Shown here in pieces: positions 1-64,000 of a stretch of DNA of 64,000 nucleotides (positions are counted from its first letter, which is position 1; the number at the start of each line of letters is the position of its first letter). Source of the DNA: an uncultured virus (IMG/VR IMGVR_UViG_3300027749_000050) (lineage: Duplodnaviria; Heunggongvirae; Uroviricota; Caudoviricetes). Where the stretch lies: the IMG/VR virus record IMGVR_UViG_3300027749_000050. One strand, 5' to 3'. The translations under genes and the position numbers were made by a program. Below the pieces are notes generated by a model. The model worked only from the letters and a program-made list of their open reading frames with translations. It did not search any database and was not told the origin of the DNA.

Positions 1-3000
1 TTGGAATGTTTCATTATTAGCAAGTTTGTCACCTAATTTTATTGCTAAAGAAGGATTACCTGTAAACATTCCTAAAACGTCACTCATTTCTATATCATTT
101 GAAATTGGTTTTTGTTTCTTTTTTATAGGATCACTTTCTTCAACAGTATTTTCATTGGTATAATTTTTAAATGCTGAAACAAAAGTATTTGGATTTATAG
201 GATTTGCATTCCAAGCAGTTTGGTTAAAAGATTGAGCTCCTGTTTTTGAAGGTTGTTCTACCATATAAGGAGAAGGAGGTTTAAAACTTGCTAATACTTT
301 TCCTTTCCCTGCTGGGTTAGCATACCCTCCAAATGGATCAGCTTTAACAGCAGGTGTAACTTGTTCCTCAACAACAGGTTCCTCAACAACAGGTTTGTTA
401 ACAACAGGTTGTTGAACTACTGGTGCAGAAGGGGCAGGTGTCCAAGTCATTTTATTTCTTAAAAAACTAATGTTAGGTTTAGAAGTAGGTGATGTTCTAA
501 AATTCATCATTGCAAGATTAAGTCTTGCATTTAAATCTTGAGCATTAACTGTTTTTTCCCTAGGAAGACTTTTAGGAGTAGAAGTTTTGTTAGAAACACT
601 TTTAGGAATAGAAGCTTCTCTTTCCATTTGCATCATCTTATCTACAGAAACTGGTGTGACTGTAGATTTATTTTCTTCAAGCATGTCATCATTCTGACGT
701 AACTTATTTAACAACTCTATATTTTTACTTCCACTAAAATCATAATTCTCCACATTATATTGTTTGGCTAATTGTTTTCTAAAAGTTTTAGTTCCTGGGT
801 ATCCTTTAGTTGCTAAGTAGTCAACTATACTATGTCCCATGTATTGATTTTCAGGACCAATAGGTTGAGCAACTGGCTGATCATCAACAATAGGTTGTTC
901 AGGAGCTTGTTCAGCTGCCATCATTTCTTTTATAACTGTAGAAAGAGTACCAGGTTTAATTGGACTAGGTTGTTTAACTTCCGTACCTCCATTTGCTTTA
1001 GGTAATTTAGAATTATAATAATCTTCTAAAACACTTCCTCCTCTTTTCTTTTGTTTTAAAGCAGCTGCTCCAGCCACTGCAGGAATAGTAGCAGGTAGTA
1101 ATCTAAGAAGTTCACGTTTAACTTTGTCAGATGTTCCTGGTTTAAAAAATCTATTTAAATTACCATACTCCATTATCATATCTAAATCAGACTCCCTAGG
1201 ATTTTGTAAAAGCTTCATTGCTCTTTCAGGAGTATAATTACGGTGTTTAATTAAATCTTCATAAAATTTTTGTCTACCCACCATTGTTTCAGAATGAAGT
1301 TCACCTGGAGAAGCCTCCCATGTAAATTTACCAGGAACAGCTTCCACCATAGCTTCTTTAAACTTCTTACCAAGATCTGTTTTAGGATTAGCTTCAAAAT
1401 ATAAGTTATCTGGTGTTTTAGATTGAATAACATCTAACCAACTTCCAGGATCATCTGGTCCATTAGAAGGATGATTGAATCCTAAATTTTGAGCTGAGTG
1501 AGTTAACTCATGTGCACTAACATCTTTTATTCTTTGTGGATCATTATAATAAAAACCATGATTTCTTAATGTTATAGATTCAGGAGTACCATCCATATTA
1601 ACTCCTCCTATACTTCCTCTATTACGTGTTATATATCCTTTAGCTTCATTACTAAGATTTGAATTATCAAATAATTCATTTATTCTTGAAGAAGTTAATC
1701 TAGTTTGAACATTAGCAATTGGATTTCCTTCAGAATCAAGATCTAAATTATTATTTCTCCATCCCTTTAATTTTGGATGAATATTTGTAATTCTTTCTTC
1801 TACCTCAGGTCTTAATGTATTACCTTCTCCATAGAACCAATTCTTTACAAAATTTTCTCCTTGTGCAGCAGCCTCATCTTGTTGCTGCATAATTTTTAAT
1901 TTTTGAGCTTTAGTTAATGGAAAAACTTCAGAAAAAGATTTAGGTTGATATCCACCCATTTCATTAATTCCTTTAGCTACCCCCATTAAATGATCTTTCC
2001 ACTCACCAGCTTTTATTGTTTTAGATAAATCATATAACTTATGAGCAAGAGGACTTGTAATTCCACCTGGTTGTGCAATTCCTCTGACAACATTTTTCAT
2101 TTCATTAAACAGAACAGGAGCTTCTGTAACTGCAGCTCCTACCATTGGTATTCCTCCAATAACATCAAATGCTGTTTCACCTGTAGCTGCTGCATAATCT
2201 TTCCAGTCTTTAGCATTTTTAAATCTATTAGCTATAGTACCATTGTTTATATTGTTTGCTAAGTTGTACCCACCAGCACCCACTAAAAGATTATTACCGG
2301 TTAATCCAGCAACTCCTGCAATAGGAGCTTCCAATGCAGGAAGAACATAAGGAGCAGCTGCACCACCTGTTACAATAGCTCCTGCAATACCGGCACTTAT
2401 AGCAGCTCTCTTAGCTAAGTCTTTATTTCTTTCAGCTTGTTTAGCCTCAGTATCTTTAGCAATTATTCTTTCATATGGATCTACTTTTTGACCATAACCT
2501 TTACCTTTAAATATAGGTGTTTTAGATGTTTTTATTTGAGCCTGTTGTTTTGATTCATTAGGTGTAAACCCAGGAATAGGAACACATCCTAACATACTAT
2601 GTTTATAAAATCCAGCTGGACAACCATCTGTAGTTTCCCCTCCAGGACCATATTTGTTCATTAACTTATTATAATAATCAACAAGAAGATTTTCTGTAGA
2701 TGTGTCTCCACCTTCTTTCTTTTGTTTTAATGCTCCTGAAACAAGTCCTGAACCGATACCTACACCTGCTGCTGTTTGTCCTATTTTTCTCCAATCTAAA
2801 ATTCTAGGTGCTGGTGTGGATGTACCAAAACTTAAAGTTTCGGCAAATGGATCATATCCCTCACTAGCTGCTCTACTAATATTTTCATAGTTAGGAGTGT
2901 ACGTTGGTCCACCAGAAGGCTTAGTAAAATATTGTTTAGGGTTTGTAAACATTTCACTATTTCCAAATAAAGATGATTGTTTAGAAGTTCCTGTTAAAGG

Positions 3001-6000
3001 AGTAGATTTAGGAACTTCTTTATATCCTTTTAACCAATGTTCTTTATATAATTTAACAGCAATATCATCAGTTTTCAAATTACCATATTTTCCCCACACA
3101 TCTTTATCTTTACCTAAATCTTTTAATGCTTGTAATATTTCAGGATTATCTTTAAACCCATCTGTCATTGCATGTTTATTCCATGCATTATCTGCCCATC
3201 TTCTTTCCACCATATAAGGACCTTTATATCCTCCAGGACTTCCTGCTTTTAGTAATTCTTCTGAACTTAATCTATTTGGGTTTAATGGTAAGCCCATATT
3301 AAAATGAGCATCTCCATAAACTCCATTTTCCATTGCCCTAATTTCTCCAGAATTTATAGCATCTAAATATCCTTCTTTTCCACCAATCATTCTATAAGCA
3401 GATTCAGGATTAGGTTTAAATGCCCATGGATTATATTTATATGTATTAGAAAGCAGTCCTGATTCCATAGACTCAGCTAAAGCTTTTTTAGCAGCATTGT
3501 ATCCAGCACCTGCTAATTCACCAGTTCCTGTTAAATATCCAGCAGCTTCTAAAGCTCCTACTATATGATCTACAGATTTCTGTTGTCTTTCTCCCATAAA
3601 GTTAGAAGGTTGTCCTTCAGCTGTCATATTAGGATTTATTGTAGATACATTACCTTGTTCATCTATTTGAGCATTAGGTTGTTGAGAAGCATATTGCTTA
3701 TTAAGCATTGTTCTTTTAGCTTCTGATGCTGGTGTAGAAGCTTTACCTTGTTCTACAAATTGTCTTTTATTAGTAGCTACATTTCTTCTATGAATTTCCT
3801 CAGCTATAGCATTTTGTTTTTGTTTCTCTTGTATACTCATACCCCCAGGAGCATCTGTTCTATTTAAAGGCATTGTATATGAAGGAAAAACAAATGGAGC
3901 TTTAGTAGTTTGTGCAGTAACTCCCCCAGTTGGATATTTAGTTAACCAACTTGTTGATGCTCCACCATATTTAGCCGTAGTTTGTGGTTGACCATTATCA
4001 GACTTAGAAATCTTATTTAGCATATCTGATATTTCTTGATCACTATAACTATCCCTAAGTTGATTAATAGGATCCCATCCTTTATTATCTATTTGTTTAT
4101 ATTTATCTAAATATTTAATATCAAAAGGCTGTGTAAAAGGATCATATATTCCTTGTTCTTTAGCTCTCTGTCTAAAGTTAGTTAAACGAGCTCTAGTCTC
4201 TGTAGGATCATTAACATAGTTTAACCATTTTTGTTGTCTTTCTATATGATCTTTATCAGAAGTTAAATCAGAAAAATTACTATATCTACTTTTATCTTGT
4301 TGAAATAATGGAGATTTTAAATAATTAGAAGAGGCATACTTTTTCATTAAAGCTAAATCTTTAACTGGGATTAACATACCTCCTTTATCAGAAGAATGTG
4401 AAAATTCATGTGCAGCATCACTACTTAACTCATCTCCTGCTTTTCCAGCAACTTGTTTTACAAATCCCACATATGGTTTATAATATTCAGTTGGGTAATA
4501 GCCGTCATAGTTCTCAATTGTTGTTGGCCTACCTGCCATAGGATAATGCCAAGGGGTATATGATTGTGACCATGCAGCAGATGTTTCTAATTCTCCATTT
4601 TTCTCTTTTGCTTGATCAACCATCCCCCATGTACTATTAGCTAATTCATTTTTTCTTTGTTTATCAATTTCATTAATGTCGGGTAAAAATGGAGATATTG
4701 GTTGACCTGTACTTTGTGCAAGCATTTTTTTATACATTGGAGAATTCATCCACTGCTCATTAAAAGTTTTTCCTTTTTGAATTTCAACATTTGGATTTGT
4801 TGTAGTTTGTACAGTAACTCCCCCACCAGGATACTTTGATAACCAATTACCTTCTTGTAAATCTGGTATAGATATATCTCCACCATTTTTTTTACTAGCT
4901 ATAGCATCTTTATAAAAAGGAGTTGTACGTTGTATCTTTTCAAAATTTATTAAATTTTTTACATCACTAGCATTTCTTGCTCCTTCAAATGTTTCCTTTA
5001 CATCATTATATTGTTCAGGTATTCTACCTGTTCTAAGAGATGTTTCTAATGGTTGTCTAGCCCAATAGTTAAATTGATCATCTGTAAGTTTAGCATTAGC
5101 TGGAAGACCAAGTTGATCTAAAGCATTTTGTCTAGCTCCTATTAACATAGAAGCTCTTTCACGTAATTTATTTTGATGAGCTCCTTGTTCAAACTCTTTT
5201 GGATTTCTAGCTGTATTATATAAATTATCTCCATACCATTTAGGAATAAATCTACTACCATCAAATGCAGCATGTCTTAATTCATGTCCTATAACTCTAT
5301 CAGGAGTTTGTATATTATTAAACTGTCTGTCATCTAACTGTATAGTTCCTTGATATGGAAAAGATGGGTCATAAAAAGGAGCACCGTGCCCATAGTAAGA
5401 ACTTCCTTGTGCTGGAGAATTATAATTAACTTGTACAGGAGTATTCATTACATTAGGAATCCAATCATGAATATTTTGTTGATACTCTGAATATCTTTGA
5501 TCAGGAGAATATATAGGAAGATTAGATAGTTGATTTACAACTTGTTCTTTATTCTTAGAATAATTATCTCCTGGTCCTTGTTGTCCACCATTTTTATAAT
5601 CTTCATCATAAGGAATACAAGTACCAAGATCACTATTATAATATGAACCTGAAGGACAAAAAGACATATTAGAACTTCTTGTAGCATTAAAAGGATTAAA
5701 CATATTTGCAGCAATTTCTGCATAATGTCCAAGACCATATCCTAAATCATAACCTTTTTTACCAGTTTCAGTATTAGCTGCAGAATCTGTTAAAAAACTA
5801 GAACGTGAAGGTGAACATGTTGCTCCTTGACATACTCCTTCTCCCATTCCTGATAAAAACTTTCCTATACCTAATCCCTTATGACCATTTTCTATATTAC
5901 CAGGACCACCTACATTAGGTGGGCACCCAAGAGGACCACAACTTTTTCCTCCTTTTCTAGTAAATAAATTTTTAAAAAATTCTACAATACCATCCCCAGG

Positions 6001-6603
6001 TCCACCATCTTTCATCATAGGAGGAGCCCAGCTATGATACTCAGGAAACATTCCTCCACCTCTTTTATATTGACCCATCCATTTAGCACTAGGAATCGGA
6101 GGACCTATCTTTGGATTCTTAATAAAGTTTTCTTCACCTTCTCCCCAATAACCACCAACTCCTGGAGTTACACTATCATAGTATTTACTTTCATTACTAA
6201 ATGTAGGATGATTAGGAAGTTTGTATGTATCAGGAAGATGATTTCTTTCTGGATCTTTAGCCCAAGCTTTTGTTACTTTGTAAGGAAGTTCATTATAAGC
6301 ATCTCTTAAATTATAATCATTAGATATAAAATCAGGATTAACTGTTTTAATCCATTGTTCATATTTAGGTTTTGGACCACCATTTTCCATTCTAGGAAAG
6401 AATGTAGATATTTTATTAGGATTGGTTAACATCCATGAAGAACCTCCTTTACCATATTGACCAAACTGTGTAGCTTGAGCTCTATCAGATAAATATATAC
6501 CTCCATTGTTAAACTTACCTGGAAGAGTAGGTTGTTTTTTAGATTGAAATTTAGCTTTTTCTAAATTATCTGCCATGATTTTATTTAAGTTAGGCTTTTG
6601 CAT
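1..6603 (-). CDS. Giant modular virion/ejected (cargo) protein, >=2201 aa, truncated at window edge; three HExxH zincin motifs, DUF3597-like domain, repeated xxGG linkers
   Basis: Manual translation from ATG 6603 (TAATG overlap with upstream stop; alternative ATG 6576) gives MQKPNLNKIMADNLEKAKF... and I found no stop down to base 1 (...ANNETFQ). Motifs: HELRH 5272-5286, HEFSH 4396-4410, HELTH 1498-1512. Absent from the ORF track because it has no stop in the window. Confidence 0.9.
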   Translation of the reverse strand, partial: MQKPNLNKIMADNLEKAKFQSKKQPTLPGKFNNGGIYLSDRAQATQFGQYGKGGSSWMLTNPNKISTFFPRMENGGPKPKYEQWIKTVNPDFISNDYNLRDAYNELPYKVTKAWAKDPERNHLPDTYKLPNHPTFSNESKYYDSVTPGVGGYWGEGEENFIKNPKIGPPIPSAKWMGQYKRGGGMFPEYHSWAPPMMKDGGPGDGIVEFFKNLFTRKGGKSCGPLGCPPNVGGPGNIENGHKGLGIGKFLSGMGEGVCQGATCSPSRSSFLTDSAANTETGKKGYDLGYGLGHYAEIAANMFNPFNATRSSNMSFCPSGSYYNSDLGTCIPYDEDYKNGGQQGPGDNYSKNKEQVVNQLSNLPIYSPDQRYSEYQQNIHDWIPNVMNTPVQVNYNSPAQGSSYYGHGAPFYDPSFPYQGTIQLDDRQFNNIQTPDRVIGHELRHAAFDGSRFIPKWYGDNLYNTARNPKEFEQGAHQNKLRERASMLIGARQNALDQLGLPANAKLTDDQFNYWARQPLETSLRTGRIPEQYNDVKETFEGARNASDVKNLINFEKIQRTTPFYKDAIASKKNGGDISIPDLQEGNWLSKYPGGGVTVQTTTNPNVEIQKGKTFNEQWMNSPMYKKMLAQSTGQPISPFLPDINEIDKQRKNELANSTWGMVDQAKEKNGELETSAAWSQSYTPWHYPMAGRPTTIENYDGYYPTEYYKPYVGFVKQVAGKAGDELSSDAAHEFSHSSDKGGMLIPVKDLALMKKYASSNYLKSPLFQQDKSRYSNFSDLTSDKDHIERQQKWLNYVNDPTETRARLTNFRQRAKEQGIYDPFTQPFDIKYLDKYKQIDNKGWDPINQLRDSYSDQEISDMLNKISKSDNGQPQTTAKYGGASTSWLTKYPTGGVTAQTTKAPFVFPSYTMPLNRTDAPGGMSIQEKQKQNAIAEEIHRRNVATNKRQFVEQGKASTPASEAKRTMLNKQYASQQPNAQIDEQGNVSTINPNMTAEGQPSNFMGERQQKSVDHIVGALEAAGYLTGTGELAGAGYNAAKKALAESMESGLLSNTYKYNPWAFKPNPESAYRMIGGKEGYLDAINSGEIRAMENGVYGDAHFNMGLPLNPNRLSSEELLKAGSPGGYKGPYMVERRWADNAWNKHAMTDGFKDNPEILQALKDLGKDKDVWGKYGNLKTDDIAVKLYKEHWLKGYKEVPKSTPLTGTSKQSSLFGNSEMFTNPKQYFTKPSGGPTYTPNYENISRAASEGYDPFAETLSFGTSTPAPRILDWRKIGQTAAGVGIGSGLVSGALKQKKEGGDTSTENLLVDYYNKLMNKYGPGGETTDGCPAGFYKHSMLGCVPIPGFTPNESKQQAQIKTSKTPIFKGKGYGQKVDPYERIIAKDTEAKQAERNKDLAKRAAISAGIAGAIVTGGAAAPYVLPALEAPIAGVAGLTGNNLLVGAGGYNLANNINNGTIANRFKNAKDWKDYAAATGETAFDVIGGIPMVGAAVTEAPVLFNEMKNVVRGIAQPGGITSPLAHKLYDLSKTIKAGEWKDHLMGVAKGINEMGGYQPKSFSEVFPLTKAQKLKIMQQQDEAAAQGENFVKNWFYGEGNTLRPEVEERITNIHPKLKGWRNNNLDLDSEGNPIANVQTRLTSSRINELFDNSNLSNEAKGYITRNRGSIGGVNMDGTPESITLRNHGFYYNDPQRIKDVSAHELTHSAQNLGFNHPSNGPDDPGSWLDVIQSKTPDNLYFEANPKTDLGKKFKEAMVEAVPGKFTWEASPGELHSETMVGRQKFYEDLIKHRNYTPERAMKLLQNPRESDLDMIMEYGNLNRFFKPGTSDKVKRELLRLLPATIPAVAGAAALKQKKRGGSVLEDYYNSKLPKANGGTEVKQPSPIKPGTLSTVIKEMMAAEQAPEQPIVDDQPVAQPIGPENQYMGHSIVDYLATKGYPGTKTFRKQLAKQYNVENYDFSGSKNIELLNKLRQNDDMLEENKSTVTPVSVDKMMQMEREASIPKSVSNKTSTPKSLPREKTVNAQDLNARLNLAMMNFRTSPTSKPNISFLRNKMTWTPAPSAPVVQQPVVNKPVVEEPVVEEQVTPAVKADPFGGYANPAGKGKVLASFKPPSPYMVEQPSKTGAQSFNQTAWNANPINPNTFVSAFKNYTNENTVEESDPIKKKQKPISNDIEMSDVLGMFTGNPSLAIKLGDKLANNETFQ

Positions 6604-9600
6604 TATCTAGGAGATTGTAATAGTTTTTCGTTTGACATTTTAAATAAAAACTTAACACCGTCACTTACTGTTTTTCTAAGAAAAACTCTATTTATATTGT
6701 GTCTAAATTTCTTATGTTGTATTGCTTCTTTACTGTAATTAACATAGGTAGAGTTGATAGGGTAGACATAACCTTTAGAAGATGTATTAAACATTGGTAT
6801 GTTTACACCTGACCCAATATCATCTCTATTATTTGTTATATCCCAGAACTGATTAAATCTATATTTATTTTCTACTTTAGAAAACTGAATATCTATAGAA
6901 TCAGAATTTACTTTAGGATATGCCAATATTGATAAAGGATCATTCTTAATTCTTACATTAAGATTAAGAAGACCAGATATTTGTTCAGAGTTATATATGA
7001 TAGCTTGATCAAAGTTTTCATTATACACATGAAACTTATCTCTACACTCATTATCATATTTGTAAGCTTCTAATATATATTCTATACTTCTCATTGTAGT
7101 TACTGTCTGCCCAGTGGCTGAAACAAACTCTACTTCCCAAGGATAGTTCACACCATAGAAATTACAATAAGAGTCACATCTAATATTATGTTTCCAAATA
7201 CTATCACCATTTATAGAAGCAAAATGAATTTTACCTGGTAACAAGAATGTAGGTATCCAGTCATGAAAACTAATCCATGTCTGTGCTTTAGGATCATATG
7301 ATATAGTGAAGCTAGCATCTTCAAAATAGTCTGTGTTATCTAAACTAATCTTTGCACCAAAATAATAAAACTGTCCGTCTTCATCATATGTTAAATCTGT
7401 CTTTAAAGGTTTATAATCTTTCTTACTGACATAAACAATTTCATTAGTATTATCATACACCATATGAATACCAATACCAACAACCGGATTATCAAATAAA
7501 GGATAGTTTGGATAAACTTTAAGAAGTTCAGATGGAAGATAACTAGCAAACCAATACCTAAGTCCATTAGAAGATATTTCTTTTAAACCTTCACCGGCAT
7601 AGTTAAATATTTTACCTTGGTTTTGACTAACATAAAATACACCATACTTAGTTCCTATAGCTGAATATTTACTTTGACAAGATCCATACTCATAAGACTC
7701 ATCTACATTTACTACAGATTGTAATTGAGATGCTCCACTAAATAAAGCACCATCTCCAATAGTAATCTTAGCACCAGTGCCATCAAGTCTAAGTTCTTCA
7801 ACCCCCATAAATTGTAAAGGTCCTTGGAACTTCATCATAAAAAAGGCACCTGTTTTATTTATAGGTTTTATAGAAGTAACATTAGTATTAAAATCTTTAT
7901 AGTTATTAGCTAAGAAAATTCTCCAACTATCTTTTTTAGATTCATCTTGTTGAGGGAGAGAATATATCACTCTGTTAGGACGATATGTATAACATGTTGC
8001 TGCTATCGTAGGATTATAATCTCTAGCTAGCATGTTGCCCCAACTTATATTAGAATTAAATAAGTGACTTATACTAAGAGAATAATCATACTTATAGTAG
8101 TTACCACTTTTTATAGCATCACTCCTAAACATAGTATTAATATCTGTAAATCCATATGGATCATAATGTCTATGAGCTATGTCATCTTCATAATCTCTAA
8201 ATGTTAAATTTACTTCTGACTCACAAAAAAAATCACGTACACCTGAATTAAATAAATAAAAATATCCTTGATTTAAATATAACCAACTACCTGATCTTAC
8301 ACTATCTAAACTTCTATGATTAGAAGGTCTATCATTAAATAAACCTATATACTTATAACTATCAACCCAATATCTAGGATAGGGTATAGTAGGGTATAAT
8401 GTATAATCAAATTCATATCCATCTGGTTCTTCGTATAACCATGTGTTAAAAAAGAACATAGAATTCTTTTCTGTAAATCTTCCTATATAAGTGTCACCTC
8501 CAAAAAATACAGGACTAGTAACCACTTCATCTAAAATAGGTTTAGATGGATAAATACATTCTGATATAGGTAATTGTTTAATAGATTCTAACTGACCATA
8601 TTGGCTAGGTATAGAAATCTTTATAGCACCATAATGAGAAGATATATTTGTACTTAAAGATTGAGAATATTTTGCACCTGTTGATCCTATTGTTATTCTA
8701 CTATCGTCTATGTTAATAGGATCATCAAAATCTTCACTTAATTTAATGCAAACAAATCTACTTCTATTATAATTATTAATTTGAAAGTTACCAGTAAATT
8801 GTTGTAAAGAAGATCCTACATAAATAGCATCTGTTATTTTTCTACGTCTATTTCCTTCTACACTTTGTGTAGATTGATTATATAATCCATGTGAATTATA
8901 TTGAGCAGCAAATTGTCTAAATGGTATTAATGCATATACAACAGATAGCACTTGTTCTTTTTCAATTTTAGCTCCAAAAAATAATTTATAAGCTCCTAAG
9001 AAAATACCATTAGCTGCTAGAGCTACTGCTGCAAAAGCAGTTGCTAAAGCTCCTTGAGTACCTTCTGCTACCACTTTATCAACACCAGCTGTTTTAGCAG
9101 GTAAATCTTTATTAGCAGAGACATCCACTTTAAATCCTCCTGTTATAGCTTCAGCAGCTTGAATAACTACAAGGGCAGAAACAAAAATATCTAAAGTGGT
9201 ATCAAAATTGTTTACTAATAATTTAAATTTAGGATGCATGTATGGTATCTCAAAAGTTCCTCTAGCTGTTCCATACATTTCTTGATATAACTTAACCTCA
9301 TTAACATTTAAATAAGGATTTGTAAATGCTACCTCAGGACTATGAAAAGAAAATGTATCTTGTCTATACCCACCCAACCCTGATGTTTTAGGACCATCTG
9401 TATTACTACCACTTGTATTGTTTTGTTCAGTGGCTGTTAAATACATATCAGTACTTAAATCATTATAAGGATAGTTTTGATAAAGTCCTGTTGCTTCTGG
9501 GTTTCCAGGAATAGGGTATGATCTCATATTATTAAAAAGACCCTTTGCTATTATAGACTTATTACCTTGTCTTGTTCCTCTTAGTATTTCATATCCAAGA

Positions 9601-11144
9601 ATACTTTCTATAGGATTACCATTTTGATCTAATGGATGACTTATATTACTAAACTGAACACCTAATAACACTATACTATCTGTTTCACTATTGTAGTGAT
9701 TTAGTTTTTCATCCACTGTTATATCAGGCATCTTGTGATGTCTAATAGATTTACCACATAACTTATCCCAGATATCAGGCCTATCTGCTGGGTATTTTTC
9801 TGTAGATTCCCAATAACCCATTTTACCTGTTGCTATCACTCTACCTCCATCTGATAATGTATAAGGTTGAAGAGTACTTAAACTACCTGTATTTTTTACT
9901 TGCCATGTTTGTCTTGTAGCACCATCAGCTATCTCAAAAGTATCATTATCAGCTATATTATTTTTTTCATTATCTAAAGGAGCTCTTCCTGGAATATGAT
10001 ATGATTCAGAACGTTCACCTGTATTATATATCCATCTTATAAAAAAAGCATATTGTTCATCTCTAAGATAAGATGTATTATTTCCTCCAATAGAATAATA
10101 GTTTGAAGGATACTCCGTAGCCACCCAACTTGTTTTAATAGTGTTAGCTTGAGGTTGGTAGTTAAATTTATACTTACTGTATGTACCCACTCTAAGTAGA
10201 TAGTTATTTACAGTGTACATAGCATCAGACTTTTCTAAAGCATCCGATCTTAATACAATCTCAGAAAGAGTTACTGTTATATATTCAGGATCCCACTTAT
10301 CTACATAAATTGTACCTTGAGATGTAGAATAATATCCTAATGATTTAGCAACACTTTGTTGATTTATATTAGTAACCAATACTAACTCAAATTCATCAAA
10401 ATCTTTATCAATACTATCTATTGTTATCTCTAATGAGCTACTTACATTTTCATATGTCCATAAACCTTGAACTTCAGAAATACCAATATAATCACTCACT
10501 TTCATTTGATTGATAGTGTAAGCAATGCATGCTTGATATGAGCCATTAGGTAGAGTACCTGCAATAGTTCCTTTCTTTAATTTGATACAAGGGTGTTCTA
10601 ATAAAGGAGACATTCTAATAGCCTGACAATCTAATTGATCAGTGTATGTTTTTATTTCACAACTATCTTTAATCTCAACAGTATAAATATAAGGGACATT
10701 ATCAATGTCCATAGTACGTGTTGGGTTTACACCATCATCCCAATATACTAAACGTTCACAATCAAAACGTTTTCTATATGCTCCTGTAATTAAATGTGAT
10801 TTGCTAAAATTTAAACAAGGTGAATTAACCACCATAGTGTATGTACAAGCTGACTCATCAAAAATTCCTATTTCACTATTTATATTATCTGTAGTATATA
10901 TCACCCATTGATCATCTGTAAGATGAATACAACCTATCATTGTGTAAGGAAGAGTGACACAAAGTATATTAGAAGGCTCATTACCAATTACACCCACCTG
11001 ACCATCATGTGAATTGTTTACAGTATTACGGGCATGGGTATACAAACCCTCTCCTATAAATGTAGAATTATAGTCTTTGACTATACCTTTACTAAAAGTA
11101 TTGGTCTCTACTCCAGGATTTTGTTGTGGTTGTTTATCAGCCAT
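6603..11144 (-). CDS. Tail stabilization/muzzle-like protein (crAss-like Tstab)
   Basis: 1513 aa, beta-rich, N-terminal NTFSKG and C-terminal WISFHDWIP; position after ring-protein genes as in crAss-like tail modules. Confidence 0.7.
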   Translation of the reverse strand: MADKQPQQNPGVETNTFSKGIVKDYNSTFIGEGLYTHARNTVNNSHDGQVGVIGNEPSNILCVTLPYTMIGCIHLTDDQWVIYTTDNINSEIGIFDESACTYTMVVNSPCLNFSKSHLITGAYRKRFDCERLVYWDDGVNPTRTMDIDNVPYIYTVEIKDSCEIKTYTDQLDCQAIRMSPLLEHPCIKLKKGTIAGTLPNGSYQACIAYTINQMKVSDYIGISEVQGLWTYENVSSSLEITIDSIDKDFDEFELVLVTNINQQSVAKSLGYYSTSQGTIYVDKWDPEYITVTLSEIVLRSDALEKSDAMYTVNNYLLRVGTYSKYKFNYQPQANTIKTSWVATEYPSNYYSIGGNNTSYLRDEQYAFFIRWIYNTGERSESYHIPGRAPLDNEKNNIADNDTFEIADGATRQTWQVKNTGSLSTLQPYTLSDGGRVIATGKMGYWESTEKYPADRPDIWDKLCGKSIRHHKMPDITVDEKLNHYNSETDSIVLLGVQFSNISHPLDQNGNPIESILGYEILRGTRQGNKSIIAKGLFNNMRSYPIPGNPEATGLYQNYPYNDLSTDMYLTATEQNNTSGSNTDGPKTSGLGGYRQDTFSFHSPEVAFTNPYLNVNEVKLYQEMYGTARGTFEIPYMHPKFKLLVNNFDTTLDIFVSALVVIQAAEAITGGFKVDVSANKDLPAKTAGVDKVVAEGTQGALATAFAAVALAANGIFLGAYKLFFGAKIEKEQVLSVVYALIPFRQFAAQYNSHGLYNQSTQSVEGNRRRKITDAIYVGSSLQQFTGNFQINNYNRSRFVCIKLSEDFDDPINIDDSRITIGSTGAKYSQSLSTNISSHYGAIKISIPSQYGQLESIKQLPISECIYPSKPILDEVVTSPVFFGGDTYIGRFTEKNSMFFFNTWLYEEPDGYEFDYTLYPTIPYPRYWVDSYKYIGLFNDRPSNHRSLDSVRSGSWLYLNQGYFYLFNSGVRDFFCESEVNLTFRDYEDDIAHRHYDPYGFTDINTMFRSDAIKSGNYYKYDYSLSISHLFNSNISWGNMLARDYNPTIAATCYTYRPNRVIYSLPQQDESKKDSWRIFLANNYKDFNTNVTSIKPINKTGAFFMMKFQGPLQFMGVEELRLDGTGAKITIGDGALFSGASQLQSVVNVDESYEYGSCQSKYSAIGTKYGVFYVSQNQGKIFNYAGEGLKEISSNGLRYWFASYLPSELLKVYPNYPLFDNPVVGIGIHMVYDNTNEIVYVSKKDYKPLKTDLTYDEDGQFYYFGAKISLDNTDYFEDASFTISYDPKAQTWISFHDWIPTFLLPGKIHFASINGDSIWKHNIRCDSYCNFYGVNYPWEVEFVSATGQTVTTMRSIEYILEAYKYDNECRDKFHVYNENFDQAIIYNSEQISGLLNLNVRIKNDPLSILAYPKVNSDSIDIQFSKVENKYRFNQFWDITNNRDDIGSGVNIPMFNTSSKGYVYPINSTYVNYSKEAIQHKKFRHNINRVFLRKTVSDGVKFLFKMSNEKLLQSPR

Positions 11145-11496
11145 GTTTTATTTCTAATTTCTTTTTTTCTAAAAACTTATACATTACCCCAGACAAATGA
11201 CCACATAACCAAGCTTGAGCTTCTTCATCTGTTACATTTCTATCCTCAGTCACTCTAGATGATGTATGATATAATTCATGAGCTAGTGTATTATGAGTGA
11301 GATATTTTGTATCTACAAGTAAAAAATATTTATGCAAATTTGGACTTATTAAAATACCTTCATTTCCACTTTCATATTCTTCAGATATTTTATATTTTTT
11401 ATAAATATTACTAGCCACTTTATCTAATACATCTGTAATTACAAAAGTAATTTCACAACTATAGGTAGGTACTTTTATAGTAGTGGTAACTTTCAT
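11137..11496 (-). CDS. Small zincin-like metallopeptidase
   Basis: TLAHELYH (HExxH) plus downstream EEAQAW third-ligand-like motif. Confidence 0.65.
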   Translation of the reverse strand: MKVTTTIKVPTYSCEITFVITDVLDKVASNIYKKYKISEEYESGNEGILISPNLHKYFLLVDTKYLTHNTLAHELYHTSSRVTEDRNVTDEEAQAWLCGHLSGVMYKFLEKKKLEIKHG

Positions 11497-12377
11497 TAAT
11501 AGTCATTAAATGATTTAAACATATTATAATATCTACTGTACATTGCCTTTCTATTCATTTCCCAGTTTTGTTTTAATTCTGAGAAGTTTGGTGTGTTCAC
11601 TATACTAAGAGCATTGTTACGAGCAGGTTTAAGTTTTGATTCTATAAGTTGCATTTTTTGTGCAACATCCTCACCATTAATATAAAGGTTTTCTAAAAGA
11701 CGTTGTTTAATAGCATACTCGTAATATTCATTAATTACAGGATGATCAAGAACTAACAAGTTACCATCATCATCTTCTAAAGCTCCTTGATAAGAAATAA
11801 ATAATTTTCCATTATCTATGTTAGTATATATAAAACCATTTTTTATATATCCTAAACTTCCTTTAGTAGTATCATTAAGAGCATCTGCTTTACCAGTGTC
11901 TGGAGATATCTGTATTCTGTCAAATGATTCATATGTACGTGTTTCCATTTTACGTTTCTCTACCACCTGTACAAATATGTTTTCTCCATTCTGACATTCT
12001 TGTACATATGTAGCTTCACAACAACAATCTGATTCTAGTTTAAAACATTTACCACAATAGTCATTAGCAGCTGCATCTAGTATTACATTTTCAGTTTCTC
12101 TACCAGAGTTAGCACGATATGTAACTTTATATGTACTTGTTAAGTATGCATAGTTAAGTGTATAAAAATCATCAGGTAGTTTTACTTTTTTATTTTCTAC
12201 ATCTAACATTACTTCTTTGGTACCATAAATACGTAAACCTAAATCATAATTAACTTTTTGAGCCACTTTAATAAGCTGAGCCGGCTCAATCAATCCTTCA
12301 TTATTATATATATAAAAGTCAGTACTAATCTCATCAAGAAGTTGATTAAATGTTCTATATTTAAGTTCTGTATTCAT
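11496..12377 (-). CDS. Tail ring/tubular-like structural protein
   Basis: 293 aa; VKLPDDF and ISYQG...DDDGNLLVLD motifs typical of crAss-like ring proteins; synteny with Tstab. Confidence 0.55.
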   Translation of the reverse strand: MNTELKYRTFNQLLDEISTDFYIYNNEGLIEPAQLIKVAQKVNYDLGLRIYGTKEVMLDVENKKVKLPDDFYTLNYAYLTSTYKVTYRANSGRETENVILDAAANDYCGKCFKLESDCCCEATYVQECQNGENIFVQVVEKRKMETRTYESFDRIQISPDTGKADALNDTTKGSLGYIKNGFIYTNIDNGKLFISYQGALEDDDGNLLVLDHPVINEYYEYAIKQRLLENLYINGEDVAQKMQLIESKLKPARNNALSIVNTPNFSELKQNWEMNRKAMYSRYYNMFKSFNDY

Positions 12378-12379
12378 AA

Positions 12380-13054
12380 TTAACGGGATGTATTTTGTTT
12401 ATCATTATTTGCATCTTCTGGTAACTGAGCAGTTCCGGCTAAGTCTTTTAAAACATTAGATTCTAATTCAGCAAGTAAATAATCTGGTACATTAAATGTT
12501 TGATCTTGTTTTAATATACAACTATCTTCTTCACAAGTGTACTTACTTATATCATCTTCAAAGATTCCTTCTATACGTACAGCATCCCATTCTAAATTTG
12601 GAAAATAAATATAGTCATCTAAAAACCAATAATACATTGTTTTGTTATACTTGAAGTTTTTAGAATTTGATAATTTAGCATATGTACTAGGTATAGTGGG
12701 TTGAAGTTCTTCAGATCCATCAATAGAAGCAATAGTACGAATAAGTGGTCCAAAGTATCCTTGTAAAAAAATAGGAAGTTTACCTTTAGTTCTTTTAATT
12801 TTCATGTTAGATGAAATTCCTGTACAACATGCTTCCACTTTATCCACTTCTTCAAGTTCTACATAATCCATTGTTTGTATCACCCCAGAAAAATATAATA
12901 ATTTATTTTTTCCATCTTCACGTTTTAACAACCATTTAGACTGTTTTAATACAAATGAATAAATCATACGATCAGTCATGAAAGCATCTTGTTTGTCAGC
13001 TTTCATCTGATTACGTATTCTAGAAACAATATCATTAATAGTATTCTTAGCCAT
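12380..13054 (-). CDS. Tail ring/tubular-like structural protein
   Basis: 224 aa; YYWFLDDYIYF and VRIEGIFED motifs; synteny. Confidence 0.55.
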   Translation of the reverse strand: MAKNTINDIVSRIRNQMKADKQDAFMTDRMIYSFVLKQSKWLLKREDGKNKLLYFSGVIQTMDYVELEEVDKVEACCTGISSNMKIKRTKGKLPIFLQGYFGPLIRTIASIDGSEELQPTIPSTYAKLSNSKNFKYNKTMYYWFLDDYIYFPNLEWDAVRIEGIFEDDISKYTCEEDSCILKQDQTFNVPDYLLAELESNVLKDLAGTAQLPEDANNDKQNTSR

Positions 13055-13055
13055 T

Positions 13056-13640
13056 TTATTCTAAATTAAATTCATCATAATTTTTTAATAATTCAGTAGT
13101 CTCATCTGTTTTAAATTGTTTAAATTTTTCTATTCTAAAAAGTCTACTAATCTTTACAAGATTATCTACTTGAATATATTTTTTCCATTCTGTTGGATAT
13201 GTTTGTCCAACCATTCTTGTAAAATCCCTCACTCCTTTAAATCCCCACAAGTCATGATTCTTAAACCTATACTTTGTTTCAAAATTGGTATAAAATATTT
13301 TAGCCAAATAATCATCTGACTCCCAATTTTTATTTTGTAAAACAACACCATAATGTTTTGACTTATCAAAGTCTACATTACTTTTCTTACGTGGGCAACT
13401 TCCTATAAAAATATAACCAAGTTGTTCTGGAAGCTGTACCCCATCTCGTTCATCTATAGCTGCCTTCCAAACAAACCCATTAAAAGTTTTAATAACATTT
13501 TTAAAATCATCTATAGAAAAATTAGAATACTTAGGATTGTCTTCTATAAACTTATTATAAAAATCTATGTTAGTAAGATTAAGCTTTTTAGGTCTATATC
13601 TTGGAGCATTTAAATCTGGTTTTTTGTATTGTTTTGACAC
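13056..13640 (-). CDS. HU/IHF-like DNA-binding protein (crAss-type)
   Basis: Helix followed by DGVQLPEQLGYIFI, resembling the IHF/HU beta-arm; basic; located before the tail genes as in crAss-like phages. Confidence 0.5.
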   Translation of the reverse strand: MSKQYKKPDLNAPRYRPKKLNLTNIDFYNKFIEDNPKYSNFSIDDFKNVIKTFNGFVWKAAIDERDGVQLPEQLGYIFIGSCPRKKSNVDFDKSKHYGVVLQNKNWESDDYLAKIFYTNFETKYRFKNHDLWGFKGVRDFTRMVGQTYPTEWKKYIQVDNLVKISRLFRIEKFKQFKTDETTELLKNYDEFNLE

Positions 13641-13700
13641 TCTCTCTATATTATTAATTTACGAAAAATCTTTGAAGTTTCCTAGTTAAACTTTATTAGT

Positions 13701-14903
13701 TTAGACTGTATATATAAACTCACTCACTTTACCTTTCTCTACATCATGTATTTCCATGATAGCTTGACGTTTAGATCCTACGAATTTATTATGATAGTGC
13801 CAGTAGTCTGTAGAACAAAGACTAGGTAAATGTTTGATAGAAAAGCCATTATATTCATTCTCTGTAGTGTATTCTATTGTTTTCTTAGAATGAAAGTGTC
13901 CTGTGTAACATGTACGGTATTTAGTAGCTCCCCAAGATTTAGGAAACTCTGTAGCATATACAAGAGCTGTATTCTTCTTAGTAACATCACCATGTTCAAA
14001 AGCAAAAAAGTTATGGCCATAAACCACAACTTTTCTTTCAGCATATTCTACATCAAAATATATATTAAAATCTTCTGTATCAAAACATTTAGATAAGGCA
14101 TGAGCCATATGATAACTGCTAAGTCTATCATGATTACCAGGAAGGTAAACTACATCTAGATTTTCACAAAATTGTTTAAGGTAGGATATAGACCAATGCA
14201 AAGCATCAAAAGCTTCCTTATAAGCATGCTGTGCTCTCTGAGCATTATCTACAGGAGTACCACCTGTTGTTGTACCAGAGAAGGTGTCCATATTAAGAAG
14301 ATCTCCTCCTATAACATATATAATTTTAGTAAGCTTATGTGACATATAAGCTCTACATACTAAGTTAGTGATGGCAGCTTTAAAGTGTTCTACTATATCT
14401 TCATTATCTTCTTTACCAAAGTGTAGGTCTTGTGTAGATATAACTCCTACACTATCACTGATAAACTTGTCATTAATAAAAGGTTCTGGAAGATATTGGT
14501 AATTAGGTTTAAAGTTAGCTATTACATCAGCTAAGATATCTTTAGGTTCATACTTAAGAGCTGTTACCATGGCTGATATAAACCAACCATCATGTCTTTC
14601 TTTGTTCCAATAACTAGACAGTTTCCACTTAGTAATATCTATCTTTAATAGATCTATAATTTCTTCTGCTGTTCTAGGTTCTGTAAGAGACAATCCTTTT
14701 ATCTCAGCTGTGCCTTTATCAAGGTCTTCTTTAAACTCTAATATTTTATTTGTTCTAGGATGTTCTATAGTTTCACTAAACTGAAACTTAACTTGTTTTT
14801 TTAATTGTTTGTACTTCTCAATAGAAATATTTAATTTTGTGGCACAAAAATGATTTGATTGTTTCCACTTAAGGGACTGTTTTACTTGTTCAAGTAGTGA
14901 CAT
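13701..14903 (-). CDS. Calcineurin-like metallophosphoesterase with N-terminal HTH-like region
   Basis: Motifs DLH, GGDLL, GNHD, HGD, GHFH in canonical order. Confidence 0.85.
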   Translation of the reverse strand: MSLLEQVKQSLKWKQSNHFCATKLNISIEKYKQLKKQVKFQFSETIEHPRTNKILEFKEDLDKGTAEIKGLSLTEPRTAEEIIDLLKIDITKWKLSSYWNKERHDGWFISAMVTALKYEPKDILADVIANFKPNYQYLPEPFINDKFISDSVGVISTQDLHFGKEDNEDIVEHFKAAITNLVCRAYMSHKLTKIIYVIGGDLLNMDTFSGTTTGGTPVDNAQRAQHAYKEAFDALHWSISYLKQFCENLDVVYLPGNHDRLSSYHMAHALSKCFDTEDFNIYFDVEYAERKVVVYGHNFFAFEHGDVTKKNTALVYATEFPKSWGATKYRTCYTGHFHSKKTIEYTTENEYNGFSIKHLPSLCSTDYWHYHNKFVGSKRQAIMEIHDVEKGKVSEFIYTV

Positions 14904-14954
14904 AATTTTAAAGGTTTGTATACGGGGGATAAAGTTATAGTAAATATTCCATAT

Positions 14955-14992
14955 AAAAAAATAGAGGCCAGATGTAGAAACATCCGGCCTTT
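14955..14992 (-). terminator. Intrinsic terminator after glycosyltransferase cluster
   Basis: Minus strand AGGCCGGAUGU-UUCU-ACAUCUGGCCU followed by CUAUUUUUU. Confidence 0.75.
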
Positions 14993-15030
14993 TTGTTTGT
15001 CAGGATTAAACCAACAAAACCTGACTTTTA

Positions 15031-15717
15031 TTATTTTGGTAACTGAATATAGTAATCAGTTTTAAAATGTGGACTAAGAATAATGTTTCCTATTTCTTTA
15101 GTTCCTAAAGAATCGTCCACTTTTTTTAGAATGAAGTCACTTGGATTCTCCCCCATTCCAGAGACATGATATGTACCCATCCCCCATCTATATATCATAG
15201 TGAAAGGACTTCTTTCAGCATTGTATATTTTAGCATTATGAAAGAAGGTAATATAGTTGTCTTCACCAAAACTTGATGTATTGAAAGGAATACCATCTAA
15301 ATACTTTTTAGTATATATGTTTCCTGTATTTATACTGTCACTATTTCCTTGGTATTCATTGTGAGAAAAGAAGTAGTGATACTTGCTTCTGTATATGTCA
15401 CACCCAGGATTTTCTAGTATATCTTTTTTACTAAGTGATATAGCTTCTGGTGCTAGTAAATCATCATCATCTAATCTATAAATAAATTCATTACTACACT
15501 GTTTGTATCCCCATGCTATCTTAGCCGATATAGAAGGAAACCTTTCTTTTACATTTGCAATCTTAACTCTTGGATGATTACAATAATAAGTTACATCAGG
15601 ACTATCATTTATAATAACCATTTCACAATCTTCTGCATGTTCTTGCATTATAAAAGATTGAATAGCCTCTTCTAAAATGTGATGTCTCTGATAAGTTAAT
15701 GTTAAAATACTAATCAT
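15031..15717 (-). CDS. Glycosyltransferase, GT2/GT-A fold
   Basis: ISILTLTYQR start, VIINDS, RLDDDD (DxD). Confidence 0.85.
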   Translation of the reverse strand: MISILTLTYQRHHILEEAIQSFIMQEHAEDCEMVIINDSPDVTYYCNHPRVKIANVKERFPSISAKIAWGYKQCSNEFIYRLDDDDLLAPEAISLSKKDILENPGCDIYRSKYHYFFSHNEYQGNSDSINTGNIYTKKYLDGIPFNTSSFGEDNYITFFHNAKIYNAERSPFTMIYRWGMGTYHVSGMGENPSDFILKKVDDSLGTKEIGNIILSPHFKTDYYIQLPK

Positions 15718-16349
15718 TTATTTGGTTTTTTTATTGATTCATAATACTTAAAATCATCTTCTGATATTCCTATAAATTCAGGAAACAAAGAAGTGCTTGA
15801 CATTCTTGTATCTATTCTAAGATTCTTTAAAATGTATGCTCCTTGTTTTACATTCTCTAACAAGAAGTCATCTCCATATGACACTTTCATTTGTTCAGGA
15901 ATAGGAATATAATTTTCTTTTTTTATAAAAATTAAACACCCCCAGCCTGATGGTCTTCTATCTATTTGTTCTATTTCATAAGGAAGATTTCTATCTATAG
16001 GATCATAGTTACTACAACATTCTCCTATAACACCTCTATCAATAACTCCACTTATAAAATCAAATACACTTGTGTTAAAATTTATGTCATCATTACAAAG
16101 TGCTATGTTATTATACTTAGCTACACTCACTCCAAGATTCCAGGCAGGATTAACATAAATATTTTTTTCCTTGCTTATAAGAGTTATTTTACTGTATGGC
16201 TTTTTAATGTAAGAATGATATAAGTTATCATTATCTATTAATACAATTTCACCCACTGTATCACAAGCTTCTAAATCATCTAATAACTTATGTATATGGT
16301 GAGCTTTCCACAGTGTTGGTATTACCACTGTAAACTTATCTCCATTCAT
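15714..16349 (-). CDS. Glycosyltransferase, GT2/GT-A fold
   Basis: TVVIPT, IVLIDN, AWNLG, CNDD, YGDD. Confidence 0.85.
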   Translation of the reverse strand: MNGDKFTVVIPTLWKAHHIHKLLDDLEACDTVGEIVLIDNDNLYHSYIKKPYSKITLISKEKNIYVNPAWNLGVSVAKYNNIALCNDDINFNTSVFDFISGVIDRGVIGECCSNYDPIDRNLPYEIEQIDRRPSGWGCLIFIKKENYIPIPEQMKVSYGDDFLLENVKQGAYILKNLRIDTRMSSTSLFPEFIGISEDDFKYYESIKKPNK

Positions 16350-17319
16350 TTATCTTTTCTTTTATAAGTTGATAAATCCAAGTTGATAATGAATAATACT
16401 CATCAGTGAGTTGAGGAAGCATCCATTCTTCTTTTGCATCCTTAGAGTGTAACCACATATGAGAAACAACAGGATATTTGTTTTTAATCAAATCATAAAA
16501 ACTTGATGCTGTAGATTTAGTGCACTTATAACTTCCCCATTCATACTTATCTAAATCAGGAAGTGTTTTATAAAAGTCACACATCTCTCCTCCGTGCATG
16601 CATCTGTCCCAATAAGAAGAAGCAGATACAAAATCTTCATATAGATATAAAAGAGTTAATCCTATATCAAAGCTCACTCTTATATGCTGTATGTTATTTT
16701 TTATAACATCTAATGTCAAAGACTGCCAAGAAAAATTATCACCTATATAAACAGCTTTCTCTGCATTTAGAAATTTAGGATGAGATAGAATTTCTTCAAT
16801 GATATGATGGAATGGTTCAAAATTTAACCAACAATCATTTCTTGGAAACATAGTGATTTCATCATACCCTCTAAGTTCTCTATACTTTCCTGGAATACAA
16901 TCTTCAGGTTGTAAATTGTTATAGTGACATGTATGAGGATCATAAGATCTACATATAAGATTCTTCACTGGAGCAATTGGTTTAATTGCTAAGTCATCTG
17001 TATCAACATAACTACCACCAAACTTATATAGTAAAACAAGTCTTATTAAATCTGAAACTTCTCTTGGGTGAGCATTTAAATAATACTTCTCTACAGTTTC
17101 TAATGGTACAGGAGTGCCTTCAAACAATGACAAATCCCATTTCATTATTTTGATTTTAAACTTAGCATCAAGCATGTCTTCAGTAAGACTATTAGATACT
17201 ATTGTTATGTCATGATTAGGATTAAATACTCTTGTAGAATAAACTGAGTCTTTTAAAATCTTTAATCTGCTATCTGATATTGGACCATCCCAATAAAAAA
17301 ATATATTTAAGCTATGCAT
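16336..17319 (-). CDS. DXD sugar-binding glycosyltransferase (GT32/OCH1-like)
   Basis: SDLIRLVLLYKFGGSYVDTD signature; N-terminal FFYW. Confidence 0.85.
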   Translation of the reverse strand: MHSLNIFFYWDGPISDSRLKILKDSVYSTRVFNPNHDITIVSNSLTEDMLDAKFKIKIMKWDLSLFEGTPVPLETVEKYYLNAHPREVSDLIRLVLLYKFGGSYVDTDDLAIKPIAPVKNLICRSYDPHTCHYNNLQPEDCIPGKYRELRGYDEITMFPRNDCWLNFEPFHHIIEEILSHPKFLNAEKAVYIGDNFSWQSLTLDVIKNNIQHIRVSFDIGLTLLYLYEDFVSASSYWDRCMHGGEMCDFYKTLPDLDKYEWGSYKCTKSTASSFYDLIKNKYPVVSHMWLHSKDAKEEWMLPQLTDEYYSLSTWIYQLIKEKINEWR

Positions 17320-18233
17320 GATACCTCCTTGGTTTTTAAAATTTCTTCAACATATTTAAAAGAACAAAAATCTTTACTAAAGGTTTCTTCTTTTATATTG
17401 TAAGGACTAGAATTAATATATGCTCCTTTAAAAAACAATTCTGCTCTATCTACAGTGACACCAGCATTGTGATAAATATAATGTTTATCCCATTCTTGTA
17501 TGGTGGATGTTCCCCATGAGAAGGACATCTTTTCTGCAACTTTTACCGTCTTATCAAAGAACCAAAGATTCCATAATACAGCCCACATATCTGCACACCA
17601 TATTTGAATCTCATGCATAGAAGGATCAGTTTGTCTATCTTTATCTATCTGATCATTTATAAGTCTATACAAGTTTTCAGCATCATAATAGACCTTCTTC
17701 CAAAACTCAGTGGGAATATTCTTAAGTATATATTGAGCTCCCCCACTGTTTTGTTCTTCATTTATAAGTAGATCTTTATTTACATTAACTATTCTAGACA
17801 TCATATCTAGATAGTGTTCTCCTTTTGATCTAATATAATTAGCACCTATATAACTAACTGTGTCACTTACATAACATACGTCATCTTGTAAAAGATCATC
17901 AAACTCTAAAGGCTTAGATAATACAATATCACAATCATGATAAAAAATTGTTTCATATTGTAACTCAGGATGAAGAGTCCAATGTTTATGTAATAGATGA
18001 GGTCTTATACTAGAAATATATCCAGCTTTCACTCTATCATCATGATAAAAGAAAAAGCCTACATTGTTATATGTATCTGCAAGACTTTTCCATTTTTCTG
18101 AAATTGTTCCATAATGACCACAGACAATTTGTATATTATTTGGATTTACTCCTTGTCTAATAAAATTGTTAATCATTACTTCTACCTGCCAGGTATAATA
18201 ATCTATGGCAGGCTGTGCACAAATGAACTTCAT
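17307..18233 (-). CDS. GT-A glycosyltransferase resembling peptide O-glycosyltransferases (HPAT/SERGT-like)
   Basis: YYTWQVEVM, SIRPH, IFYHDCD, GGAQY, WCADMWA in the order of plant hydroxyproline arabinosyltransferase/serine galactosyltransferase motifs (recalled by eye). Confidence 0.6.
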   Translation of the reverse strand: MKFICAQPAIDYYTWQVEVMINNFIRQGVNPNNIQIVCGHYGTISEKWKSLADTYNNVGFFFYHDDRVKAGYISSIRPHLLHKHWTLHPELQYETIFYHDCDIVLSKPLEFDDLLQDDVCYVSDTVSYIGANYIRSKGEHYLDMMSRIVNVNKDLLINEEQNSGGAQYILKNIPTEFWKKVYYDAENLYRLINDQIDKDRQTDPSMHEIQIWCADMWAVLWNLWFFDKTVKVAEKMSFSWGTSTIQEWDKHYIYHNAGVTVDRAELFFKGAYINSSPYNIKEETFSKDFCSFKYVEEILKTKEVSCIA

Positions 18234-18259
18234 ATATGTTGGTTTTTGGTTTACAATCT

Positions 18260-18817
18260 TTACTGAGCTATCAGCTGTATTGTTAATTTATCTGTTGTTA
18301 CCCAAGTTAATCCAGATATTACAACAGATGAACTAGTTTGATTTGCTGCTATATTAGCACTACCTATCACTAAATTATTTTTTATAATTAAAAGTTTTGC
18401 TGCTGTTGCACCTGTTGTAACAACAGTTGTTAAACTACCACTTGTTAAAGCTGATGTTAACAAACCAAGCTTAGTAGCTCCGGCTGCACAAGGTAATGTA
18501 TTTCCTGTATTTAAAGTGTAGAAAACTGTACCAAAACTAACAATCTGTGCTGATGTTAAAGTGGACAGAACATTTACAGTAAATGTTGCACATGCTCCAA
18601 GCTGTGTTATTATTGCTTGTAGCAATTCTGTAACAGAATCTCCAGTGTTTACATTAAAGCATGGTGCTGCCACTCCATTATAAATAATACAATCTGATGA
18701 AAACATTTCATCACAAGGATTACCATTAGGACATAGTGTAGTAGTAGTAGTTGTTCCTACAGGTGTTGGACAACAACATGGTAAACTATAATAAGCATTG
18801 TTACAATTACATGACAT
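18260..18817 (-). CDS. Cys-rich, Thr-tract structural (fibre-associated) protein
   Basis: MSCNCNN start, TTTTTT tract, SSDCIIYNG domain shared with 21332..23863 and 25357..26667. Confidence 0.6.
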   Translation of the reverse strand: MSCNCNNAYYSLPCCCPTPVGTTTTTTLCPNGNPCDEMFSSDCIIYNGVAAPCFNVNTGDSVTELLQAIITQLGACATFTVNVLSTLTSAQIVSFGTVFYTLNTGNTLPCAAGATKLGLLTSALTSGSLTTVVTTGATAAKLLIIKNNLVIGSANIAANQTSSSVVISGLTWVTTDKLTIQLIAQ

Positions 18818-18838
18818 TTTATTTCGATTTATATTTTA

Positions 18839-21319
18839 TTAATTTTGTATAATTCTCACTGACAATCCAAACTTAGCAGAAGGTGCTGTAGTTATACCTA
18901 AACCTGAAAAATTTGTTCCCATAAAAACATAACCAACAGTATTACCAAACCACCAATAACCATTTCCAGTTAGACCACTAAATGTCCCAGATGATGATCT
19001 TTGTCCACCTGGAAGTGCAGTAAATCCTGTAAGATTATTTCCATTACTATATGTACCAGCAGCCCAACCTGTTGTACTTTTTAAACGAGTTGATAAACTA
19101 CCAACACAAGTTGACAATGTTGACCAATCACCACTGGTAGCTACACGATAACCTAATGGAGCTAATCCTCTAAAATCATCAACAGCTTCCCAATTGTATA
19201 ATCTTCCATAAATAGGTTCAGTGGCAGGATCATTATTATAATAACACCAAGCACCCGTAGTTAATGCAGCCCAAGCAGTTGGGTCTGTAACTTGAGGTAT
19301 GGCATCACCATTTCTATAAGTTGTAACACTTAAGTTAGTAGTAGACCAAAGATTAGGACTAATAGCACATAATATATATGGATTTACCGTAGTAGTTGTT
19401 GTAGTGCTAGGTGCAGCAGTAGTAGTAGATGTTGTAGTAGTTAATAAACAACTTCCAACTACAGAGTATGTAATATCACTACTTGATGTAACAATTGATG
19501 ATAGTATTAAACAAGTATTAAAACTTACTTGTAAAGGAGCTAAGTCTAATTTAAAGTTTTGTTTATTACAGTCAGCATACACTACAGTTCCTGTTTTACC
19601 ATTATTAGTAAATACTACTTCTGTACATATATTAGATGGTGGAACTGTAGTAGTTGTACTAGTAGCAGGACACTTTTTTGATACACAATTTGCTCCCACT
19701 GCTATGTTTACTAAAGATGGTTGCCTAGCTGTAGCATTTGATCCACACACCTGAACTGATTGATAAGGTGGAAGAACACTATTTGGAAAAGGCATTAGTA
19801 GAATATTATTATCACAATCAGTATACCAAACATCTTGTGGAAAACCAGATGTATTTACAATAGTAATACAATTACAAGCTATAGTGGTTGTAGTAGTTGT
19901 GCTTGGAGCTATGGTAGTAGTGCTAGTAGTTGGACTAGCTGTTGTTGTAGGAGTAACTGTACTTGTTGTAGTAGTTGGAGGAACAGGAGGACAACTTGCT
20001 CCACAAGGCCCATTATTAACTAAACTATATATCCAAGTTGATGGTGTTGGATTAGAAGGATTTTTAACTGGATTAAATATACCATTTCCACACCAAGAAA
20101 AACTTGCCCCAGGTAAAATGCTATTTAATACAACATCATTACCATCACAATCTTTATAATCTAAACGATAAAATGAACTTGGATCAGTTTCTAAATTTTT
20201 TATAGTATAACAATTACATGCACTAATAGTTGTTGTAGTGGTAGTACTAGGTGCTATTGTAGTAGTGGTAGTTGTAGGAACAGCTTTTAATGTAGTGGTA
20301 GTTGTTAAGTTATTACTAAACTCTTGAGTTAAACAACTAGCTATTTGAGAAGCTCCTAAAATTATATCAAGAGGATTACCATTTGTAGGATATCCTATAC
20401 GTGTAATTGTATTTGGAGAACTTGTACCAATAGTATATATACCACTGGAACCATCCATTATATATACTAAACTTCCACTTTCAAATAATCCGTATGGAAA
20501 ATTTATAGTAGGGTTTAATTTCTTTTCAAATTCTAATGTACCTGTAGTATAATCATATTGAGAAATATAATTGTCAGTTCCATCATCTGATAATACAATA
20601 AATTTATTAGTAGTTGTTAATAAAAAATCTCCTGTTACTCCTCTTCCTGCTGGAAGATTAAATTTAGATGTAAACACTCCAGTTAATGTATTAAATTCTC
20701 CAACAACAGAAGTTGTAGTAGATCCATTAACTACAAGAAGAGTGGTATTATTAATAGCATGTAGCCCAGCAGATGATACAAAACCAGGAGGCCATAAAAG
20801 ATTTTGATTAAATGTAGCTGACCAAGGACTTAATGTAATATTATATTCTACAAATGCTCCGGCTCTAAAATCTACAAACCACATCTTTGTAGCTGTATGA
20901 GCTATATCTAAATCTATAAATGTTGATCCTGTTATACCTGGAACAAATAAAGAAGTGACAAAGTTAGTACTAGTGTTATAAGAATAAACGGCTCCTTTTG
21001 CATAATATATAGGACTACATGTAGACACCACAACATTAGATGTTGTACTGGTAGTAGTAGGAGAAACCGTACTTGTAGTTGTAGTTGGGTAAGGAATATT
21101 TATATAATTATAACTACTACATAAAGCACTTACAGATTGAACTTTTATTTTAACAGCATTGTCAGGAATATTAGTAAGTAATAATCCTGATAGAAGTTGA
21201 GACTTTGATACATTAGATTGTACCAATGTTTCAATACCATTGATGTCTACTGAATACAAATCAAAGGGACCTGTATTTCCTCCTAAATTACTTAACTGTA
21301 TATATAATGTTTGTGCCAT
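18839..21319 (-). CDS. Modular adhesin-like protein: propeller-like region, mucin-like Thr tracts, Cys modules, C-terminal Fib_succ_major (FISUMP) domain
   Basis: C-terminus NLSVTTYRNGD...WCYYNND...YGRLYNW...GFTALPGG...GYWW...GLSVR is FISUMP-like; many PTTTTT linkers. Confidence 0.75.
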   Translation of the reverse strand: MAQTLYIQLSNLGGNTGPFDLYSVDINGIETLVQSNVSKSQLLSGLLLTNIPDNAVKIKVQSVSALCSSYNYINIPYPTTTTSTVSPTTTSTTSNVVVSTCSPIYYAKGAVYSYNTSTNFVTSLFVPGITGSTFIDLDIAHTATKMWFVDFRAGAFVEYNITLSPWSATFNQNLLWPPGFVSSAGLHAINNTTLLVVNGSTTTSVVGEFNTLTGVFTSKFNLPAGRGVTGDFLLTTTNKFIVLSDDGTDNYISQYDYTTGTLEFEKKLNPTINFPYGLFESGSLVYIMDGSSGIYTIGTSSPNTITRIGYPTNGNPLDIILGASQIASCLTQEFSNNLTTTTTLKAVPTTTTTTIAPSTTTTTTISACNCYTIKNLETDPSSFYRLDYKDCDGNDVVLNSILPGASFSWCGNGIFNPVKNPSNPTPSTWIYSLVNNGPCGASCPPVPPTTTTSTVTPTTTASPTTSTTTIAPSTTTTTTIACNCITIVNTSGFPQDVWYTDCDNNILLMPFPNSVLPPYQSVQVCGSNATARQPSLVNIAVGANCVSKKCPATSTTTTVPPSNICTEVVFTNNGKTGTVVYADCNKQNFKLDLAPLQVSFNTCLILSSIVTSSSDITYSVVGSCLLTTTTSTTTAAPSTTTTTTVNPYILCAISPNLWSTTNLSVTTYRNGDAIPQVTDPTAWAALTTGAWCYYNNDPATEPIYGRLYNWEAVDDFRGLAPLGYRVATSGDWSTLSTCVGSLSTRLKSTTGWAAGTYSNGNNLTGFTALPGGQRSSSGTFSGLTGNGYWWFGNTVGYVFMGTNFSGLGITTAPSAKFGLSVRIIQN

Positions 21320-21331
21320 TTTTTATTTTAA

Positions 21332-23863
21332 TTATGTAAATTGCCAATTACAAGCAAATGTACAAGTGCTACTTTCACTTAATTTATCTAATACAACTCT
21401 TCCTGTTCCTGTAGTTGCTCCTTGTATTAAGTATACAGTAGTATAAGGTCCTCCCACTGGTGCATACCATTTACCAGTAGTTAGTGTATTATTTGCTACA
21501 GTTACTATAACAGAAGACCCTGATGGAAGAGCACATCCACCAGGTCCTGTGCAACTATATGGTACACCAATGTATTTATTAACAAATGGAGTGGTAGTTG
21601 AACTTGTTGTTGTAGGAACTTTAGTTGTTGTACTAGTTGTAGGTGTTTTTGTTGTTGTTGAAGTTGTTGGAGCTATTGTTGTAGTTGTAGGAGTTTTAGT
21701 AGTGGTAGTTGTTGGAGCCACTGTAGTAGACGTAGTTGGTGCTATAGTTGTAGTGGTTGGTCCAGTGGTACATGTCTTCTTATCAGGACATGCTAATCCA
21801 GTAGTTGCTGCTATACCTTCACGGCTAAATGAAGCACTTCCAGGAACCCCACAAAAACTAATTGTAGATAGAGCACCTATTGTTCCTGATGTTGACTTAC
21901 CAAAACAATTAGTGTAAGTATAAGTTGCTGAAAAAGTATTTACACTAGTAAATGTCAAACAATTACAAGCAAGAGTTGTAGTTGATGTTGTAGGAGGAGC
22001 TGTAGTTGTAGTTGTAGGAAGAGCACAACCTGGAGCTGTAGATGCTGATCCTATATTAAATACACCATCAGGCATTCTAGTAAATGTCCCAGATCCACTT
22101 GTACTATCTACACGATATATTGCACCACTACTATTAAATATATAAATAGTACTTCCTATTGCAGCTAATCCATAAGCTGTTGTTGCTATAGCATCTATAT
22201 TAACATCAGCTATTTGAACTCCTGTAGAATAAGTATATGTAGTTAAGTAATGAGCACTTCCTGTATTATTTTGATTTGTAACATAAAGAATATCATTACT
22301 TGCCCAATACATATCTCCTGTTAATACTCTTTGTGATACTGTATTTAAAGAAAACTTATCAGTAGATGTAATTGTACTACTACCACTTACATCTAACTCA
22401 ATAATCATTGATGACAGTCCTGATCTATGTCTTGCAGTAATGAGTGTATTAGAATCTTTTGCTGTAAGTCCTAATGCATGCACACCAGGTGAAGCTGTTA
22501 ATAATACAGGATTAGTAAAACTTATAGGGCATAAATTAAAATCATATTTAGTAACTCTAGCATAAGTTGTTGTAGGATTATTATAAGGATTTCCTACATT
22601 ATCAGCAATAAAAAATTTAGTTCCAGTGTGAGCTATATCTCCGTATGCAGATATAGGATTGCTAGTAGGATTTGGTATCTGTGTAGATATTCCTAATGTA
22701 GGACTTATAAGATTATAAAAATAAAGATTATTATTTCCACCTGTCATATATATTGCTCCACATGCAGGTACACATCTCGTAGTAGATGTTGTAGTGGATG
22801 GTGTTTTTGTAGTAGTAGATGTTGCTGGACAAAGTCCATTAACACATAATGCTGTTCCACCTGTAACAGTAGAAAAACCAATTATTTCAAAACTTAAATA
22901 TGGAGAACAATAATTAGGATTAGCTGCACTATATGTACCTGTTTGTGTTACACCATTACAATCCACCCAACTAATTGTTGTTCCTTGTTTAGCTGTAACA
23001 TAATAACACTTACAAGGAGCCATTGTTGTAGGAGCTGCTGTAGTAGTTGATGTTAATGATATTGGTTGACCTGAACAATTTATTCCAGTGGGAGTAATTG
23101 TTACACCGGTAGGAACACTATTATTTAATATGTTATTGCAAGCACAAAGTCTAATCTCTGATCCTGCTGCAACTTTTGTAGTTGTTTGTTGATAACCACC
23201 ACTATTACAAGCCGTATAAGTAAGAACAAATGCAGTACTTGTAGTATTGCTCACATCATAAAATTGACATGTACAACTAAATGCTGTACTAGTAGTAGTA
23301 GTAGGAATAGCTGGAGTGTTACATGCTCCTGAATTAACTGCCGTCACTGTACCTGAAACAGGAACTATAGGATAACTAGTATTAACACATACTGTTTGAG
23401 ATGTTGTAATATTAAGTGGAATGTATGTAGTGGTATTACAAGGCACATAATTAACTATAGCTGTAGAGTTAGTTGGACCTGTATTTGTAATTTCATAAAA
23501 AGAACAAGGAGCTGCTGTAGTAGTGCTTGTAGTAGTGGGTGTCTTAGTTGTGCTTGTTGTAGTGGGAGAAACTGTAGTAGTAGTGGTAGTTATAGTAGGG
23601 TTTCCCATAATAATAGTACCACCTATATTACAACAATTTGGAAAAACTGCAGATAGTAAAGAAAATATAGTACTAAATAAAGGATCACCATTGGTTATAC
23701 CTAAACAAGAATAATCATCACCATTATAAAAAGCACATCCTATATCCAGTTTTTTATCACATGGATCTATTGGTTCACAAGTAGTAAGTCCTGTAACACC
23801 GGGTGGTGTACATATTGCACATGGTTCACAATTTGGATCAGCATTATTACAATTACAAGCCAT
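21332..23863 (-). CDS. Modular Cys-rich/mucin-like structural protein with propeller-like region
   Basis: 843 aa; long Thr/Ser/Pro tracts between ~60-aa Cys modules; DIAHT/TGD region paralogous to 18839..21319. Confidence 0.65.
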   Translation of the reverse strand: MACNCNNADPNCEPCAICTPPGVTGLTTCEPIDPCDKKLDIGCAFYNGDDYSCLGITNGDPLFSTIFSLLSAVFPNCCNIGGTIIMGNPTITTTTTTVSPTTTSTTKTPTTTSTTTAAPCSFYEITNTGPTNSTAIVNYVPCNTTTYIPLNITTSQTVCVNTSYPIVPVSGTVTAVNSGACNTPAIPTTTTSTAFSCTCQFYDVSNTTSTAFVLTYTACNSGGYQQTTTKVAAGSEIRLCACNNILNNSVPTGVTITPTGINCSGQPISLTSTTTAAPTTMAPCKCYYVTAKQGTTISWVDCNGVTQTGTYSAANPNYCSPYLSFEIIGFSTVTGGTALCVNGLCPATSTTTKTPSTTTSTTRCVPACGAIYMTGGNNNLYFYNLISPTLGISTQIPNPTSNPISAYGDIAHTGTKFFIADNVGNPYNNPTTTYARVTKYDFNLCPISFTNPVLLTASPGVHALGLTAKDSNTLITARHRSGLSSMIIELDVSGSSTITSTDKFSLNTVSQRVLTGDMYWASNDILYVTNQNNTGSAHYLTTYTYSTGVQIADVNIDAIATTAYGLAAIGSTIYIFNSSGAIYRVDSTSGSGTFTRMPDGVFNIGSASTAPGCALPTTTTTAPPTTSTTTLACNCLTFTSVNTFSATYTYTNCFGKSTSGTIGALSTISFCGVPGSASFSREGIAATTGLACPDKKTCTTGPTTTTIAPTTSTTVAPTTTTTKTPTTTTIAPTTSTTTKTPTTSTTTKVPTTTSSTTTPFVNKYIGVPYSCTGPGGCALPSGSSVIVTVANNTLTTGKWYAPVGGPYTTVYLIQGATTGTGRVVLDKLSESSTCTFACNWQFT

Positions 23864-23877
23864 TATTATTATTTATA

Positions 23878-24780
23878 TTAACTAGTACATGATGTTCCAG
23901 TGTCTGTTATAACACTTGTTCCAGAAACTTGAATATTATTTTGATAGTAGTAAGCTGCCGGTGTACTTGATGAAAGAACACATATTGACGATTCTAAACC
24001 ATCTATTACATAAGAATTAGTTGTTACTACACCTGCACAGTTTGTAAATACAACAAACACTTTATTATTATTAGAACCCACTGTATTACCTGTTGAATTA
24101 CCTAAGTCATCTTTAGTAACAACTATTGTGTAAACCTTACAAGGATTAGCCGTAGTGGTTGTAGTTGTAGTAGGTGTAATAGTAGTTGTTGTTGTAATTG
24201 GTGTTTGAGAATAACAAGGAGTAATTAACTCATAATCCTCAGGTATTGCACAACTAGCTAATAATGTAGAAGGAATATAAATATATCCTGTACTATCAGC
24301 ATTTCTCACTCTAAGCATTGGTATATCAGTTCCTAATGTTCTAAGTATGTAATAATATTCATAATTATAATTATAATCTACAGATGATGAATTATCTTTA
24401 AAACCAATTACTTTAACTTTATCATATGTTACATTATTAATATTATCTATCAATCCCAATGCACTATTTGGCCAAACAGTTTGAGTAATTAAAGTTGTTT
24501 CTGAACCTAGTATAATAGCATCAGCTACATACCCATTAGGATATGTGTTTAAACCTTTCCACATTAATAAATTACAAACAGATGGAGCTGCCGTAATTGT
24601 AAGACAGCCAGAAGCAGCTGTAACATTTCCAGAAAGTGTAGTGTATGTTACACTAGTAGCAGTACTCTCTATATATAAAGTGCCTACACCAGTTTCAATA
24701 CTATAAGCTACTGCTGATATAGTGTAGTTAAGTTTTAATAAACCGGATGATCCTGATATTGTTACTAAACAAGCTGCCAT
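23878..24780 (-). CDS. Structural protein with Thr tract and Cys module
   Basis: 300 aa; PITTTTTITPTTTTTTT linker; cluster context. Confidence 0.55.
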   Translation of the reverse strand: MAACLVTISGSSGLLKLNYTISAVAYSIETGVGTLYIESTATSVTYTTLSGNVTAASGCLTITAAPSVCNLLMWKGLNTYPNGYVADAIILGSETTLITQTVWPNSALGLIDNINNVTYDKVKVIGFKDNSSSVDYNYNYEYYYILRTLGTDIPMLRVRNADSTGYIYIPSTLLASCAIPEDYELITPCYSQTPITTTTTITPTTTTTTTANPCKVYTIVVTKDDLGNSTGNTVGSNNNKVFVVFTNCAGVVTTNSYVIDGLESSICVLSSSTPAAYYYQNNIQVSGTSVITDTGTSCTS

Positions 24781-24808
24781 TATATATAATTAATAATAAA
24801 AAATTTAT

Positions 24809-25318
24809 TTAAATTGCAAATGGTATAATTTCCATATATGTACCTGTATCTCCTCCAGTTCTGCCTTCAGCTTTTATATAAAAAAGTGTACTTTCTGCAA
24901 TAAGAGAAGGAGAACTAAATTCTAGTCCAAAATATTGAACATAACTTCCTCCACTTCTACTAGTTTGAGTATAGTTTGTAAATGGTGCTTGAACAGTATT
25001 TATTAACCAATTTTGTAAATTACTTTGACCATTAAATCCATTTATCCATGTTGTAACTTGTGGTGCTCCCCCTATACTTACTCCAGTAAAAGCTGCATTT
25101 TCCCAAGGATCTGTATGATTATTTGAATCTTTTTCTATTTCCCATTGTATTCTATATCTTTTAGTAACATCTAATGTATCAGGTTTAGGACATGTACTTG
25201 TAAATGATTCAAGTCCTCCACTTGATGCAATTAATTCGGCCCCTGGAGGAAGAGTAAATACTTCTCCCACTGCAAGAGTTACTGTTTTATATACACAAGC
25301 TGATACTGCACTAGCCAT
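24809..25318 (-). CDS. Hypothetical structural protein
   Basis: 169-aa ORF within the fibre cluster. Confidence 0.5.
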   Translation of the reverse strand: MASAVSACVYKTVTLAVGEVFTLPPGAELIASSGGLESFTSTCPKPDTLDVTKRYRIQWEIEKDSNNHTDPWENAAFTGVSIGGAPQVTTWINGFNGQSNLQNWLINTVQAPFTNYTQTSRSGGSYVQYFGLEFSSPSLIAESTLFYIKAEGRTGGDTGTYMEIIPFAI

Positions 25319-25356
25319 AATTTAATATTTTAAATTTTTGAAAAAGTTTATCCAAA

Positions 25357-26667
25357 CTATCCTTTAGTTGTTGTTGTTGTAGTTGCTGGACAAATTTTAT
25401 AAACAATAGTTGTAGCTGTCTTAGCTGTTAATGTACAACAATCTTTATTAATGTATGCTCCAATATATTTACTTACACATTTAATACAAGAAACATTACC
25501 ATCTGTAAAACAAACATCTGCTGTTATTGTTAATCCTGTTGTTACATCTAATGATGTAGTTGAACCAATACTAGTCCAAGTGTATGATTGAAATGGTGTT
25601 ATAGTAGTGTCATCTAATATACCAGATGTTCCACCACTTAATCTAAACAATATAGTGAGAGGAGCTGTATTACCCAATCCATCAGTGACATTAAACACTG
25701 TACCATGAATTTGATCACAATCATAGAAACTTCCTGGAACAATTGTTTTATTGTAGAAAAATAATCTAAGAGTGTTTCTATCAATCCATTGGTAGCTAAA
25801 GTCAACAATAATACTATTACAATTAACTTTACAACAGTTGTCTTGAATAAGTTTAACTGCATCTCTAAGATCACATACTAAAGCCCATAAGTTAGTAATA
25901 GCATCACCAATTGTAGATGGACTAGATTTCCATTTAGTAGGACCTAAAGAAGTTATATATTGACCAGTTGCTAATAATCTTCCAGTGGTGTTTAAGTTTT
26001 TACATTGAGAATTAATACCACTGTTTAAAGAAGCTACACTTCCCAATGGACCAACAGGAGCAATGTATGTACAAACTGTACTTTCTAAATTTACTAAAAT
26101 TGCAGGTATAGTTTGAACACCTCCTAATAAACAACTTGAATAAGTAGGAACTATTACAACAGGATGTTGCAAAGCATATACATCTGCCTGAAGTTGAGAT
26201 ATTTGACCACTATGTAACTGCACAGTTGTATTAATAGAGCATACTAGTGTAGCTATTCTTAGAGTGTATTGACTATGTAACAAAGATGTGGGACCACCTA
26301 CAGTTTGAAAGCAAGTTGCTAAATTAAGTGTAGGTTCTATGTATATACTTTGAGTTCTAGGAAGTGTATTAACAAAATCAGAAAGACAACAAACTTTTGT
26401 AATAAGTAATTCCAATATATTAGCTAATGTTTGAGCTGGCTTTGGAGTGGTGCTGCATATCTGTAAAAGACATGTCATATCTACATCTGATATACCAATA
26501 CTATCTTTTAAATTACATATTTCTACAGCCACCTTATATACTACATCAGAAATACTATCACCTTTACAAAGGTTAAGACATGGTAAGTCTGGCCCTTGCC
26601 ATATCACACAATTGGATGATACAGGAGAACAGTTTTCTTTATTTGAATTTGAACTATACGGTGTCAT
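25357..26667 (-). CDS. Cys-rich tail fibre/collar-like protein
   Basis: NCSPVSSNCVIWQGPDL N-terminal domain, helical segments, terminal Thr tract. Confidence 0.6.
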   Translation of the reverse strand: MTPYSSNSNKENCSPVSSNCVIWQGPDLPCLNLCKGDSISDVVYKVAVEICNLKDSIGISDVDMTCLLQICSTTPKPAQTLANILELLITKVCCLSDFVNTLPRTQSIYIEPTLNLATCFQTVGGPTSLLHSQYTLRIATLVCSINTTVQLHSGQISQLQADVYALQHPVVIVPTYSSCLLGGVQTIPAILVNLESTVCTYIAPVGPLGSVASLNSGINSQCKNLNTTGRLLATGQYITSLGPTKWKSSPSTIGDAITNLWALVCDLRDAVKLIQDNCCKVNCNSIIVDFSYQWIDRNTLRLFFYNKTIVPGSFYDCDQIHGTVFNVTDGLGNTAPLTILFRLSGGTSGILDDTTITPFQSYTWTSIGSTTSLDVTTGLTITADVCFTDGNVSCIKCVSKYIGAYINKDCCTLTAKTATTIVYKICPATTTTTTKG

Positions 26668-26687
26668 AGAAATAAAATATTTTAAAA

Positions 26688-26849
26688 TTATTCAGCTACG
26701 TTTTCTATAATAGTAGGAACGTCTGTCAATTTATTTTGTTCTTCAATTTTTGCATTAATAAAATTTAATAAAGGAAGACCATATTTCACTGGCATTTCTT
26801 GAATAAATTTGTCAAGTTCTTGTAATGTTTCTGAAGTTAATGTTAACAT
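26688..26849 (-). CDS. Small helical protein (53 aa), possible fibre chaperone
   Basis: Manual translation MLTLTSETLQELDKFIQEMPVKYGLPLLNFINAKIEEQNKLTDVPTIIENVAE*; below the ORF-track cutoff. Confidence 0.55.
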   Translation of the reverse strand: MLTLTSETLQELDKFIQEMPVKYGLPLLNFINAKIEEQNKLTDVPTIIENVAE

Positions 26850-26954
26850 AACTAGTTGGTTTTTAGTTGTTTATAAAATAATAGAATATATGTAAGGTAC
26901 ACTTACAATATAATATACAAAATTTTGAAGAGTTAGCCAAAAAGAATTTTTGTT

Positions 26955-28745
26955 CTATCCTACACCTCCTCCACCTAAAAGTGATTGTGAGCTAGGAGCT
27001 GCTGTAGCTATAAATCCTGTGCTTGTTCCTATTGAACTATTAGCTCCTATATACCAAGTACTTGCAGGAGTTCCTGTAAGTGTACCTAAAGTGATATAAT
27101 CACAATAGCAAACAATTCCTTTTCCAACTTTTGTTAAAGTTGTAGTACCTGATCCACTCCTATTTATATTTACTAAGGCTCCAGCAGTTCCTCTAACATT
27201 AAATCTATAAAAACTTTGTGTAGTTTGACCTAAAATACTTATTGTATGGGCTGCTGTAGATGTATTATCTATAAAGTTTGCAAATGTATTATTACCACTT
27301 ATAGTTGTTATAGCTGTAGAAGATCCTTTTGCAAGTTCTACTGTATAATAGGTTAATCCACCTCCTGCAAATGTACAAGCTGTGGCTGATATGTTAGTCA
27401 TTACTATTCTACTTTGCCCTGCATCAAAAGTTATACTTGTTGCATTCATGTTCCATATTGTACCTGTACCTGTAAGAGTCCATGTACCCCATCCCATATT
27501 AAGAATTCTTGTATTTGCAACTGATGATACAAATAAACCACAAGTAACATTAGCTCCATTATTAACATTTAATGTGCCTGCAGTTAATGTTAGTGTATTA
27601 GTTACTAATGTAAGATTAAAGTTTACATTTATATTAGTAGATGCACAACTTGTTATTGTAACAGCAGCATTACAAGTAAATGCATCTACAAATGTAAATA
27701 TTCCAGATCCTGCTGACCATGAACTATCATTTAATGTAACTGTTCCTGTAACAAGACTTTTACCTGCAAGAGTTATTATTGAAGTATATAGATTAGAACT
27801 ACCTATTCCTTTAAAAATAAAAGATGGAGTAAGAGTAGGAGTTCCCATTGTAGAAACTAATGTAAGATTACCATCTATAGTGAGGGTTTGAGAAGCAGCA
27901 TTAGACCAAACCACATTAGTACCTCCAGAAAATACAAGTTCATTTATAGTAGATGTACTAAATGAAACCACAGCTCCACCAGTATTTGTTACATTAACTT
28001 TAGGATCACCTGTAGTACCTGCAGCAAGTGTTATAGATCCTGAACCTGTTCCTCCTAATTCTACATAACCATTACCAGGGTATACTACAGTATTAAAAGT
28101 AAGAGTTCTTGCTAAAGTTTGAGATCCTATTATATAAATACCAAAAGAATTCCAACTTAAATTTGTACTTACACCTGAATTAATTAAAGTTCCTGATCCA
28201 GTTAAATATAAACTTCCATCAACTTGAAAAGTTCTTACATTAGCATTAGATGTAGATATACTACCTATATAAGAATCTTGTGAAAAATATAAAAAACCAG
28301 CATTATGAGTTATAGAACTAGTTGTTGTAAACACATCTTGCATTGCCCAATAACCTGTTGTTGAACTAAAGTTAATAGGTCCATTAAAGCTTTTTCCATT
28401 ACAATAGATAAACCCAGAACCATTAGTAACAGTAAATGTTAATGCTCCATTATATGTAAAATTTGATGTAGGTCCCACTGCACTACAAACAAATGTAGAT
28501 CCTCCAGTATTTATACCTCCATCATTAGAACCTGTAACTGCTATTGATGAAGAACCTGTAAATACACCAGCAAATCCTGTCATTACAACACTTCTACAAG
28601 TTGCTCCTGCATCAACACTACATTGACCACTAGCTGAACTATTAAATATAACATCATCACCAGCTGTAGGAACAGCTGCTGGACTCCAGCTAGCTGCAGT
28701 TCCCCATGTAGAGTCTGTAGTTGCTATCCAAGTTTTAATTGCCAT
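26955..28745 (-). CDS. Beta-helix-like tail fibre/spike protein
   Basis: 596 aa Gly/Thr/Ser-rich; W-x-x-A-x-x-W..VPTAGDDVIF N-terminus typical of beta-helical phage adhesins. Confidence 0.6.
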   Translation of the reverse strand: MAIKTWIATTDSTWGTAASWSPAAVPTAGDDVIFNSSASGQCSVDAGATCRSVVMTGFAGVFTGSSSIAVTGSNDGGINTGGSTFVCSAVGPTSNFTYNGALTFTVTNGSGFIYCNGKSFNGPINFSSTTGYWAMQDVFTTTSSITHNAGFLYFSQDSYIGSISTSNANVRTFQVDGSLYLTGSGTLINSGVSTNLSWNSFGIYIIGSQTLARTLTFNTVVYPGNGYVELGGTGSGSITLAAGTTGDPKVNVTNTGGAVVSFSTSTINELVFSGGTNVVWSNAASQTLTIDGNLTLVSTMGTPTLTPSFIFKGIGSSNLYTSIITLAGKSLVTGTVTLNDSSWSAGSGIFTFVDAFTCNAAVTITSCASTNINVNFNLTLVTNTLTLTAGTLNVNNGANVTCGLFVSSVANTRILNMGWGTWTLTGTGTIWNMNATSITFDAGQSRIVMTNISATACTFAGGGLTYYTVELAKGSSTAITTISGNNTFANFIDNTSTAAHTISILGQTTQSFYRFNVRGTAGALVNINRSGSGTTTLTKVGKGIVCYCDYITLGTLTGTPASTWYIGANSSIGTSTGFIATAAPSSQSLLGGGGVG

Positions 28746-28996
28746 TATACTATAGCTTCAGTAAGGTTTAATTGTTGAAGTACATAATTCTGTACTACTG
28801 TATCATCTACTCCCCAAACATCAATAATAGATTGAGGAAGAATTATACTACCTTCTTTACTTACACTAACTCCACTTACTTTCCAAAACACACTTATAGA
28901 TGTAGGGAATAAAGGGAAAGGTTGCACTATAATTTCAAGTGTATCAGCAGTTCCATCTAATGGAAGTTGCACAAAATCTGTTGGGGTAATTTGCAT
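28745..28996 (-). CDS. Small tail-fibre-associated protein
   Basis: 83 aa with C-terminal WGVDD..V..YVL..LNLT motif often seen beside fibres. Confidence 0.5.
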   Translation of the reverse strand: MQITPTDFVQLPLDGTADTLEIIVQPFPLFPTSISVFWKVSGVSVSKEGSIILPQSIIDVWGVDDTVVQNYVLQQLNLTEAIV

Positions 28997-28998
28997 AA

Positions 28999-29568
28999 TT
29001 ATTTATAATAAATGTTAATAATAAGATCGTTAAGACCAACTGCTGTAGTACCTGCATCTGTAAGATCAGTCACTGTACTAATTGCTATACCTGTAGAAAA
29101 ATCTATACCATCAGGGAAACTTACGTTAGCTGCAGCAAGTCCAGGAATAACAATAGCAGAAACAACACCACTTCCTGCAGTTGGTGTACCTGCTGTATTA
29201 TGAAAAGCCACCTTTCTAGCAGAAGCATTTGAATTATATATATACCATCCTGTAACTTTACCAGCAGATGCTTTTATATTAGTTAAGTTAGTTGTTGCTG
29301 CAGAAACTAAGTGAAATGTAGTATCTCCACCTGTAGCAGATGATACTATTGATACAGGTTGTGTTGCTTGGTAGAAAGTTCCTGTTACAGCTACAGAAGA
29401 AGCAATACTTACAGGTTGTGTAGTTTGCCAAAATGTACCACTTACAGGTTGAGTAGTTTGGTAAAAAGTTCCTGTAACAGCTAAAGACGATTGATTTGAT
29501 GCAATAGCTACTGGTAAAGAACCAGACATTGTTGTTTGCCCTAAAGCAGGTTGTGCATTGTATGCCAT
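28999..29568 (-). CDS. Fibre-like protein with GTF(Y/W)Q.TQPVS repeats
   Basis: Three repeats followed by a beta-sandwich-like C-terminus. Confidence 0.55.
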   Translation of the reverse strand: MAYNAQPALGQTTMSGSLPVAIASNQSSLAVTGTFYQTTQPVSGTFWQTTQPVSIASSVAVTGTFYQATQPVSIVSSATGGDTTFHLVSAATTNLTNIKASAGKVTGWYIYNSNASARKVAFHNTAGTPTAGSGVVSAIVIPGLAAANVSFPDGIDFSTGIAISTVTDLTDAGTTAVGLNDLIINIYYK

Positions 29569-29572
29569 AGTT

Positions 29573-30937
29573 TTAAATTATATTCCAATTAGTTCCATCA
29601 GATATAAGATCTAATGATACATATTGTACGTTAATAGTTATTGGTGATGAACTTCCATCTATAGTTTGACTAGACGTAGTTGCTATAGATACAGTATTTG
29701 TTCCGACTCTTTTTATAGTGTATAAATTAGTATTTCCTGCTGCTGCTGGAAGTGTAATAGTTGTTGTTCCTGATACAAGATAGACGTAGTCTGTATTAGC
29801 TGTAGATCCAGCTGCTGTATTTGAATTTACTGAAGATACAACTCTTGTAAAACCAGTTACAGTGCCCCATGTTGGAGCACTAGTTCCATTTGATATAAGA
29901 ACTTGACCTGATGTACCTGCTGCTGTAGATGCTAATGCAGATGTAGAAGATCCATACATTATACCACCTTGAACAAAAGGTGATGATTGACCTGTACCAC
30001 CTCTATTATATGCAACAGTTGTACCATTCCATTGTGCAGAAGTTATTGAGCCACCATAATTAAATGTATTAGTAGACCAAGATACATTACTTGGTGCTTG
30101 ATCATGATAGTCCCAACTACCAGCTGCAATAGCATTATCTAATAATGTAACTGTTGTGTATGCCCCTGAAGGTATTGATACTATTAATGTATTACTATTA
30201 TTATTAACAGTAATAGCCCCACTAGTTTGATTATTATTAAATGAAAAAGATGTTCCTTTTGCTAGTGTAGTTGCATCAGGTAATTTAAATGTTTGTCCAC
30301 CTGATCCTGTTATTACATAATCTGGAACAGAAGCTTTTGTTAATACAATTTGAGTTCCTGATGCAGCAGTATTTAAAAAACCTGTAATTAATGAATTAGC
30401 TGTAATATTATTATCATCATCTAATGTTGCACCTGAGTTTTGTATAAGCTTGCCTGTAGTGGTATCAAATCTTACAATAGCATTATCTGTAGCTGAAGAT
30501 GGTCCAACTACATCTCCTACACTCCAAGTTCTATTAGCTGTAAGATCTTGTGTTGTACCATTAATTGTTAATGTTCTAGCATTTGTTACTGGTGTATACC
30601 CAAGAGCTGTTGTAACATCAAATGATGTTATACTTGTAAGGTATGAATTTGTATCTAAAGCAAATGTACCAGCAGCTGTCATCTTTACAAATGGTGTACC
30701 ACTTACCCATGTAGGATAGTTTAAAGCACCCCATGTACCACCACCTGCAGATTTCCAAGCTGTACCATCCCAAAAATATGGAGAAAACAAATCTGTATCA
30801 TAAACCATATACCCCTTACTAATACTAGATAGAGTGGTACCAAGAGCCACTCTATCTGCAGTACTAATATTATGAAGTCTACTGTTTAATAGCTGATTAG
30901 CTACTAAGTCAATATTACGGTAATACTTTTGTCCCAA
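29573..30937 (-). CDS. Tail fibre protein
   Basis: RTLTINGT.DL.ANRTW, GPSSATDNAIVRFD, GGTG and TITLP..SDGTNW motifs common in Bacteroidota phage fibres. Confidence 0.7.
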   Translation of the reverse strand: MGQKYYRNIDLVANQLLNSRLHNISTADRVALGTTLSSISKGYMVYDTDLFSPYFWDGTAWKSAGGGTWGALNYPTWVSGTPFVKMTAAGTFALDTNSYLTSITSFDVTTALGYTPVTNARTLTINGTTQDLTANRTWSVGDVVGPSSATDNAIVRFDTTTGKLIQNSGATLDDDNNITANSLITGFLNTAASGTQIVLTKASVPDYVITGSGGQTFKLPDATTLAKGTSFSFNNNQTSGAITVNNNSNTLIVSIPSGAYTTVTLLDNAIAAGSWDYHDQAPSNVSWSTNTFNYGGSITSAQWNGTTVAYNRGGTGQSSPFVQGGIMYGSSTSALASTAAGTSGQVLISNGTSAPTWGTVTGFTRVVSSVNSNTAAGSTANTDYVYLVSGTTTITLPAAAGNTNLYTIKRVGTNTVSIATTSSQTIDGSSSPITINVQYVSLDLISDGTNWNII

Positions 30938-30952
30938 TCTTTAAACATTTGT

Positions 30953-31423
30953 TTATGATAAATAAGCCCATCCGGTAACAGGAGATGAAAATGTAACAGA
31001 TATTGTATTCTGATTAACATATGTAACAGAACCAAATATCTCTTGACCATTATTATCTGTAGTAGTAATATTAGGATTAAATCCTAAATTATGATTAAAA
31101 ACCCAAACACTAGAAGCAACAGTAACATTATATTGTTTAGCTACACCTATGTTTGTTATACTATTAATATTGATATAACATAAATCATCACATGTATTAA
31201 TATTAATAGGCATCCAATCTTTATAAGCTATTTTTAATTGAGATATTGTAGAAAAATCTTCAGAACTTTGCCATGCTGATAATTCATATCTCATACCAAT
31301 AAGATAAGGATCTGTAAGTCCTTTAGGTGAAGCAATACCAAATTTTAGTTGTTTGTATTTCTTAACCATTAGATTTGCAAAATCGTTAAAATACTTATCT
31401 TTATGATTTAAATAACTTTTCAT
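30953..31423 (-). CDS. Structural protein with C-terminal H-type-lectin-like beta domain
   Basis: WVFNHNLGFNP...VTFS.PVTG.AYL motif. Confidence 0.5.
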   Translation of the reverse strand: MKSYLNHKDKYFNDFANLMVKKYKQLKFGIASPKGLTDPYLIGMRYELSAWQSSEDFSTISQLKIAYKDWMPININTCDDLCYININSITNIGVAKQYNVTVASSVWVFNHNLGFNPNITTTDNNGQEIFGSVTYVNQNTISVTFSSPVTGWAYLS

Positions 31424-31590
31424 TATACATTATTATAAGAGGTATTGTTGCTATTATTAGCATTTTGTCTTTGTATTTGTAAGTTATGTTCATAAGCTTG
31501 AATACAACTTGAACATACTTGAGCACCATTAGATGCTGTTCTTTGTTGACAGCCACAACTTAGTGCTGTACTACAGTTTGGACATTTCAT
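31423..31590 (-). CDS. Small Cys-rich (zinc-binding?) protein, 55 aa
   Basis: Manual translation MKCPNCSTALSCGCQQRTASNGAQVCSSCIQAYE...; TAATG-coupled to the next gene. Confidence 0.65.
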   Translation of the reverse strand: MKCPNCSTALSCGCQQRTASNGAQVCSSCIQAYEHNLQIQRQNANNSNNTSYNNV

Positions 31591-31611
31591 AATTTTTGGT
31601 TTTTTTATTGT

Positions 31612-32160
31612 TTAGCAAATATCATTACTTAATTTCATAAGTCTTTGTTGTGCATACAATAGTAAATTCATACCTTCTACATCATCATGACAGTCTTCCA
31701 CTTTCACTTTAGCTGCATCTATAAAAGATTTTATAAGTCTTAGTTCTTCTAATTGTTCCTTTACGTCAGCTGAAGGTTCACATGCATGCAATTCTAAATC
31801 ACACAATAGTTGATTATATTTTCCAATAAACTGTGTCACTCTTAAATGATGATATTCAACAAACACCTTATCATTAGGGCTCACTGAATAGTTTACTACA
31901 TAAATACCATCAGGTAGTATATAAGCATTGTCTGTACAGTTTTGTGTTTGTAATCCTAAATTACAAGCTGTTAAAACTAAACTAAAATGTGTAGTTGTAA
32001 CAGGCACACTTACAGGTTCATTAAATCCTGGAGGAGTCACTTGTAATTGTTGACAATCAACATCCATGGTAGCATCATATATAGATACATCTACAATCCT
32101 AAATATTCTAGGATTGCTTGTGTAAGGTATATCTAAACTTAATTGGTGTTTAATAGACAT
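31612..32160 (-). CDS. Tail hub/ring-like structural protein
   Basis: 182 aa; LQVTPPGF and LPDGIY...YSVSP motifs resembling crAss-like tail proteins. Confidence 0.5.
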   Translation of the reverse strand: MSIKHQLSLDIPYTSNPRIFRIVDVSIYDATMDVDCQQLQVTPPGFNEPVSVPVTTTHFSLVLTACNLGLQTQNCTDNAYILPDGIYVVNYSVSPNDKVFVEYHHLRVTQFIGKYNQLLCDLELHACEPSADVKEQLEELRLIKSFIDAAKVKVEDCHDDVEGMNLLLYAQQRLMKLSNDIC

Positions 32161-32242
32161 ATATAAACTTTGTAAAGTTATGTAAAATTTAAGGAGATTT
32201 CCTCAATAATAATATACTATTTTTTAAGCAAATTTCCAAAAT

Positions 32243-32276
32243 AAAAAAGGGAGGGACAAACTGTCCACTCCCTTTC
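32243..32276 (-). terminator. Intrinsic terminator after 663-aa gene
   Basis: Minus strand AAAGGGAGUGGACA-GUU-UGUCCCUCCCUUUUUU. Confidence 0.75.
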
Positions 32277-32295
32277 TATTATAAAGTTGCAATTA

Positions 32296-34287
32296 TTAAT
32301 ATTGCTCGAAAGTACCACCTGCAGAGTTAACAGGAATGTTATTACCAGAAGCAGCTGCAGCAGTAACTAAATAGTTAGTTAAAGATGAAGTTGAAGTACC
32401 AGTAGGAACGTTAAACACTAACAAGTATTGATCATTATCAAACATACCACTTGGGTTATTAAATCTAGGAACACTATGTAAAACCATAACTTGATCATAC
32501 AAAGAAGTTCTAGAAATACTAGCCAAAGCTGGGTTTTGCTCAATTTCTCTCATCCTTAAGCTTTCTACACGATTGCTATCAGGGTAAGCTAATTGTAAGT
32601 AACGATCAGAAAGAATCATATCACGTAGTACAGTTTCACCACTTCCTGAAGCTTGTATTGGAAGTTGAATCACTGTATTATCATTAGCTGATGTATTTGA
32701 TCCTGTATTAGCATTTGTAGTAGTAAAGCAGAAAGAAGAACAAGGATCACCAGACTCATCAACAATTGATGTGTACATTAACAATGGTTCCAAGTCATAT
32801 TTATCTGTTGGAGTGAACGTACAGATACCAAACTTAGTTTCAATATAAGCAGCACTTAATTCAATATGTGGAGCCTCTGTGTAAGTAAATGAAGCAGCAT
32901 CAGCAGCAGCAGAATAAAGTAAAGCACCACTAGCTGAAGCAGCTATTGTAGCACCTGTAGCAGTACCAGCAGAAACTACAGCAGATCCACCAACACCAGA
33001 TTCTGTTCCTGTACCTGGAATAACTGTAGCAGTACCTATTTGAGGTGTGCCAATTGCACCAGAATAAAGATCACTATATGCTTTAACACTCACTGTAGCA
33101 GCAATTGTAGGAGCAGTTTGTTGAGTTGGATAAGTAACAGTAATACCTGTAGTAGATGTCAAACCAGTAATAAAAGCATTAGCAGGAATACCTGTACCAA
33201 CAACTTTCATACCCACTAACATACTTGTATTAGTAACAGTAAGACCCACTGTAGAAGTTGTAGCAGCACTACCAATTGCTGTAGCAGCAGTAGTAATAAC
33301 ATGCTTGTAAACTCTAGCTTGAACCATTGTATTAAAAATAGGACTCAAGTTAATTTGATCAGCCCAGTTTAACAATGTAGCAACTGGATCTTTAACCAAA
33401 GTAGGATCTACAGTGTTGCAACAACCTGTATAAGAATCTAATGTTCTATACATGTTATGAGATAAGAAACGTAAAGCTGGAGAACCTTTAACATCTACAC
33501 GTAATCTAAAAGTAGTATCACAAGGCAATCCACAAGTTACAGGAATGTTAACAACCATCTGACGAGCTTGTTTAGCAACTACCTTAATTACACGTGAAAT
33601 GTACTTAGGGTTAATCATCTTAGTCTTAACAGATTCTTTGTAACCACCAAGAGCAGGACTAATCTTATCACTGTTAAAGTAAGAACCTTGAGCAATCATG
33701 AAAGGTTTAGCACTAGCTGCTTGAACAGCAACACCATCTGGAGAGAAGAAACCAACTTGACCAGCTGTTAAAGATGCAGATGAACCAGTAGATAATAAAG
33801 GAACAGAAAGACCAAAAACAATTGAAGCAGTTGTAGAAATTGTAGCAGTTACAGAACTAGACAAAGTAACTAAAGTAGCACTAACAGCAGTAACTGTTGT
33901 ACCAGCAGGAATACTTGTACCAGTTACAGACATACCAACTGAAACACCAGTAGTAGCAGCAAACTGTAATACGTTTGGAGCATTAAAAGAAGCACTTGGT
34001 GTAGTAACCAACGGAGTTGTTGGAACACCAATTGTTAATGATGTAGTACCACTTACTAAAAGAGCAGTGATAGGCAATGATAATGTTACAGTTGTACTTG
34101 CAACACTAACAATTGTAGTACCTGCTTGAATACCAGCACCAGAAATAGATTGACCAGCTACAACACCAGTTGCACTAGTTAACGTTATTACGGTACCCAC
34201 TGTGGTACCTAATGTAGCTGTAGCTAATGTAGTAGCAGCCACTGAAGAAGGAAGAAAGCTCTTCCTAAAGGCATGAGGAAAATACAT
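32296..34287 (-). CDS. Probable abundant virion structural protein with three inserted small beta domains
   Basis: 663 aa; three (V)xG(M/Q)xxxGxxIxAxxxI/V repeats; leader shared with the MCP gene; own terminator. Confidence 0.6.
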   Translation of the reverse strand: MYFPHAFRKSFLPSSVAATTLATATLGTTVGTVITLTSATGVVAGQSISGAGIQAGTTIVSVASTTVTLSLPITALLVSGTTSLTIGVPTTPLVTTPSASFNAPNVLQFAATTGVSVGMSVTGTSIPAGTTVTAVSATLVTLSSSVTATISTTASIVFGLSVPLLSTGSSASLTAGQVGFFSPDGVAVQAASAKPFMIAQGSYFNSDKISPALGGYKESVKTKMINPKYISRVIKVVAKQARQMVVNIPVTCGLPCDTTFRLRVDVKGSPALRFLSHNMYRTLDSYTGCCNTVDPTLVKDPVATLLNWADQINLSPIFNTMVQARVYKHVITTAATAIGSAATTSTVGLTVTNTSMLVGMKVVGTGIPANAFITGLTSTTGITVTYPTQQTAPTIAATVSVKAYSDLYSGAIGTPQIGTATVIPGTGTESGVGGSAVVSAGTATGATIAASASGALLYSAAADAASFTYTEAPHIELSAAYIETKFGICTFTPTDKYDLEPLLMYTSIVDESGDPCSSFCFTTTNANTGSNTSANDNTVIQLPIQASGSGETVLRDMILSDRYLQLAYPDSNRVESLRMREIEQNPALASISRTSLYDQVMVLHSVPRFNNPSGMFDNDQYLLVFNVPTGTSTSSLTNYLVTAAAASGNNIPVNSAGGTFEQY

Positions 34288-34354
34288 AGTTTTTAAATTT
34301 AAGGGTTATAAATAAATAAATAATTTTGTTGTGTTTATAATATAATATACGTAA

Positions 34355-34816
34355 TTATTTTAAAAATAACAATTTATATTTTGTAGAATCTATAAGACTC
34401 TTTACTTCATCTAATTGATTAACAATCTCACTATGAGGCATAATAGATTGTAAAGCTGCAGTTTTATCTTTTAAAGTTCTAAGATAGTCAATTGTTTCTT
34501 CCACTGAATTTAATTCTGTAGGAGCTGTATTAGGCATTTCTAAAAGCTTCTCTTCAGCACCTTGAAATTGTTCTACAATAGAATCAGCATGATCACCAAT
34601 TTCATCATAAAATTCATTAAGAGCTTTATGAGCTGCAAATGAACCTAAGCCTGTAACTTTTAAATGAATCTTATGAATACTAGTTACAGCATTTAATAAG
34701 TCTTGTGCTAAAGCTGCTGTTTGAATACACACTCCACAAGTTTCAGCTTGAGGCATCATTGCTGCCATACTTGGTCCACTCATTGAAAATATTCCTGGTT
34801 TTTGTAAAGCTCTCAT
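34355..34816 (-). CDS. Dps/ferritin-like protein
   Basis: HKIHLKVTG..SFAAHKALNEFYD...DSIVE.FQG and C-terminal YKL.FL four-helix-bundle pattern. Confidence 0.75.
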   Translation of the reverse strand: MRALQKPGIFSMSGPSMAAMMPQAETCGVCIQTAALAQDLLNAVTSIHKIHLKVTGLGSFAAHKALNEFYDEIGDHADSIVEQFQGAEEKLLEMPNTAPTELNSVEETIDYLRTLKDKTAALQSIMPHSEIVNQLDEVKSLIDSTKYKLLFLK

Positions 34817-34821
34817 ATTAT

Positions 34822-35523
34822 TTAACTATTTGATTGTACATTTTGTTGTTGTCTTTGATATTGAGTTACTGATTCAATATCTCCGGCTAATATCATTGCT
34901 GCATTATCAGCTATCACTTCAGCTACATCATCATTAAACTCACATTCTTGATTTGCTGTAAAAGGAAATCCTGTTTTTATATCTATACAATCAGTAAACT
35001 GTACTTCTGTAGGTTTTCTATAATATACAAGATAACATTTAGAAATTTCAAATTCACCATTGGTATATACTCTCAAAGAGTTATCTATTCTTGTTGCTAC
35101 AGTTTCGGCCCATTCAAAGTTTGGTTGCCTATTCTTATCATTTAGAATAATAGATATGTTAGCTTCTTCCACTTCATATACAGTTAGTCTACGTTCTGGG
35201 CAACATGTTTGTTGAGCAAATACATCTGTACGTACATAGTGAAGATAGTCAGTTGGTAATGCATCTGCTTTATAATAGATTTGTTTATCTATCATAGTAA
35301 GTAATTCTACCTTCATTAATTTCTGTAGATCATCCACCAAACCACTACTTTGTTCAACACCCTCTTTACGAATATTAATACCATACATTTGTCTTCTAGT
35401 CCATTCTAATTGAGCTTTATTAAAAGCCTCAGCTATTTGCCAACACTCAAGATTATCATAATCCAGGGAGGCTAGCTTATTAAGCCTTTGTTTTATTTTA
35501 ATCTGTAATAGGTTATTGTTCAT
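34822..35523 (-). CDS. Head-tail adaptor/ring protein
   Basis: FNKAQ..W, LPTDYL, YYRKP motifs typical of crAss-like ring proteins. Confidence 0.6.
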   Translation of the reverse strand: MNNNLLQIKIKQRLNKLASLDYDNLECWQIAEAFNKAQLEWTRRQMYGINIRKEGVEQSSGLVDDLQKLMKVELLTMIDKQIYYKADALPTDYLHYVRTDVFAQQTCCPERRLTVYEVEEANISIILNDKNRQPNFEWAETVATRIDNSLRVYTNGEFEISKCYLVYYRKPTEVQFTDCIDIKTGFPFTANQECEFNDDVAEVIADNAAMILAGDIESVTQYQRQQQNVQSNS

Positions 35524-35772
35524 TTAGCATTTCCATTTTCTCAGTGACTTATTAATTCTACTATCAGGATCTCTAGCTGTCTTAGCAGATGTAAGTTTAG
35601 CTTTCATTCCTTTCATTCTAGCACAGAATGATTTCTTTCTAGGACCACCTTCAGGCTGAGGTGCTTTAAGATTACCACCAGTAGCTTTATTGTAAGAAGC
35701 TCTTCCTTTAGCATTTAAACCACCACTTGGTGATTTACCTTCTTTTCTGGTCCAAGCAGGAGTCTTTGCCAT
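35524..35772 (-). CDS. Small basic phage protein (DUF6321-like)
   Basis: GGLNAKGR...RKKSFCARM...SRINKSLRKWKC. Confidence 0.6.
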   Translation of the reverse strand: MAKTPAWTRKEGKSPSGGLNAKGRASYNKATGGNLKAPQPEGGPRKKSFCARMKGMKAKLTSAKTARDPDSRINKSLRKWKC

Positions 35773-35774
35773 AA

Positions 35775-36128
35775 TTACTTCTTTTTAGACTTAACCATTC
35801 CACCTTTTTTCATAGTAGCTCCTGCTATTTTATCAGCATATGTTGCTTTATCATAAGGTTTAGCAAGTGCTTTAAAAGGAGTAGATCCACCTTTAGCCAT
35901 CTTAGGTTTTTTAGACTTTCCTACAGATCCACCTTTTTTATATCCAGGTGCAGGATTTGTCAAAGTAGGTTTTCCAGGATTAGGGTTAGGTCCTATTGGT
36001 CCATAATAATTAGGATCAACAGAACTTCTACTAACAGGAGGAGCATCATTTTTAACTGGTCTAGAATCAGCTGTTCCACCTGGACCATATTTTTTCATAG
36101 ACTTAGAAGAACCAATTTTGTTTTTCAT
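35775..36128 (-). CDS. Small basic disordered protein with four xxGG motifs
   Basis: KYGPGG, YKKGG, MAKGG, MKKGG. Confidence 0.7.
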   Translation of the reverse strand: MKNKIGSSKSMKKYGPGGTADSRPVKNDAPPVSRSSVDPNYYGPIGPNPNPGKPTLTNPAPGYKKGGSVGKSKKPKMAKGGSTPFKALAKPYDKATYADKIAGATMKKGGMVKSKKK

Positions 36129-36129
36129 G

Positions 36130-36276
36130 TTATTTCTTTTTAGACTTTATTTTCTTTTCTTGTTTTAACATTTCAGGAGTGGGTTTTTTACCACTACCTT
36201 TAGCAGCTCTGATATTATCCCACAATCCACGTTGAGATGTAGAACCATCTTTACGTTTAATCATTTGCTTTGCCAT
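36130..36276 (-). CDS. Small basic protein (48 aa)
   Basis: Manual translation MAKQMIKRKDGSTSQRGLWDNIRAAKGSGKKPTPEMLKQEKKIKSKKK*; fills the gap between neighbours. Confidence 0.65.
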   Translation of the reverse strand: MAKQMIKRKDGSTSQRGLWDNIRAAKGSGKKPTPEMLKQEKKIKSKKK

Positions 36277-36277
36277 A

Positions 36278-37252
36278 CTATTTAGGTAATCCTGCTTTAA
36301 ATGTTGTTGTTAAATCTACCCAAGTTGTAGTGCCCTTTGGTAGTTTTTGAAAACTTACTACATCTATATATGCTTCATATCCATCATCAACATTTATAAA
36401 TGTACCACTCATAAAAAATGCATCTCTTGTACTTCCATTAATTGCATTTGTTCCAGCTGCTGATCTTATACCTGTAGCACCTAACAAAAATGTTTGTCCA
36501 GCAGCTCTTAATATTTCTGTAGCTATTACCATTTGAGCAGCTGTAGCTGAACCAGTTAATGGTGCCAAAGCTGCTCTATTAGTTGTTGATGCTAGTATAT
36601 TAGTTAAAAAGAACTGTTGGTAATCATCAACAAAATTTGATTGTACAGGAAGTCCAGCATTATTAATAGCCCAATTTATAGCTGCTTGTACAGCACCACA
36701 AGAAGTGTTTTGACTAGTTTGTCCTTTTCTAAGTATAGATCCCACTGTACCATTGCTAGATATACCAATGTGTGGCATATTCATTACAAACAAATTACCT
36801 GTATCTGTAACGTGACTTGCATAAGCACCCAAGCCAGTAATACCTGTATGTGGGTAACCAGCTAAACCACCAGACATAAATGGTCCTAAATACTCATTTA
36901 ATGATAAAGGATGTTGTCCTAAATTATCTTCATCTAGAAACATAGGTGCATTAATATCATCAGAACAAACTGATAAAGACATCAATGTATTACCTGCAGC
37001 ATATCCTAAATTCTTTAAAAATAATTTATTATACTCTCCAAATGCTTGTGCTGACACAGCATTAGGGTAGGTAACCCTAACTGTTTTAGTATATGAAGAT
37101 GGATTTCTAAAATCTGTATTTTCATTAATCACTTCAATCCATTCTCCTGGTTTAGGATTTTTAAATGCAAAAGTTAATGAACCAGCAGCTATATCACCAG
37201 CTGGTTTACGAAGAACAAAAGGTTTTTTAGGCTTAATGTTATAACTTCTCAT
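36278..37252 (-). CDS. LCIB/theta-type carbonic anhydrase-like protein
   Basis: SVCSDDIN, F.SGGLAGYP..G.TG..A..SH, MPHIGIS..G..G...RKGQ, SCGA: Cys/His/Cys zinc ligands in LCIB/theta-CA spacing. Confidence 0.8.
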   Translation of the reverse strand: MRSYNIKPKKPFVLRKPAGDIAAGSLTFAFKNPKPGEWIEVINENTDFRNPSSYTKTVRVTYPNAVSAQAFGEYNKLFLKNLGYAAGNTLMSLSVCSDDINAPMFLDEDNLGQHPLSLNEYLGPFMSGGLAGYPHTGITGLGAYASHVTDTGNLFVMNMPHIGISSNGTVGSILRKGQTSQNTSCGAVQAAINWAINNAGLPVQSNFVDDYQQFFLTNILASTTNRAALAPLTGSATAAQMVIATEILRAAGQTFLLGATGIRSAAGTNAINGSTRDAFFMSGTFINVDDGYEAYIDVVSFQKLPKGTTTWVDLTTTFKAGLPK

Positions 37253-37254
37253 AG

Positions 37255-37389
37255 TTATTTAGATTTTACAGAGTCAACAATTTTAACTGTATCTACTTTT
37301 ACACATGTAGAATCAGAACTAACTTCTTTTGTAGTAGCTGATTTACAAGATGCTAACACTACCAATCCTACAAATAATAATTTTTTCAT
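37255..37389 (-). CDS. Small lipoprotein (44 aa)
   Basis: Manual translation MKKLLFVGLVVLASCKSATTKEVSSDSTCVKVDTVKIVDSVKSK*; LASC lipobox. Confidence 0.65.
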   Translation of the reverse strand: MKKLLFVGLVVLASCKSATTKEVSSDSTCVKVDTVKIVDSVKSK

Positions 37390-37397
37390 TTTATATT

Positions 37398-37538
37398 TTA
37401 TTTTTTCTTAGCCATTTTTTTTAATGTCATAGCAAGAGCTTTTCTTTTAGGAGTACAAGTAGCTTTAGTCATAGGAGTACAATAACCCTTATGTGCTGGG
37501 TTAATTGCTTTCTGTATCCATTTTTTATCTTTTGCCAT
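37398..37538 (-). CDS. Small basic protein (46 aa)
   Basis: Manual translation MAKDKKWIQKAINPAHKGYCTPMTKATCTPKRKALAMTLKKMAKKK*. Confidence 0.65.
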   Translation of the reverse strand: MAKDKKWIQKAINPAHKGYCTPMTKATCTPKRKALAMTLKKMAKKK

Positions 37539-37555
37539 TATTTAACTTTTAAAAA

Positions 37556-37819
37556 TTAAGCAATAGTTTTTTCAGCTTTGATACGTCCAATAACACCTAT
37601 TACTAATCCTATAAGTGTAATCACTTGACCTAAGATTAAACCTACATTACCTTGAGCAGCTTTAATAGCTTCAATAGCAGCTTGAGTTTGATCAACTGTA
37701 GCATCTACAGGAAGATTAACACCAGGAACTTGTAATACATTTGTAATAACAACTCCTAAAGTAGCTACTATAATTCCCCAAATTGTTTTTGATAAATACC
37801 ATTTTTTTGTCTGTGTCAT
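37556..37819 (-). CDS. Holin-like two-TM membrane protein
   Basis: KKWYLSKTIWG start, two hydrophobic helices, C-terminal GRIKA. Confidence 0.55.
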   Translation of the reverse strand: MTQTKKWYLSKTIWGIIVATLGVVITNVLQVPGVNLPVDATVDQTQAAIEAIKAAQGNVGLILGQVITLIGLVIGVIGRIKAEKTIA

Positions 37820-37842
37820 AATTTTATTTTAAATTTTTATAA

Positions 37843-38859
37843 TTATTGATTCCAATGTTTCTCTACTTTTTTAGTAAGATCTATAAGAAGCTCTTCATTT
37901 AATGGATTTCTTAAATATTCAAATACATCTGTTAAGTTACGACCCATCATTGTTGTAGTAGACATATGATAGATAAATCCATCAGCTTTAGTAGCAATAT
38001 ACTTGTAGTAGTTTGATTCTTTTATAATAGCTTTAATCTTTAATGTTTCCATATCAAAATTAGCTGCTTCAAGAAATTTTTCTGCTGTTTTCTTTTTGTT
38101 CTTATCTACAGATTCTCCGTTAATATATTTATCCATGTTGTCATAGATAATATCATTAGGTGTAGACTTTTTATACTGAGCACCATTTATATCTAACACT
38201 TTAGCTACATACAATAATTTATTCTGATTCTTATCAAATAACTTCTGAAGTTCTGATAAAGCTTTATTTCTAAGTTTTTTAATTTCTGTATTAACTGATG
38301 CACTTTCTTCAAGTTTATCAAGATAAAACTTAGGAGGTGTTGGCATAGTACGAGCTTCTTCTAAAGACTTAGCTACCATTGAAAACCCACCAGCTTCTAT
38401 TGCCAATAATCTAATCAAATCATAAGGATCTGTAACTGGCTCTAAATGCACTGGTTCATTACCACATCTAATTTTAATCTTATCCCAAAACTCACCATTG
38501 TTTTGTTTAAGTAAAACAATCTTATTCCAAAAATCTTTATCTTCAGGATCTACAACATTAGCTGCAAGTTCTTTTTCTAACTGAGCAACTACAATACGTA
38601 TTTGTTTAATCTTAGCTTCTTGTTCTTCTAAAGGAAGAGCTTTAACTTCTGGAGCAAATTCATTTAGTCCAGTGACATAACGTTTGATTCCATTGATTTC
38701 TAAACATGCAACTGTTTCTTCATGAAATGCTCCATCAAAAAGACTAAGTCCATACTTTTGAAGTCCCATATTATCTACTTGTGAATCAAAATAAGGACGT
38801 ATTGCAATACTAGATTTTTTGTTCTGTGGGTATTTCTCCACAATTGTTACATTACTCAT
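37843..38859 (-). CDS. Conserved crAss-like protein downstream of MCP (function unknown)
   Basis: 338 aa helical protein, RYVTGL motif, capsid-module synteny. Confidence 0.5.
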   Translation of the reverse strand: MSNVTIVEKYPQNKKSSIAIRPYFDSQVDNMGLQKYGLSLFDGAFHEETVACLEINGIKRYVTGLNEFAPEVKALPLEEQEAKIKQIRIVVAQLEKELAANVVDPEDKDFWNKIVLLKQNNGEFWDKIKIRCGNEPVHLEPVTDPYDLIRLLAIEAGGFSMVAKSLEEARTMPTPPKFYLDKLEESASVNTEIKKLRNKALSELQKLFDKNQNKLLYVAKVLDINGAQYKKSTPNDIIYDNMDKYINGESVDKNKKKTAEKFLEAANFDMETLKIKAIIKESNYYKYIATKADGFIYHMSTTTMMGRNLTDVFEYLRNPLNEELLIDLTKKVEKHWNQ

Positions 38860-38929
38860 GTTTGGTTTTTTTGGTTTATTTTATATGAATCATCGGAATT
38901 ATTCCGATAAAGTATTCTAATTCTTACAA

Positions 38930-39397
38930 TTAATCTCCTATTTTAACTATCTCATAGTTAAGATATATAGTACCCCAAGTTGTTGAAGTAGGTTGAGCAA
39001 TAGCAATATTCATAATTCCTTCTCCTATTGCAGAAGTCATTGGAATTATTCTTGATGTATATATAACATTAGTAGCACTAGCTAAAGATGTTTGTACAAA
39101 AAACTTTTCAGCATCTACAGAAGCAAATTCAGCATTAGTAAGACTAATTGTTAATAAAGCACTAGTAGCACTACTTGTAACTTTGATTATACCTTTTTTA
39201 GTAGTAACAGGTACAGTAGCTGCTGATGTAGCACCACAAGCACCTGTATATGCAATTTGATCATTAATATCTCTAGATAAAGCATTTGTATCTGTAAGTC
39301 TAGCAAAGGTAGCTTGTTTATATCTATTTGCTCCTGCAAGTTTAATGTCTTTATCAGGAGAATTTGGGTTTTGAACTAATCTTTTGAAGATTGCCAT
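38930..39397 (-). CDS. Putative capsid-associated structural protein
   Basis: 155 aa, beta-rich C-terminus, near MCP. Confidence 0.45.
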   Translation of the reverse strand: MAIFKRLVQNPNSPDKDIKLAGANRYKQATFARLTDTNALSRDINDQIAYTGACGATSAATVPVTTKKGIIKVTSSATSALLTISLTNAEFASVDAEKFFVQTSLASATNVIYTSRIIPMTSAIGEGIMNIAIAQPTSTTWGTIYLNYEIVKIGD

Positions 39398-39596
39398 AAT
39401 TATATATTTTAAATTTTTAAGTAATTGAACCTAATAAGGGTTGCAAATCCTTCACATGATCAGTGTGGTATGCATACTATAGGTGATCTAAAGATACTAT
39501 CTTTAGAGGGGGTTATTTTCTGGGTTTAGCAGGCTTATCATTACTATCTTGTTTACAGATAATGGTTGACTTGTTTTTCATAGAAAATAGTTTTAT

Positions 39597-39633
39597 TAAA
39601 TAATGGAGAAGTTACGGCTCCTCCATTTATTTA
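39597..39633. terminator. Inverted repeat/terminator-like hairpin
   Basis: TAAATAATGGAG...CTCCATTTATTTA just past the stop of the 59-aa ORF. Confidence 0.45.
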
Positions 39634-39638
39634 AAAGT

Positions 39639-39818
39639 TTAGCATTTTTTACCTTTCATACTACCACCATATTTCATTTTAGTCATTGCTGACTTAGGAG
39701 CAGTAGAAGAAACAACACCTTTACCAGCATTTTTACCTACCATTACACCTTTAGTAGATGCACCTGGACGGCCTGATTTAGGAGCTACAGACTTTGAAGT
39801 TTTTGGATTACCAGCCAT
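39639..39818 (-). CDS. Small basic protein (59 aa) with MKYGG motif, directly after MCP
   Basis: Manual translation MAGNPKTSKSVAPKSGRPGASTKGVMVGKNAGKGVVSSTAPKSAMTKMKYGGSMKGKKC*. Confidence 0.7.
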   Translation of the reverse strand: MAGNPKTSKSVAPKSGRPGASTKGVMVGKNAGKGVVSSTAPKSAMTKMKYGGSMKGKKC

Positions 39819-39851
39819 TGTATATATATTTTAAATTGTGACTTTATAATG

Positions 39852-39885
39852 ACCTGCTAGCAGTTCTTATGGTATGCTAGCAGGT
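39852..39885 (-). terminator. Hairpin after major capsid gene (terminator/stabilizer)
   Basis: ACCTGCTAGCA-N12-TGCTAGCAGGT perfect 11-bp inverted repeat; no clear U tract. Confidence 0.55.
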
Positions 39886-39899
39886 ACTGTTATAATATA

Positions 39900-41519
39900 T
39901 TAGAATGATCCACCAGTTACAGGGTTTCTCATAACAATCTTCAATACTTTCGTAGGGTCTTTCACCCAAATAGCAGGCATTGTCTGTGTCATGAATACAC
40001 GATATCCGTTAAAGTTTCCAGAAGACTGGAATCCTTGTGTACGTCCCATGTAATCCATAGTACCATTTTGATAGAACCATTTCAATTGATTATCCCAAGA
40101 CAACTTCAACAAATAGATATTATCATTTGTGTTATCTGTGATATCAAAGATAATGAAATTATATGAACTTAATGGGAAACCATCAATAATTGGATTCTCA
40201 ATATCATTTGTATGAACATTATCAAAAGCTGGGTTCAACACAAACTTAACGTTAGCTAAGAATGGAATTACATAACTAGTGTAAGCAAATCCAAAGTTCA
40301 AGTCCATTCCAGTACCAGTTACAGCACCAAGCTCATGAGCATTAAGAACTAAACCAGAGTTAACTGCTTCTTTCTTAATTGCTTCGTTTACAAGCTTCAT
40401 ACCACCCATACCTGTTTGAACGATCAAAGAACGTTGAGGATCTGGACCTTTAAATTCAACTTTACCGTTGAAGAAGTTAAAGATTTCAGATTTAAACAAA
40501 TCTAAGTTAAATGAACCTCTATTATAGATTCTCTTATAAGAGTTATCTAATTGCTTCCAAAGACCAACTGATAAACGAATATCATCTGGACCATCTTGTC
40601 TAACTTTACCACCTTGTCCCCACATTAAGTAAGTCTCAATGTCATTAGCAATCTTAGTCAAATGAGCTGCTTCTAAAGTAGTTAAGAAAGAACGAGTTAA
40701 TTGACCATTTGCATAAGCCTTCTTAACGTAATCCTTACCCATCTTCTCAGCCATTGTTTCTAAGTTAGTAACTGAAGGATCTACATTCTTATCAAAGTTT
40801 CTCCACATTTCAATTACTGGAACTGTACCATCAGCTTTCATACCACCTTTCATCATCAAGTCAGCACGACTAGAAATAGAATAATGTACGTGAGCTTCTG
40901 CTCCTCCTACGTAGTTGTAGAATTCACGGAAACCAGCTGAAACGTTTCCAAGATCAGAGAATCTTTCTCCATACTCTCCACGTGCAGAACCTTTACGGAA
41001 CACCTTAGTACCAACTTTTAAATACTTGTTATCCAAATACTTAGTGTTGTCATTGTTTACTAACTGAACAGTGTAAATAAAACCATCTCCTGCTGGGATG
41101 ATATCATCCACAGTGATGTACATTTCCACACCATTGTACTTATCATAAGTGATAATATCACCATGACCAAAGTAACGTTTGTTAATTTTGATTTTGAAGG
41201 TTTGACCATCAATACCTTTAGTAGCATTAGATGATTCAATATCTTCAATAATGTAAGGAAGATCCTGAGCTACAGGAATCTGCCACTTGTACTCACCACG
41301 GTTATTATCTACTGAAATAACGTTCTTACCACCAAAAGATGACATTTGATACAAAGGCATTTCTACTTTTTGTGCCATTGCCCAAAGATCCACTGGACCT
41401 AAATCTGTAGGCTCAGCTGATTTAAGGAGGTTAGAAAGGTGGTACGAATCTACGTGTGAACTAGTCGTGTAGTTATTGTCACGTAGGAATATACCATTGT
41501 TTAAAACTGGGGTTGCCAT
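39900..41519 (-). CDS. Major capsid protein (crAss-like)
   Basis: 539 aa; terminase-portal-scaffold-MCP order; YKWQI, GLWKQL, TG.GG motifs; strongly biased codon usage. Confidence 0.85.
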   Translation of the reverse strand: MATPVLNNGIFLRDNNYTTSSHVDSYHLSNLLKSAEPTDLGPVDLWAMAQKVEMPLYQMSSFGGKNVISVDNNRGEYKWQIPVAQDLPYIIEDIESSNATKGIDGQTFKIKINKRYFGHGDIITYDKYNGVEMYITVDDIIPAGDGFIYTVQLVNNDNTKYLDNKYLKVGTKVFRKGSARGEYGERFSDLGNVSAGFREFYNYVGGAEAHVHYSISSRADLMMKGGMKADGTVPVIEMWRNFDKNVDPSVTNLETMAEKMGKDYVKKAYANGQLTRSFLTTLEAAHLTKIANDIETYLMWGQGGKVRQDGPDDIRLSVGLWKQLDNSYKRIYNRGSFNLDLFKSEIFNFFNGKVEFKGPDPQRSLIVQTGMGGMKLVNEAIKKEAVNSGLVLNAHELGAVTGTGMDLNFGFAYTSYVIPFLANVKFVLNPAFDNVHTNDIENPIIDGFPLSSYNFIIFDITDNTNDNIYLLKLSWDNQLKWFYQNGTMDYMGRTQGFQSSGNFNGYRVFMTQTMPAIWVKDPTKVLKIVMRNPVTGGSF

Positions 41520-41545
41520 AGGGCTTAAAATTTAAGGGTTAATAA

Positions 41546-42829
41546 TTATCGTTTAAAAATATTTTGAGGTCTAGCTATTTTTCTAGGTTTAGTTTCTTCT
41601 TCCTCTTGGAAAGTAGAAATGTTTTTACGAGACTGTTCTGTTTTTAATTGTCTCACTGTTTGTTCTACAGCTTGATTCTTTCCTTCTTTAGTTAATGTAC
41701 TTCTATATCCTTCAGGATCAGAAAGTAACCAAAGAGCTTCAGCAATCAAAGGATAATTAGGTTCTACAAACTGATACTTTTCTAAAAGATGGCCCAACTG
41801 GTTAGTTGGTCTACCTGATATAGAAGGATATTGAGGTTGTACTAATCCACTATATAACTGAGCTTGTGTTTTTTTATCTAATTTAAGACCATTAATTTCT
41901 GCCGGTCTTAAAGCTTCAAACACATTTTGTTGATATGCCTGAGCTGCATGTTCTTGTTGTTGTTTACGTTGTTCTTGTTCTGCAAGCTGAACTTGAACTA
42001 TTTGCTCTTGCATCTGATCCAACTTAGGCTTAAACTGTTTAGCTTTCTTTTCTAAAGTTCCTAAGTCTTTCCAAGTTGTTAATTCTTCTTGAATTTCATC
42101 AGCATCACCAAAGTTAGTAGCTTGTAAATATTGACGAACAATAAACTCTTGATCATTCTCATCTCTTGGATCCATTTCTCTTACAGCTTCCACTTGTGCT
42201 AATGCAGCAAATAAACCTTTAAGATCCTGTCCCCCATCTGCTACATACTTAGCAGCATATTGTAATTCTTCTGGTAAACTTTCAAAAAACTCAGTTGGAG
42301 TGTTAGAAGCCACTTCTTGTTTAATATTAGAAACATTAGCTTGCCAAAGTTCTTCTACATCTTTCTCAGCTAGTCCACCTAAGTATTCATCAAGAGATTG
42401 TTTCTTTTCATCATAGTCATCAAAAGCAAACATTTCATTACTTTCAATTCTCTTCTTTAAAAATTCAATCAACCCAGACTTTTCTGTTTTAGGTCTTCCT
42501 GCTTTTGACTTAGTATCTTCTTCTAAAGAAGAGGAATCAATAACATCTTCATCAAGAATACTTTTTAATTCAGCTTTTGCTTCAGCAGATGGTTTATTAC
42601 TTTTTTCATTATTAGTAGAGTTAAATGTTTTAGTATCATCAGTTTCATCTTCTTTATCTAAAAAAGTTAAATCCACTTGTTTTTTACTAAACATGTTTGG
42701 TTTAATCTCTGTAGGTTCACCACTTTGAGTGACAATACTGTCTGCACCAGGTGCCCCATCGAATAAACTATCTAAATCTAAATCTACTTGTTGTACAGAA
42801 GTCTGTACATTTGTTTGAATATCAGCCAT
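41546..42829 (-). CDS. Acidic scaffold-like protein between portal and MCP
   Basis: Acidic N-terminus, coiled coil; likely start ATG 42829 (MADIQ) rather than the 42874 track start. Confidence 0.65.
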   Translation of the reverse strand: MADIQTNVQTSVQQVDLDLDSLFDGAPGADSIVTQSGEPTEIKPNMFSKKQVDLTFLDKEDETDDTKTFNSTNNEKSNKPSAEAKAELKSILDEDVIDSSSLEEDTKSKAGRPKTEKSGLIEFLKKRIESNEMFAFDDYDEKKQSLDEYLGGLAEKDVEELWQANVSNIKQEVASNTPTEFFESLPEELQYAAKYVADGGQDLKGLFAALAQVEAVREMDPRDENDQEFIVRQYLQATNFGDADEIQEELTTWKDLGTLEKKAKQFKPKLDQMQEQIVQVQLAEQEQRKQQQEHAAQAYQQNVFEALRPAEINGLKLDKKTQAQLYSGLVQPQYPSISGRPTNQLGHLLEKYQFVEPNYPLIAEALWLLSDPEGYRSTLTKEGKNQAVEQTVRQLKTEQSRKNISTFQEEEETKPRKIARPQNIFKR

Positions 42830-42943
42830 ATTTGTTTGGTTTTTTATGTGTATGTCTACATTATTAATATACAACTTAAACTCTAAAAATTTACAGAATA
42901 TTTAAAAACGATACCCGATGTATGGATTATAGAGCTATAATTT

Positions 42944-45694
42944 TTATTTCTTCTTTTCAGATTTATCTTTTACATCATACTTGTTTTTATTAGTACGTGC
43001 AATTTCAAGTTGTTTCTCAGCTATTTCCTTTTGAGTTTGTAACTTTTCTCTATCAATACTATGCTTATCACTCGTTTGCATGTTCTTATTTACTTCTTGC
43101 TCACGTTTGAAATTCATAGTTTCTTGATAGTTCTGTTCTTTTTTAATACCAGCCATGGCATCCATATAATCATTTTGTTGATTTTGATTAATATCAACCA
43201 TAGATCCCATACCAGCTGATCTAATTTCAGCTTCAGTAATTCTAGCTTGTCTATCTTTAGCAGACTCCTCAGCTTTAAACTGTTGAGCCATTTGAAGTTG
43301 TTTCTCTTGAGCTTGTAACTGTTCTTGTTGCATTTGTTGTTGATGCTGTTGCTCTTGTTGTTTCTGAGCATTAACTTTTTCTTCAGCAGATTTAAGAACA
43401 CCAGTTAATTCACCTATAGATTCAGATTTAATGATATTACCAAGATCATAAACAGATGCTCCAGTGGTATTATTATTAATAGCCAATTGTTTAAGTTGTT
43501 CCATTACAGAACGAGAATTAGTCTTAGTGGTACAAAATATATTAAGATCCCTCATTAAAAGATCTGTACCATTCATTTGGAAATTAACCTTTTCATCAGT
43601 TCCTGTAATGTATTGTAAACGTACACTAGGTTTCTTAGAATGATAATACTGTGCTAAGTCAGTTCTCATCCCGTGTACACGAGGCATCAAGTTATCACTA
43701 TGTTGTATGAAGTATTGTTCTGTCTGTGCATAGGAAGCATTTTGAGCCTGTTCTACAGCCGTTGCTGTTTGTTGCTGAGCAATCTGCATACCCATACGTT
43801 GATCATTCAATCCTATAACAGCAAATGCTTCTTGTTTAAAATACTTAGCAAGATTAATCCTAGAAAGCAAACGGTTAGTTTGTTCTAGATTTAACACTTG
43901 ATAATGTTGAAAGTTAAGAGCATTCTCAGTGTTAGTGATAGACGTATCCAATGGTAACATTTGAAAGTTCTTCATTGCCACATATGCCTTAGACAAATTG
44001 TTCTTTCCCCAGTCTTCTCCCAATGAGTGACGTGGTAGAGCATTCTGATCTAACATAATAACTGTACCAAGCTCATCTACTAATATATCAGCTATCTGGT
44101 TGTTTACAATGTTATATCCAATCTGAAATGGCTTCATTAAATCTACAAGACTCACTGATCTAGTATTTCTATCTCCAAATACAGCTCCTTCTACAGGAAG
44201 CTTACAACCATACAATGTAGAATCCCCTTTAAATTGAAAAGGCACTCTACCTGGTTTACCTCCATTAAGCCCAAGATATATAGGATTGATACCACCTGGA
44301 TTATTCATACCCCAGAAAGCCGGTCTATTAGGACCAATCTTTACACCACCCCACACTTCATTAATCCATATCCAATCTATATGTTCTCCAAATACTACGT
44401 TATCTTTAGTTTTTTGTTTATACACTGAAGTGTCGTATTCTGGTTTATCAGTCACTTTATATTCTTCAGATATAATATCTTGTATAATTTCTCCTTCTGA
44501 TGTTATTTTAGTAAGGTGACCCACCTTTCTTTGACTCTTCCAATAGATTGTAGAGACACGTAACATGTATGACTTACCAAAGTCTTGGAGATCTTCAGAG
44601 TCTGATAATATCCATTGTACAATATCTCCAAATTGAGATCCGGCATCATACAAACTAGTAAATTGTCTATAAGCCAAAGAAGGCATTTGAGTATTCCACT
44701 CGTGAGATCTAGTTGGGTCATAATAAGTTCCGTCATTTTGATATCCCTGTATGGCATACCCAGCTGAACGGGCAGGATATATAGCTTCCAAAGCTTCTAA
44801 TTGATCTTCATTCATCATCCAACCATACTTGTCTACAACGTCTGATATAGACATCATATCCATTTTACCCACCCAGTTACCCTGGGATATGTAACGTACA
44901 TCTGGAGATTTGTGATAAAATGTAAGTAGGGGATTCCATAATTCTAACTCATAATCATCCTCCATCATATTAAAATGCCAGAACTCTCTATCTGTAATAA
45001 GCATATCACGAAAAGCTCTTTCTTCTAATTCTTGTAATTTAAATCTTTCTTCATCCACATTCATCTGATGAGTGGCCCATTCTTCAATCATTGATCTATA
45101 ATCTTTTTTGAAGAACTGTTCTATTTCTGGAAGAGATTTAAGTTTTTCAGGAGATAATTCTTGTTGAGCTTCTTCACTATCAGGCTCCAACCCCATTTGC
45201 ATTATCTTCATCATTTGTTTTTGTTGAGCTTCTGCTAACAAAACATCCTCAATCATTTGTCTTTTAACTTCTAACATTTCATTATATGAAATATCATCTA
45301 TTGCTCTAAACATTATTCTTGAACTCCTTTTAGAGAATTCATTAGTGAGAACATTAATTACATTGGGAATGATAGGATAGAACTTAAGCTCAAATGCTGA
45401 TACATCTTCTTTAGTAAGAGTGTCTATAAGATCTGCCATCTCATTATCCTCCTCCACTATATAATCTTGTTTGTCTATAATACCTTTAGCCAACTTATAA
45501 TTTTTCATCAAACGTCTAGCATTACGTCTAAGTTGTTTCATACCTTGAAACTCTAACCAGTCAAGGTTCCAACCTCTCCACTGATCATCCTTTTCTTTTT
45601 CAGAAACAAACTGAAAAGGTTGAACCAGAGTACCCATTTTATTGTACTCAACTTTAGCTCCCTTCTTTACCTGTAAGGCATTATATATTTGCAT
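42944..45694 (-). CDS. Portal protein
   Basis: 916 aa; YPIIPNVINVL, SLVDLMKPFQ..YNI motifs, Gln-rich coiled-coil tail; follows terminase. Confidence 0.85.
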   Translation of the reverse strand: MQIYNALQVKKGAKVEYNKMGTLVQPFQFVSEKEKDDQWRGWNLDWLEFQGMKQLRRNARRLMKNYKLAKGIIDKQDYIVEEDNEMADLIDTLTKEDVSAFELKFYPIIPNVINVLTNEFSKRSSRIMFRAIDDISYNEMLEVKRQMIEDVLLAEAQQKQMMKIMQMGLEPDSEEAQQELSPEKLKSLPEIEQFFKKDYRSMIEEWATHQMNVDEERFKLQELEERAFRDMLITDREFWHFNMMEDDYELELWNPLLTFYHKSPDVRYISQGNWVGKMDMMSISDVVDKYGWMMNEDQLEALEAIYPARSAGYAIQGYQNDGTYYDPTRSHEWNTQMPSLAYRQFTSLYDAGSQFGDIVQWILSDSEDLQDFGKSYMLRVSTIYWKSQRKVGHLTKITSEGEIIQDIISEEYKVTDKPEYDTSVYKQKTKDNVVFGEHIDWIWINEVWGGVKIGPNRPAFWGMNNPGGINPIYLGLNGGKPGRVPFQFKGDSTLYGCKLPVEGAVFGDRNTRSVSLVDLMKPFQIGYNIVNNQIADILVDELGTVIMLDQNALPRHSLGEDWGKNNLSKAYVAMKNFQMLPLDTSITNTENALNFQHYQVLNLEQTNRLLSRINLAKYFKQEAFAVIGLNDQRMGMQIAQQQTATAVEQAQNASYAQTEQYFIQHSDNLMPRVHGMRTDLAQYYHSKKPSVRLQYITGTDEKVNFQMNGTDLLMRDLNIFCTTKTNSRSVMEQLKQLAINNNTTGASVYDLGNIIKSESIGELTGVLKSAEEKVNAQKQQEQQHQQQMQQEQLQAQEKQLQMAQQFKAEESAKDRQARITEAEIRSAGMGSMVDINQNQQNDYMDAMAGIKKEQNYQETMNFKREQEVNKNMQTSDKHSIDREKLQTQKEIAEKQLEIARTNKNKYDVKDKSEKKK

Positions 45695-45696
45695 GA

Positions 45697-45816
45697 TTAT
45701 AAATTAGTTAGTGTAACATTTTCAGTTACAATATATGTAACATCAGTGGGCCCCGTTGTATTTGTAAAAATAAAAGTTCCAGCATTTAAGTCTGAAATTG
45801 TAACTGTTGTTTCCAT
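45697..45816 (-). CDS. Small hypothetical protein (39 aa) between terminase and portal
   Basis: Manual translation METTVTISDLNAGTFIFTNTTGPTDVTYIVTENVTLTNL*; fills the gap. Confidence 0.45.
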   Translation of the reverse strand: METTVTISDLNAGTFIFTNTTGPTDVTYIVTENVTLTNL

Positions 45817-45821
45817 ATTAT

Positions 45822-48020
45822 TTATTTTATATTTCTGAAAGCACTACGTGAAGGTTTCATCATAGACCCTCCTTTATTATTTCCAATATGCCTAAAGGGA
45901 CTATAATTTAATTTACTAAATTTTTGTGAGTTATCCAAGTTTTTGTTTGTAACTTCTACACGTTTAGATATACCTCTGTTAGATTGCTGCACCCTAGCAA
46001 AAGCTACAAGAGAACAGAATGCTACAAGTCTATCCACGTTTAGTCCATCTCTGTATGCTTGCATTTCTCTAAGTAACATAATATCTGGTATTCTTTCCAC
46101 TCCATATATTATTTTAGTTATTGTTCCATCAGTTTCTGTTTCTGTATCTAATTCCTCTAATAAAAACTCTATACCATAACTTAGAATATTACCTTTAAAC
46201 AATGTTCCTACGTTCTTCCAACCATACTCTTGGAATACATTACGATTAGCTCCTATATCTTTTAAGAACAATATCATATCTTTAGGAACCAAGTATCTTT
46301 GTTTTTTTCTAGACATCATATACTGTATAAACAAAGCTACGTTATTCTCCACTAATGTCCAGGCATTATACCATTCTATTAGTATTTCTAGACGTTCATG
46401 GGTTTTTTTAAGATCATCAAATCTTCCACACCAAGAAGCCACTATTTTATCTCTTTCTAAAACTGATGTAATTCTTCCTCCTCCATCATCTGTAATAACT
46501 TCCACTGGATTTTTATAGACATATATAGAACATAATGATTCTGATGTAGTTGTCTTACCTTCTCCTACAGGATCCACAGAAGCATAGTACATGCCGAATG
46601 TTGGATTTTTACAAGGACGTTCATAAATACATATCACTCCCTCTTTATCTTCTGTCTTCTTAGATATGGGAAATTCCATTATAGGAGTTTTCCTAGAAGG
46701 TTTATCTATAATCTTACCTTCTGCATCTCTAGAAAGTTCTAAATATTCTATTGGATATTGTTTATCAGCTATCTTTTGCATCTGTTTAGATACTAAATGA
46801 GGAGGAAATATACTAACTTTTCTAGTAGCAAAAGCTTCTTCTATAGTACGTGGATGCTGAGATATTGTAAGCTGATAAGCAGCCGGGTCCATATTTTTCT
46901 TAGACTTTTCAAACTCTGCATCTAATGCAGCAAGAGCTTCCTCCACTTTAGAATTACCATATCCATCTATATATGGAGGCATTGACCATTGCTCTGGTAT
47001 AAATAAACCAGTGATTCCTAATGTACCATCTTTATCTATAAGATTAGAAGCTACACCATAAAAACCATTTTCTTCTGGGTGAAGTATATATTCTTTAAGA
47101 GGTTCACATTGATCAAGATCACCCACAGATCCAGCAGCTATAAACTGTCCTGTGATGATATGGCCTGATTTAAGGGCTGGTTTCATGAAGCCATATGTAT
47201 CATCCATCTTAGGAGCAATACCACCCTCCTCATGAAAGAAATAAGTTACAGGGCCACCGACACCATTAGTTGGATCTTTTTCAAATGAATAAGAATTTAT
47301 AGTTGATTTATTTCCTCTGTAAGTATCACGATTATTAATTCTCACTTTAATCTGCTGTTGCCATGCTCCCACCTTATCTGGTTCTGATGGTCTATACCAA
47401 GCAGTGTGTTCATTTAAGAAGTTCTTATATTCATTTAAAAACTTCCAAGAACCTTTTTCATTTATATAATCTTTTAAACTAGCTCCTATCTTTAACACAG
47501 CACCCTCTTCAAACCAATACTGATTAATGAGTTTAGCCATATGAAAATAGGAGGAAGCTATCTGACGTTTTTTAAGAATAATGGCATGTTTGTAATGCAT
47601 CTCTCCTAATATCTCATATAAAGCCATATGATACTGAGCATCTCTTACCTTAGCAAAATCAAAACGTTTTTCTTCTTTGTCATAAATGGGTAGGAAGTTA
47701 AGCCACATGTAATAATCCCTAGATAGATACCAAGTGTCTGTATCACTATGTACAATAATACCTACACGACACTTGTGTTTTTGGTCATTCCAATAATGGA
47801 TAAAGTCTTTAGTTTTTATAGGTGCCGAACAATAATATCCTTGTTTTTGAAACTTACGTCCTTCAACATTAAATGTTAAACTTGCATCATCAAAATTATA
47901 TTGCCCAGGTTCTTTAAATAACGGTAATAAAAAGTTTTTGAAATCATCTCTAGTGACAAATTCAGTGGTAGACCATTGTCCATTTTTATAAGTAGGTATG
48001 GATATATAGTTATTCTGCAC
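45822..48020 (-). CDS. terL: Terminase large subunit
   Basis: KKRQIASS (Walker A variant), FFHEEGG (Walker B), YASVDP nuclease motif, NVDR near the C-terminus. Confidence 0.9.
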   Translation of the reverse strand: MQNNYISIPTYKNGQWSTTEFVTRDDFKNFLLPLFKEPGQYNFDDASLTFNVEGRKFQKQGYYCSAPIKTKDFIHYWNDQKHKCRVGIIVHSDTDTWYLSRDYYMWLNFLPIYDKEEKRFDFAKVRDAQYHMALYEILGEMHYKHAIILKKRQIASSYFHMAKLINQYWFEEGAVLKIGASLKDYINEKGSWKFLNEYKNFLNEHTAWYRPSEPDKVGAWQQQIKVRINNRDTYRGNKSTINSYSFEKDPTNGVGGPVTYFFHEEGGIAPKMDDTYGFMKPALKSGHIITGQFIAAGSVGDLDQCEPLKEYILHPEENGFYGVASNLIDKDGTLGITGLFIPEQWSMPPYIDGYGNSKVEEALAALDAEFEKSKKNMDPAAYQLTISQHPRTIEEAFATRKVSIFPPHLVSKQMQKIADKQYPIEYLELSRDAEGKIIDKPSRKTPIMEFPISKKTEDKEGVICIYERPCKNPTFGMYYASVDPVGEGKTTTSESLCSIYVYKNPVEVITDDGGGRITSVLERDKIVASWCGRFDDLKKTHERLEILIEWYNAWTLVENNVALFIQYMMSRKKQRYLVPKDMILFLKDIGANRNVFQEYGWKNVGTLFKGNILSYGIEFLLEELDTETETDGTITKIIYGVERIPDIMLLREMQAYRDGLNVDRLVAFCSLVAFARVQQSNRGISKRVEVTNKNLDNSQKFSKLNYSPFRHIGNNKGGSMMKPSRSAFRNIK

Positions 48021-48276
48021 CTTCTCCGTTTATAATATGTTCTATTTTATCAATGTTACCTTTAGATTTATGTAATAACTCTAATAATGTACTAATGTTT
48101 TTACTTCTAATAACACTTGAATGTTTGTAATCATTCCAATATTCATTATATGTTTCACGTGGAACAGCTGCCCAGTTTCCTGTAAAAGAGTTAAAATGAA
48201 ATATCCAATCATTTAAATAATTTAAATCTTGGTTATACAATGGTTCTACATCTTGATATACTTCTTGTTTAGGCAT
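48010..48276 (-). CDS. Hypothetical protein
   Basis: WIFHFNSFTGNWAA; likely start at MPKQ within the track ORF 48010..48324. Confidence 0.5.
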   Translation of the reverse strand: MPKQEVYQDVEPLYNQDLNYLNDWIFHFNSFTGNWAAVPRETYNEYWNDYKHSSVIRSKNISTLLELLHKSKGNIDKIEHIINGEGAE

Positions 48277-48877
48277 AGGTTTTAGTTTTAATATTGTTTT
48301 TTTTAAGCCAGTTAGGAACTGCATCGTTATAATATTTTATATGGTTATAGTTAGCTATTTTTTTATATTCAGAAATACCATAAAAGTTTCCTTTGGTAGC
48401 CGTTATGTTTTCATCAACACCATCTCTTGTACTAAAGTTTCTTAATACATCTGGTGTATATATTCCAGGAATGTAACAAGTCATTTCACCATCATCATTC
48501 TTTTCTACAAATACAAGTATTTCACATTTGATTGCTGCCCTTGATACTTTGTGATATTTGTCTTCATTCTTATTTATAAGAAGTGCTTTAACTCCTACAT
48601 GTGGGCATCCTGCATTTGTTAAATCTCCATGATCATAGTTAGAAGAATCACCCACTGAATAGTCTATAAAGTTTATATTAAACATTTTCTCCACTGCTCG
48701 TTCAGCATAAAGTCCATAAATATGTCTAAAGTAAATACCTTCTCCATCATTAGTATATCCTGATTCTGATTTTTTTGCCTCTTCAATTTTTAAAGCCAGC
48801 TCTTCTAAAGGTTTCATTTCTTTTTTAGAAAGATGCACACTGTTATATTTTTCAATCATATAAAAATAATTAAGCAA
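48269..48877 (-). CDS. Restriction-endonuclease-fold-like protein
   Basis: GLYAERAV...D.GDL...VGVK pattern (degenerate PD-(D/E)xK). Confidence 0.4.
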   Translation of the reverse strand: MLNYFYMIEKYNSVHLSKKEMKPLEELALKIEEAKKSESGYTNDGEGIYFRHIYGLYAERAVEKMFNINFIDYSVGDSSNYDHGDLTNAGCPHVGVKALLINKNEDKYHKVSRAAIKCEILVFVEKNDDGEMTCYIPGIYTPDVLRNFSTRDGVDENITATKGNFYGISEYKKIANYNHIKYYNDAVPNWLKKNNIKTKTYA

Positions 48878-49211
48878 GATTAAATCCTTCTACATCTCTT
48901 CTTTGTCTATCTCTTGTTCTAGCTTCCTGCCAATTAATAGCTTCTTGAAGTTTAATAATAGTTTGTTCATTTTCTTTACAAGGAAAGTCTGAATTTAAAC
49001 TTTCAAATAAACACTTTGCATATTTAATAATATCTAAAGCTTGTACACCATTCACTCCTACAGATTTAACAGGAGAAGATTGAATAGTAAATTTAACCAT
49101 TGGAGAATCTACACTATCTTCTTCAATGTTTTCCAGTTGAATATATCCTGTTGGAATTTCTGGATAGAGTTCTACATTATATTTAAATAATGCTTTTTCT
49201 AAATGTGTCAT
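48870..49211 (-). CDS. Tad1/Acb2-like anti-defence sponge protein
   Basis: IQ..P....GVNG...FPCKEN..TIIKLQEAINW..RT.DR..R.VEG resembles the Tad1 C-terminal helices. Confidence 0.7.
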   Translation of the reverse strand: MTHLEKALFKYNVELYPEIPTGYIQLENIEEDSVDSPMVKFTIQSSPVKSVGVNGVQALDIIKYAKCLFESLNSDFPCKENEQTIIKLQEAINWQEARTRDRQRRDVEGFNLA

Positions 49212-49223
49212 AGTATTTTAAAT

Positions 49224-49736
49224 TTATTGATCGTAAGCTAAATTTTGTCCACCACGTACAGATGATTGTTGTTCTTCCATTAAATCTTTATACACTCCTT
49301 TAAAAGACTGACGTACACCATCATACTTTTCAGCCATTCTAAGAAGAGCTGGACTTGATCCATCTCTACCAAATGTTAATGCTTCTGTTGCCATACTCCT
49401 AGCCATATTATCTAAGAATATTTTAATACCTTGATATGCTCTATATGTAGGAGTTTGATACATTTGTTCACATCTCTTCAATCCATTTGCAATTAACTCA
49501 TCATCTAAACTAAAATCAGCATCTATTTCATTTAGTATAATACTTTCTTTATCTGTTTCTGGTATATCAAAGAATGGATTTAAATCTGGATTGGGGCAAG
49601 TCATGTAAAATAAGTAGGCATATATAGTAAGATGATCATCAGGGTAGGCATCCATAATATCCTTAAGAAACTTAAGAGTGTAGCAATGTTCTGTAGGAAT
49701 TACTTTTTTATTACTTATATCAAATAATCTTATCAT
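49224..49736 (-). CDS. Conserved crAss-like protein upstream of terminase (possible small terminase)
   Basis: 170 aa; NPF motif, C-terminal VRGG; synteny. Confidence 0.4.
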   Translation of the reverse strand: MIRLFDISNKKVIPTEHCYTLKFLKDIMDAYPDDHLTIYAYLFYMTCPNPDLNPFFDIPETDKESIILNEIDADFSLDDELIANGLKRCEQMYQTPTYRAYQGIKIFLDNMARSMATEALTFGRDGSSPALLRMAEKYDGVRQSFKGVYKDLMEEQQSSVRGGQNLAYDQ

Positions 49737-50035
49737 TGTTTATCTCCTTTTAAAAAATCCATATTAAATTTAGCCCCTTTGGACCATTTACTTTTTTTTG
49801 GTTTCCAATCTTCTGGAATTGGTGGGGTGAGGTTTTCTCCTGTTGTAGGATTACCATACACTATTAAATCATTTTGATCTACAGTACGTATAAGTCCTGA
49901 ATGATATATACGTACAACAAACTGAGGATTGGATGTAACACTTCCTCCAATCATAAACATTACAAGACAATCTCCAAGTTCTTTTGCATAAGCATCAAAT
50001 GGATTATGTATTTCATGTATTGTTTGAGTAATCAT
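49733..50035 (-). CDS. Hypothetical protein
   Basis: 100-aa ORF coupled to neighbours. Confidence 0.55.
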   Translation of the reverse strand: MITQTIHEIHNPFDAYAKELGDCLVMFMIGGSVTSNPQFVVRIYHSGLIRTVDQNDLIVYGNPTTGENLTPPIPEDWKPKKSKWSKGAKFNMDFLKGDKQ

Positions 50036-50265
50036 AGTTTTTCTTTTGTTTGCCTTAATAAATCTCTATTGGCACTCTTACCCATTTTTCTAAGAAGAGA
50101 ATGTCCTCTAAGTTCATGATCATGTATCCATGTAATAGTTCCTTTAGCTTGATGTTGTTGTGTTAAATAAACTTTTCTAGCTTCATTTTCTGGAACTAAA
50201 TCTCCATTTTCAAATTGGTCTAACACCTCTTCTAAAAGAGGAATTTTATTTTCCTGAGTATTCAT
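50032..50265 (-). CDS. Hypothetical protein
   Basis: 77-aa ORF overlapping neighbours. Confidence 0.5.
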   Translation of the reverse strand: MNTQENKIPLLEEVLDQFENGDLVPENEARKVYLTQQHQAKGTITWIHDHELRGHSLLRKMGKSANRDLLRQTKEKL

Positions 50266-50902
50266 ATTCTAATATTTTACCTACAAGATCAGATCTGTGG
50301 TTATGTTTAAGTTTAATATATTTAATTTCTGAAATCTTCTTAGAAAGTTCTATAACATATCTAAGTCCATTGTCTCCAGCATTCCTAATGTCTGTCTGTT
50401 CAAGATCACCATTAATTATAATCCTACCATTCTTCCCAAGCCTTGTAAGAATTGCAAGCATTTCTGCCTTAGTCAAATTTTGGGCTTCTTCCACCACAAG
50501 TACATCATCAACAGTTTTGCCACGTATAAATTGTACAGGTAGTGCATTAACTTTTTCATCTTTAATAAGTTCTTCTATTTTTAATTTATTATAACACTTA
50601 ATTAAGTTTTCTTGAAATGCTTCTAGATAGGGATCAAACTTTTCATTAAGAGAACCAGGTAGAAAACCTAATGAATGACCCACTTCTACAGCAGCTCTAG
50701 TGACTAATATCTTATCACACTCTTTTTTAAATAAAAAGTCAAGAGCACATTGTGCACTTACAAGACTCTTACCACAACCAGCCCTACCAGTGATGATCAC
50801 AACTTGATTCTCAAGGACAAGTCTTTTAGCTTCTTTCTGTTCATCATTAAGAGTGATATTATACTTAATCTCATTCTTTAAAACCTTTTTTTTCTGTTCC
50901 AT
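50246..50902 (-). CDS. phoH: PhoH-like ATPase
   Basis: GRAGCGKS, LGFLPG, FIRG.T, EEAQN, LTRLG, GD..QTD, HRS. Confidence 0.95.
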   Translation of the reverse strand: MEQKKKVLKNEIKYNITLNDEQKEAKRLVLENQVVIITGRAGCGKSLVSAQCALDFLFKKECDKILVTRAAVEVGHSLGFLPGSLNEKFDPYLEAFQENLIKCYNKLKIEELIKDEKVNALPVQFIRGKTVDDVLVVEEAQNLTKAEMLAILTRLGKNGRIIINGDLEQTDIRNAGDNGLRYVIELSKKISEIKYIKLKHNHRSDLVGKILEYEYSGK

Positions 50903-51194
50903 ATTTTACTTTTACAGTGTTTTTATATTCAGGTTTATTTACCAACTCTTTAAAGTTATTATTTATTGCATCAACAAAAGGATATTCCTTGTTTATACTT
51001 TTAACATAATCATCTACAGTATAATCATGATCTATTTGTAGTATTCTATTTTCTTTAGTATCTTGTTTAAATGATTTAAAAAATCCCATCCATGATATTT
51101 TTTTACAAGGCTGAGGATCTGTAAGAGTACATAGAAACTTTTCTATACTTTCTTTTTCTTCTTTTTTAGCTAAGAATTTTTTAAATAAATTCAT
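50871..51194 (-). CDS. Hypothetical protein
   Basis: 107-aa ORF, TAATG-coupled. Confidence 0.5.
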   Translation of the reverse strand: MNLFKKFLAKKEEKESIEKFLCTLTDPQPCKKISWMGFFKSFKQDTKENRILQIDHDYTVDDYVKSINKEYPFVDAINNNFKELVNKPEYKNTVKVKYGTEKKGFKE

Positions 51195-52024
51195 TATGAT
51201 TTAGCTTTTAGTTTATGTCTATTATCTTCTAACCAATGTATTACACTTATAGCTTCTTGTTTTAAATAAGGTAGATCATATTGTACTACATCAGTGACAA
51301 TAGGATCACCATTAGTATCACGAGCACATATAGGATTGTCAAACCTATCCCGTCCTGCTTCTTCAAACAATATGTGATGAATTGTAAGAGTACCAGGCTT
51401 AAGCTTAGGATTGTGTTTAAGAATAATAAAAAGATACATACTAAGCTGAAGAGCATAGTGATTAAGGTGGCAGTCATCAAGATGAGCCACAGGAGCAGAC
51501 ATTTTTTGAGATATGCCTTCCCAATTAGTAAATCCTTCAACTTTAATTTCTTTATTGGTTTTATAATCTGTTATGTGTACAGTGCCATCTACCACTTCTA
51601 CTAAATCAGATTGACCACATATGCCGGCAGACTTAAGATATACTAAGTGTTCTGGATAAATACCGTTAGCAAGTTTTTGTTCTGGAGAATGTTTAATACC
51701 ATCCACCTCTATAGGTTTAAACACTGGAATTGTAACACCATGTCTTTCCATATTTTCTATACCACATATATCAGATTCACGTTGGTTATGATACCATGTA
51801 CCTAAGTCTGTTGCTCTTTTAGCTTCATTCTTCCAAGCTTCTTTAATATCTTCTGGTGTCATGCCGTACCATTTGCTCTTCTTGCTTTTAGATGTTTTAA
51901 CTGCTATCTTATCAGCATCAAATGGTTGTTTAAATTGTGATATCAAACTAGTAACACTTAACCAATCTATACCATCCTCACTTGTATACTTGTGATTATG
52001 GGGTGTAAATTTTAATCCACTCAT
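51194..52024 (-). CDS. PD-(D/E)XK exonuclease-like protein
   Basis: SVTSLI, GT..H, PE..V, GQSDL, DYKT, YALQLS.Y. Confidence 0.85.
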   Translation of the reverse strand: MSGLKFTPHNHKYTSEDGIDWLSVTSLISQFKQPFDADKIAVKTSKSKKSKWYGMTPEDIKEAWKNEAKRATDLGTWYHNQRESDICGIENMERHGVTIPVFKPIEVDGIKHSPEQKLANGIYPEHLVYLKSAGICGQSDLVEVVDGTVHITDYKTNKEIKVEGFTNWEGISQKMSAPVAHLDDCHLNHYALQLSMYLFIILKHNPKLKPGTLTIHHILFEEAGRDRFDNPICARDTNGDPIVTDVVQYDLPYLKQEAISVIHWLEDNRHKLKAKS

Positions 52025-52350
52025 AGTCCTAATTTTTGGTTTAATTTATCTTCCTCTTCTTGTGTAAGAACAGCTTTCCATTTACCAAGAGGACAATCAG
52101 AAGACAAGCTTCTTATTTTAAATTTTAATGAACATCCACATCCTCCTTTAAGTTGATTACAACAAGGGGTTGTTCCTGCCACCATACATCCTGCATCATC
52201 TTCTGTATAAAGATCACACTGAGAACATATAATCATTCTTTCTGCAGCCACTTCTTCTACATCTTCTTTTTTAAATATACTATTAGTGATGCCTTCTAGT
52301 ATTTGTCCTTTACTTTTCCAAATCTTTATTATGTTTTCTCTTAGACTCAT
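52021..52350 (-). CDS. Cys-rich zinc-binding protein
   Basis: R..IC..C...CC...CGC.L..K.RS...CPLGKW. Confidence 0.65.
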   Translation of the reverse strand: MSLRENIIKIWKSKGQILEGITNSIFKKEDVEEVAAERMIICSQCDLYTEDDAGCMVAGTTPCCNQLKGGCGCSLKFKIRSLSSDCPLGKWKAVLTQEEEDKLNQKLGL

Positions 52351-52708
52351 TCTTATGCAATTTAATAAAATCTTTACGTTGTTTTTCTTCGTTTACAATC
52401 TTTTTAATATTCTTAAGATCAAACAATGTTTCAGCTGTTTTAAATCTAGCAGTGATTTGTTGTAGTCCTTTTTGTTTATTGTTCTCTTCCCACTTTTCTA
52501 GTCGTTCTATTTTATCATCTATCTTCCAATGTTTTGTTACAAAATCTCCAAGATTTGTAACATGAATTCTATTATGTTTTAGTGATGTCAAAGACTTTCT
52601 CACTTCTTGCCAATAGTAGGAAATGACATCTTCCACAAAAGACTGTGGTAAAGATAATTCTTTCACAACATCTGGTATAAACTCTTTAGCTTTCTTTGGG
52701 TTCAACAC
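52310..52708 (-). CDS. HU/IHF-like protein
   Basis: VKEL.LP...VEDVI..Y...V.K.L...IHVTNLGDF. Confidence 0.55.
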   Translation of the reverse strand: MLNPKKAKEFIPDVVKELSLPQSFVEDVISYYWQEVRKSLTSLKHNRIHVTNLGDFVTKHWKIDDKIERLEKWEENNKQKGLQQITARFKTAETLFDLKNIKKIVNEEKQRKDFIKLHKNESKRKHNKDLEK

Positions 52709-53057
52709 TTAAAAATTTAAAGTCAAGAAGAATACTTCCTTTAGAAAATACTTTTAATTCTGGATTAATAAAAATTCTTTTCTTGTTTTTACCTTCTTTC
52801 TTAATAAGGTTTTTCTTTTCAGCTTTAGTAAGACAGTTACGTACACTCTGTATAGAAGAAAAAATATCTTTAACGTGAGCCTTTACACAAAAGTTTGTTA
52901 GTTCTTGGTCTCCTTCAAGAGCAAGATATGTAAGACAATTTAAGTCTGCTTCACTTACAGATATTTTATTTAGATAGCAGTGTGTAAGGATTTGGTATTT
53001 TACTATACCCCATTTATCCATTCTCACTCTCTTATCCACTTGATTTACTATTGCCAT
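52686..53057 (-). CDS. Winged-helix DNA-binding protein
   Basis: SIQSVRNCLTKAEKKNLI...IFINP. Confidence 0.55.
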   Translation of the reverse strand: MAIVNQVDKRVRMDKWGIVKYQILTHCYLNKISVSEADLNCLTYLALEGDQELTNFCVKAHVKDIFSSIQSVRNCLTKAEKKNLIKKEGKNKKRIFINPELKVFSKGSILLDFKFLSVEPKES

Positions 53058-53491
53058 TATAATTCTATTTTAAAGCTTATATATTCTTCTTTTGTACCAC
53101 CCCAGTCTTTGTATGTAAGAATCTGGGTGGCACCAAAGTTTTCAAATATTTTCCAGCTTGCACCTTTACGTGCTTCCCCTGTAATATATTTATATCCTGA
53201 TTCTGTAGCCCAATTTATGCCCAGCTTTATTAGATCGTGTCCATGTCCTTGTCCTCTATGGGTTGAAGATACAGTAAAACTATCTATATAAACTACATTA
53301 CTAGACTCCCATGATATAATTATTTCTCCTATAATTTCTGTTTTATCTTTAAGCCATATGCCTTGACAGTTATCATTCTCTTGTAACATGTACAGTTTAT
53401 ACTTATCATCCCAACGTAATTCTTTAGGATGTTCTCTCTCAAACTTAAAAGTTTCTTTATAGTCTCTTAACTTATATAAAGGGGTTGTCAT
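53057..53491 (-). CDS. GNAT acetyltransferase
   Basis: YIDSFTV...HRGQGHG..LI (acetyl-CoA motif A), FENFG. Confidence 0.85.
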   Translation of the reverse strand: MTTPLYKLRDYKETFKFEREHPKELRWDDKYKLYMLQENDNCQGIWLKDKTEIIGEIIISWESSNVVYIDSFTVSSTHRGQGHGHDLIKLGINWATESGYKYITGEARKGASWKIFENFGATQILTYKDWGGTKEEYISFKIEL

Positions 53492-53493
53492 TT

Positions 53494-53832
53494 CTACTTC
53501 TTCTTTAATGATCTTTGTTTAGCTGCTTGTTCTTTAGGAATTAACACTTCATCCCCTACACTAAATCCTTGGTCAACAAGTTCTGGATTCTCATCCATAT
53601 CTTGCTGTGTAAGGTTGTGCTTCACAGCATCAGCTGGTGGCTGGGGGTTAGTCATCTGTGCAATGAACTGAAGAGCCTTAAGTTCTTCTGCTCTACCTAC
53701 AGCTAGCTTAGTGTTAAGCTCTTGAAGTTTAAGCTGTGCTTCTTTAACTTCCATTTGTTCTTTTAAGAAGATAATCACTTCTTCTTTACTTGGACCTTTA
53801 GCCTTGTCCGTAATTTGTTCTTGTTCTGACAT
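53494..53832 (-). CDS. Hypothetical coiled-coil protein
   Basis: 112-aa ORF. Confidence 0.6.
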   Translation of the reverse strand: MSEQEQITDKAKGPSKEEVIIFLKEQMEVKEAQLKLQELNTKLAVGRAEELKALQFIAQMTNPQPPADAVKHNLTQQDMDENPELVDQGFSVGDEVLIPKEQAAKQRSLKKK

Positions 53833-53853
53833 AGTGTTGGTTTATTTTAATTG

Positions 53854-53976
53854 TTATATAATACCGTTTCTTTTAGCAATAGGATGACCCATATTTTCTA
53901 TTCCTTTTTTAATAGACTTGCATATAGCTTTCTTAATCTTCTTTAATAACTTTTTTTTTATTTTCTTCTTAAGCAT
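53854..53976 (-). CDS. Very basic small peptide (40 aa)
   Basis: Manual translation MLKKKIKKKLLKKIKKAICKSIKKGIENMGHPIAKRNGII*; fills the gap. Confidence 0.4.
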   Translation of the reverse strand: MLKKKIKKKLLKKIKKAICKSIKKGIENMGHPIAKRNGII

Positions 53977-53977
53977 A

Positions 53978-54268
53978 TTATAAGTTTAAGTCGTCTAGGT
54001 TAGCATCTGTAATGTCATCATAATAACTTTTAAGTAAAGAAAAGAACTCTTTACAAGGAGTGTCTATAATATAAGCTTCCCCATGTTTAGTGAATATAGT
54101 GGTACATCCATATGTAGACATATCCTCTTCATCTGATGTAAGCTTAGCAGCTTCCACCATTTCCATGTCAAATATGAAAGGCATCCACTTACCACCATCT
54201 TCCAATCCTAGATCACTCATCTTAGTGGGATCTATAGTGTGACAATTTAAATTACATTCGTGTAACAT
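53978..54268 (-). CDS. Hypothetical protein
   Basis: 96-aa ORF. Confidence 0.6.
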   Translation of the reverse strand: MLHECNLNCHTIDPTKMSDLGLEDGGKWMPFIFDMEMVEAAKLTSDEEDMSTYGCTTIFTKHGEAYIIDTPCKEFFSLLKSYYDDITDANLDDLNL

Positions 54269-54471
54269 TATATTTGGGTTTTTGGTTTATGTGATCTATG
54301 ATATTCTGTATACGTAATATACTTACTTCTATTAGTAGCTTTAATCATACTCATTGCTACTAGCCTTTCAGTTATGCCATCTCTGACATCAACCACTGGC
54401 ACTTGAATTGTTTGGCCATACTTGTTGGTTGTTTCTCTGTAATGAGACTTTACATGTGGTGTTACACTCAT
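54268..54471 (-). CDS. Hypothetical protein, first gene of the minus block
   Basis: 67-aa ORF, TAATG-coupled. Confidence 0.5.
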   Translation of the reverse strand: MSVTPHVKSHYRETTNKYGQTIQVPVVDVRDGITERLVAMSMIKATNRSKYITYTEYHRSHKPKTQI

Positions 54472-54699
54472 AATATAATATACTTTAAATGTTTAAACTT
54501 TACAAATTTAATATTTTATTATCTATATAAAATTTTTAATTTTTCCACAGTGTGTTAATATCCCCCCCTTCTATATATCCCCCTACCTTATATATACATT
54601 CTGTGTTGCACAATGTAGTGGGGTACTACCCATCTGCTCCCCTCCTTATTAATAGCCGGGTTCTACCCCCGTATTAGTAATTTAATTAAATTAAAAAAC
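54472..54699. promoter_or_regulatory. Divergent intergenic control region (strand switch)
   Basis: All credible genes switch from - to + here; AT-rich tract, C-runs, TGGGGTA-C-TACCCCA palindrome. Confidence 0.65.
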
Positions 54700-54975
54700 A
54701 TGCCAGCATTTTTTGTAAAAAACACAAAGAAAGGTACAGGTATTGTCGTGAGTGACAAACCTCTTGCAAGCAGAACCATTGAAATGAAGAATGGTCTGAA
54801 AAGAACTCTTAACATCCAACAGAGTGAAGTAAAGTTTGGATTCTTTAGTATGGAAGAAGGGAATGCTGCCGAACTTGGCTATACCAAGGGTGAAAAGATT
54901 CCTGTGTCTTTAACTACTGTACAAGTAATAGGTGAAGAGGGTCCTCTTGACTTATTCTGGTGCAACCCTGATTAA
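54700..54975 (+). CDS. Hypothetical early protein
   Basis: 91 aa with A-rich leader; followed by two hairpins. Confidence 0.7.
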   Translation: MPAFFVKNTKKGTGIVVSDKPLASRTIEMKNGLKRTLNIQQSEVKFGFFSMEEGNAAELGYTKGEKIPVSLTTVQVIGEEGPLDLFWCNPD

Positions 54976-54996
54976 TTCAGGGTGATGCTTGGAAGT

Positions 54997-55028
54997 ACCT
55001 GCAGCTTATCTACAAGAGAGCTGCAGGT
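54997..55028 (+). terminator. Hairpin after first early gene
   Basis: ACCTGCAGCT-N12-AGCTGCAGGT; a second hairpin ACCCTGA/TCAGGGT spans the stop codon. Confidence 0.5.
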
Positions 55029-55146
55029 TATTCCTCAGTTATTTCCAATTCTATTTCAATCAGTGTCTGTAGGTTACTAGCAACTCACACACACTTCATT
55101 CAATTCCTCATTTACAGCTAGTTGTAAGAAATCTCGGCCGGATAAG

Positions 55147-55338
55147 ATGGCTATAAATTCATTAGTTATGTTACAAGTTTATGTAATTGTTTACTCTCAT
55201 GATAAAAACAGCATTGCAAATCCAATCTTCTTTAATTCAGAAAAAGAAGCAATTGATTGGAAGAAAGATAAGATTGCTAACGATGAGTGTGGTAATCCTA
55301 TCACTGCTTATGATGTAAAAAGATTAGAGAGCCTGTAA
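55147..55338 (+). CDS. Hypothetical early protein
   Basis: VYVIVY...F.SEKEA small phage protein pattern; start may be 55168. Confidence 0.55.
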   Translation: MAINSLVMLQVYVIVYSHDKNSIANPIFFNSEKEAIDWKKDKIANDECGNPITAYDVKRLESL

Positions 55339-55523
55339 TAGGGCTCTTCAGAGAGTAGATTGGGAATCTGATAATGTATATTAAAATCAGATGAACACCA
55401 AGTAAATAGTAACTACTCTTTTTTCTTTCAATATGTAATAGATAGCATTGCTTAGAAGATAAACCAGGACACATCATCCTGTAAATGTCTAAGTTCAAGT
55501 ACTGACAAGTGCTATTACATATT

Positions 55524-55653
55524 TGTTTAATGCACCATTTCAGCTTCCCAAGGGCTGACAGTTGTAGAAAATATTAGCACATAAGCTAATTGACTATAGA
55601 ATAGCCAGTGACAACTTTAAATAAGCTATTACATCTGAGTTGCAGAGGGGACA
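55524..55653 (+). ncRNA. Twister self-cleaving ribozyme (type P1) with large P5 insertion
   Basis: UGUU-UAA-UGCA-CC...UCAGC-UUCCCAAGG-GCUGA...UGCA-GAGGG-GACA reproduces twister P1/L1/P2/P4 and both pseudoknots. Confidence 0.75.
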
Positions 55654-55679
55654 TTTCACACACAAACAAAAACTTAATT

Positions 55680-56045
55680 ATGGCTACAGAAATTAAAATT
55701 CAGAACAGAATAGAGAACAATGTTGTCTATTCTAATTTAGTTTATCCTTTGGATCATGGATATTACTATGTTGCTCCATTGGACAACAAATGGGTTGAGG
55801 ATAGAATTCATTCATGGTTTGGTGTAGATAGGATTGCAAACAAGTATGCAGTGGAAATCATTGGTAACAGTGGTCATCCATTACTAATATGCAATCATGA
55901 TGGTGATCATTACCTAGTACAAAAAGGAAAAATTAAAGAAGAGAAATTTGTTCTTAATGGAGACATGGCTAATGAATTTAATGATTCATTTCCTTCTGAG
56001 TATGATTGTTGGAATGGTGATGAGACAGATAAAATTAATTATTAA
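55680..56045 (+). CDS. Hypothetical early protein
   Basis: Likely start ATG 55680 (MATEIK); the longer track start overlaps the ribozyme. Confidence 0.6.
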   Translation: MATEIKIQNRIENNVVYSNLVYPLDHGYYYVAPLDNKWVEDRIHSWFGVDRIANKYAVEIIGNSGHPLLICNHDGDHYLVQKGKIKEEKFVLNGDMANEFNDSFPSEYDCWNGDETDKINY

Positions 56046-56064
56046 TCCATTAAAATTAAATTAT

Positions 56065-56355
56065 ATGGAAAAAGTTTATTTAGTTTATTATGACAATGGA
56101 GAACGTTGGGAAGATCATCACGTATATGTAGATAAGATCTTTCTTTCTAAAGAATCTGCAGATGTATATGCAGAAGAAAAGAATGCTCCAATGCAAAAGT
56201 ATACACCTTCTGTTACAGAAGAAAGATACATTGCTGAAAACTGGAGTGAAACTAATGGTTGTACTTATTCTCAGTTTATAGAGAATGAACAGTATGATTG
56301 GAGTATGTATCGTGATGCAAAATATTATGTATCTGAATCAGATGTCCATCCATAA
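56065..56355 (+). CDS. Hypothetical early protein
   Basis: MEKVYLVYYDNGE.WED...IF.SKE.A pattern common in phages. Confidence 0.65.
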   Translation: MEKVYLVYYDNGERWEDHHVYVDKIFLSKESADVYAEEKNAPMQKYTPSVTEERYIAENWSETNGCTYSQFIENEQYDWSMYRDAKYYVSESDVHP

Positions 56356-56403
56356 ATTTTAGCATAGGATTTCTAGCAGTTAGACTTCATATAACTGTGG
56401 CTT

Positions 56404-56432
56404 TAGTGGTGATGCATTAACCACTGCTTTTT
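56404..56432 (+). terminator. Terminator-like hairpin
   Basis: AGTGGT...ACCACT then GCTTTTT. Confidence 0.45.
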
Positions 56433-56465
56433 AAACCTAATTGTTAACAACAAAATTTAATTGTT

Positions 56466-56693
56466 ATGTGTAATCACAAAACAAATGGCTTATTATTAGC
56501 CAAGAAGCAGTTCCTTGAAGACTTAAAAACAGACAAAGACTTCATAGAACACAAAGAAAGAGCATTCTATGACAAAAGTTATGGATACTCATATGGTACA
56601 ATGGTAGCAGGTGTAAACGTCTATGTACTAAATATCATTACACCGAGTTCTCAAACCCTTATTTCCCAATATTTAAAATCTTTGCAAAAATGA
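56466..56693 (+). CDS. Hypothetical protein
   Basis: 75-aa ORF. Confidence 0.55.
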   Translation: MCNHKTNGLLLAKKQFLEDLKTDKDFIEHKERAFYDKSYGYSYGTMVAGVNVYVLNIITPSSQTLISQYLKSLQK

Positions 56694-56857
56694 GACACAT
56701 CCTCTTATTCCCCGTTTGGTTAGTATTATTCTTAACATCATTCATAATTGGTGGTGTTATGTATCTATGGAAGTTTGATTCTAGAAGATTCAGACATGGC
56801 ACATCCTATCTTAATACAAGAATTAAATTTATGGACTGGTATGAATTTTCTAAATAA
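56690..56857 (+). CDS. Small membrane protein (55 aa)
   Basis: Manual translation MRHILLFPVWLVLFLTSFIIGGVMYLWKF...; ATGA overlap. Confidence 0.5.
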   Translation: MRHILLFPVWLVLFLTSFIIGGVMYLWKFDSRRFRHGTSYLNTRIKFMDWYEFSK

Positions 56858-56872
56858 CTAAAACAATCAAAC

Positions 56873-57211
56873 TTGAAAAAATTATATATACTTATTGCAA
56901 CGGCAGCCCTACCATTTATGTTGGTATGGGCTGCATTTGTTCTAACTGCTTTTAACTTTAATCCTCGTGAGGTATTTAATAGTGGCAGTTTTTGGGGACC
57001 ATCTGTGCTGTATTGGTTACTATGGGTTTGTTTATCTCCACTTATAATAGAAATGGTAGATGAACAAGAGGCCAAAGAAACTAAAGAAGCTGAACAGAAA
57101 GCAACTCTTTCCAAAGAGGAAATGATTCAAAAGCATTTGAATGCTGAACCTAGCAGGCAGAACCCTGAATATGAAGCATTTGTTAGAGATGCAATGAACA
57201 AACTGAAATAA
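56873..57211 (+). CDS. Two-TM membrane protein
   Basis: Two hydrophobic segments then a charged tail. Confidence 0.6.
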   Translation: MKKLYILIATAALPFMLVWAAFVLTAFNFNPREVFNSGSFWGPSVLYWLLWVCLSPLIIEMVDEQEAKETKEAEQKATLSKEEMIQKHLNAEPSRQNPEYEAFVRDAMNKLK

Positions 57212-57325
57212 ACTACCACACAGGCAAATTTGAGCTCTAGGTATTACTATTATATTATAATGGTATTACTTAGAGCTCATTTTTGCACTCACGGTAATTT
57301 CATATATATTAAAAGTATTTAACAA

Positions 57326-57556
57326 ATGAAGACATTACTTATTATTATTCTATTCAATATGAATAGTTATGCTCAAGATACAACTTACTCTCAAAGAAGA
57401 GGAGATTTGTATATGAATGTTAGAACAAAAGTTAAGGATATTAATATAAAATCACATTACAATATTCAACAACACAAAAAAGATAATAGATTTATAACTA
57501 TTATCAGTGCTGTATTTATTGGATTGACAGTGTGGTATTTCTATCCTACAAAATAA
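57326..57556 (+). CDS. Small secreted/membrane protein
   Basis: Signal-peptide-like MKTLLIIILF..SYAQ, C-terminal TM segment. Confidence 0.55.
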   Translation: MKTLLIIILFNMNSYAQDTTYSQRRGDLYMNVRTKVKDINIKSHYNIQQHKKDNRFITIISAVFIGLTVWYFYPTK

Positions 57557-57590
57557 ACAACATTTCCCCAAATATTAAAATCATTTAAAA

Positions 57591-57923
57591 ATGACTAAAA
57601 CAGAATTTTTTAGCAAGTATGGTGGTCTATTAGTAAAATTCACTGACGATTCAGGTGAGTATGGAGATCATTTGTTCTTACATCCAGAAGAAATAGAACT
57701 GGTACAACAATATGACCCAAACCACTTTCAAATTGTATCTGTACATGAAACAGAAGATAATCAAGATCATGTAGATATGACTATTCCATGTGATTTTGGC
57801 AATCAACCGTATAAATTTGGATATTTTGTAATCAAAAGACCTAAATTAGGTAACATAGAATCCAATTTTCAAGAAGACATGATAAATGACCTTTATGAAG
57901 AAAATGACGACACCTCCTTTTAA
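57591..57923 (+). CDS. Hypothetical acidic protein
   Basis: 110-aa ORF with A-rich leader. Confidence 0.6.
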   Translation: MTKTEFFSKYGGLLVKFTDDSGEYGDHLFLHPEEIELVQQYDPNHFQIVSVHETEDNQDHVDMTIPCDFGNQPYKFGYFVIKRPKLGNIESNFQEDMINDLYEENDDTSF

Positions 57924-57942
57924 AACATTAAAAAACTAGATT

Positions 57943-58194
57943 ATGAAAGAAATCTTTGTAATGCTCTCTAAAATAATGAGCAAACAACAGTGTATTGAAA
58001 AATTATCAGATGCATTGGCTGAATATAATGAAGCTAAACTGCTTGGGAAGGATTTAGAGCAAGAAGAACAGGTTATTACTATGGCTTGCCACCTTTTACT
58101 GTTAAACGGCCTTAAAGGGGATGCTAAAGACGTTCTAGAAGACATGGAAATGGTAAATAAATCTGTCAATTTCTTTAAGACAGAAAAAAACTAA
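57943..58194 (+). CDS. Hypothetical protein
   Basis: 83-aa helical ORF. Confidence 0.55.
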   Translation: MKEIFVMLSKIMSKQQCIEKLSDALAEYNEAKLLGKDLEQEEQVITMACHLLLLNGLKGDAKDVLEDMEMVNKSVNFFKTEKN

Positions 58195-58505
58195 ACAATA
58201 TTATGTATGGGGGAAGCCTGGAGATAACATCAAAGGGCTACCCATTTAACTTACGAGGCAAGTAGTTACTGCCTAATGTGCCTAACATGATGGGAAACAG
58301 TGTAACAACTGTATAGGTTTGCTCGTATGACAAAGTTATACTCAGGAGGGCATCCTGGAATCAACAATTCAATCTGCCTACCTAACCTGCCTAGACAAAA
58401 TAGCACGGGAGAACAGAGAGCCTCCTGCAGGGACAGCCACAACACTTATAAGTTGGGAAAAATAGAGTGTTATTTTTTATTATTTAACCCAAAAACATTT
58501 AAACT

Positions 58506-58667
58506 TTGAAAACATTACAAAACTTTTTAGCAGGCTTTGTTACAGCTGGCCTTATATGCATGTTAATATATGCATTAACAAGCTGTTCATCATCTAAATA
58601 TGGATGTGGACGTGGTAATCCAAGAATGTCTTGGAATAAAATGGTTAGAAGTATTAACAGACCTTAA
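58506..58667 (+). CDS. Small lipoprotein (53 aa, TTG start)
   Basis: Manual translation MKTLQNFLAGFVTAGLICMLIYALTSCSSSKYGCGRG...; LTSC lipobox. Confidence 0.55.
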   Translation: MKTLQNFLAGFVTAGLICMLIYALTSCSSSKYGCGRGNPRMSWNKMVRSINRP

Positions 58668-58685
58668 TCTTTAAAAATTATAGAA

Positions 58686-59807
58686 ATGGAAACAATCCAA
58701 TTAAAACAACCTGAACAAGAATTTAGAGACTTTATGGGTATGTCTGATGGTCTTGCAAAAAATGTACATTATTACAATAATATACATAGTAGAAACTTCA
58801 CTGAAGCAAGTATTACAAAAAAAGAAGGCTTTATTTATTATTCTACTAATACCTTTAAAGTGGTAAAATCAACCAAAAGCAGTTATTATATCAAAAGAAT
58901 AACTAAAGACGGATTTACTATTGATGAAAAAGGTAAAGTGAAATTTTGGTTTAACAAAAGTATATTTCAAATGCCTTTTATAAATGAAGTGTTTAAACAT
59001 TTCAATTTTAATTGGTTAGAAGTTAAATTATACTCTTTTATAACCAAAGGAATATTTGAAAAGATGATTGCAGGTAAAATTACAAACAACACAGATGTTT
59101 GTAAAGGATACATTAAAGCAATGAGACTTAATTGTAGTCCTGCATTGTTTTTACAGTTATTTCAAACCAGTAGCATATCTAAACAAGATTTTTTACGTAG
59201 AGCAGCCGTTGCTAAAGATATCAACCATTTAATTGAATATCTATTATTACCTACTGATGGTAGAAATAATTTAGTATATGAGGATATGGTGAAAGAGGCA
59301 CAAATTCTTGAGAAGAAAATAGATTATAAATGGTCTGCTAAAAGACTTGTTGAAGAACACAAGGCTTGGACAGAACAGATTATGCAAGTGGAAATTGATA
59401 GTCTTGATGATGCAACAATTTCAGTTGTAGAAAGATTTGATAAGTATACACCTAATGGATTTAAACTTCTTAAAACACAAAAAGAAGTTTTTTATGAAGG
59501 TAAAACAATGAAACATTGTGTATACACTGCATATTGGTCTTCTATAAAAAACAACAGATATCTTGCTTATCACATTGATTTAAATGGTGAAGAAGCAACA
59601 CTAGGTGTAAACATATATGATGATAGACTTGTTTACAATCAATGTTATAGTAGATATAACGGTAGTATATCATCAGCAATGAATACATTAGTAAACCAGT
59701 TTATAGATAAACTAAATGAACAAGTGAAGAGAGATGAAGTTGTTTTACAAACTGCTGAAAACTATGTACAAGTAGGAAACAATATTGTTAACGAAATACC
59801 CTTTTAG
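58686..59807 (+). CDS. PcfJ-like domain protein
   Basis: YEDM...L...H..., EG..MKHCV..Y, ATL, Q..SRYN. Confidence 0.75.
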   Translation: METIQLKQPEQEFRDFMGMSDGLAKNVHYYNNIHSRNFTEASITKKEGFIYYSTNTFKVVKSTKSSYYIKRITKDGFTIDEKGKVKFWFNKSIFQMPFINEVFKHFNFNWLEVKLYSFITKGIFEKMIAGKITNNTDVCKGYIKAMRLNCSPALFLQLFQTSSISKQDFLRRAAVAKDINHLIEYLLLPTDGRNNLVYEDMVKEAQILEKKIDYKWSAKRLVEEHKAWTEQIMQVEIDSLDDATISVVERFDKYTPNGFKLLKTQKEVFYEGKTMKHCVYTAYWSSIKNNRYLAYHIDLNGEEATLGVNIYDDRLVYNQCYSRYNGSISSAMNTLVNQFIDKLNEQVKRDEVVLQTAENYVQVGNNIVNEIPF

Positions 59808-59810
59808 AGT

Positions 59811-60002
59811 ATGATTAATCTATCTAAAACACCAATTAAGGATAACAGTGTTAACCTTAATGAACCTCATCCCATTGCCATACAAGGTGATGGTAAAAAA
59901 TGTTATGAGGTAAAGTCTATTAAAGACGATTGTATTTATAAACTATGGGCACACTCATACAAACAAGCACTTGAGATGTTACCCATGATTGAAAACTTTT
60001 AA
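59811..60002 (+). CDS. Hypothetical protein
   Basis: 63-aa ORF. Confidence 0.55.
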   Translation: MINLSKTPIKDNSVNLNEPHPIAIQGDGKKCYEVKSIKDDCIYKLWAHSYKQALEMLPMIENF

Positions 60003-60003
60003 A

Positions 60004-60183
60004 ATGAAAAAGATTATGTCTTTTATTAAAACATTAATCTTTGGTGTAAGAAGAGAGCCTGTAGAAACAATGACTACAGGCTTTCATTCTTCCTATCCAA
60101 AGAATGCACTATCTTATGAAGAATGGTGTAAACAATTTAACGTGAGCATGCTTCACGATAGAAAAACAATTTATATTAACTAA
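60004..60183 (+). CDS. Hypothetical protein
   Basis: Small ORF, likely ATG 60004. Confidence 0.5.
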   Translation: MKKIMSFIKTLIFGVRREPVETMTTGFHSSYPKNALSYEEWCKQFNVSMLHDRKTIYIN

Positions 60184-60203
60184 ACCCCTTAAATTTCATT
60201 AAC

Positions 60204-60953
60204 ATGAAAAACAAAAATTTAAAAATGCTTGACATTAAATGGTTAAAAGCAAATGGTAATCAAGGATTTACTATTCTTGAAGGTATTAATCGTGATATTA
60301 TTCCATCACAAGTAACAAAAATAGCAACATCAATAGAAAAGATTGGTGATATAATAAGACCAGTTGTAGTAGCATGTCTTAGTTATAGAGGAGACAAAAG
60401 TTTATCTATAATAGACGGCCAACATTTATATTTTGCTTGTTTAAGACTTAATCTTGATATTCCTTATGTTGTTATTAATATTAATAACGATCAAGAATTA
60501 ACTCATATATTAGCATTATTAAATACTACATCTAAATCATGGACTTTAAATGATTATATAAAAGTATGGTCTTATATCAATCCTGATTACAAGATTTTGC
60601 AATATCATATCAAAAGAAGTGATTTAGAAGTATCCACTGTAGCAGCTATATTGCAAAATCAACCAACATCAAGTATGACTTCTTTTATTAAGAAAGGTAC
60701 ATTTAATGTTAAAAATGTTGATAGAGCAGTAGAAATAATGGATTATGTAACAGATTATCTTAAAATTATACCAAGACAAGATAGAACAGAAAATAAAAAA
60801 GCTGTTGTTTCTTATCTTATACATGTATTACAGAACAATAACTATAATCATAAGAAATTCTTGAACTATTTAAAAGCTAATAAATCAAGATTAGAATTCT
60901 TAAATGCTTCTAAAGAAGACATAGTAGAGTTCTTTAATGGAATTAGTTATTAA
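60204..60953 (+). CDS. ParB/Srx-like N-terminal domain protein
   Basis: NR...V..I..SI..IG..RPVVV...IIDGQH...AC; LN...K.W. Confidence 0.7.
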   Translation: MKNKNLKMLDIKWLKANGNQGFTILEGINRDIIPSQVTKIATSIEKIGDIIRPVVVACLSYRGDKSLSIIDGQHLYFACLRLNLDIPYVVININNDQELTHILALLNTTSKSWTLNDYIKVWSYINPDYKILQYHIKRSDLEVSTVAAILQNQPTSSMTSFIKKGTFNVKNVDRAVEIMDYVTDYLKIIPRQDRTENKKAVVSYLIHVLQNNNYNHKKFLNYLKANKSRLEFLNASKEDIVEFFNGISY

Positions 60954-61261
60954 GAAGGTGAGGCTAGCATAAGCTAGTATGTATTCTTAATCATAACACG
61001 TAAGGGCATTTTGCTAATAAAACTGTTATAATTGTTAAAGAATACATGATTAAGGGGCACGTTCTTGCCCTAACCAATCTAACTCAGGATACTGATCAAC
61101 CATGGACATGTGTCTAGACAAGAATCTAGGCTACTCAGGGATGAATAACGACAACCTGTAATTGTGGATAACCAACCACTCCCAATTCACGTTAGGACTT
61201 TGTCCTGTACCTACCATACTTAGAACCTTAGAGTTACTATAATGACTAGTTAGTGAGCCAT

Positions 61262-61288
61262 GCAGGGTGGGTTAAGCCCTGCTTTTTT
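61262..61288 (+). terminator. Intrinsic terminator
   Basis: GCAGGG-N9-CCCTGC-TTTTTT. Confidence 0.7.
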
Positions 61289-61297
61289 AATTTTTAA

Positions 61298-61495
61298 ATG
61301 TACATTATGGATAATTGTAAAGAATGCAAAGAAGTTATCACTAGTTATGATGTTATTGGAAAAACATATTATAGACTAGAAGATGATTCTGTATTATGTT
61401 ATAGACATTGGCATCAAGCAAGAAGACCAAACTATATATACAAAGGAGATTATAATGAATTTTTCTCTAAATATAAAAAACATGAAAAATACTAG
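61298..61495 (+). CDS. Small zinc-finger-like protein
   Basis: CKEC...CYRH. Confidence 0.5.
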   Translation: MYIMDNCKECKEVITSYDVIGKTYYRLEDDSVLCYRHWHQARRPNYIYKGDYNEFFSKYKKHEKY

Positions 61496-61760
61496 ACTCA
61501 AAAATGGATATGGAATGGTGTCTAGCAATGTAGTGAGAGACCCAAACATCTCATTGAGAGATAAAGGACTCTATGCATATTTAGTAAGTTATGCTGGTAT
61601 AGATAATACACTCACAGTGAGTGTGAATAGAGCAGCAGCAGAATGTAATGTAGATCCGTCTACAATTAGAAGAATATTAGACCAACTTAAAAAAGATGGT
61701 GTAATAATTCGTGAAAAAAGGAATTTAGGACAAAGTTATTTAACAACAATTAAAAAGTAA
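61482..61760 (+). CDS. Helix-turn-helix DNA-binding protein (replication-initiator-like N-domain)
   Basis: RD..ISL..KGLYAYL...AAEC.V..STIRRIL..LKK.G.I; likely ATG 61482. Confidence 0.7.
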   Translation: MKNTRLKNGYGMVSSNVVRDPNISLRDKGLYAYLVSYAGIDNTLTVSVNRAAAECNVDPSTIRRILDQLKKDGVIIREKRNLGQSYLTTIKK

Positions 61761-61762
61761 AA

Positions 61763-62023
61763 ATGGAACAAACATTTAAATTAGAAATAAATGCTGTGTC
61801 ACCTGATGGAAAATCAGTGAATTGTCAAACTGATATTAAAATTAATTGTGACAAATCAATGTCTGTTAGTGTAATAGCAAACTTGTTAAATCAAGAACCA
61901 AGATTAAAAGTAATATTTGCAGAGGCTGTATTATTAGCTATAGATGATGTAAAAATAGCAGATCCAATATCATCAGATGAGTTTTTAGATAGTATATTAA
62001 AAGCTAAACAAACAGAATTATAA
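61763..62023 (+). CDS. Hypothetical protein
   Basis: 86-aa ORF. Confidence 0.55.
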   Translation: MEQTFKLEINAVSPDGKSVNCQTDIKINCDKSMSVSVIANLLNQEPRLKVIFAEAVLLAIDDVKIADPISSDEFLDSILKAKQTEL

Positions 62024-62029
62024 ATGAAT

Positions 62030-62199
62030 TAGTATGATTGAGGGTGCCACAATAGTATAGAAGTGAGATCAACAGTACGTACGGTGAACACATTAGTATT
62101 AACCCACATGATATATAGGGCCTGGGAATTGAGAACATGTAAGTAACTATGAGGTCAGATGTATCTCTAACTTAGAAACTGTGTCCCTTCAATATACTA
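62030..62199 (+). ncRNA. 6S RNA-like elongated hairpin
   Basis: Nested pairings AGTAT/ATACT, ATTGA-GGG/CCC-TCAAT, CACA/TGTG, AAGT-GAGAT/ATCTC-ACTT, then a central bubble, then ACATG/CATGT; ~170 nt non-coding. Confidence 0.5.
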
Positions 62200-62219
62200 T
62201 TTTGTAAAGTAAATTGCTG

Positions 62220-62227
62220 TATATTTG
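62220..62227 (+). promoter_or_regulatory. Bacteroidota sigma70-type -7 element (TAnnTTTG)
   Basis: TATATTTG about 10 nt upstream of the tRNA-like gene; TTTG at 62201 (spacing shorter than typical). Confidence 0.55.
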
Positions 62228-62236
62228 TAAAATACT

Positions 62237-62310
62237 AGTCAAGTAGCTCCAACATAATAGAGCCCTTACTTGTAGTAGGGAGTGTATGGGAGAATGACCC
62301 ATCTTGACTA
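62237..62310 (+). tRNA. Atypical tRNA (probably Thr, UGU)
   Basis: Acceptor AGTCAAG/CTTGACT, D stem GCTC/GAGC, anticodon arm CCTTA-CTTGTAG-TAGGG, T stem ATGGG/CCCAT with non-canonical loop AGAATGA. Confidence 0.6.
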
Positions 62311-62316
62311 ATTTAT

Positions 62317-62758
62317 GGGCCTGACCTGGATTTTGACAGAGTAAGGAAGGTAGTATCACATGCAAAGCCTAGTCAGTGGCTAAACAAACTGATTAACAAT
62401 AAAAGACAACGTAGAATTATCTACTTGGAGCTTTGATGACATGCTTGCATTCATTGGAGCTGATGAAGCTATTGCAGCCTAGTCAACCGGGGCAGCTGAT
62501 AGCCTTGCAACAGAACAGCCACATGTAAAGACAGAGGGTCTTCCTTTGACACTGATCATCCAAGACTATATGATGTAAAAAGAAAGTTAGTTTTCTAGTT
62601 CATAAACTAGATGGTGGAGCTGGTGGCTTTTAAACCACTGGTTAGTTCCCTTACGGTGCAAATAACGGGGGTTCATCCTCTTGATTGTTAGTACTAAGCA
62701 TGTAAGAATGGTATTATTAGAATTATTTTGGACCAGGGTTCGATTCCCTGCAGGTCCA
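62317..62758 (+). ncRNA. ssrA: tmRNA
   Basis: 5' GGGCCTGACCTGGATTTTGAC; 3' GACCAGGGTTCGATTCCCTGCAGGTCCA; G3-U70 alanine pair; internal tag ORF ending AIAA*. Confidence 0.92.
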
Positions 62759-62797
62759 CATTCTTTTAACAAAATTAAATAACCAAAAAATTAACTA

Positions 62798-63139
62798 ATG
62801 ATTAAAATGTTTAAAGTGATGAACACACATGATCATCCATCAATTGTACATGAGTATGATATTATAAAAACAATGAATGATGAAGGTAATGAAGAAATTA
62901 CCATGTTCAGAAGTTTTAATGATGTATGGGCTGATGGTAAAAAAGGTGAAGAAGTAATTAAAATTATAGATGATGGAGATGGTTATAAATTTCCTAAAAA
63001 ATTATTTACTTCTGATGTAGATTATTGTTTGGCAGCAGAACTTTACATAATTATGACGTTCATTAACAAAACAGAACGTATGCCATTATTTAAAGGAGTT
63101 ATAGAAGAAGTTGTTATTAAAAATAACATAGAAATTTAA
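62798..63139 (+). CDS. Hypothetical protein
   Basis: 113-aa ORF. Confidence 0.6.
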   Translation: MIKMFKVMNTHDHPSIVHEYDIIKTMNDEGNEEITMFRSFNDVWADGKKGEEVIKIIDDGDGYKFPKKLFTSDVDYCLAAELYIIMTFINKTERMPLFKGVIEEVVIKNNIEI

Positions 63140-63142
63140 TTT

Positions 63143-63688
63143 ATGAAAAATTCTCAGTATAAAGAATTAAAAGAAGAGTATATAAAACATCTTATAAGTA
63201 TAATATCAGAAAAAGGTGGATTATTTCCACACATAACAATCTTTGCTGATGTACTTAATCCTAAAGAAGATGAAAAAGATAAACCAGCTATTATTCATAT
63301 TCCTATTCCGGATAAATTTATGAAAGATGATGAATCAAAAGATGAATTTATAGATGAGATAATACCTGATATATTTAAAGATTTAAAGAAAAAGTTTAAT
63401 CCACATGGTGTAGCATGGTCATCAGAAGGATGGATGAGACAATTGGAAAAAGGAGATAAAATGCCTGATAATTACAAAAACCTACCTATTAAAAAAGAGG
63501 TGATAATTGTTACATTAGGTACAAAAGAAAAAGAAGAAGTTATCATCTATGAAATTAAACGTAAAGGTAAACAAATTAATCAAAGTGGAGATTTAGTAGA
63601 TATAATAAAACTAGATAAACTTGACGGAGACCAACCAGAATCAATGGGTGGTAGGTTTTCAGGATTATTTAAAAAATTTAATGACTAA
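63143..63688 (+). CDS. Hypothetical protein
   Basis: 181 aa; SEGW.R...KKEV motif. Confidence 0.65.
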   Translation: MKNSQYKELKEEYIKHLISIISEKGGLFPHITIFADVLNPKEDEKDKPAIIHIPIPDKFMKDDESKDEFIDEIIPDIFKDLKKKFNPHGVAWSSEGWMRQLEKGDKMPDNYKNLPIKKEVIIVTLGTKEKEEVIIYEIKRKGKQINQSGDLVDIIKLDKLDGDQPESMGGRFSGLFKKFND

Positions 63689-63699
63689 ATATAAAAAAA

Positions 63700-63891
63700 A
63701 TGAATTGGATTAGTAGTGTATTTACAGGAAAAAAGAAATTAATGAAAGAACTAGATAATACTAAAGAAGCTTTAAAAGAGTGTAATAGTAAACTTTTAGA
63801 AAAACAAGAACATATTAATCAGACTAATGCATATTGGAAGAAAAAAATGCATGAAAGTAAGTCAAAGAAGCCTATAAAAAAAGAATTATAG
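63700..63891 (+). CDS. Hypothetical coiled-coil protein
   Basis: 63-aa ORF. Confidence 0.55.
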   Translation: MNWISSVFTGKKKLMKELDNTKEALKECNSKLLEKQEHINQTNAYWKKKMHESKSKKPIKKEL

Positions 63892-64000
63892 CTCTATCAT
63901 CCATTGTTATTTGCATAATACCTTATATTTTATTAATAATGAGTTATTTTTATAACAAATTAATATATAATGTTTTACCAATTACCAAATGGAAAAGTGA

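Follow-up and report, generated by a model that had tools for sequence, protein, structure and literature searches.

An optional LCIB/theta-type carbonic anhydrase family gene with a portable N-terminal module in a freshwater crAss-like phage

The ORF and its setting in the phage genome

The window analyzed is a stretch of 64,000 nucleotides from the uncultured virus record IMGVR_UViG_3300027749_000050. On its minus strand, an ORF with an ATG start and a TAG stop spans exactly positions 36278..37252, as checked at the codon level, and encodes a protein of 324 amino acids. The preliminary description of this DNA had reported the ORF together with a complete set of four motifs, and both were found. 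In the 324-aa protein, the motifs read C96-S-D98-D-I-N101, G128-G-L-A-G-Y-P134, P160-H161-I-G163 and S184-C185-G-A187, and the co-occurrence of all four is far beyond chance. The ORF and the features around it are as follows:

39900..41519, minus strand: crAss-type major capsid protein gene (Pfam PF23898 Crass_capsid, E 1e-32; phrog_11589, E 5.2e-32)
37843..38859, minus strand: p338, upstream flank of an insertion hotspot, a conserved 338-aa head-module gene (351 relatives in viral contigs; synteny)
35524..37842, minus strand: accessory island in the hotspot, including the LCIB gene (comparison of 70 relatives)
37556-37819, minus strand: 87-aa two-TM ORF of the island
36278..37252, minus strand: LCIB gene, the whole ORF of 324 aa plus TAG stop, a handle-linker-enzyme protein (Pfam PF18599, E 1.7e-35)
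35775-36128, minus strand: 117-aa Lys-rich ORF of the island
35524-35772, minus strand: DUF6321 ORF of the island (Pfam)
34822..35523, minus strand: p233, downstream flank of the hotspot, a conserved 233-aa gene (phrog_29507 'virion structural protein', E 2.2e-8; synteny)

The source of the DNA is a crAss-like phage, in which the genes for the crAss-type major capsid protein, the portal (phrog_6547, 2.5e-93) and the large terminase (phrog_6681, 3.9e-66) form one module, the latter two lying just upstream on the same strand. The habitat of the carrier phage is freshwater; sequencing runs with a minor share of the sampled words (X8-X24, other than X23) were set aside for statements on habitat. 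A setting in the capsid region of a crAss-like phage, as described earlier for the gene, is borne out by these three markers, but a fixed place in that region is not, since the gene is optional. Of the 70 relatives, 55 have the two flanking genes of the hotspot abutting, only 5-56 bp apart, and the other 15 have mosaics of small basic ORFs between them, with or without the LCIB gene. Considering the loci with a complete interval, the gene was present in 6/70 relatives. It was absent from the whole records of five out of five LCIB-less relatives, four of them at least 90% complete, in a search that recovered all five known carriers used as a positive control. The LCIB gene is, then, an optional accessory passenger of a hotspot between two head-module genes.

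Concerning expression signals, the promoters and terminators found in 34000-40000 were at chance level (31 versus 29.2 expected and 2 versus 2.2 expected, respectively). Pieces of the LCIB gene are contained in two RNA libraries from two studies, possibly as DNA carry-over; these give neither strand nor level, and the stretches that their contigs leave uncovered carry no information.

Family, predicted fold and active site

The preliminary description had assigned the product to the LCIB/theta-type carbonic anhydrase (CA) family and had named a Pfam LCIB_C_CA search as the check. This search gave a clear match to PF18599 (E 1.7e-35, 122.8 bits, the gathering cutoff being 25), in which residues 69-247 were aligned to profile positions 5-180 of 223. 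Distant viral homologues were above the cutoff too (90.9-109.5 bits). NCBIfam gave no match on four proteins. When the PDB sequences were searched with phmmer, eight chains were matched at E ≤ 0.01, all of them of the LCIB family, including 6kfs (7e-21), 9vzj (4.5e-20) and PtLCIB4 5b5y (1.2e-17), and also LCIB 5k5w and LCIC 5b5x. A predicted model of the whole protein (pLDDT 89.7, pTM 0.84) was compared with solved structures using Foldseek. The best matches were PtLCIB4, 6kfs, LCIC and LCIB, with E values from 7e-16 to 8e-7, the first of them being PtLCIB4 5b5y (E 7e-16, TM 0.86 on target, 261 aligned columns); classical beta-CAs appeared only at E ≥ 1.7e-3. The model thus displays a beta-CA-like fold that is nearest to the solved structures of the LCIB family, and the protein is almost certainly a member of this family. 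Its domains and key residues map to the DNA as follows:

37121..37252, minus strand: N-terminal portable module ('handle'), aa 1-44 (model, alignment)
37103..37120, minus strand: linker, aa 45-50, of low confidence and probably flexible (pLDDT <50 at aa 44-46)
36281..37102, minus strand: LCIB/theta-CA enzyme domain of beta-CA fold, aa 51-324 (PDB sequence matches, Foldseek)
36965..36967, minus strand: Cys96, putative first zinc ligand (PtLCIB4 Cys46), invariant in 67/67; the S47R mutant chain anchors the numbering
36959..36961, minus strand: Asp98, putative catalytic Asp of the C-x-D motif (PtLCIB4 Asp48), invariant
36917..36946, minus strand: viral-clade-specific insertion, aa 103-111, ending at the invariant Gly112, directly 3′ of the C-x-D-D-x-N motif
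36812..36814, minus strand: His147, equivalent to PtLCIB4 His88, invariant; aligned to the H88A mutant chain, PDB 5b5z
36770..36772, minus strand: His161, putative second zinc ligand (PtLCIB4 His102), invariant
36728..36730, minus strand: Arg175 of the conserved R-x-G-Q motif, aligned with PtLCIB4 Arg116, invariant
36698..36700, minus strand: Cys185, putative third zinc ligand (PtLCIB4 Cys126), invariant

The Cys-His-Cys zinc site proposed earlier is in agreement with the alignment, in which C96, H161 and C185 fall on C46, H102 and C126 of PtLCIB4, residues that we take to be the zinc ligands of this enzyme. The PtLCIB4 numbering was anchored on the names of PDB mutant chains (S47R, H88A). Six residues (C96, D98, H147, H161, R175 and C185) are invariant in all 67 aligned viral and distant sequences, and all 35 distinct viral-locus proteins retain the four core positions. 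Cys96 is followed by Ser, like in wild-type PtLCIB4, the mutant chain S47R having Arg at this point; a C-R-D-E form, with Arg after the Cys, does exist in the LCIB family. After the motif Asn, three solved chains (C-S-D-E-V-N-R) have an Arg that is Ala in the phage protein. This position varies family-wide (NH, NN, NS, NA, NT, NR), so that the Arg is not family-defining, and its lack as a sign of an inactive enzyme was ruled out. The protein is probably an active CO2/bicarbonate enzyme. Enzymes of the beta-CA type need dimerisation.

Compared to known members of the family, the closest in structure is the theta-type CA PtLCIB4/PtLCIB3 of Phaeodactylum tricornutum (PDB 5b5y), which has the Pfam family and the fold (TM 0.86) in common with the phage protein, the ligands, the catalytic Asp, the His88 equivalent and the Ser after the first Cys being all aligned. 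On the other hand, PtLCIB4 is a eukaryotic algal protein, about 25% identical and devoid of the N-terminal module, while the phage protein has 8-9 extra residues after C-x-D-D-x-N and diverges in its C-terminal third. Structural work on this family by Jin et al. (PNAS, 2016) reportedly found PtLCIB4 to be an active CA. Chlamydomonas LCIB and LCIC (PDB 5k5w, 5b5x), which are part of the algal CO2-concentrating mechanism, share the family and the fold with a much weaker match (E 1e-7, TM on target 0.70-0.72), and a review regards their activity as unconfirmed (PMC10096703). Bacterial single-domain LCIB_C_CA proteins of freshwater Bacteroidota and Methylobacter (L147-L155) have in common with the phage the C-S-D-D-I-N form of the motif. 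These proteins, of about 250 aa and 180-189 bits in Pfam, lack both the extension and the viral insertion, and no characterised member was found among them.

The viral clade and the N-terminal module

A phylogeny had been proposed as the way to find the donor of the gene. All 55 viral-type rows of the tree formed a single virus-only clade (SH-aLRT 100) on a long stem of 1.71 changes per column, and the nearest cellular proteins were those of Bacteroidota (Fluviicola, Chitinophaga) and Methylobacter. The fork joining the clade with these neighbours had a support of 93 and is drawn unresolved. The viral clade has an 8-9-residue insertion adjoining the catalytic motif, followed by G112, which is present in 100% of the 55 viral-type rows, whereas 98% of 63 cellular rows have a gap in this column. 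Position 146 is Ser instead of the usual cellular His, and the C-terminal third has diverged from the Pfam profile, the match ending at position 180 of 223. The long stem, the insertion, S146 and the short Pfam match, taken together, indicate that a changed substrate or role is possible. The virus-only branch probably goes back to a single capture from bacteria of the infected kind (Bacteroidota-like), with later spread among unrelated phages. Around the cellular homologues nearest to the clade, the gene content was heterogeneous, and no inorganic-carbon genes were among the 40 ORFs of the six loci. When the alignment of the viral clade was used to scan 185,579 species genomes, 79 pattern matches came up, none of them a relative, which is weak evidence of absence because the scan depends on two patterns.

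The LCIB gene is under purifying selection. Against six relatives, dN/dS was 0.20-0.39 for the whole gene; taken apart, the handle gave 0.10-0.42 and the enzyme domain 0.17-0.46.

Concerning the N-terminal part, the earlier description of a basic extension holds as to charge, with six Lys or Arg among the first 16 residues, and is refined as to structure, the extension being a discrete, portable beta module of about 44 residues on a flexible linker. In the model, the handle consists of three short beta strands (aa 10-15, 27-29 and 37-40), with pLDDT of about 89-91 over aa 11-40 and below 50 at aa 44-46, and its conserved residues in the alignment are G19, G24, L26, P33-K34, G36, W38 and E40-V41. 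The handle was also found at the N-terminus of 16 non-LCIB viral ORFs in an alignment-based scan, and on 432 other protein clusters in a search with the handle of another carrier. The portability is shown solely by these two approaches. A word-based search with the phage's own handle (aa 1-48) gave none, since 18 out of 18 matches were LCIB proteins, and a Pfam search of handle proteins gave no match for the module. Among the proteins with the handle or with the other shared leader described below, the N-terminal unit is followed by C-terminal parts that are unrelated to one another, and the linkers are rich in Thr or in Pro/Thr. The distribution of the module among phages is uneven: the window and a complete record of its group (G002) have it on the LCIB protein alone, another crAss-like record (G004) has two proteins with it, and, of the LCIB-less relatives, G006 lacks it and G005 shows a marginal match (E 0.0015). 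The nearest cellular homologues have no extension before the enzyme.

Viral homologues of other lineages differ in what precedes the enzyme and in where the gene lies. In the lineage of loci L016, L036 and L038, the enzyme stands behind a different leader of ~45 aa, which recurs on six neighbouring proteins with Pro/Thr linkers, and one of the six matches a baseplate/fibre connector. Two lineages have fused the enzyme independently to shared leaders of their own. The gene comes directly after the portal gene in L017 and directly after the major head gene in L026 and L030, whereas in L014 it lies next to genes for a dCMP deaminase, an RNA ligase and an HNH protein. Where LCIB genes occur as tandem pairs, as in L014, the second copies are without the extension.

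The earlier view of this gene as one not recognised in phages agrees with the searches made. No PHROGs family matched the LCIB protein, and tblastn against 50,697 GenBank phage records gave no match for it or for a distant viral homologue. BFVD gave no fold match at E ≤ 0.001; its sole beta-CA matches, from giant viruses, were weak (E 0.027). The parts of the literature consulted contained no report of a phage enzyme of the LCIB/theta type. Virome auxiliary genes with a proposed carbon or pH role are on record for the alpha, beta and gamma classes of CA, and the portions consulted of that work mention no LCIB/theta type and no portable module fused to the enzyme (bioRxiv 10.64898/2026.01.21.700432). 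New here are the optionality of the gene, the virus-only clade, the portable handle, the alternative leader and the purifying selection.

Possible role of the protein and alternatives

The preliminary description had put forward bicarbonate supply or pH control during infection, or a repurposed virion component, and these are still candidate roles. Our best explanation, which as a whole has about an even chance of being correct, is that the ORF product is a two-part protein, composed of a portable beta module of ~44 residues, a short flexible linker and a complete LCIB/theta-type zinc enzyme, and that it is encoded by an optional gene and works as a tethered CA. A Zn2+ ion held by Cys96, His161 and Cys185 would activate a water molecule, and this, oriented by Asp98, would hydrate CO2 reversibly to bicarbonate. 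Expression of the enzyme would go along with that of the late structural genes, and the protein, instead of staying free, would be tethered through its N-terminal module, either to a structure of the phage (most likely the particle) or to one of the host. That the handle-linker-enzyme build was reinvented with different handles in separate phage lineages suggests delivery to a specific place. In branched receptor-binding-protein systems, phage particles carry exchangeable receptor-binding or enzyme domains by way of conserved N-terminal docking peptides. A short conserved unit at the N-terminus, a linker rich in Thr or in Pro/Thr and C-terminal parts unrelated to one another are likewise found here. 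The phage protein differs in its cargo, which is of the CA type instead of a binding or depolymerase domain, in its docking, which is putative, and in the occurrence of the unit on the LCIB protein alone within the phage group of the window. A tethered or particle-associated state, in itself below an even chance, is rated only slightly above a free state in the cytoplasm. Against tethering to the phage's own particle stand the restriction of the module to the LCIB protein within the phage group of the window, its lack in G006 and marginal match in G005, the second tandem copies without extension and the nucleotide-metabolism genes next to the L014 homologue. A broader version, in which unrelated phage lineages mount a virus-only CA on their particles via lineage-specific N-terminal docking units and the enzyme acts extracellularly, is on balance unlikely.

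Bacteria need CA at ambient CO2, and the phage protein could be a free, cytoplasmic, auxiliary metabolic CA that supports nucleotide and lipid synthesis by giving the host's carboxylases more bicarbonate (carbamoyl-phosphate synthesis, purine ring carboxylation, acetyl-CoA and PEP carboxylation), with an N-terminal module that is incidental or helps folding or assembly. This we consider possible, though clearly below an even chance. It fits the intact active site, the optional character of the gene, which is typical of auxiliary genes, and the nature of the nearest relatives, single-domain cellular proteins of cytoplasmic type that lack signal peptides; the L014 neighbourhood and the second tandem copies point the same way, as does the auxiliary role proposed for viral alpha-, beta- and gamma-class CAs in what was consulted of the virome study. 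It accounts poorly, however, for a handle that is widely reused as an N-terminal unit and is under purifying selection (dN/dS 0.10-0.42), for the independent fusion to shared leaders in two lineages, and for the usual location of the gene within structural modules.

Other readings give the protein a different activity, or none. COS and CS2 hydrolases have the beta-CA fold, and a zinc enzyme of this fold could have evolved on the viral stem towards a non-CO2 substrate (e.g., carbonyl sulfide or carbon disulfide) or another reaction. The long stem branch, the clade-specific insertion beside the catalytic motif, the S146 adjoining H147 and the divergence of the C-terminal third would suit such a change, but all the residues conserved family-wide are kept and the best structural matches are LCIB-family proteins, including PtLCIB4 chains; this reading is improbable. 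Even less probable is a catalytically inert particle part with a structural, binding or sensing function, where zinc would merely stabilise the fold. The position of the gene in the head module, the fusion to portable modules and the precedent of LCIB and LCIC, without confirmed activity despite their site, could be taken in its favour. Nevertheless, Asp98, His147 and Arg175 are as strictly invariant as the three ligands in the 67 sequences, and the product of an optional gene cannot be a required building block. Finally, a misassembly of cellular DNA onto the phage contig can hardly be the explanation and found no support: the LCIB gene occurs in the same slot of at least 10 related viral loci, an identical copy exists in an independent record, the gene and its junctions are covered by contigs of other DNA runs, and the G+C content is uniform (0.32-0.34).

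In the broader version, held above to be unlikely, the enzyme on the particle would act at the host surface or slime layer, where a local shift in CO2, bicarbonate and pH would favour adsorption or entry, and this would be the first known case of an inorganic-carbon enzyme that functions as a virion component. If the enzyme is active, freshwater phages of Bacteroidota-type hosts would manipulate CO2, bicarbonate or pH, and the family, known otherwise from carbon concentration in algae, would gain a large virus-only branch. Carrier phages and their non-carrier relatives (6/70) form natural pairs, which are ready-made controls for a comparison of fitness across CO2 levels.

Enzyme domain of the LCIB protein

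The LCIB gene had been placed at 36278..37252 in the preliminary description, and inspection of the codons bore this out ((-) strand, ATG to TAG, 324 aa). The motif set reported there is present in the protein (C96-S-D-D-I-N, G128-GLAGYP, P160-HIG and S184-CGA), and the Pfam search that it proposed gave a match to LCIB_C_CA with E 1.7e-35 (122.8 bits versus a cutoff of 25), in which residues 69-247 cover profile positions 5-180 of 223. A sequence search of all PDB chains yielded 8 matches at E <= 0.01, exclusively of the LCIB family and headed by 6kfs, 9vzj and 5b5y, the theta-type carbonic anhydrase (CA) PtLCIB4 of Phaeodactylum tricornutum, while no family for the protein was found in PHROGs or NCBIfam. 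The structure predicted from a 67-sequence alignment (pLDDT 89.7, pTM 0.84) had PtLCIB4 as its top Foldseek match (E 7e-16, TM 0.86 on the target, 261 columns), followed by 6kfs and the Chlamydomonas proteins LCIC and LCIB; classical beta-CAs appeared only at E >= 1.7e-3. The assignment to the LCIB/theta-CA family is as secure as one based on sequence and a predicted fold can be.

Concerning the active site, the PtLCIB4 numbering was anchored on two PDB mutant chains, S47R, in which the changed residue immediately follows the first Cys, and H88A, in which the His lies within an A-G-H-I-P stretch. Cys46, Asp48, His88, His102 and Cys126 of PtLCIB4 align with C96, D98, H147, H161 and C185 of the phage protein. 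Jin et al. reportedly found in 2016 that zinc is bound by Cys46, His102 and Cys126, and the Cys-His-Cys site claimed earlier is recovered at C96, H161 and C185. All five phage residues, together with R175 of an R-x-G-Q motif, were invariant in the 67 aligned viral and distant sequences, and four core residues were kept in each of 35 distinct viral-locus proteins of at least 200 aa (46 matches minus exact duplicates and one 78-aa fragment). Like wild-type PtLCIB4, which has Ser after the first Cys, the phage protein has Ser after Cys96. In three solved chains the motif is C-S-D-E-V-N-R, against C-S-D-D-I-N-A in the phage; the missing Arg was considered as a defect and ruled out, because the position after the motif Asn varies family-wide: an alignment of 179 domains from 150 representative proteins has H, N, S, A, T and R there.

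A virus-only branch with a modular architecture

Relatives numbered 207 at E <= 1e-5 in a set of 5.8 billion proteins (PF18599 in 120 of 120 among the matches listed) and 921 at E <= 0.001 among 1.84 billion cluster representatives, and 38 viral-contig loci encoded relatives with 38-100% identity. A tree of 118 rows combined 35 proteins from viral loci and 20 representatives of the viral type with 31 other representatives and 32 of the best 80 genome proteins (the first 12 and 20 drawn at random); it came from a quick IQ-TREE search, with SH-aLRT as sole support and many long branches. The 35 viral-locus and 20 viral-type rows grouped in a single clade (SH-aLRT 100), whose stem has 1.71 changes per column. 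Nearest to it were proteins from Fluviicola, Chitinophaga, one further Bacteroidota genome and Methylobacter, with a joint fork support of 93 and no resolution inside. This type of cellular group gave 379 matches in a set of 185,579 species genomes, the best 80 of them mostly from Bacteroidota. The nearest cellular homologues are about 250 aa long, with the enzyme domain from the start, and their gene neighbourhoods gave no functional hint. Scanning the species genomes with the viral-clade alignment, an approach that relies on two patterns, found no relative. The viral clade bears two marks: an insertion of 8-9 residues that directly follows the C-x-D-D-x-N motif and closes with an invariant Gly112, and a Ser at position 146, beside H147, in place of the His seen in 70% of cellular rows.

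Two crAss-like lineages carry the gene, the group of the present phage and viral record G004 (Crass_capsid match, E 1.1e-30); other carriers are complete phages of 203 kb and 217 kb without a crAss capsid gene. The LCIB gene immediately follows the portal gene in locus L017, and the major head gene with its protease and head-closure genes in L026 and L030; judging by PHROG names, these three contigs look T4-type. Tandem LCIB-type pairs occur in five lineages (L013, L014/L015, L024, L035 and L037), copy 1 having a long N-terminal extension and copy 2 none, with the two copies in different subclades. These pairs are reminiscent of the LCIB/LCIC pair of Chlamydomonas, and they may form a heteromer with one anchored subunit.

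The basic N-terminal extension described previously does exist, but it is better described as a module of about 44 residues that also heads proteins other than LCIB. Its model has three short strands at aa 10-40 (pLDDT about 90), and the linker falls below pLDDT 50 at aa 44-46. An iterated ORF search located the same residues at the head of a Ser/Thr/Gly-rich protein of 246 aa in L033 and L034, and an alignment-based scan of viral contigs gave 27 loci: 11 LCIB genes and 16 other ORFs (55-246 aa), where Y-E-C-C and poly-Thr come after the module, with or without an additional small domain. The enzyme domain was absent from all 16. A search with the module of such a non-LCIB carrier returned 432 clusters (135-431 aa); among the 120 listed, 119 had no Pfam domain, one had PF13884 and none had PF18599. 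The module itself has no Pfam match. A 142-aa protein from a published uncultured virus, matched in BFVD over 41 columns at 39% identity, seems to be a further carrier. It is worth noting that LCIB proteins of L016, L036 and L038 have a different leader of about 45 aa, common to six neighbouring Pro/Thr-linker proteins, one of them with a baseplate/fibre-connector match. The extensions of L017/L026, L014 and L037 had no further carriers among the viral loci examined. Within the phage group (the window, 80 related loci and one complete record of 128 kb), the module occurs on the LCIB protein only, which speaks against a resident docking system in this phage, so that here it travels with the enzyme gene; of two phages without the LCIB gene, G006 had no module and G005 a marginal match (E 0.0015).

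In other phages, a gene of the phrog_4417 type ("unknown function") lies at most two genes upstream of genes joining the module to poly-Thr in 8 of 10 loci scanned, which suggests that the Thr-rich tails of their products are glycosylated. The phrog_4417 protein has an invariant Y-C-D-S-D (DXD) motif, and its predicted model (pLDDT 77) gave 89 PDB fold matches at E <= 0.001, headed by WbbM, the UGGT catalytic domain, glycogenin and a Skp1 galactosyltransferase.

Glycosyltransferase genes
17307-18233, (-): phrog_4417 protein, GT-A/GT8-like glycosyltransferase by DXD motif and fold matches
16336-17319: second DXD glycosyltransferase, beside the phrog_4417 gene (Pfam Gly_transf_sug)
L033 6001-7026 and L051 1471-2487: phrog_4417-type genes elsewhere

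An optional gene in the structural region

The crAss-like capsid-region setting proposed for the gene holds: a large terminase (phrog_6681), a portal (phrog_6547) and a capsid gene (Pfam Crass_capsid, E 1e-32) lie upstream on the same strand, and tail-region genes and two giant virion proteins (1513 aa and >2201 aa) downstream. Complete records of this group measure 124-131 kb, and an identical LCIB gene is present in the 25.9-kb viral record G001. The stretch was found in DNA runs labelled freshwater, contigs from two of which align to it.

Other features of the window
34355-34816, (-): Dps/ferritin-like protein within the structural module (Pfam DUF5856 E 6.9e-17, Ferritin E 9e-4; phrog_858)
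32296-34287, (-): Ser/Thr/Ala/Gly-very-rich protein, 663 aa, no family match
18839-21319, (-): 826-aa protein with a C-terminal Fib_succ_major domain (Pfam E 3e-30)
62317-62761, (+): tmRNA (ARAGORN; tag peptide GAADSLATEQPHVKTEGLPLTLIIQDYMM; Rfam RF00023)

The Dps/ferritin-like gene is kept across the phage group and adjoins genes with the N-terminal module in other phages too; the conserved 663-aa gene adjoins it in relatives. The 826-aa product is probably a fibre or receptor-binding protein, and since its terminal domain is typical of Fibrobacter and Bacteroidota, a Bacteroidota host fits. The tmRNA matched the full RF00023 model (78.2 bits versus a gathering score of 47, E 1.2e-28). In related records, the capsid gene (L004 4003-5621) and the portal gene (L010 740-3493) are each in two ORFs, which may be due to frameshift or assembly error.

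The LCIB gene occupies an insertion hotspot between two head-module genes, one of 338 aa just upstream (37843..38859) and one of 233 aa downstream (34822..35523). Considering the best 80 of 351 viral-contig relatives of the 338-aa gene (75-100% identity), the interval was complete in 70, and the LCIB gene was present in 6 of these (one being a near-identical record and two identical to each other), as well as in 4 of the 10 loci with an incomplete interval. The flanking genes abut in 55 complete loci (gap of 5-56 bp), and 9 hold other inserts. Inserts in this slot (35524-37842 in the window; L067-L146) are mosaics of Lys-rich ORFs (47-120 aa), DUF6321 proteins and a two-TM ORF, with an occasional nuclease-like ORF; the small Lys-rich, DUF6321 and two-TM proteins might be packed with DNA. 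The whole records of five non-carriers, four of them at least 90% complete, contained no LCIB match, and the same query found known carriers in 5 of 5 cases. The dN/dS of the gene was 0.20-0.39 against six relatives.

As to expression, a scan for sigma-70-type promoters and terminators gave chance-level results. One metatranscriptome library had contigs identical to 36163-36417, 36526-36740 and 37034-37305 and to parts of neighbouring genes, and a second, from another study, a 90-97% variant; such libraries may contain DNA, and the contigs carry neither strand nor level.

Activity and place of action

That the putative zinc ligands and Asp98, His147 and Arg175 are strictly conserved in a viral clade both diverse and under selection points to a functional zinc enzyme. 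CO2/bicarbonate interconversion would be its default reaction, which we rate as quite probable. We know of no viral or bacterial LCIB-family member with assayed activity. This, the lack of confirmed activity for LCIB and LCIC themselves according to a review (PMC10096703), and the long stem and the insertion at the active-site motif, which leave room for a changed substrate, keep us from rating that reaction higher.

Where the enzyme would act can be read in two ways. Its modular build, the independent reinvention of that build with another leader, and the usual location of the gene inside structural modules favour delivery of the enzyme to a specific site, for which the particle is the simplest candidate. 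On the other hand, the gene is optional, this phage group has no other carriers of the module, the second copies of tandem pairs lack an extension, and one locus has a nucleotide-metabolism context; these four points favour a free auxiliary enzyme. Viral CAs of the alpha, beta and gamma classes are discussed as auxiliary genes in a preprint (bioRxiv 10.64898/2026.01.21.700432).

The opinion that this is not a recognised gene of crAss-like phages agrees with GenBank phages, PHROGs and BFVD, all without an LCIB-type enzyme, and a literature survey, judged from search results, found no publication on a phage enzyme of this type. The LCIB/theta-CA family as such is known; the present enzyme belongs to a virus-only branch of it, and its modular architecture and setting are new.

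Follow-up and report, generated by a model that had tools for sequence, protein, structure and literature searches.

Introduction

Twister ribozymes, a class known since 2014, have been found near phage genes. The class (Roth et al. 2014, as reviewed in PMC5408937, in excerpt) is characterised by the stems P1, P2 and P4, the optional stems P0, P3 and P5 and two pseudoknots, T1 and T2. In addition, the cut is followed by a conserved A, T2 involves a conserved GC of L2, and P4 is extended by an invariant G-C pair. According to the same excerpts, P1 can be deleted without loss of twister activity, and P5 is a peripheral and optional part of the architecture. Clustering of ribozyme classes has been described as a trait of bacterial ribozymes (PMC10085705, in excerpt), and it has been proposed that these RNAs cut multi-gene messages into pieces with different fates (PMC6765202, in excerpt).

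Here we analysed positions 55524-55653 on the plus strand of a 64-kb stretch of phage DNA (64,000 nucleotides, the window). We assign a probability of roughly 0.7 to the reading that this element belongs to a variant twister subfamily carried by phages, of type P1, lacking P3 and with a P5 arm, and that it is expected to cleave itself and would serve to separate cistrons. The elements of the family follow the same order as in twister type P1 (RF03160), namely P1, UAA, P2, L2, P4/L4, P5, P2', GAGGG and P1'. T1 likewise joins the CCC of L4 to a 3' GGG, supported by compensatory changes, the predicted cut site is followed by an A, P5 occupies the optional position, and a short P1 is tolerated in known twisters; the family also resembles the class in its occurrence in phages and next to other ribozyme classes. 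The family fits the twister class on P2, P4, T1, the junction and the optional P5, and misses on the length of L4 and on the closing pair of P4.

Results

The element lies between two small genes of a tailed phage

The window stems from a tailed phage with terminase, portal and major head protein genes on the minus strand. A run of small uncharacterised ORFs on the plus strand precedes ParB-like and replication-initiator genes, and a tmRNA gene was found at 62317-62761. Sequencing runs carrying DNA of this stretch were from freshwater and lake samples. When the letters were checked, all twister core elements were present at the positions first described, in non-coding RNA between the plus-strand ORFs 55147-55338 (63 aa) and 55680-56045 (121 aa, no PHROG family). 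The stop codon of the upstream ORF falls into the loop of a hairpin (AGAGCC-loop-GGCUCU, 55328-55347), which a scan for terminator-like structures reports on the minus strand. The downstream ATG at 55680 is located 31 nt after the last base of the ribozyme core and 151 nt after A55529, in line with the distance of about 150 nt given in the original prediction.

Comparison of contigs revealed that a 177-nt plus-strand stretch (55349-55525) is absent from a co-occurring variant in run X2, the DNA of which joins 55348 to 55526 with TCTT in between, so that hairpin, U-run and ribozyme stand directly together. No relatives of 55349-55525 were present among the fetched loci. A scan for sigma-70 promoters returned 6 sites versus 6.3 expected, the likely host type being outside the coverage of the scan. 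In an RNA-library run (X3), contigs matched 55209-55504 and 55692-55842 at 99% or more and left 55505-55691 uncovered, a gap which at the low depth of this library is uninformative on cleavage.

The element belongs to a large family found almost only in phages

Relatives were searched with a 17-mer spanning P4/L4, which placed no constraint on P5 or on the 5' and 3' cores. This search returned 45 viral contig loci, 36 of which contained the whole motif (34 complete and 2 cut by contig ends), while the other 9 were unrelated GC-rich coding DNA. Although unconstrained by the search, the 5' core, the 3' core and P5 were kept in these loci: the AA of the UAA junction was present in all 34 complete loci, and UAA together with GAGGG in 33 of them, the exception being a decayed copy (L041) whose 3' strand is altered by G-to-A changes in the 3' core. 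Three more pattern scans, each with different positions freed, gave 112 and 114 stretches in viral contigs and at least 120 in metagenome contigs; much of the core was fixed by these patterns, which makes its conservation partly circular. After filtering for pairing in P2, P4, P5 and T1, the family comprised at least 212 distinct full-length sequences.

A covariance model (R1) trained on 92 other members, with the window copy left out, matched 55520-55657 with 77.4 bits (E 2.2e-19). This was its sole real match in the 64 kb: no second copy was found with R1, and the next match (9.6 bits, E 2.4) is a hairpin inside an ORF. Given this E-value, and because 36 of the 45 loci of the 17-mer share the whole motif, the resemblance goes well beyond chance. 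Among prokaryotes (one genome for each of 185,579 species) only 4 matches were found, in two Sediminibacterium MAGs, one further MAG and one small Aquiluna-labelled contig, and the family is essentially phage-borne. A blastn search of 55300-56100 against 50,697 phage records gave no match. Paired copies, 150-520 nt apart, were observed in five loci (L022, L028, L077, L148 and L157).

Stems of the family are supported by covariation

Structure was assessed in an alignment of 92 of the 111 members other than the window copy, namely those with a P5 of 66 nt or less. In this alignment 92.5% of the cells were paired, compared to 78.1% in shuffles, and the covariation score of 0.433 (0.166 in shuffles) was reached by 0 of 500 shuffles. 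Sliding the partners against each other gave at most 49.6% paired cells, and G.U pairs occurred on the strand of the element only. The consensus fold was the minimum-energy fold in 74 of the 112 members and within 2 kcal/mol of it in 96. What the data show directly is that the element belongs to the family, that the stems and T1 exist, and that the copies lie between genes of the same strand.

P1 of the window copy pairs UGUU (55524-55527) with GACA (55650-55653), both strands being placed by sequence and by the R1 alignment; four pairs are possible (U-A, G-C, U-A and U.G), one of them a wobble. Across the 112 members the mean number of contiguous P1 pairs was 2.22, compared to 1.08 after shuffling of the partners, and none of 2000 shuffles attained the observed mean; 35 members had at least 4 bp and 28 had no pairs. 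Double changes were found at 4 of 4 P1 pairs, but only 67.9% of the cells were paired in the 92-sequence alignment. The UAA of J1-2 (55528-55530), which contains the predicted scissile bond, follows P1, and the base before the predicted cut is U in 203, A in 5 and C in 4 of the 212 sequences.

P2 consists of five pairs between UGCAC (55531-55535) and a 3' strand GU(U)GCA (55639-55644), in which one extra U (55640 or 55641) appears as an insertion in the R1 alignment; all five pairs are formed around this bulged U in the window copy. In the 92-sequence alignment 100% of the P2 cells were paired, with double changes at 2 of the 5 pairs. The third pair is C-G in 87, U-A in 23 and U.G in 2 of the 112 members, and the fifth pair is C-G in 97, U-A in 14 and U.G in 1. 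A junction consisting of a single A (55638; A in 112 of 112) between P5 and P2 sets the family apart from known twisters. The 3' end of the element reads UGCA-GAGGGG-ACA (55641-55653). Its GAGGG (55645-55649) represents the 3' strand of L1 and includes the 3' strand of T1 (G55647-49), an assignment based on T1 covariation and on the alignment of the relative L028 to the GAGGG of RF03160; we take G55645 to be the likely general-base guanine.

P4 (UCAGC/GCUGA, 55540-55558) showed double changes at all five pairs, each of which was formed in at least 108 of the 112 members (99.1% of cells paired in the 92-sequence alignment). It is separated from P2/T2 by the linker AUU (55537-55539), which in the family reads AUU in 64, ACAA in 22, AUAA in 17 and otherwise in 9 of the 112 members. 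The closing pair of P4 is variable (C-G 80, A-U 15, U-A 14 and U.G 3 of 112) and, together with an extra U, stands in place of the invariant G-C pair of known twisters (PMC5408937, in excerpt).

L4 forms T1, and one base of the usual T2 is used in P2

The 9-nt loop L4, UUCCCAAGG (55545-55553), is identical in 111 of the 112 members. Compared to the P4/L4 of the rice twister, with its 8-nt loop UCCCAAGC (PMC11662667, in excerpt), it is one U longer, as had been predicted. Its CCC (55547-55549) forms the 5' strand of T1 and pairs with G55647-G55649. Among 94 viral-contig sequences in which both strands were left free, we found CCC/GGG in 76, CCA/UGG in 12, CAC/GUG in 2, UCA/UGA in 2, CCU/AGG in 1 and a mismatch in 1. 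In 95 metagenome sequences, among the matches listed, CCC/GGG occurred 75 times, CCA/UGG 11 times, CAC/GUG 5 times and UCC/GGA and UCA/UGA once each; of the other two sequences, one has a mismatch and one is a probable chance match. Compensatory changes of five kinds overall were thus present in 17 of 94 viral and, among the matches listed, in 18 of 95 metagenome sequences, and T1, the pseudoknot that defines the twister class, is proven by covariation.

The situation is different for T2. It had been proposed that the usual short GC/GC pseudoknot is replaced by a compensatory CC (55535-55536) with GG. The letters CC are present as described; the pairing was not supported by covariation, as C55535 covaries with G55639 and the remaining bases are invariant. 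In the 212 sequences the pair C55535-G55639 is C-G in 169, U-A in 41 and U.G in 2, with no mismatches. The U-A state occurs in several core backgrounds, each only 1-2 letters away from a C-G counterpart, suggesting repeated independent switches. C55535 and G55639 form the fifth pair of P2, and C55535 is therefore not a demonstrated pseudoknot partner. Relative to known twisters, this fifth covarying pair makes use of the base that corresponds to the G of the L2 'GC'. By analogy, the sole remaining candidate for a T2 partner of an L4 G is C55536, which is C in 112 of 112 members, in 94 of 94 sequences in which the position was free and in 94 of 95 metagenome sequences (the exception, L388, has the look of a chance match). 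C55536 and the two G's of L4 are invariant even where free and give no covariation. T2 of the family would accordingly comprise at most one secure pair, between C55536 and one G, plus an unproven one, which again differs from known twisters. A published search descriptor allows 'NC' at the T2 site of L2 (PMC11662667, in excerpt), which places the CC within the known twister range.

These data would be compatible with a re-wired twister in which one T2 pair has been swapped for C55535-G55639, the freed G of L4 may pair with the extra U of L4, the one-pair T2 keeps the stack height above P2, and the conserved base of P5 acts as a docking platform for exchangeable inserts. We put this arrangement forward tentatively and consider it somewhat less probable than not. 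If true, it would mean that the active site tolerates a tie between L4 and L2 that is absent from any solved structure.

The family is missed by Rfam, but a relative aligns to twister type P1

The original prediction had named a search with the Rfam twister-P1 model as a check and had counted a missing match against itself; 55524-55653 gave no match. At the gathering score, Rfam 15 reported only the tmRNA in the 64 kb and no match to a twister model (types P1, P3 and P5) at this site, and a search of 361 nt around the element at E<=10 returned three chance-level matches, none of them to a ribozyme. Twister models likewise gave no match in 20 loci of the family at E<=1 and none in 40 more at the gathering score. 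The relative with the shortest P5 (L028), in contrast to the window copy, which scores no match, aligned to all 68 positions of RF03160 with 20.2 bits (E 0.025 in 121 nt), the best score among the relatives and well below the cut-off of 67.2 bits. RF03160 was the only ribozyme family matched by this relative at E<=10, and UAA, P2, GAGGG and P1 were found at the expected places. The Rfam miss is due to a narrow Rfam model and not to the absence of the fold.

Given that L028 aligns over its full length to RF03160 with its elements placed alike, and with all core letters in place in the window copy, we regard the element as of the twister type. The same alignment puts the UAA exactly where the original prediction had placed it, and the predicted cleavage is accordingly assigned, from sequence comparison, to the bond between U55528 and A55529. 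Twister-sister ribozymes, which are also found near phage genes, bear a vague likeness to the family in sequence and stem layout. They cleave on the opposite loop strand and show no evidence of pseudoknots (PMC5408937, in excerpt), whereas the family has a covarying T1; together with the lack of a twister-sister match at E<=10 for both the window copy and L028, this speaks against a twister-sister identity. No published description of a phage twister subfamily with these features was found in the literature searched, and the alignments of Roth et al. 2014 or the tables of PMC11662667 (in excerpt) may include members.

The window copy carries a bulge and a mismatch

Two features of the window copy, the extra U in P2 and a U55562.U55634 mismatch in P5, had not been mentioned in the earlier description. 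The P5 arm extends over 79 nt (55559-55637, by R1 alignment), and its base is formed by CAGUUGUAG (55559-55567) and a strand of the CUACAUCUG type (55629-55637). In the family, pairs 1-8 of P5 are formed in at least 99 of the 112 members, with double changes at 9 of 9 modelled pairs. The sequence at the base of P5 shows unusual conservation, reading CAGUUGUAAU / AUUACAACUG in most members, and hypervariable inserts are attached to it, a further difference to known twisters. As had been described, the window copy contains a multi-stem insertion at P5: AUUAGC (55573-78) and GCUAAU (55585-90) form an interior hairpin and are enclosed by AGUUGU (55560-65) and ACAACU (55611-16). The letters of this description are correct; the assignment of AGUUGU/ACAACU as P5 is not, since the register of the family pairs 55559-55567 with 55629-55637, and ACAACU (55611-16) acts as a competing strand. 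The two registers are nearly equal in energy, with -21.7 kcal/mol for that of the family and -22.0 kcal/mol for AGUUGU/ACAACU.

These defects raise the possibility that the family is a real twister-type ribozyme of which the window copy is a crippled or dead, decaying relic. The extra U was found in 1 of the 112 members, the window copy alone, although the parsing pattern allowed it, and a T-T at the fourth pair of P5 in 3 of 112. Two RNA-library contigs (X20 and X21) contain a close relative of the P5 insert and the 3' core without the extra U, and decayed members such as L041 do exist. Moreover, a crystal-structure paper, as reviewed in PMC5408937 (in excerpt), cautions that the active site might be perturbed if P2 is lengthened or shortened. 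The minimum-energy fold of the window copy differs from the twister fold: the consensus fold lies 3.7 kcal/mol above the minimum, among the worst of the 112 members, 96 of which are at 2 kcal/mol or less, and the alternative P5 register is equal in energy. The energy comparison leaves out the pseudoknots, which weakens this argument for a relic. The thermodynamic fold of the region, no better than that of shuffles (z -0.68; 44 of 200 at least as stable), counts against the main reading but is uninformative, given that the calculation covers nested pairs only. A DNA contig from a second sample (X2, 55499-55649) has no differing letters, the extra U included, which shows that the U is not an assembly slip and also speaks against decay. 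In addition, the invariant core bases, T1 and P4 are all intact, the R1 score is 77.4 bits, and in large-scale assays natural twisters mostly tolerate bulges and mismatches in P1, P2 and P4, although not in pseudoknots or catalytic bases (PMC11662667, in excerpt). We therefore hold a dead relic to be unlikely, while taking it seriously, and conclude that the bulged U, the U.U mismatch and the competing P5 strand may make the window copy cut less well than typical members.

The P5 insert is not conserved

An exact 10-nt direct repeat of the 3' strand of P5, GCUAUUACAU (55511-20), is located just upstream of the ribozyme. The original prediction had suggested that the insertion might regulate the ribozyme, and a switch can be envisaged in which this repeat and the two alternative P5 partners, ACAACU (55611-16) and the family-register strand (55629-37), toggle the core between an active and an inactive state. 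The near-equal energies of the two P5 registers and the exactness and position of the repeat would favour such a switch. The P5 insert of the window copy, however, has no relatives among the fetched loci, as is the case for the upstream 177 nt, and nothing in them is conserved; the P5 arms of the family range from 10 to 182 nt (212 sequences) and carry unrelated inserts; the co-occurring variant lacks the upstream 177 nt; and P5 is peripheral and optional in twisters (PMC5408937, in excerpt). Regulation by the insertion is not supported by the comparison with relatives, and we consider a switchable ribozyme improbable.

Copies are intergenic and oriented with their neighbouring genes

No ORF starting with ATG and of at least 60 aa overlapped 97 of the 112 copies. 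In the subset of 74 copies flanked by 1 kb or more on each side, the closest ORF was on the same strand in 67 cases downstream and in 64 cases upstream. The 86 downstream proteins form 63 clusters, which indicates that the element does not accompany one particular gene. Terminator-like hairpins followed by a U-run ended at most 12 nt from the cut site in 15 of 108 copies, compared to 2 of 108 control windows. Of 60 loci scanned, 3 contain another self-cleaving class on the same strand at most 1 kb upstream, a Hatchet ribozyme in L049 and Pistol ribozymes in L089 and L109, located 440-930 nt upstream of the family members. Pistol and Hatchet, which occur in phages and in bacterial intergenic regions, share their niche with the family, while their folds and consensus sequences are unrelated; presumably, all of them have a common role in cutting multi-gene messages. 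The same-strand intergenic placement, the terminator hairpins and the company of Pistol and Hatchet fit the message-cutting proposal for bacterial ribozymes (PMC6765202, in excerpt).

A tRNA or tmRNA predicted by ARAGORN was located within 2.6 kb of only 10 of the 112 copies, the nearest at 220 nt, which rules out a general linkage to tRNA genes. In one locus (L071) an Rfam tRNA lies 7 nt after the ribozyme copy.

Least probable of the alternatives, by a little, is a twister-like fold without cleavage that would function as a structure in the 5' UTR, for instance by binding a protein or controlling translation. In its favour, cleavage is a prediction for all members, T2 and the P4 closing pair differ from the canonical twister, the conserved P5 base could be a binding site and a start codon lies within 60 nt downstream in 29 of 74 copies. 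Against it, the family retains the UAA junction, GAGGG, L4 and T1 of catalytic twisters, its same-strand neighbours include Pistol and Hatchet ribozymes, the genes that follow the copies are unrelated to each other, and tandem copies only 3 nt apart in one MAG (L278) fit a cutting element better.

Discussion

From the conserved architecture and placement of the family we infer cleavage, its site and its effect on messages. In the mechanism that we favour, the fold of the RNA would comprise a short P1, P2 and P4 with five pairs each, the loop UUCCCAAGG on P4 and a P5 arm that can take inserts of any size. Pairing of the CCC of the loop with the GGG of the 3' GAGGG (T1) would position the loop at the UAA junction, an arrangement shared with known twisters, and self-cleavage between U55528 and A55529 would take place in the course of transcription or shortly thereafter. 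The upstream RNA would end in a 2',3'-cyclic phosphate, this piece having a hairpin at its end, and at the 5' end of the downstream message, which would carry a 5'-OH, the folded ribozyme would stand 31 nt before the ATG at 55680. The likely job of such a ribozyme would be to separate neighbouring cistrons of a same-strand array into pieces that differ in stability or translation, and at the locus described here it probably cuts a phage message a short distance upstream of a small gene.

The occurrence of a twister ribozyme in a phage is unsurprising. What is new is a subfamily of hundreds of sequences, found almost only in phages and missed by Rfam 15, that departs from the class at positions treated as conserved, with five pairs in P2, 9 nt in L4, a modified T2 and a P4 closed by a pair other than the invariant G-C. 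The subfamily represents a natural test of which tertiary contacts are needed by the twister active site, and the window copy provides a natural bulge-and-mismatch variant for comparing activity with clean copies. A family-specific model would recover such elements in lake and other viromes. Moreover, the intergenic same-strand copies offer a tractable system for the long-open role of self-cleaving ribozymes in bacteria and phages.

Sequence variants of the predicted ribozyme region in a coexisting strain and RNA libraries

Among the sequencing runs with contigs matching the window, the DNA run X2 contained a contig in which position 55348 was fused to position 55526 via TCTT, so that 177 nt (55349–55525) were missing. 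This fusion indicates a co-occurring strain that lacks the 177 nt and in which hairpin, U-run and predicted twister ribozyme (window 55524–55653, + strand) are contiguous; the long form, containing 55349–55525, was present in a second X2 contig. Contigs from two lake metatranscriptome studies (RNA libraries X20 and X21) matched window positions 55546–55640, from L4 to P5, with 4 differences, and had different flanks. On their 3' side these contigs were without the extra U of the window copy, and on their 5' side, of which 30 letters were viewed, no recognisable P2 5' strand was found and L4 was one U shorter. The X20/X21 sequence may be a relative that has been rearranged or broken.

Other RNA elements in the window and near family copies

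A hairpin sharing the UUCCCAAGG loop of the ribozyme family is located at window 7130–7146 (+), within an ORF coding for a 1513-aa virion protein. As a copy of the phage-borne twister-type family it was rejected as a chance resemblance, given its score of 9.6 bits (E = 2.4) with the family covariance model and the absence of the other core parts. The window also contains a tmRNA gene (62317–62761, +; Rfam, 78.2 bits) with a tag peptide of 29 residues (ARAGORN), and a permuted tmRNA was likewise matched in the family locus L108. In locus L071, Rfam placed a tRNA (2413–2494, −; 47 bits) that begins 7 nt past the 3' end of the family copy; ARAGORN made no call at this position. Ribozymes of other classes were found 440–930 nt upstream of family copies and on the same strand as these, namely a Hatchet ribozyme (L049, 2243–2401, −; 81.3 bits) and two Pistol ribozymes (L089, 3465–3525, −, and L109, 1993–2061, +; 56.2 and 42.8 bits, respectively).

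Recurring inserts, repeats and tandem copies

Despite differing P2, P4 and linkers, several family members, including those of L054, L082, L085, L108, L117 and L158, had a P5 insert of ~41 nt in common, the alignment rows of which share ...GAGATAAGGAT.AAAT.ACTACCTACCT... Further P5 inserts recurred in other sets of loci (e.g. L055/L065/L159 and L050/L111/L139), and the P5 inserts look like exchangeable modules. Directly 3' of the ribozyme, a conserved TTGTTGCACATGGAACAC-like stretch was present in several loci (L010, L012, L015, L018 and L037). The copy in L041, with G-to-A changes in its 3' core (TAAGTGCAAAGAG replacing TGAGTGCAGAGGG), is probably a decayed family member.

In the window, the 10-nt sequence GCTATTACAT occurs as an exact direct repeat (55511–55520 and 55626–55635, +), the first copy lying 8 nt 5' of the UAA (55528–55530) and the second forming the 3' strand of P5. 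The repeat may be a leftover of recombination between tandem copies, or else may act as a competing strand. Tandem arrangements were found elsewhere in the family: in L278, from a Sediminibacterium MAG, ribozyme copies at 301–410 and 414–516 are spaced by only 3 nt, and L055 (around 2480–2500) holds a copy whose 5' flank consists of a second copy's 3' core. Cleavage at both of two such tandem copies would free a unit-length ribozyme RNA.
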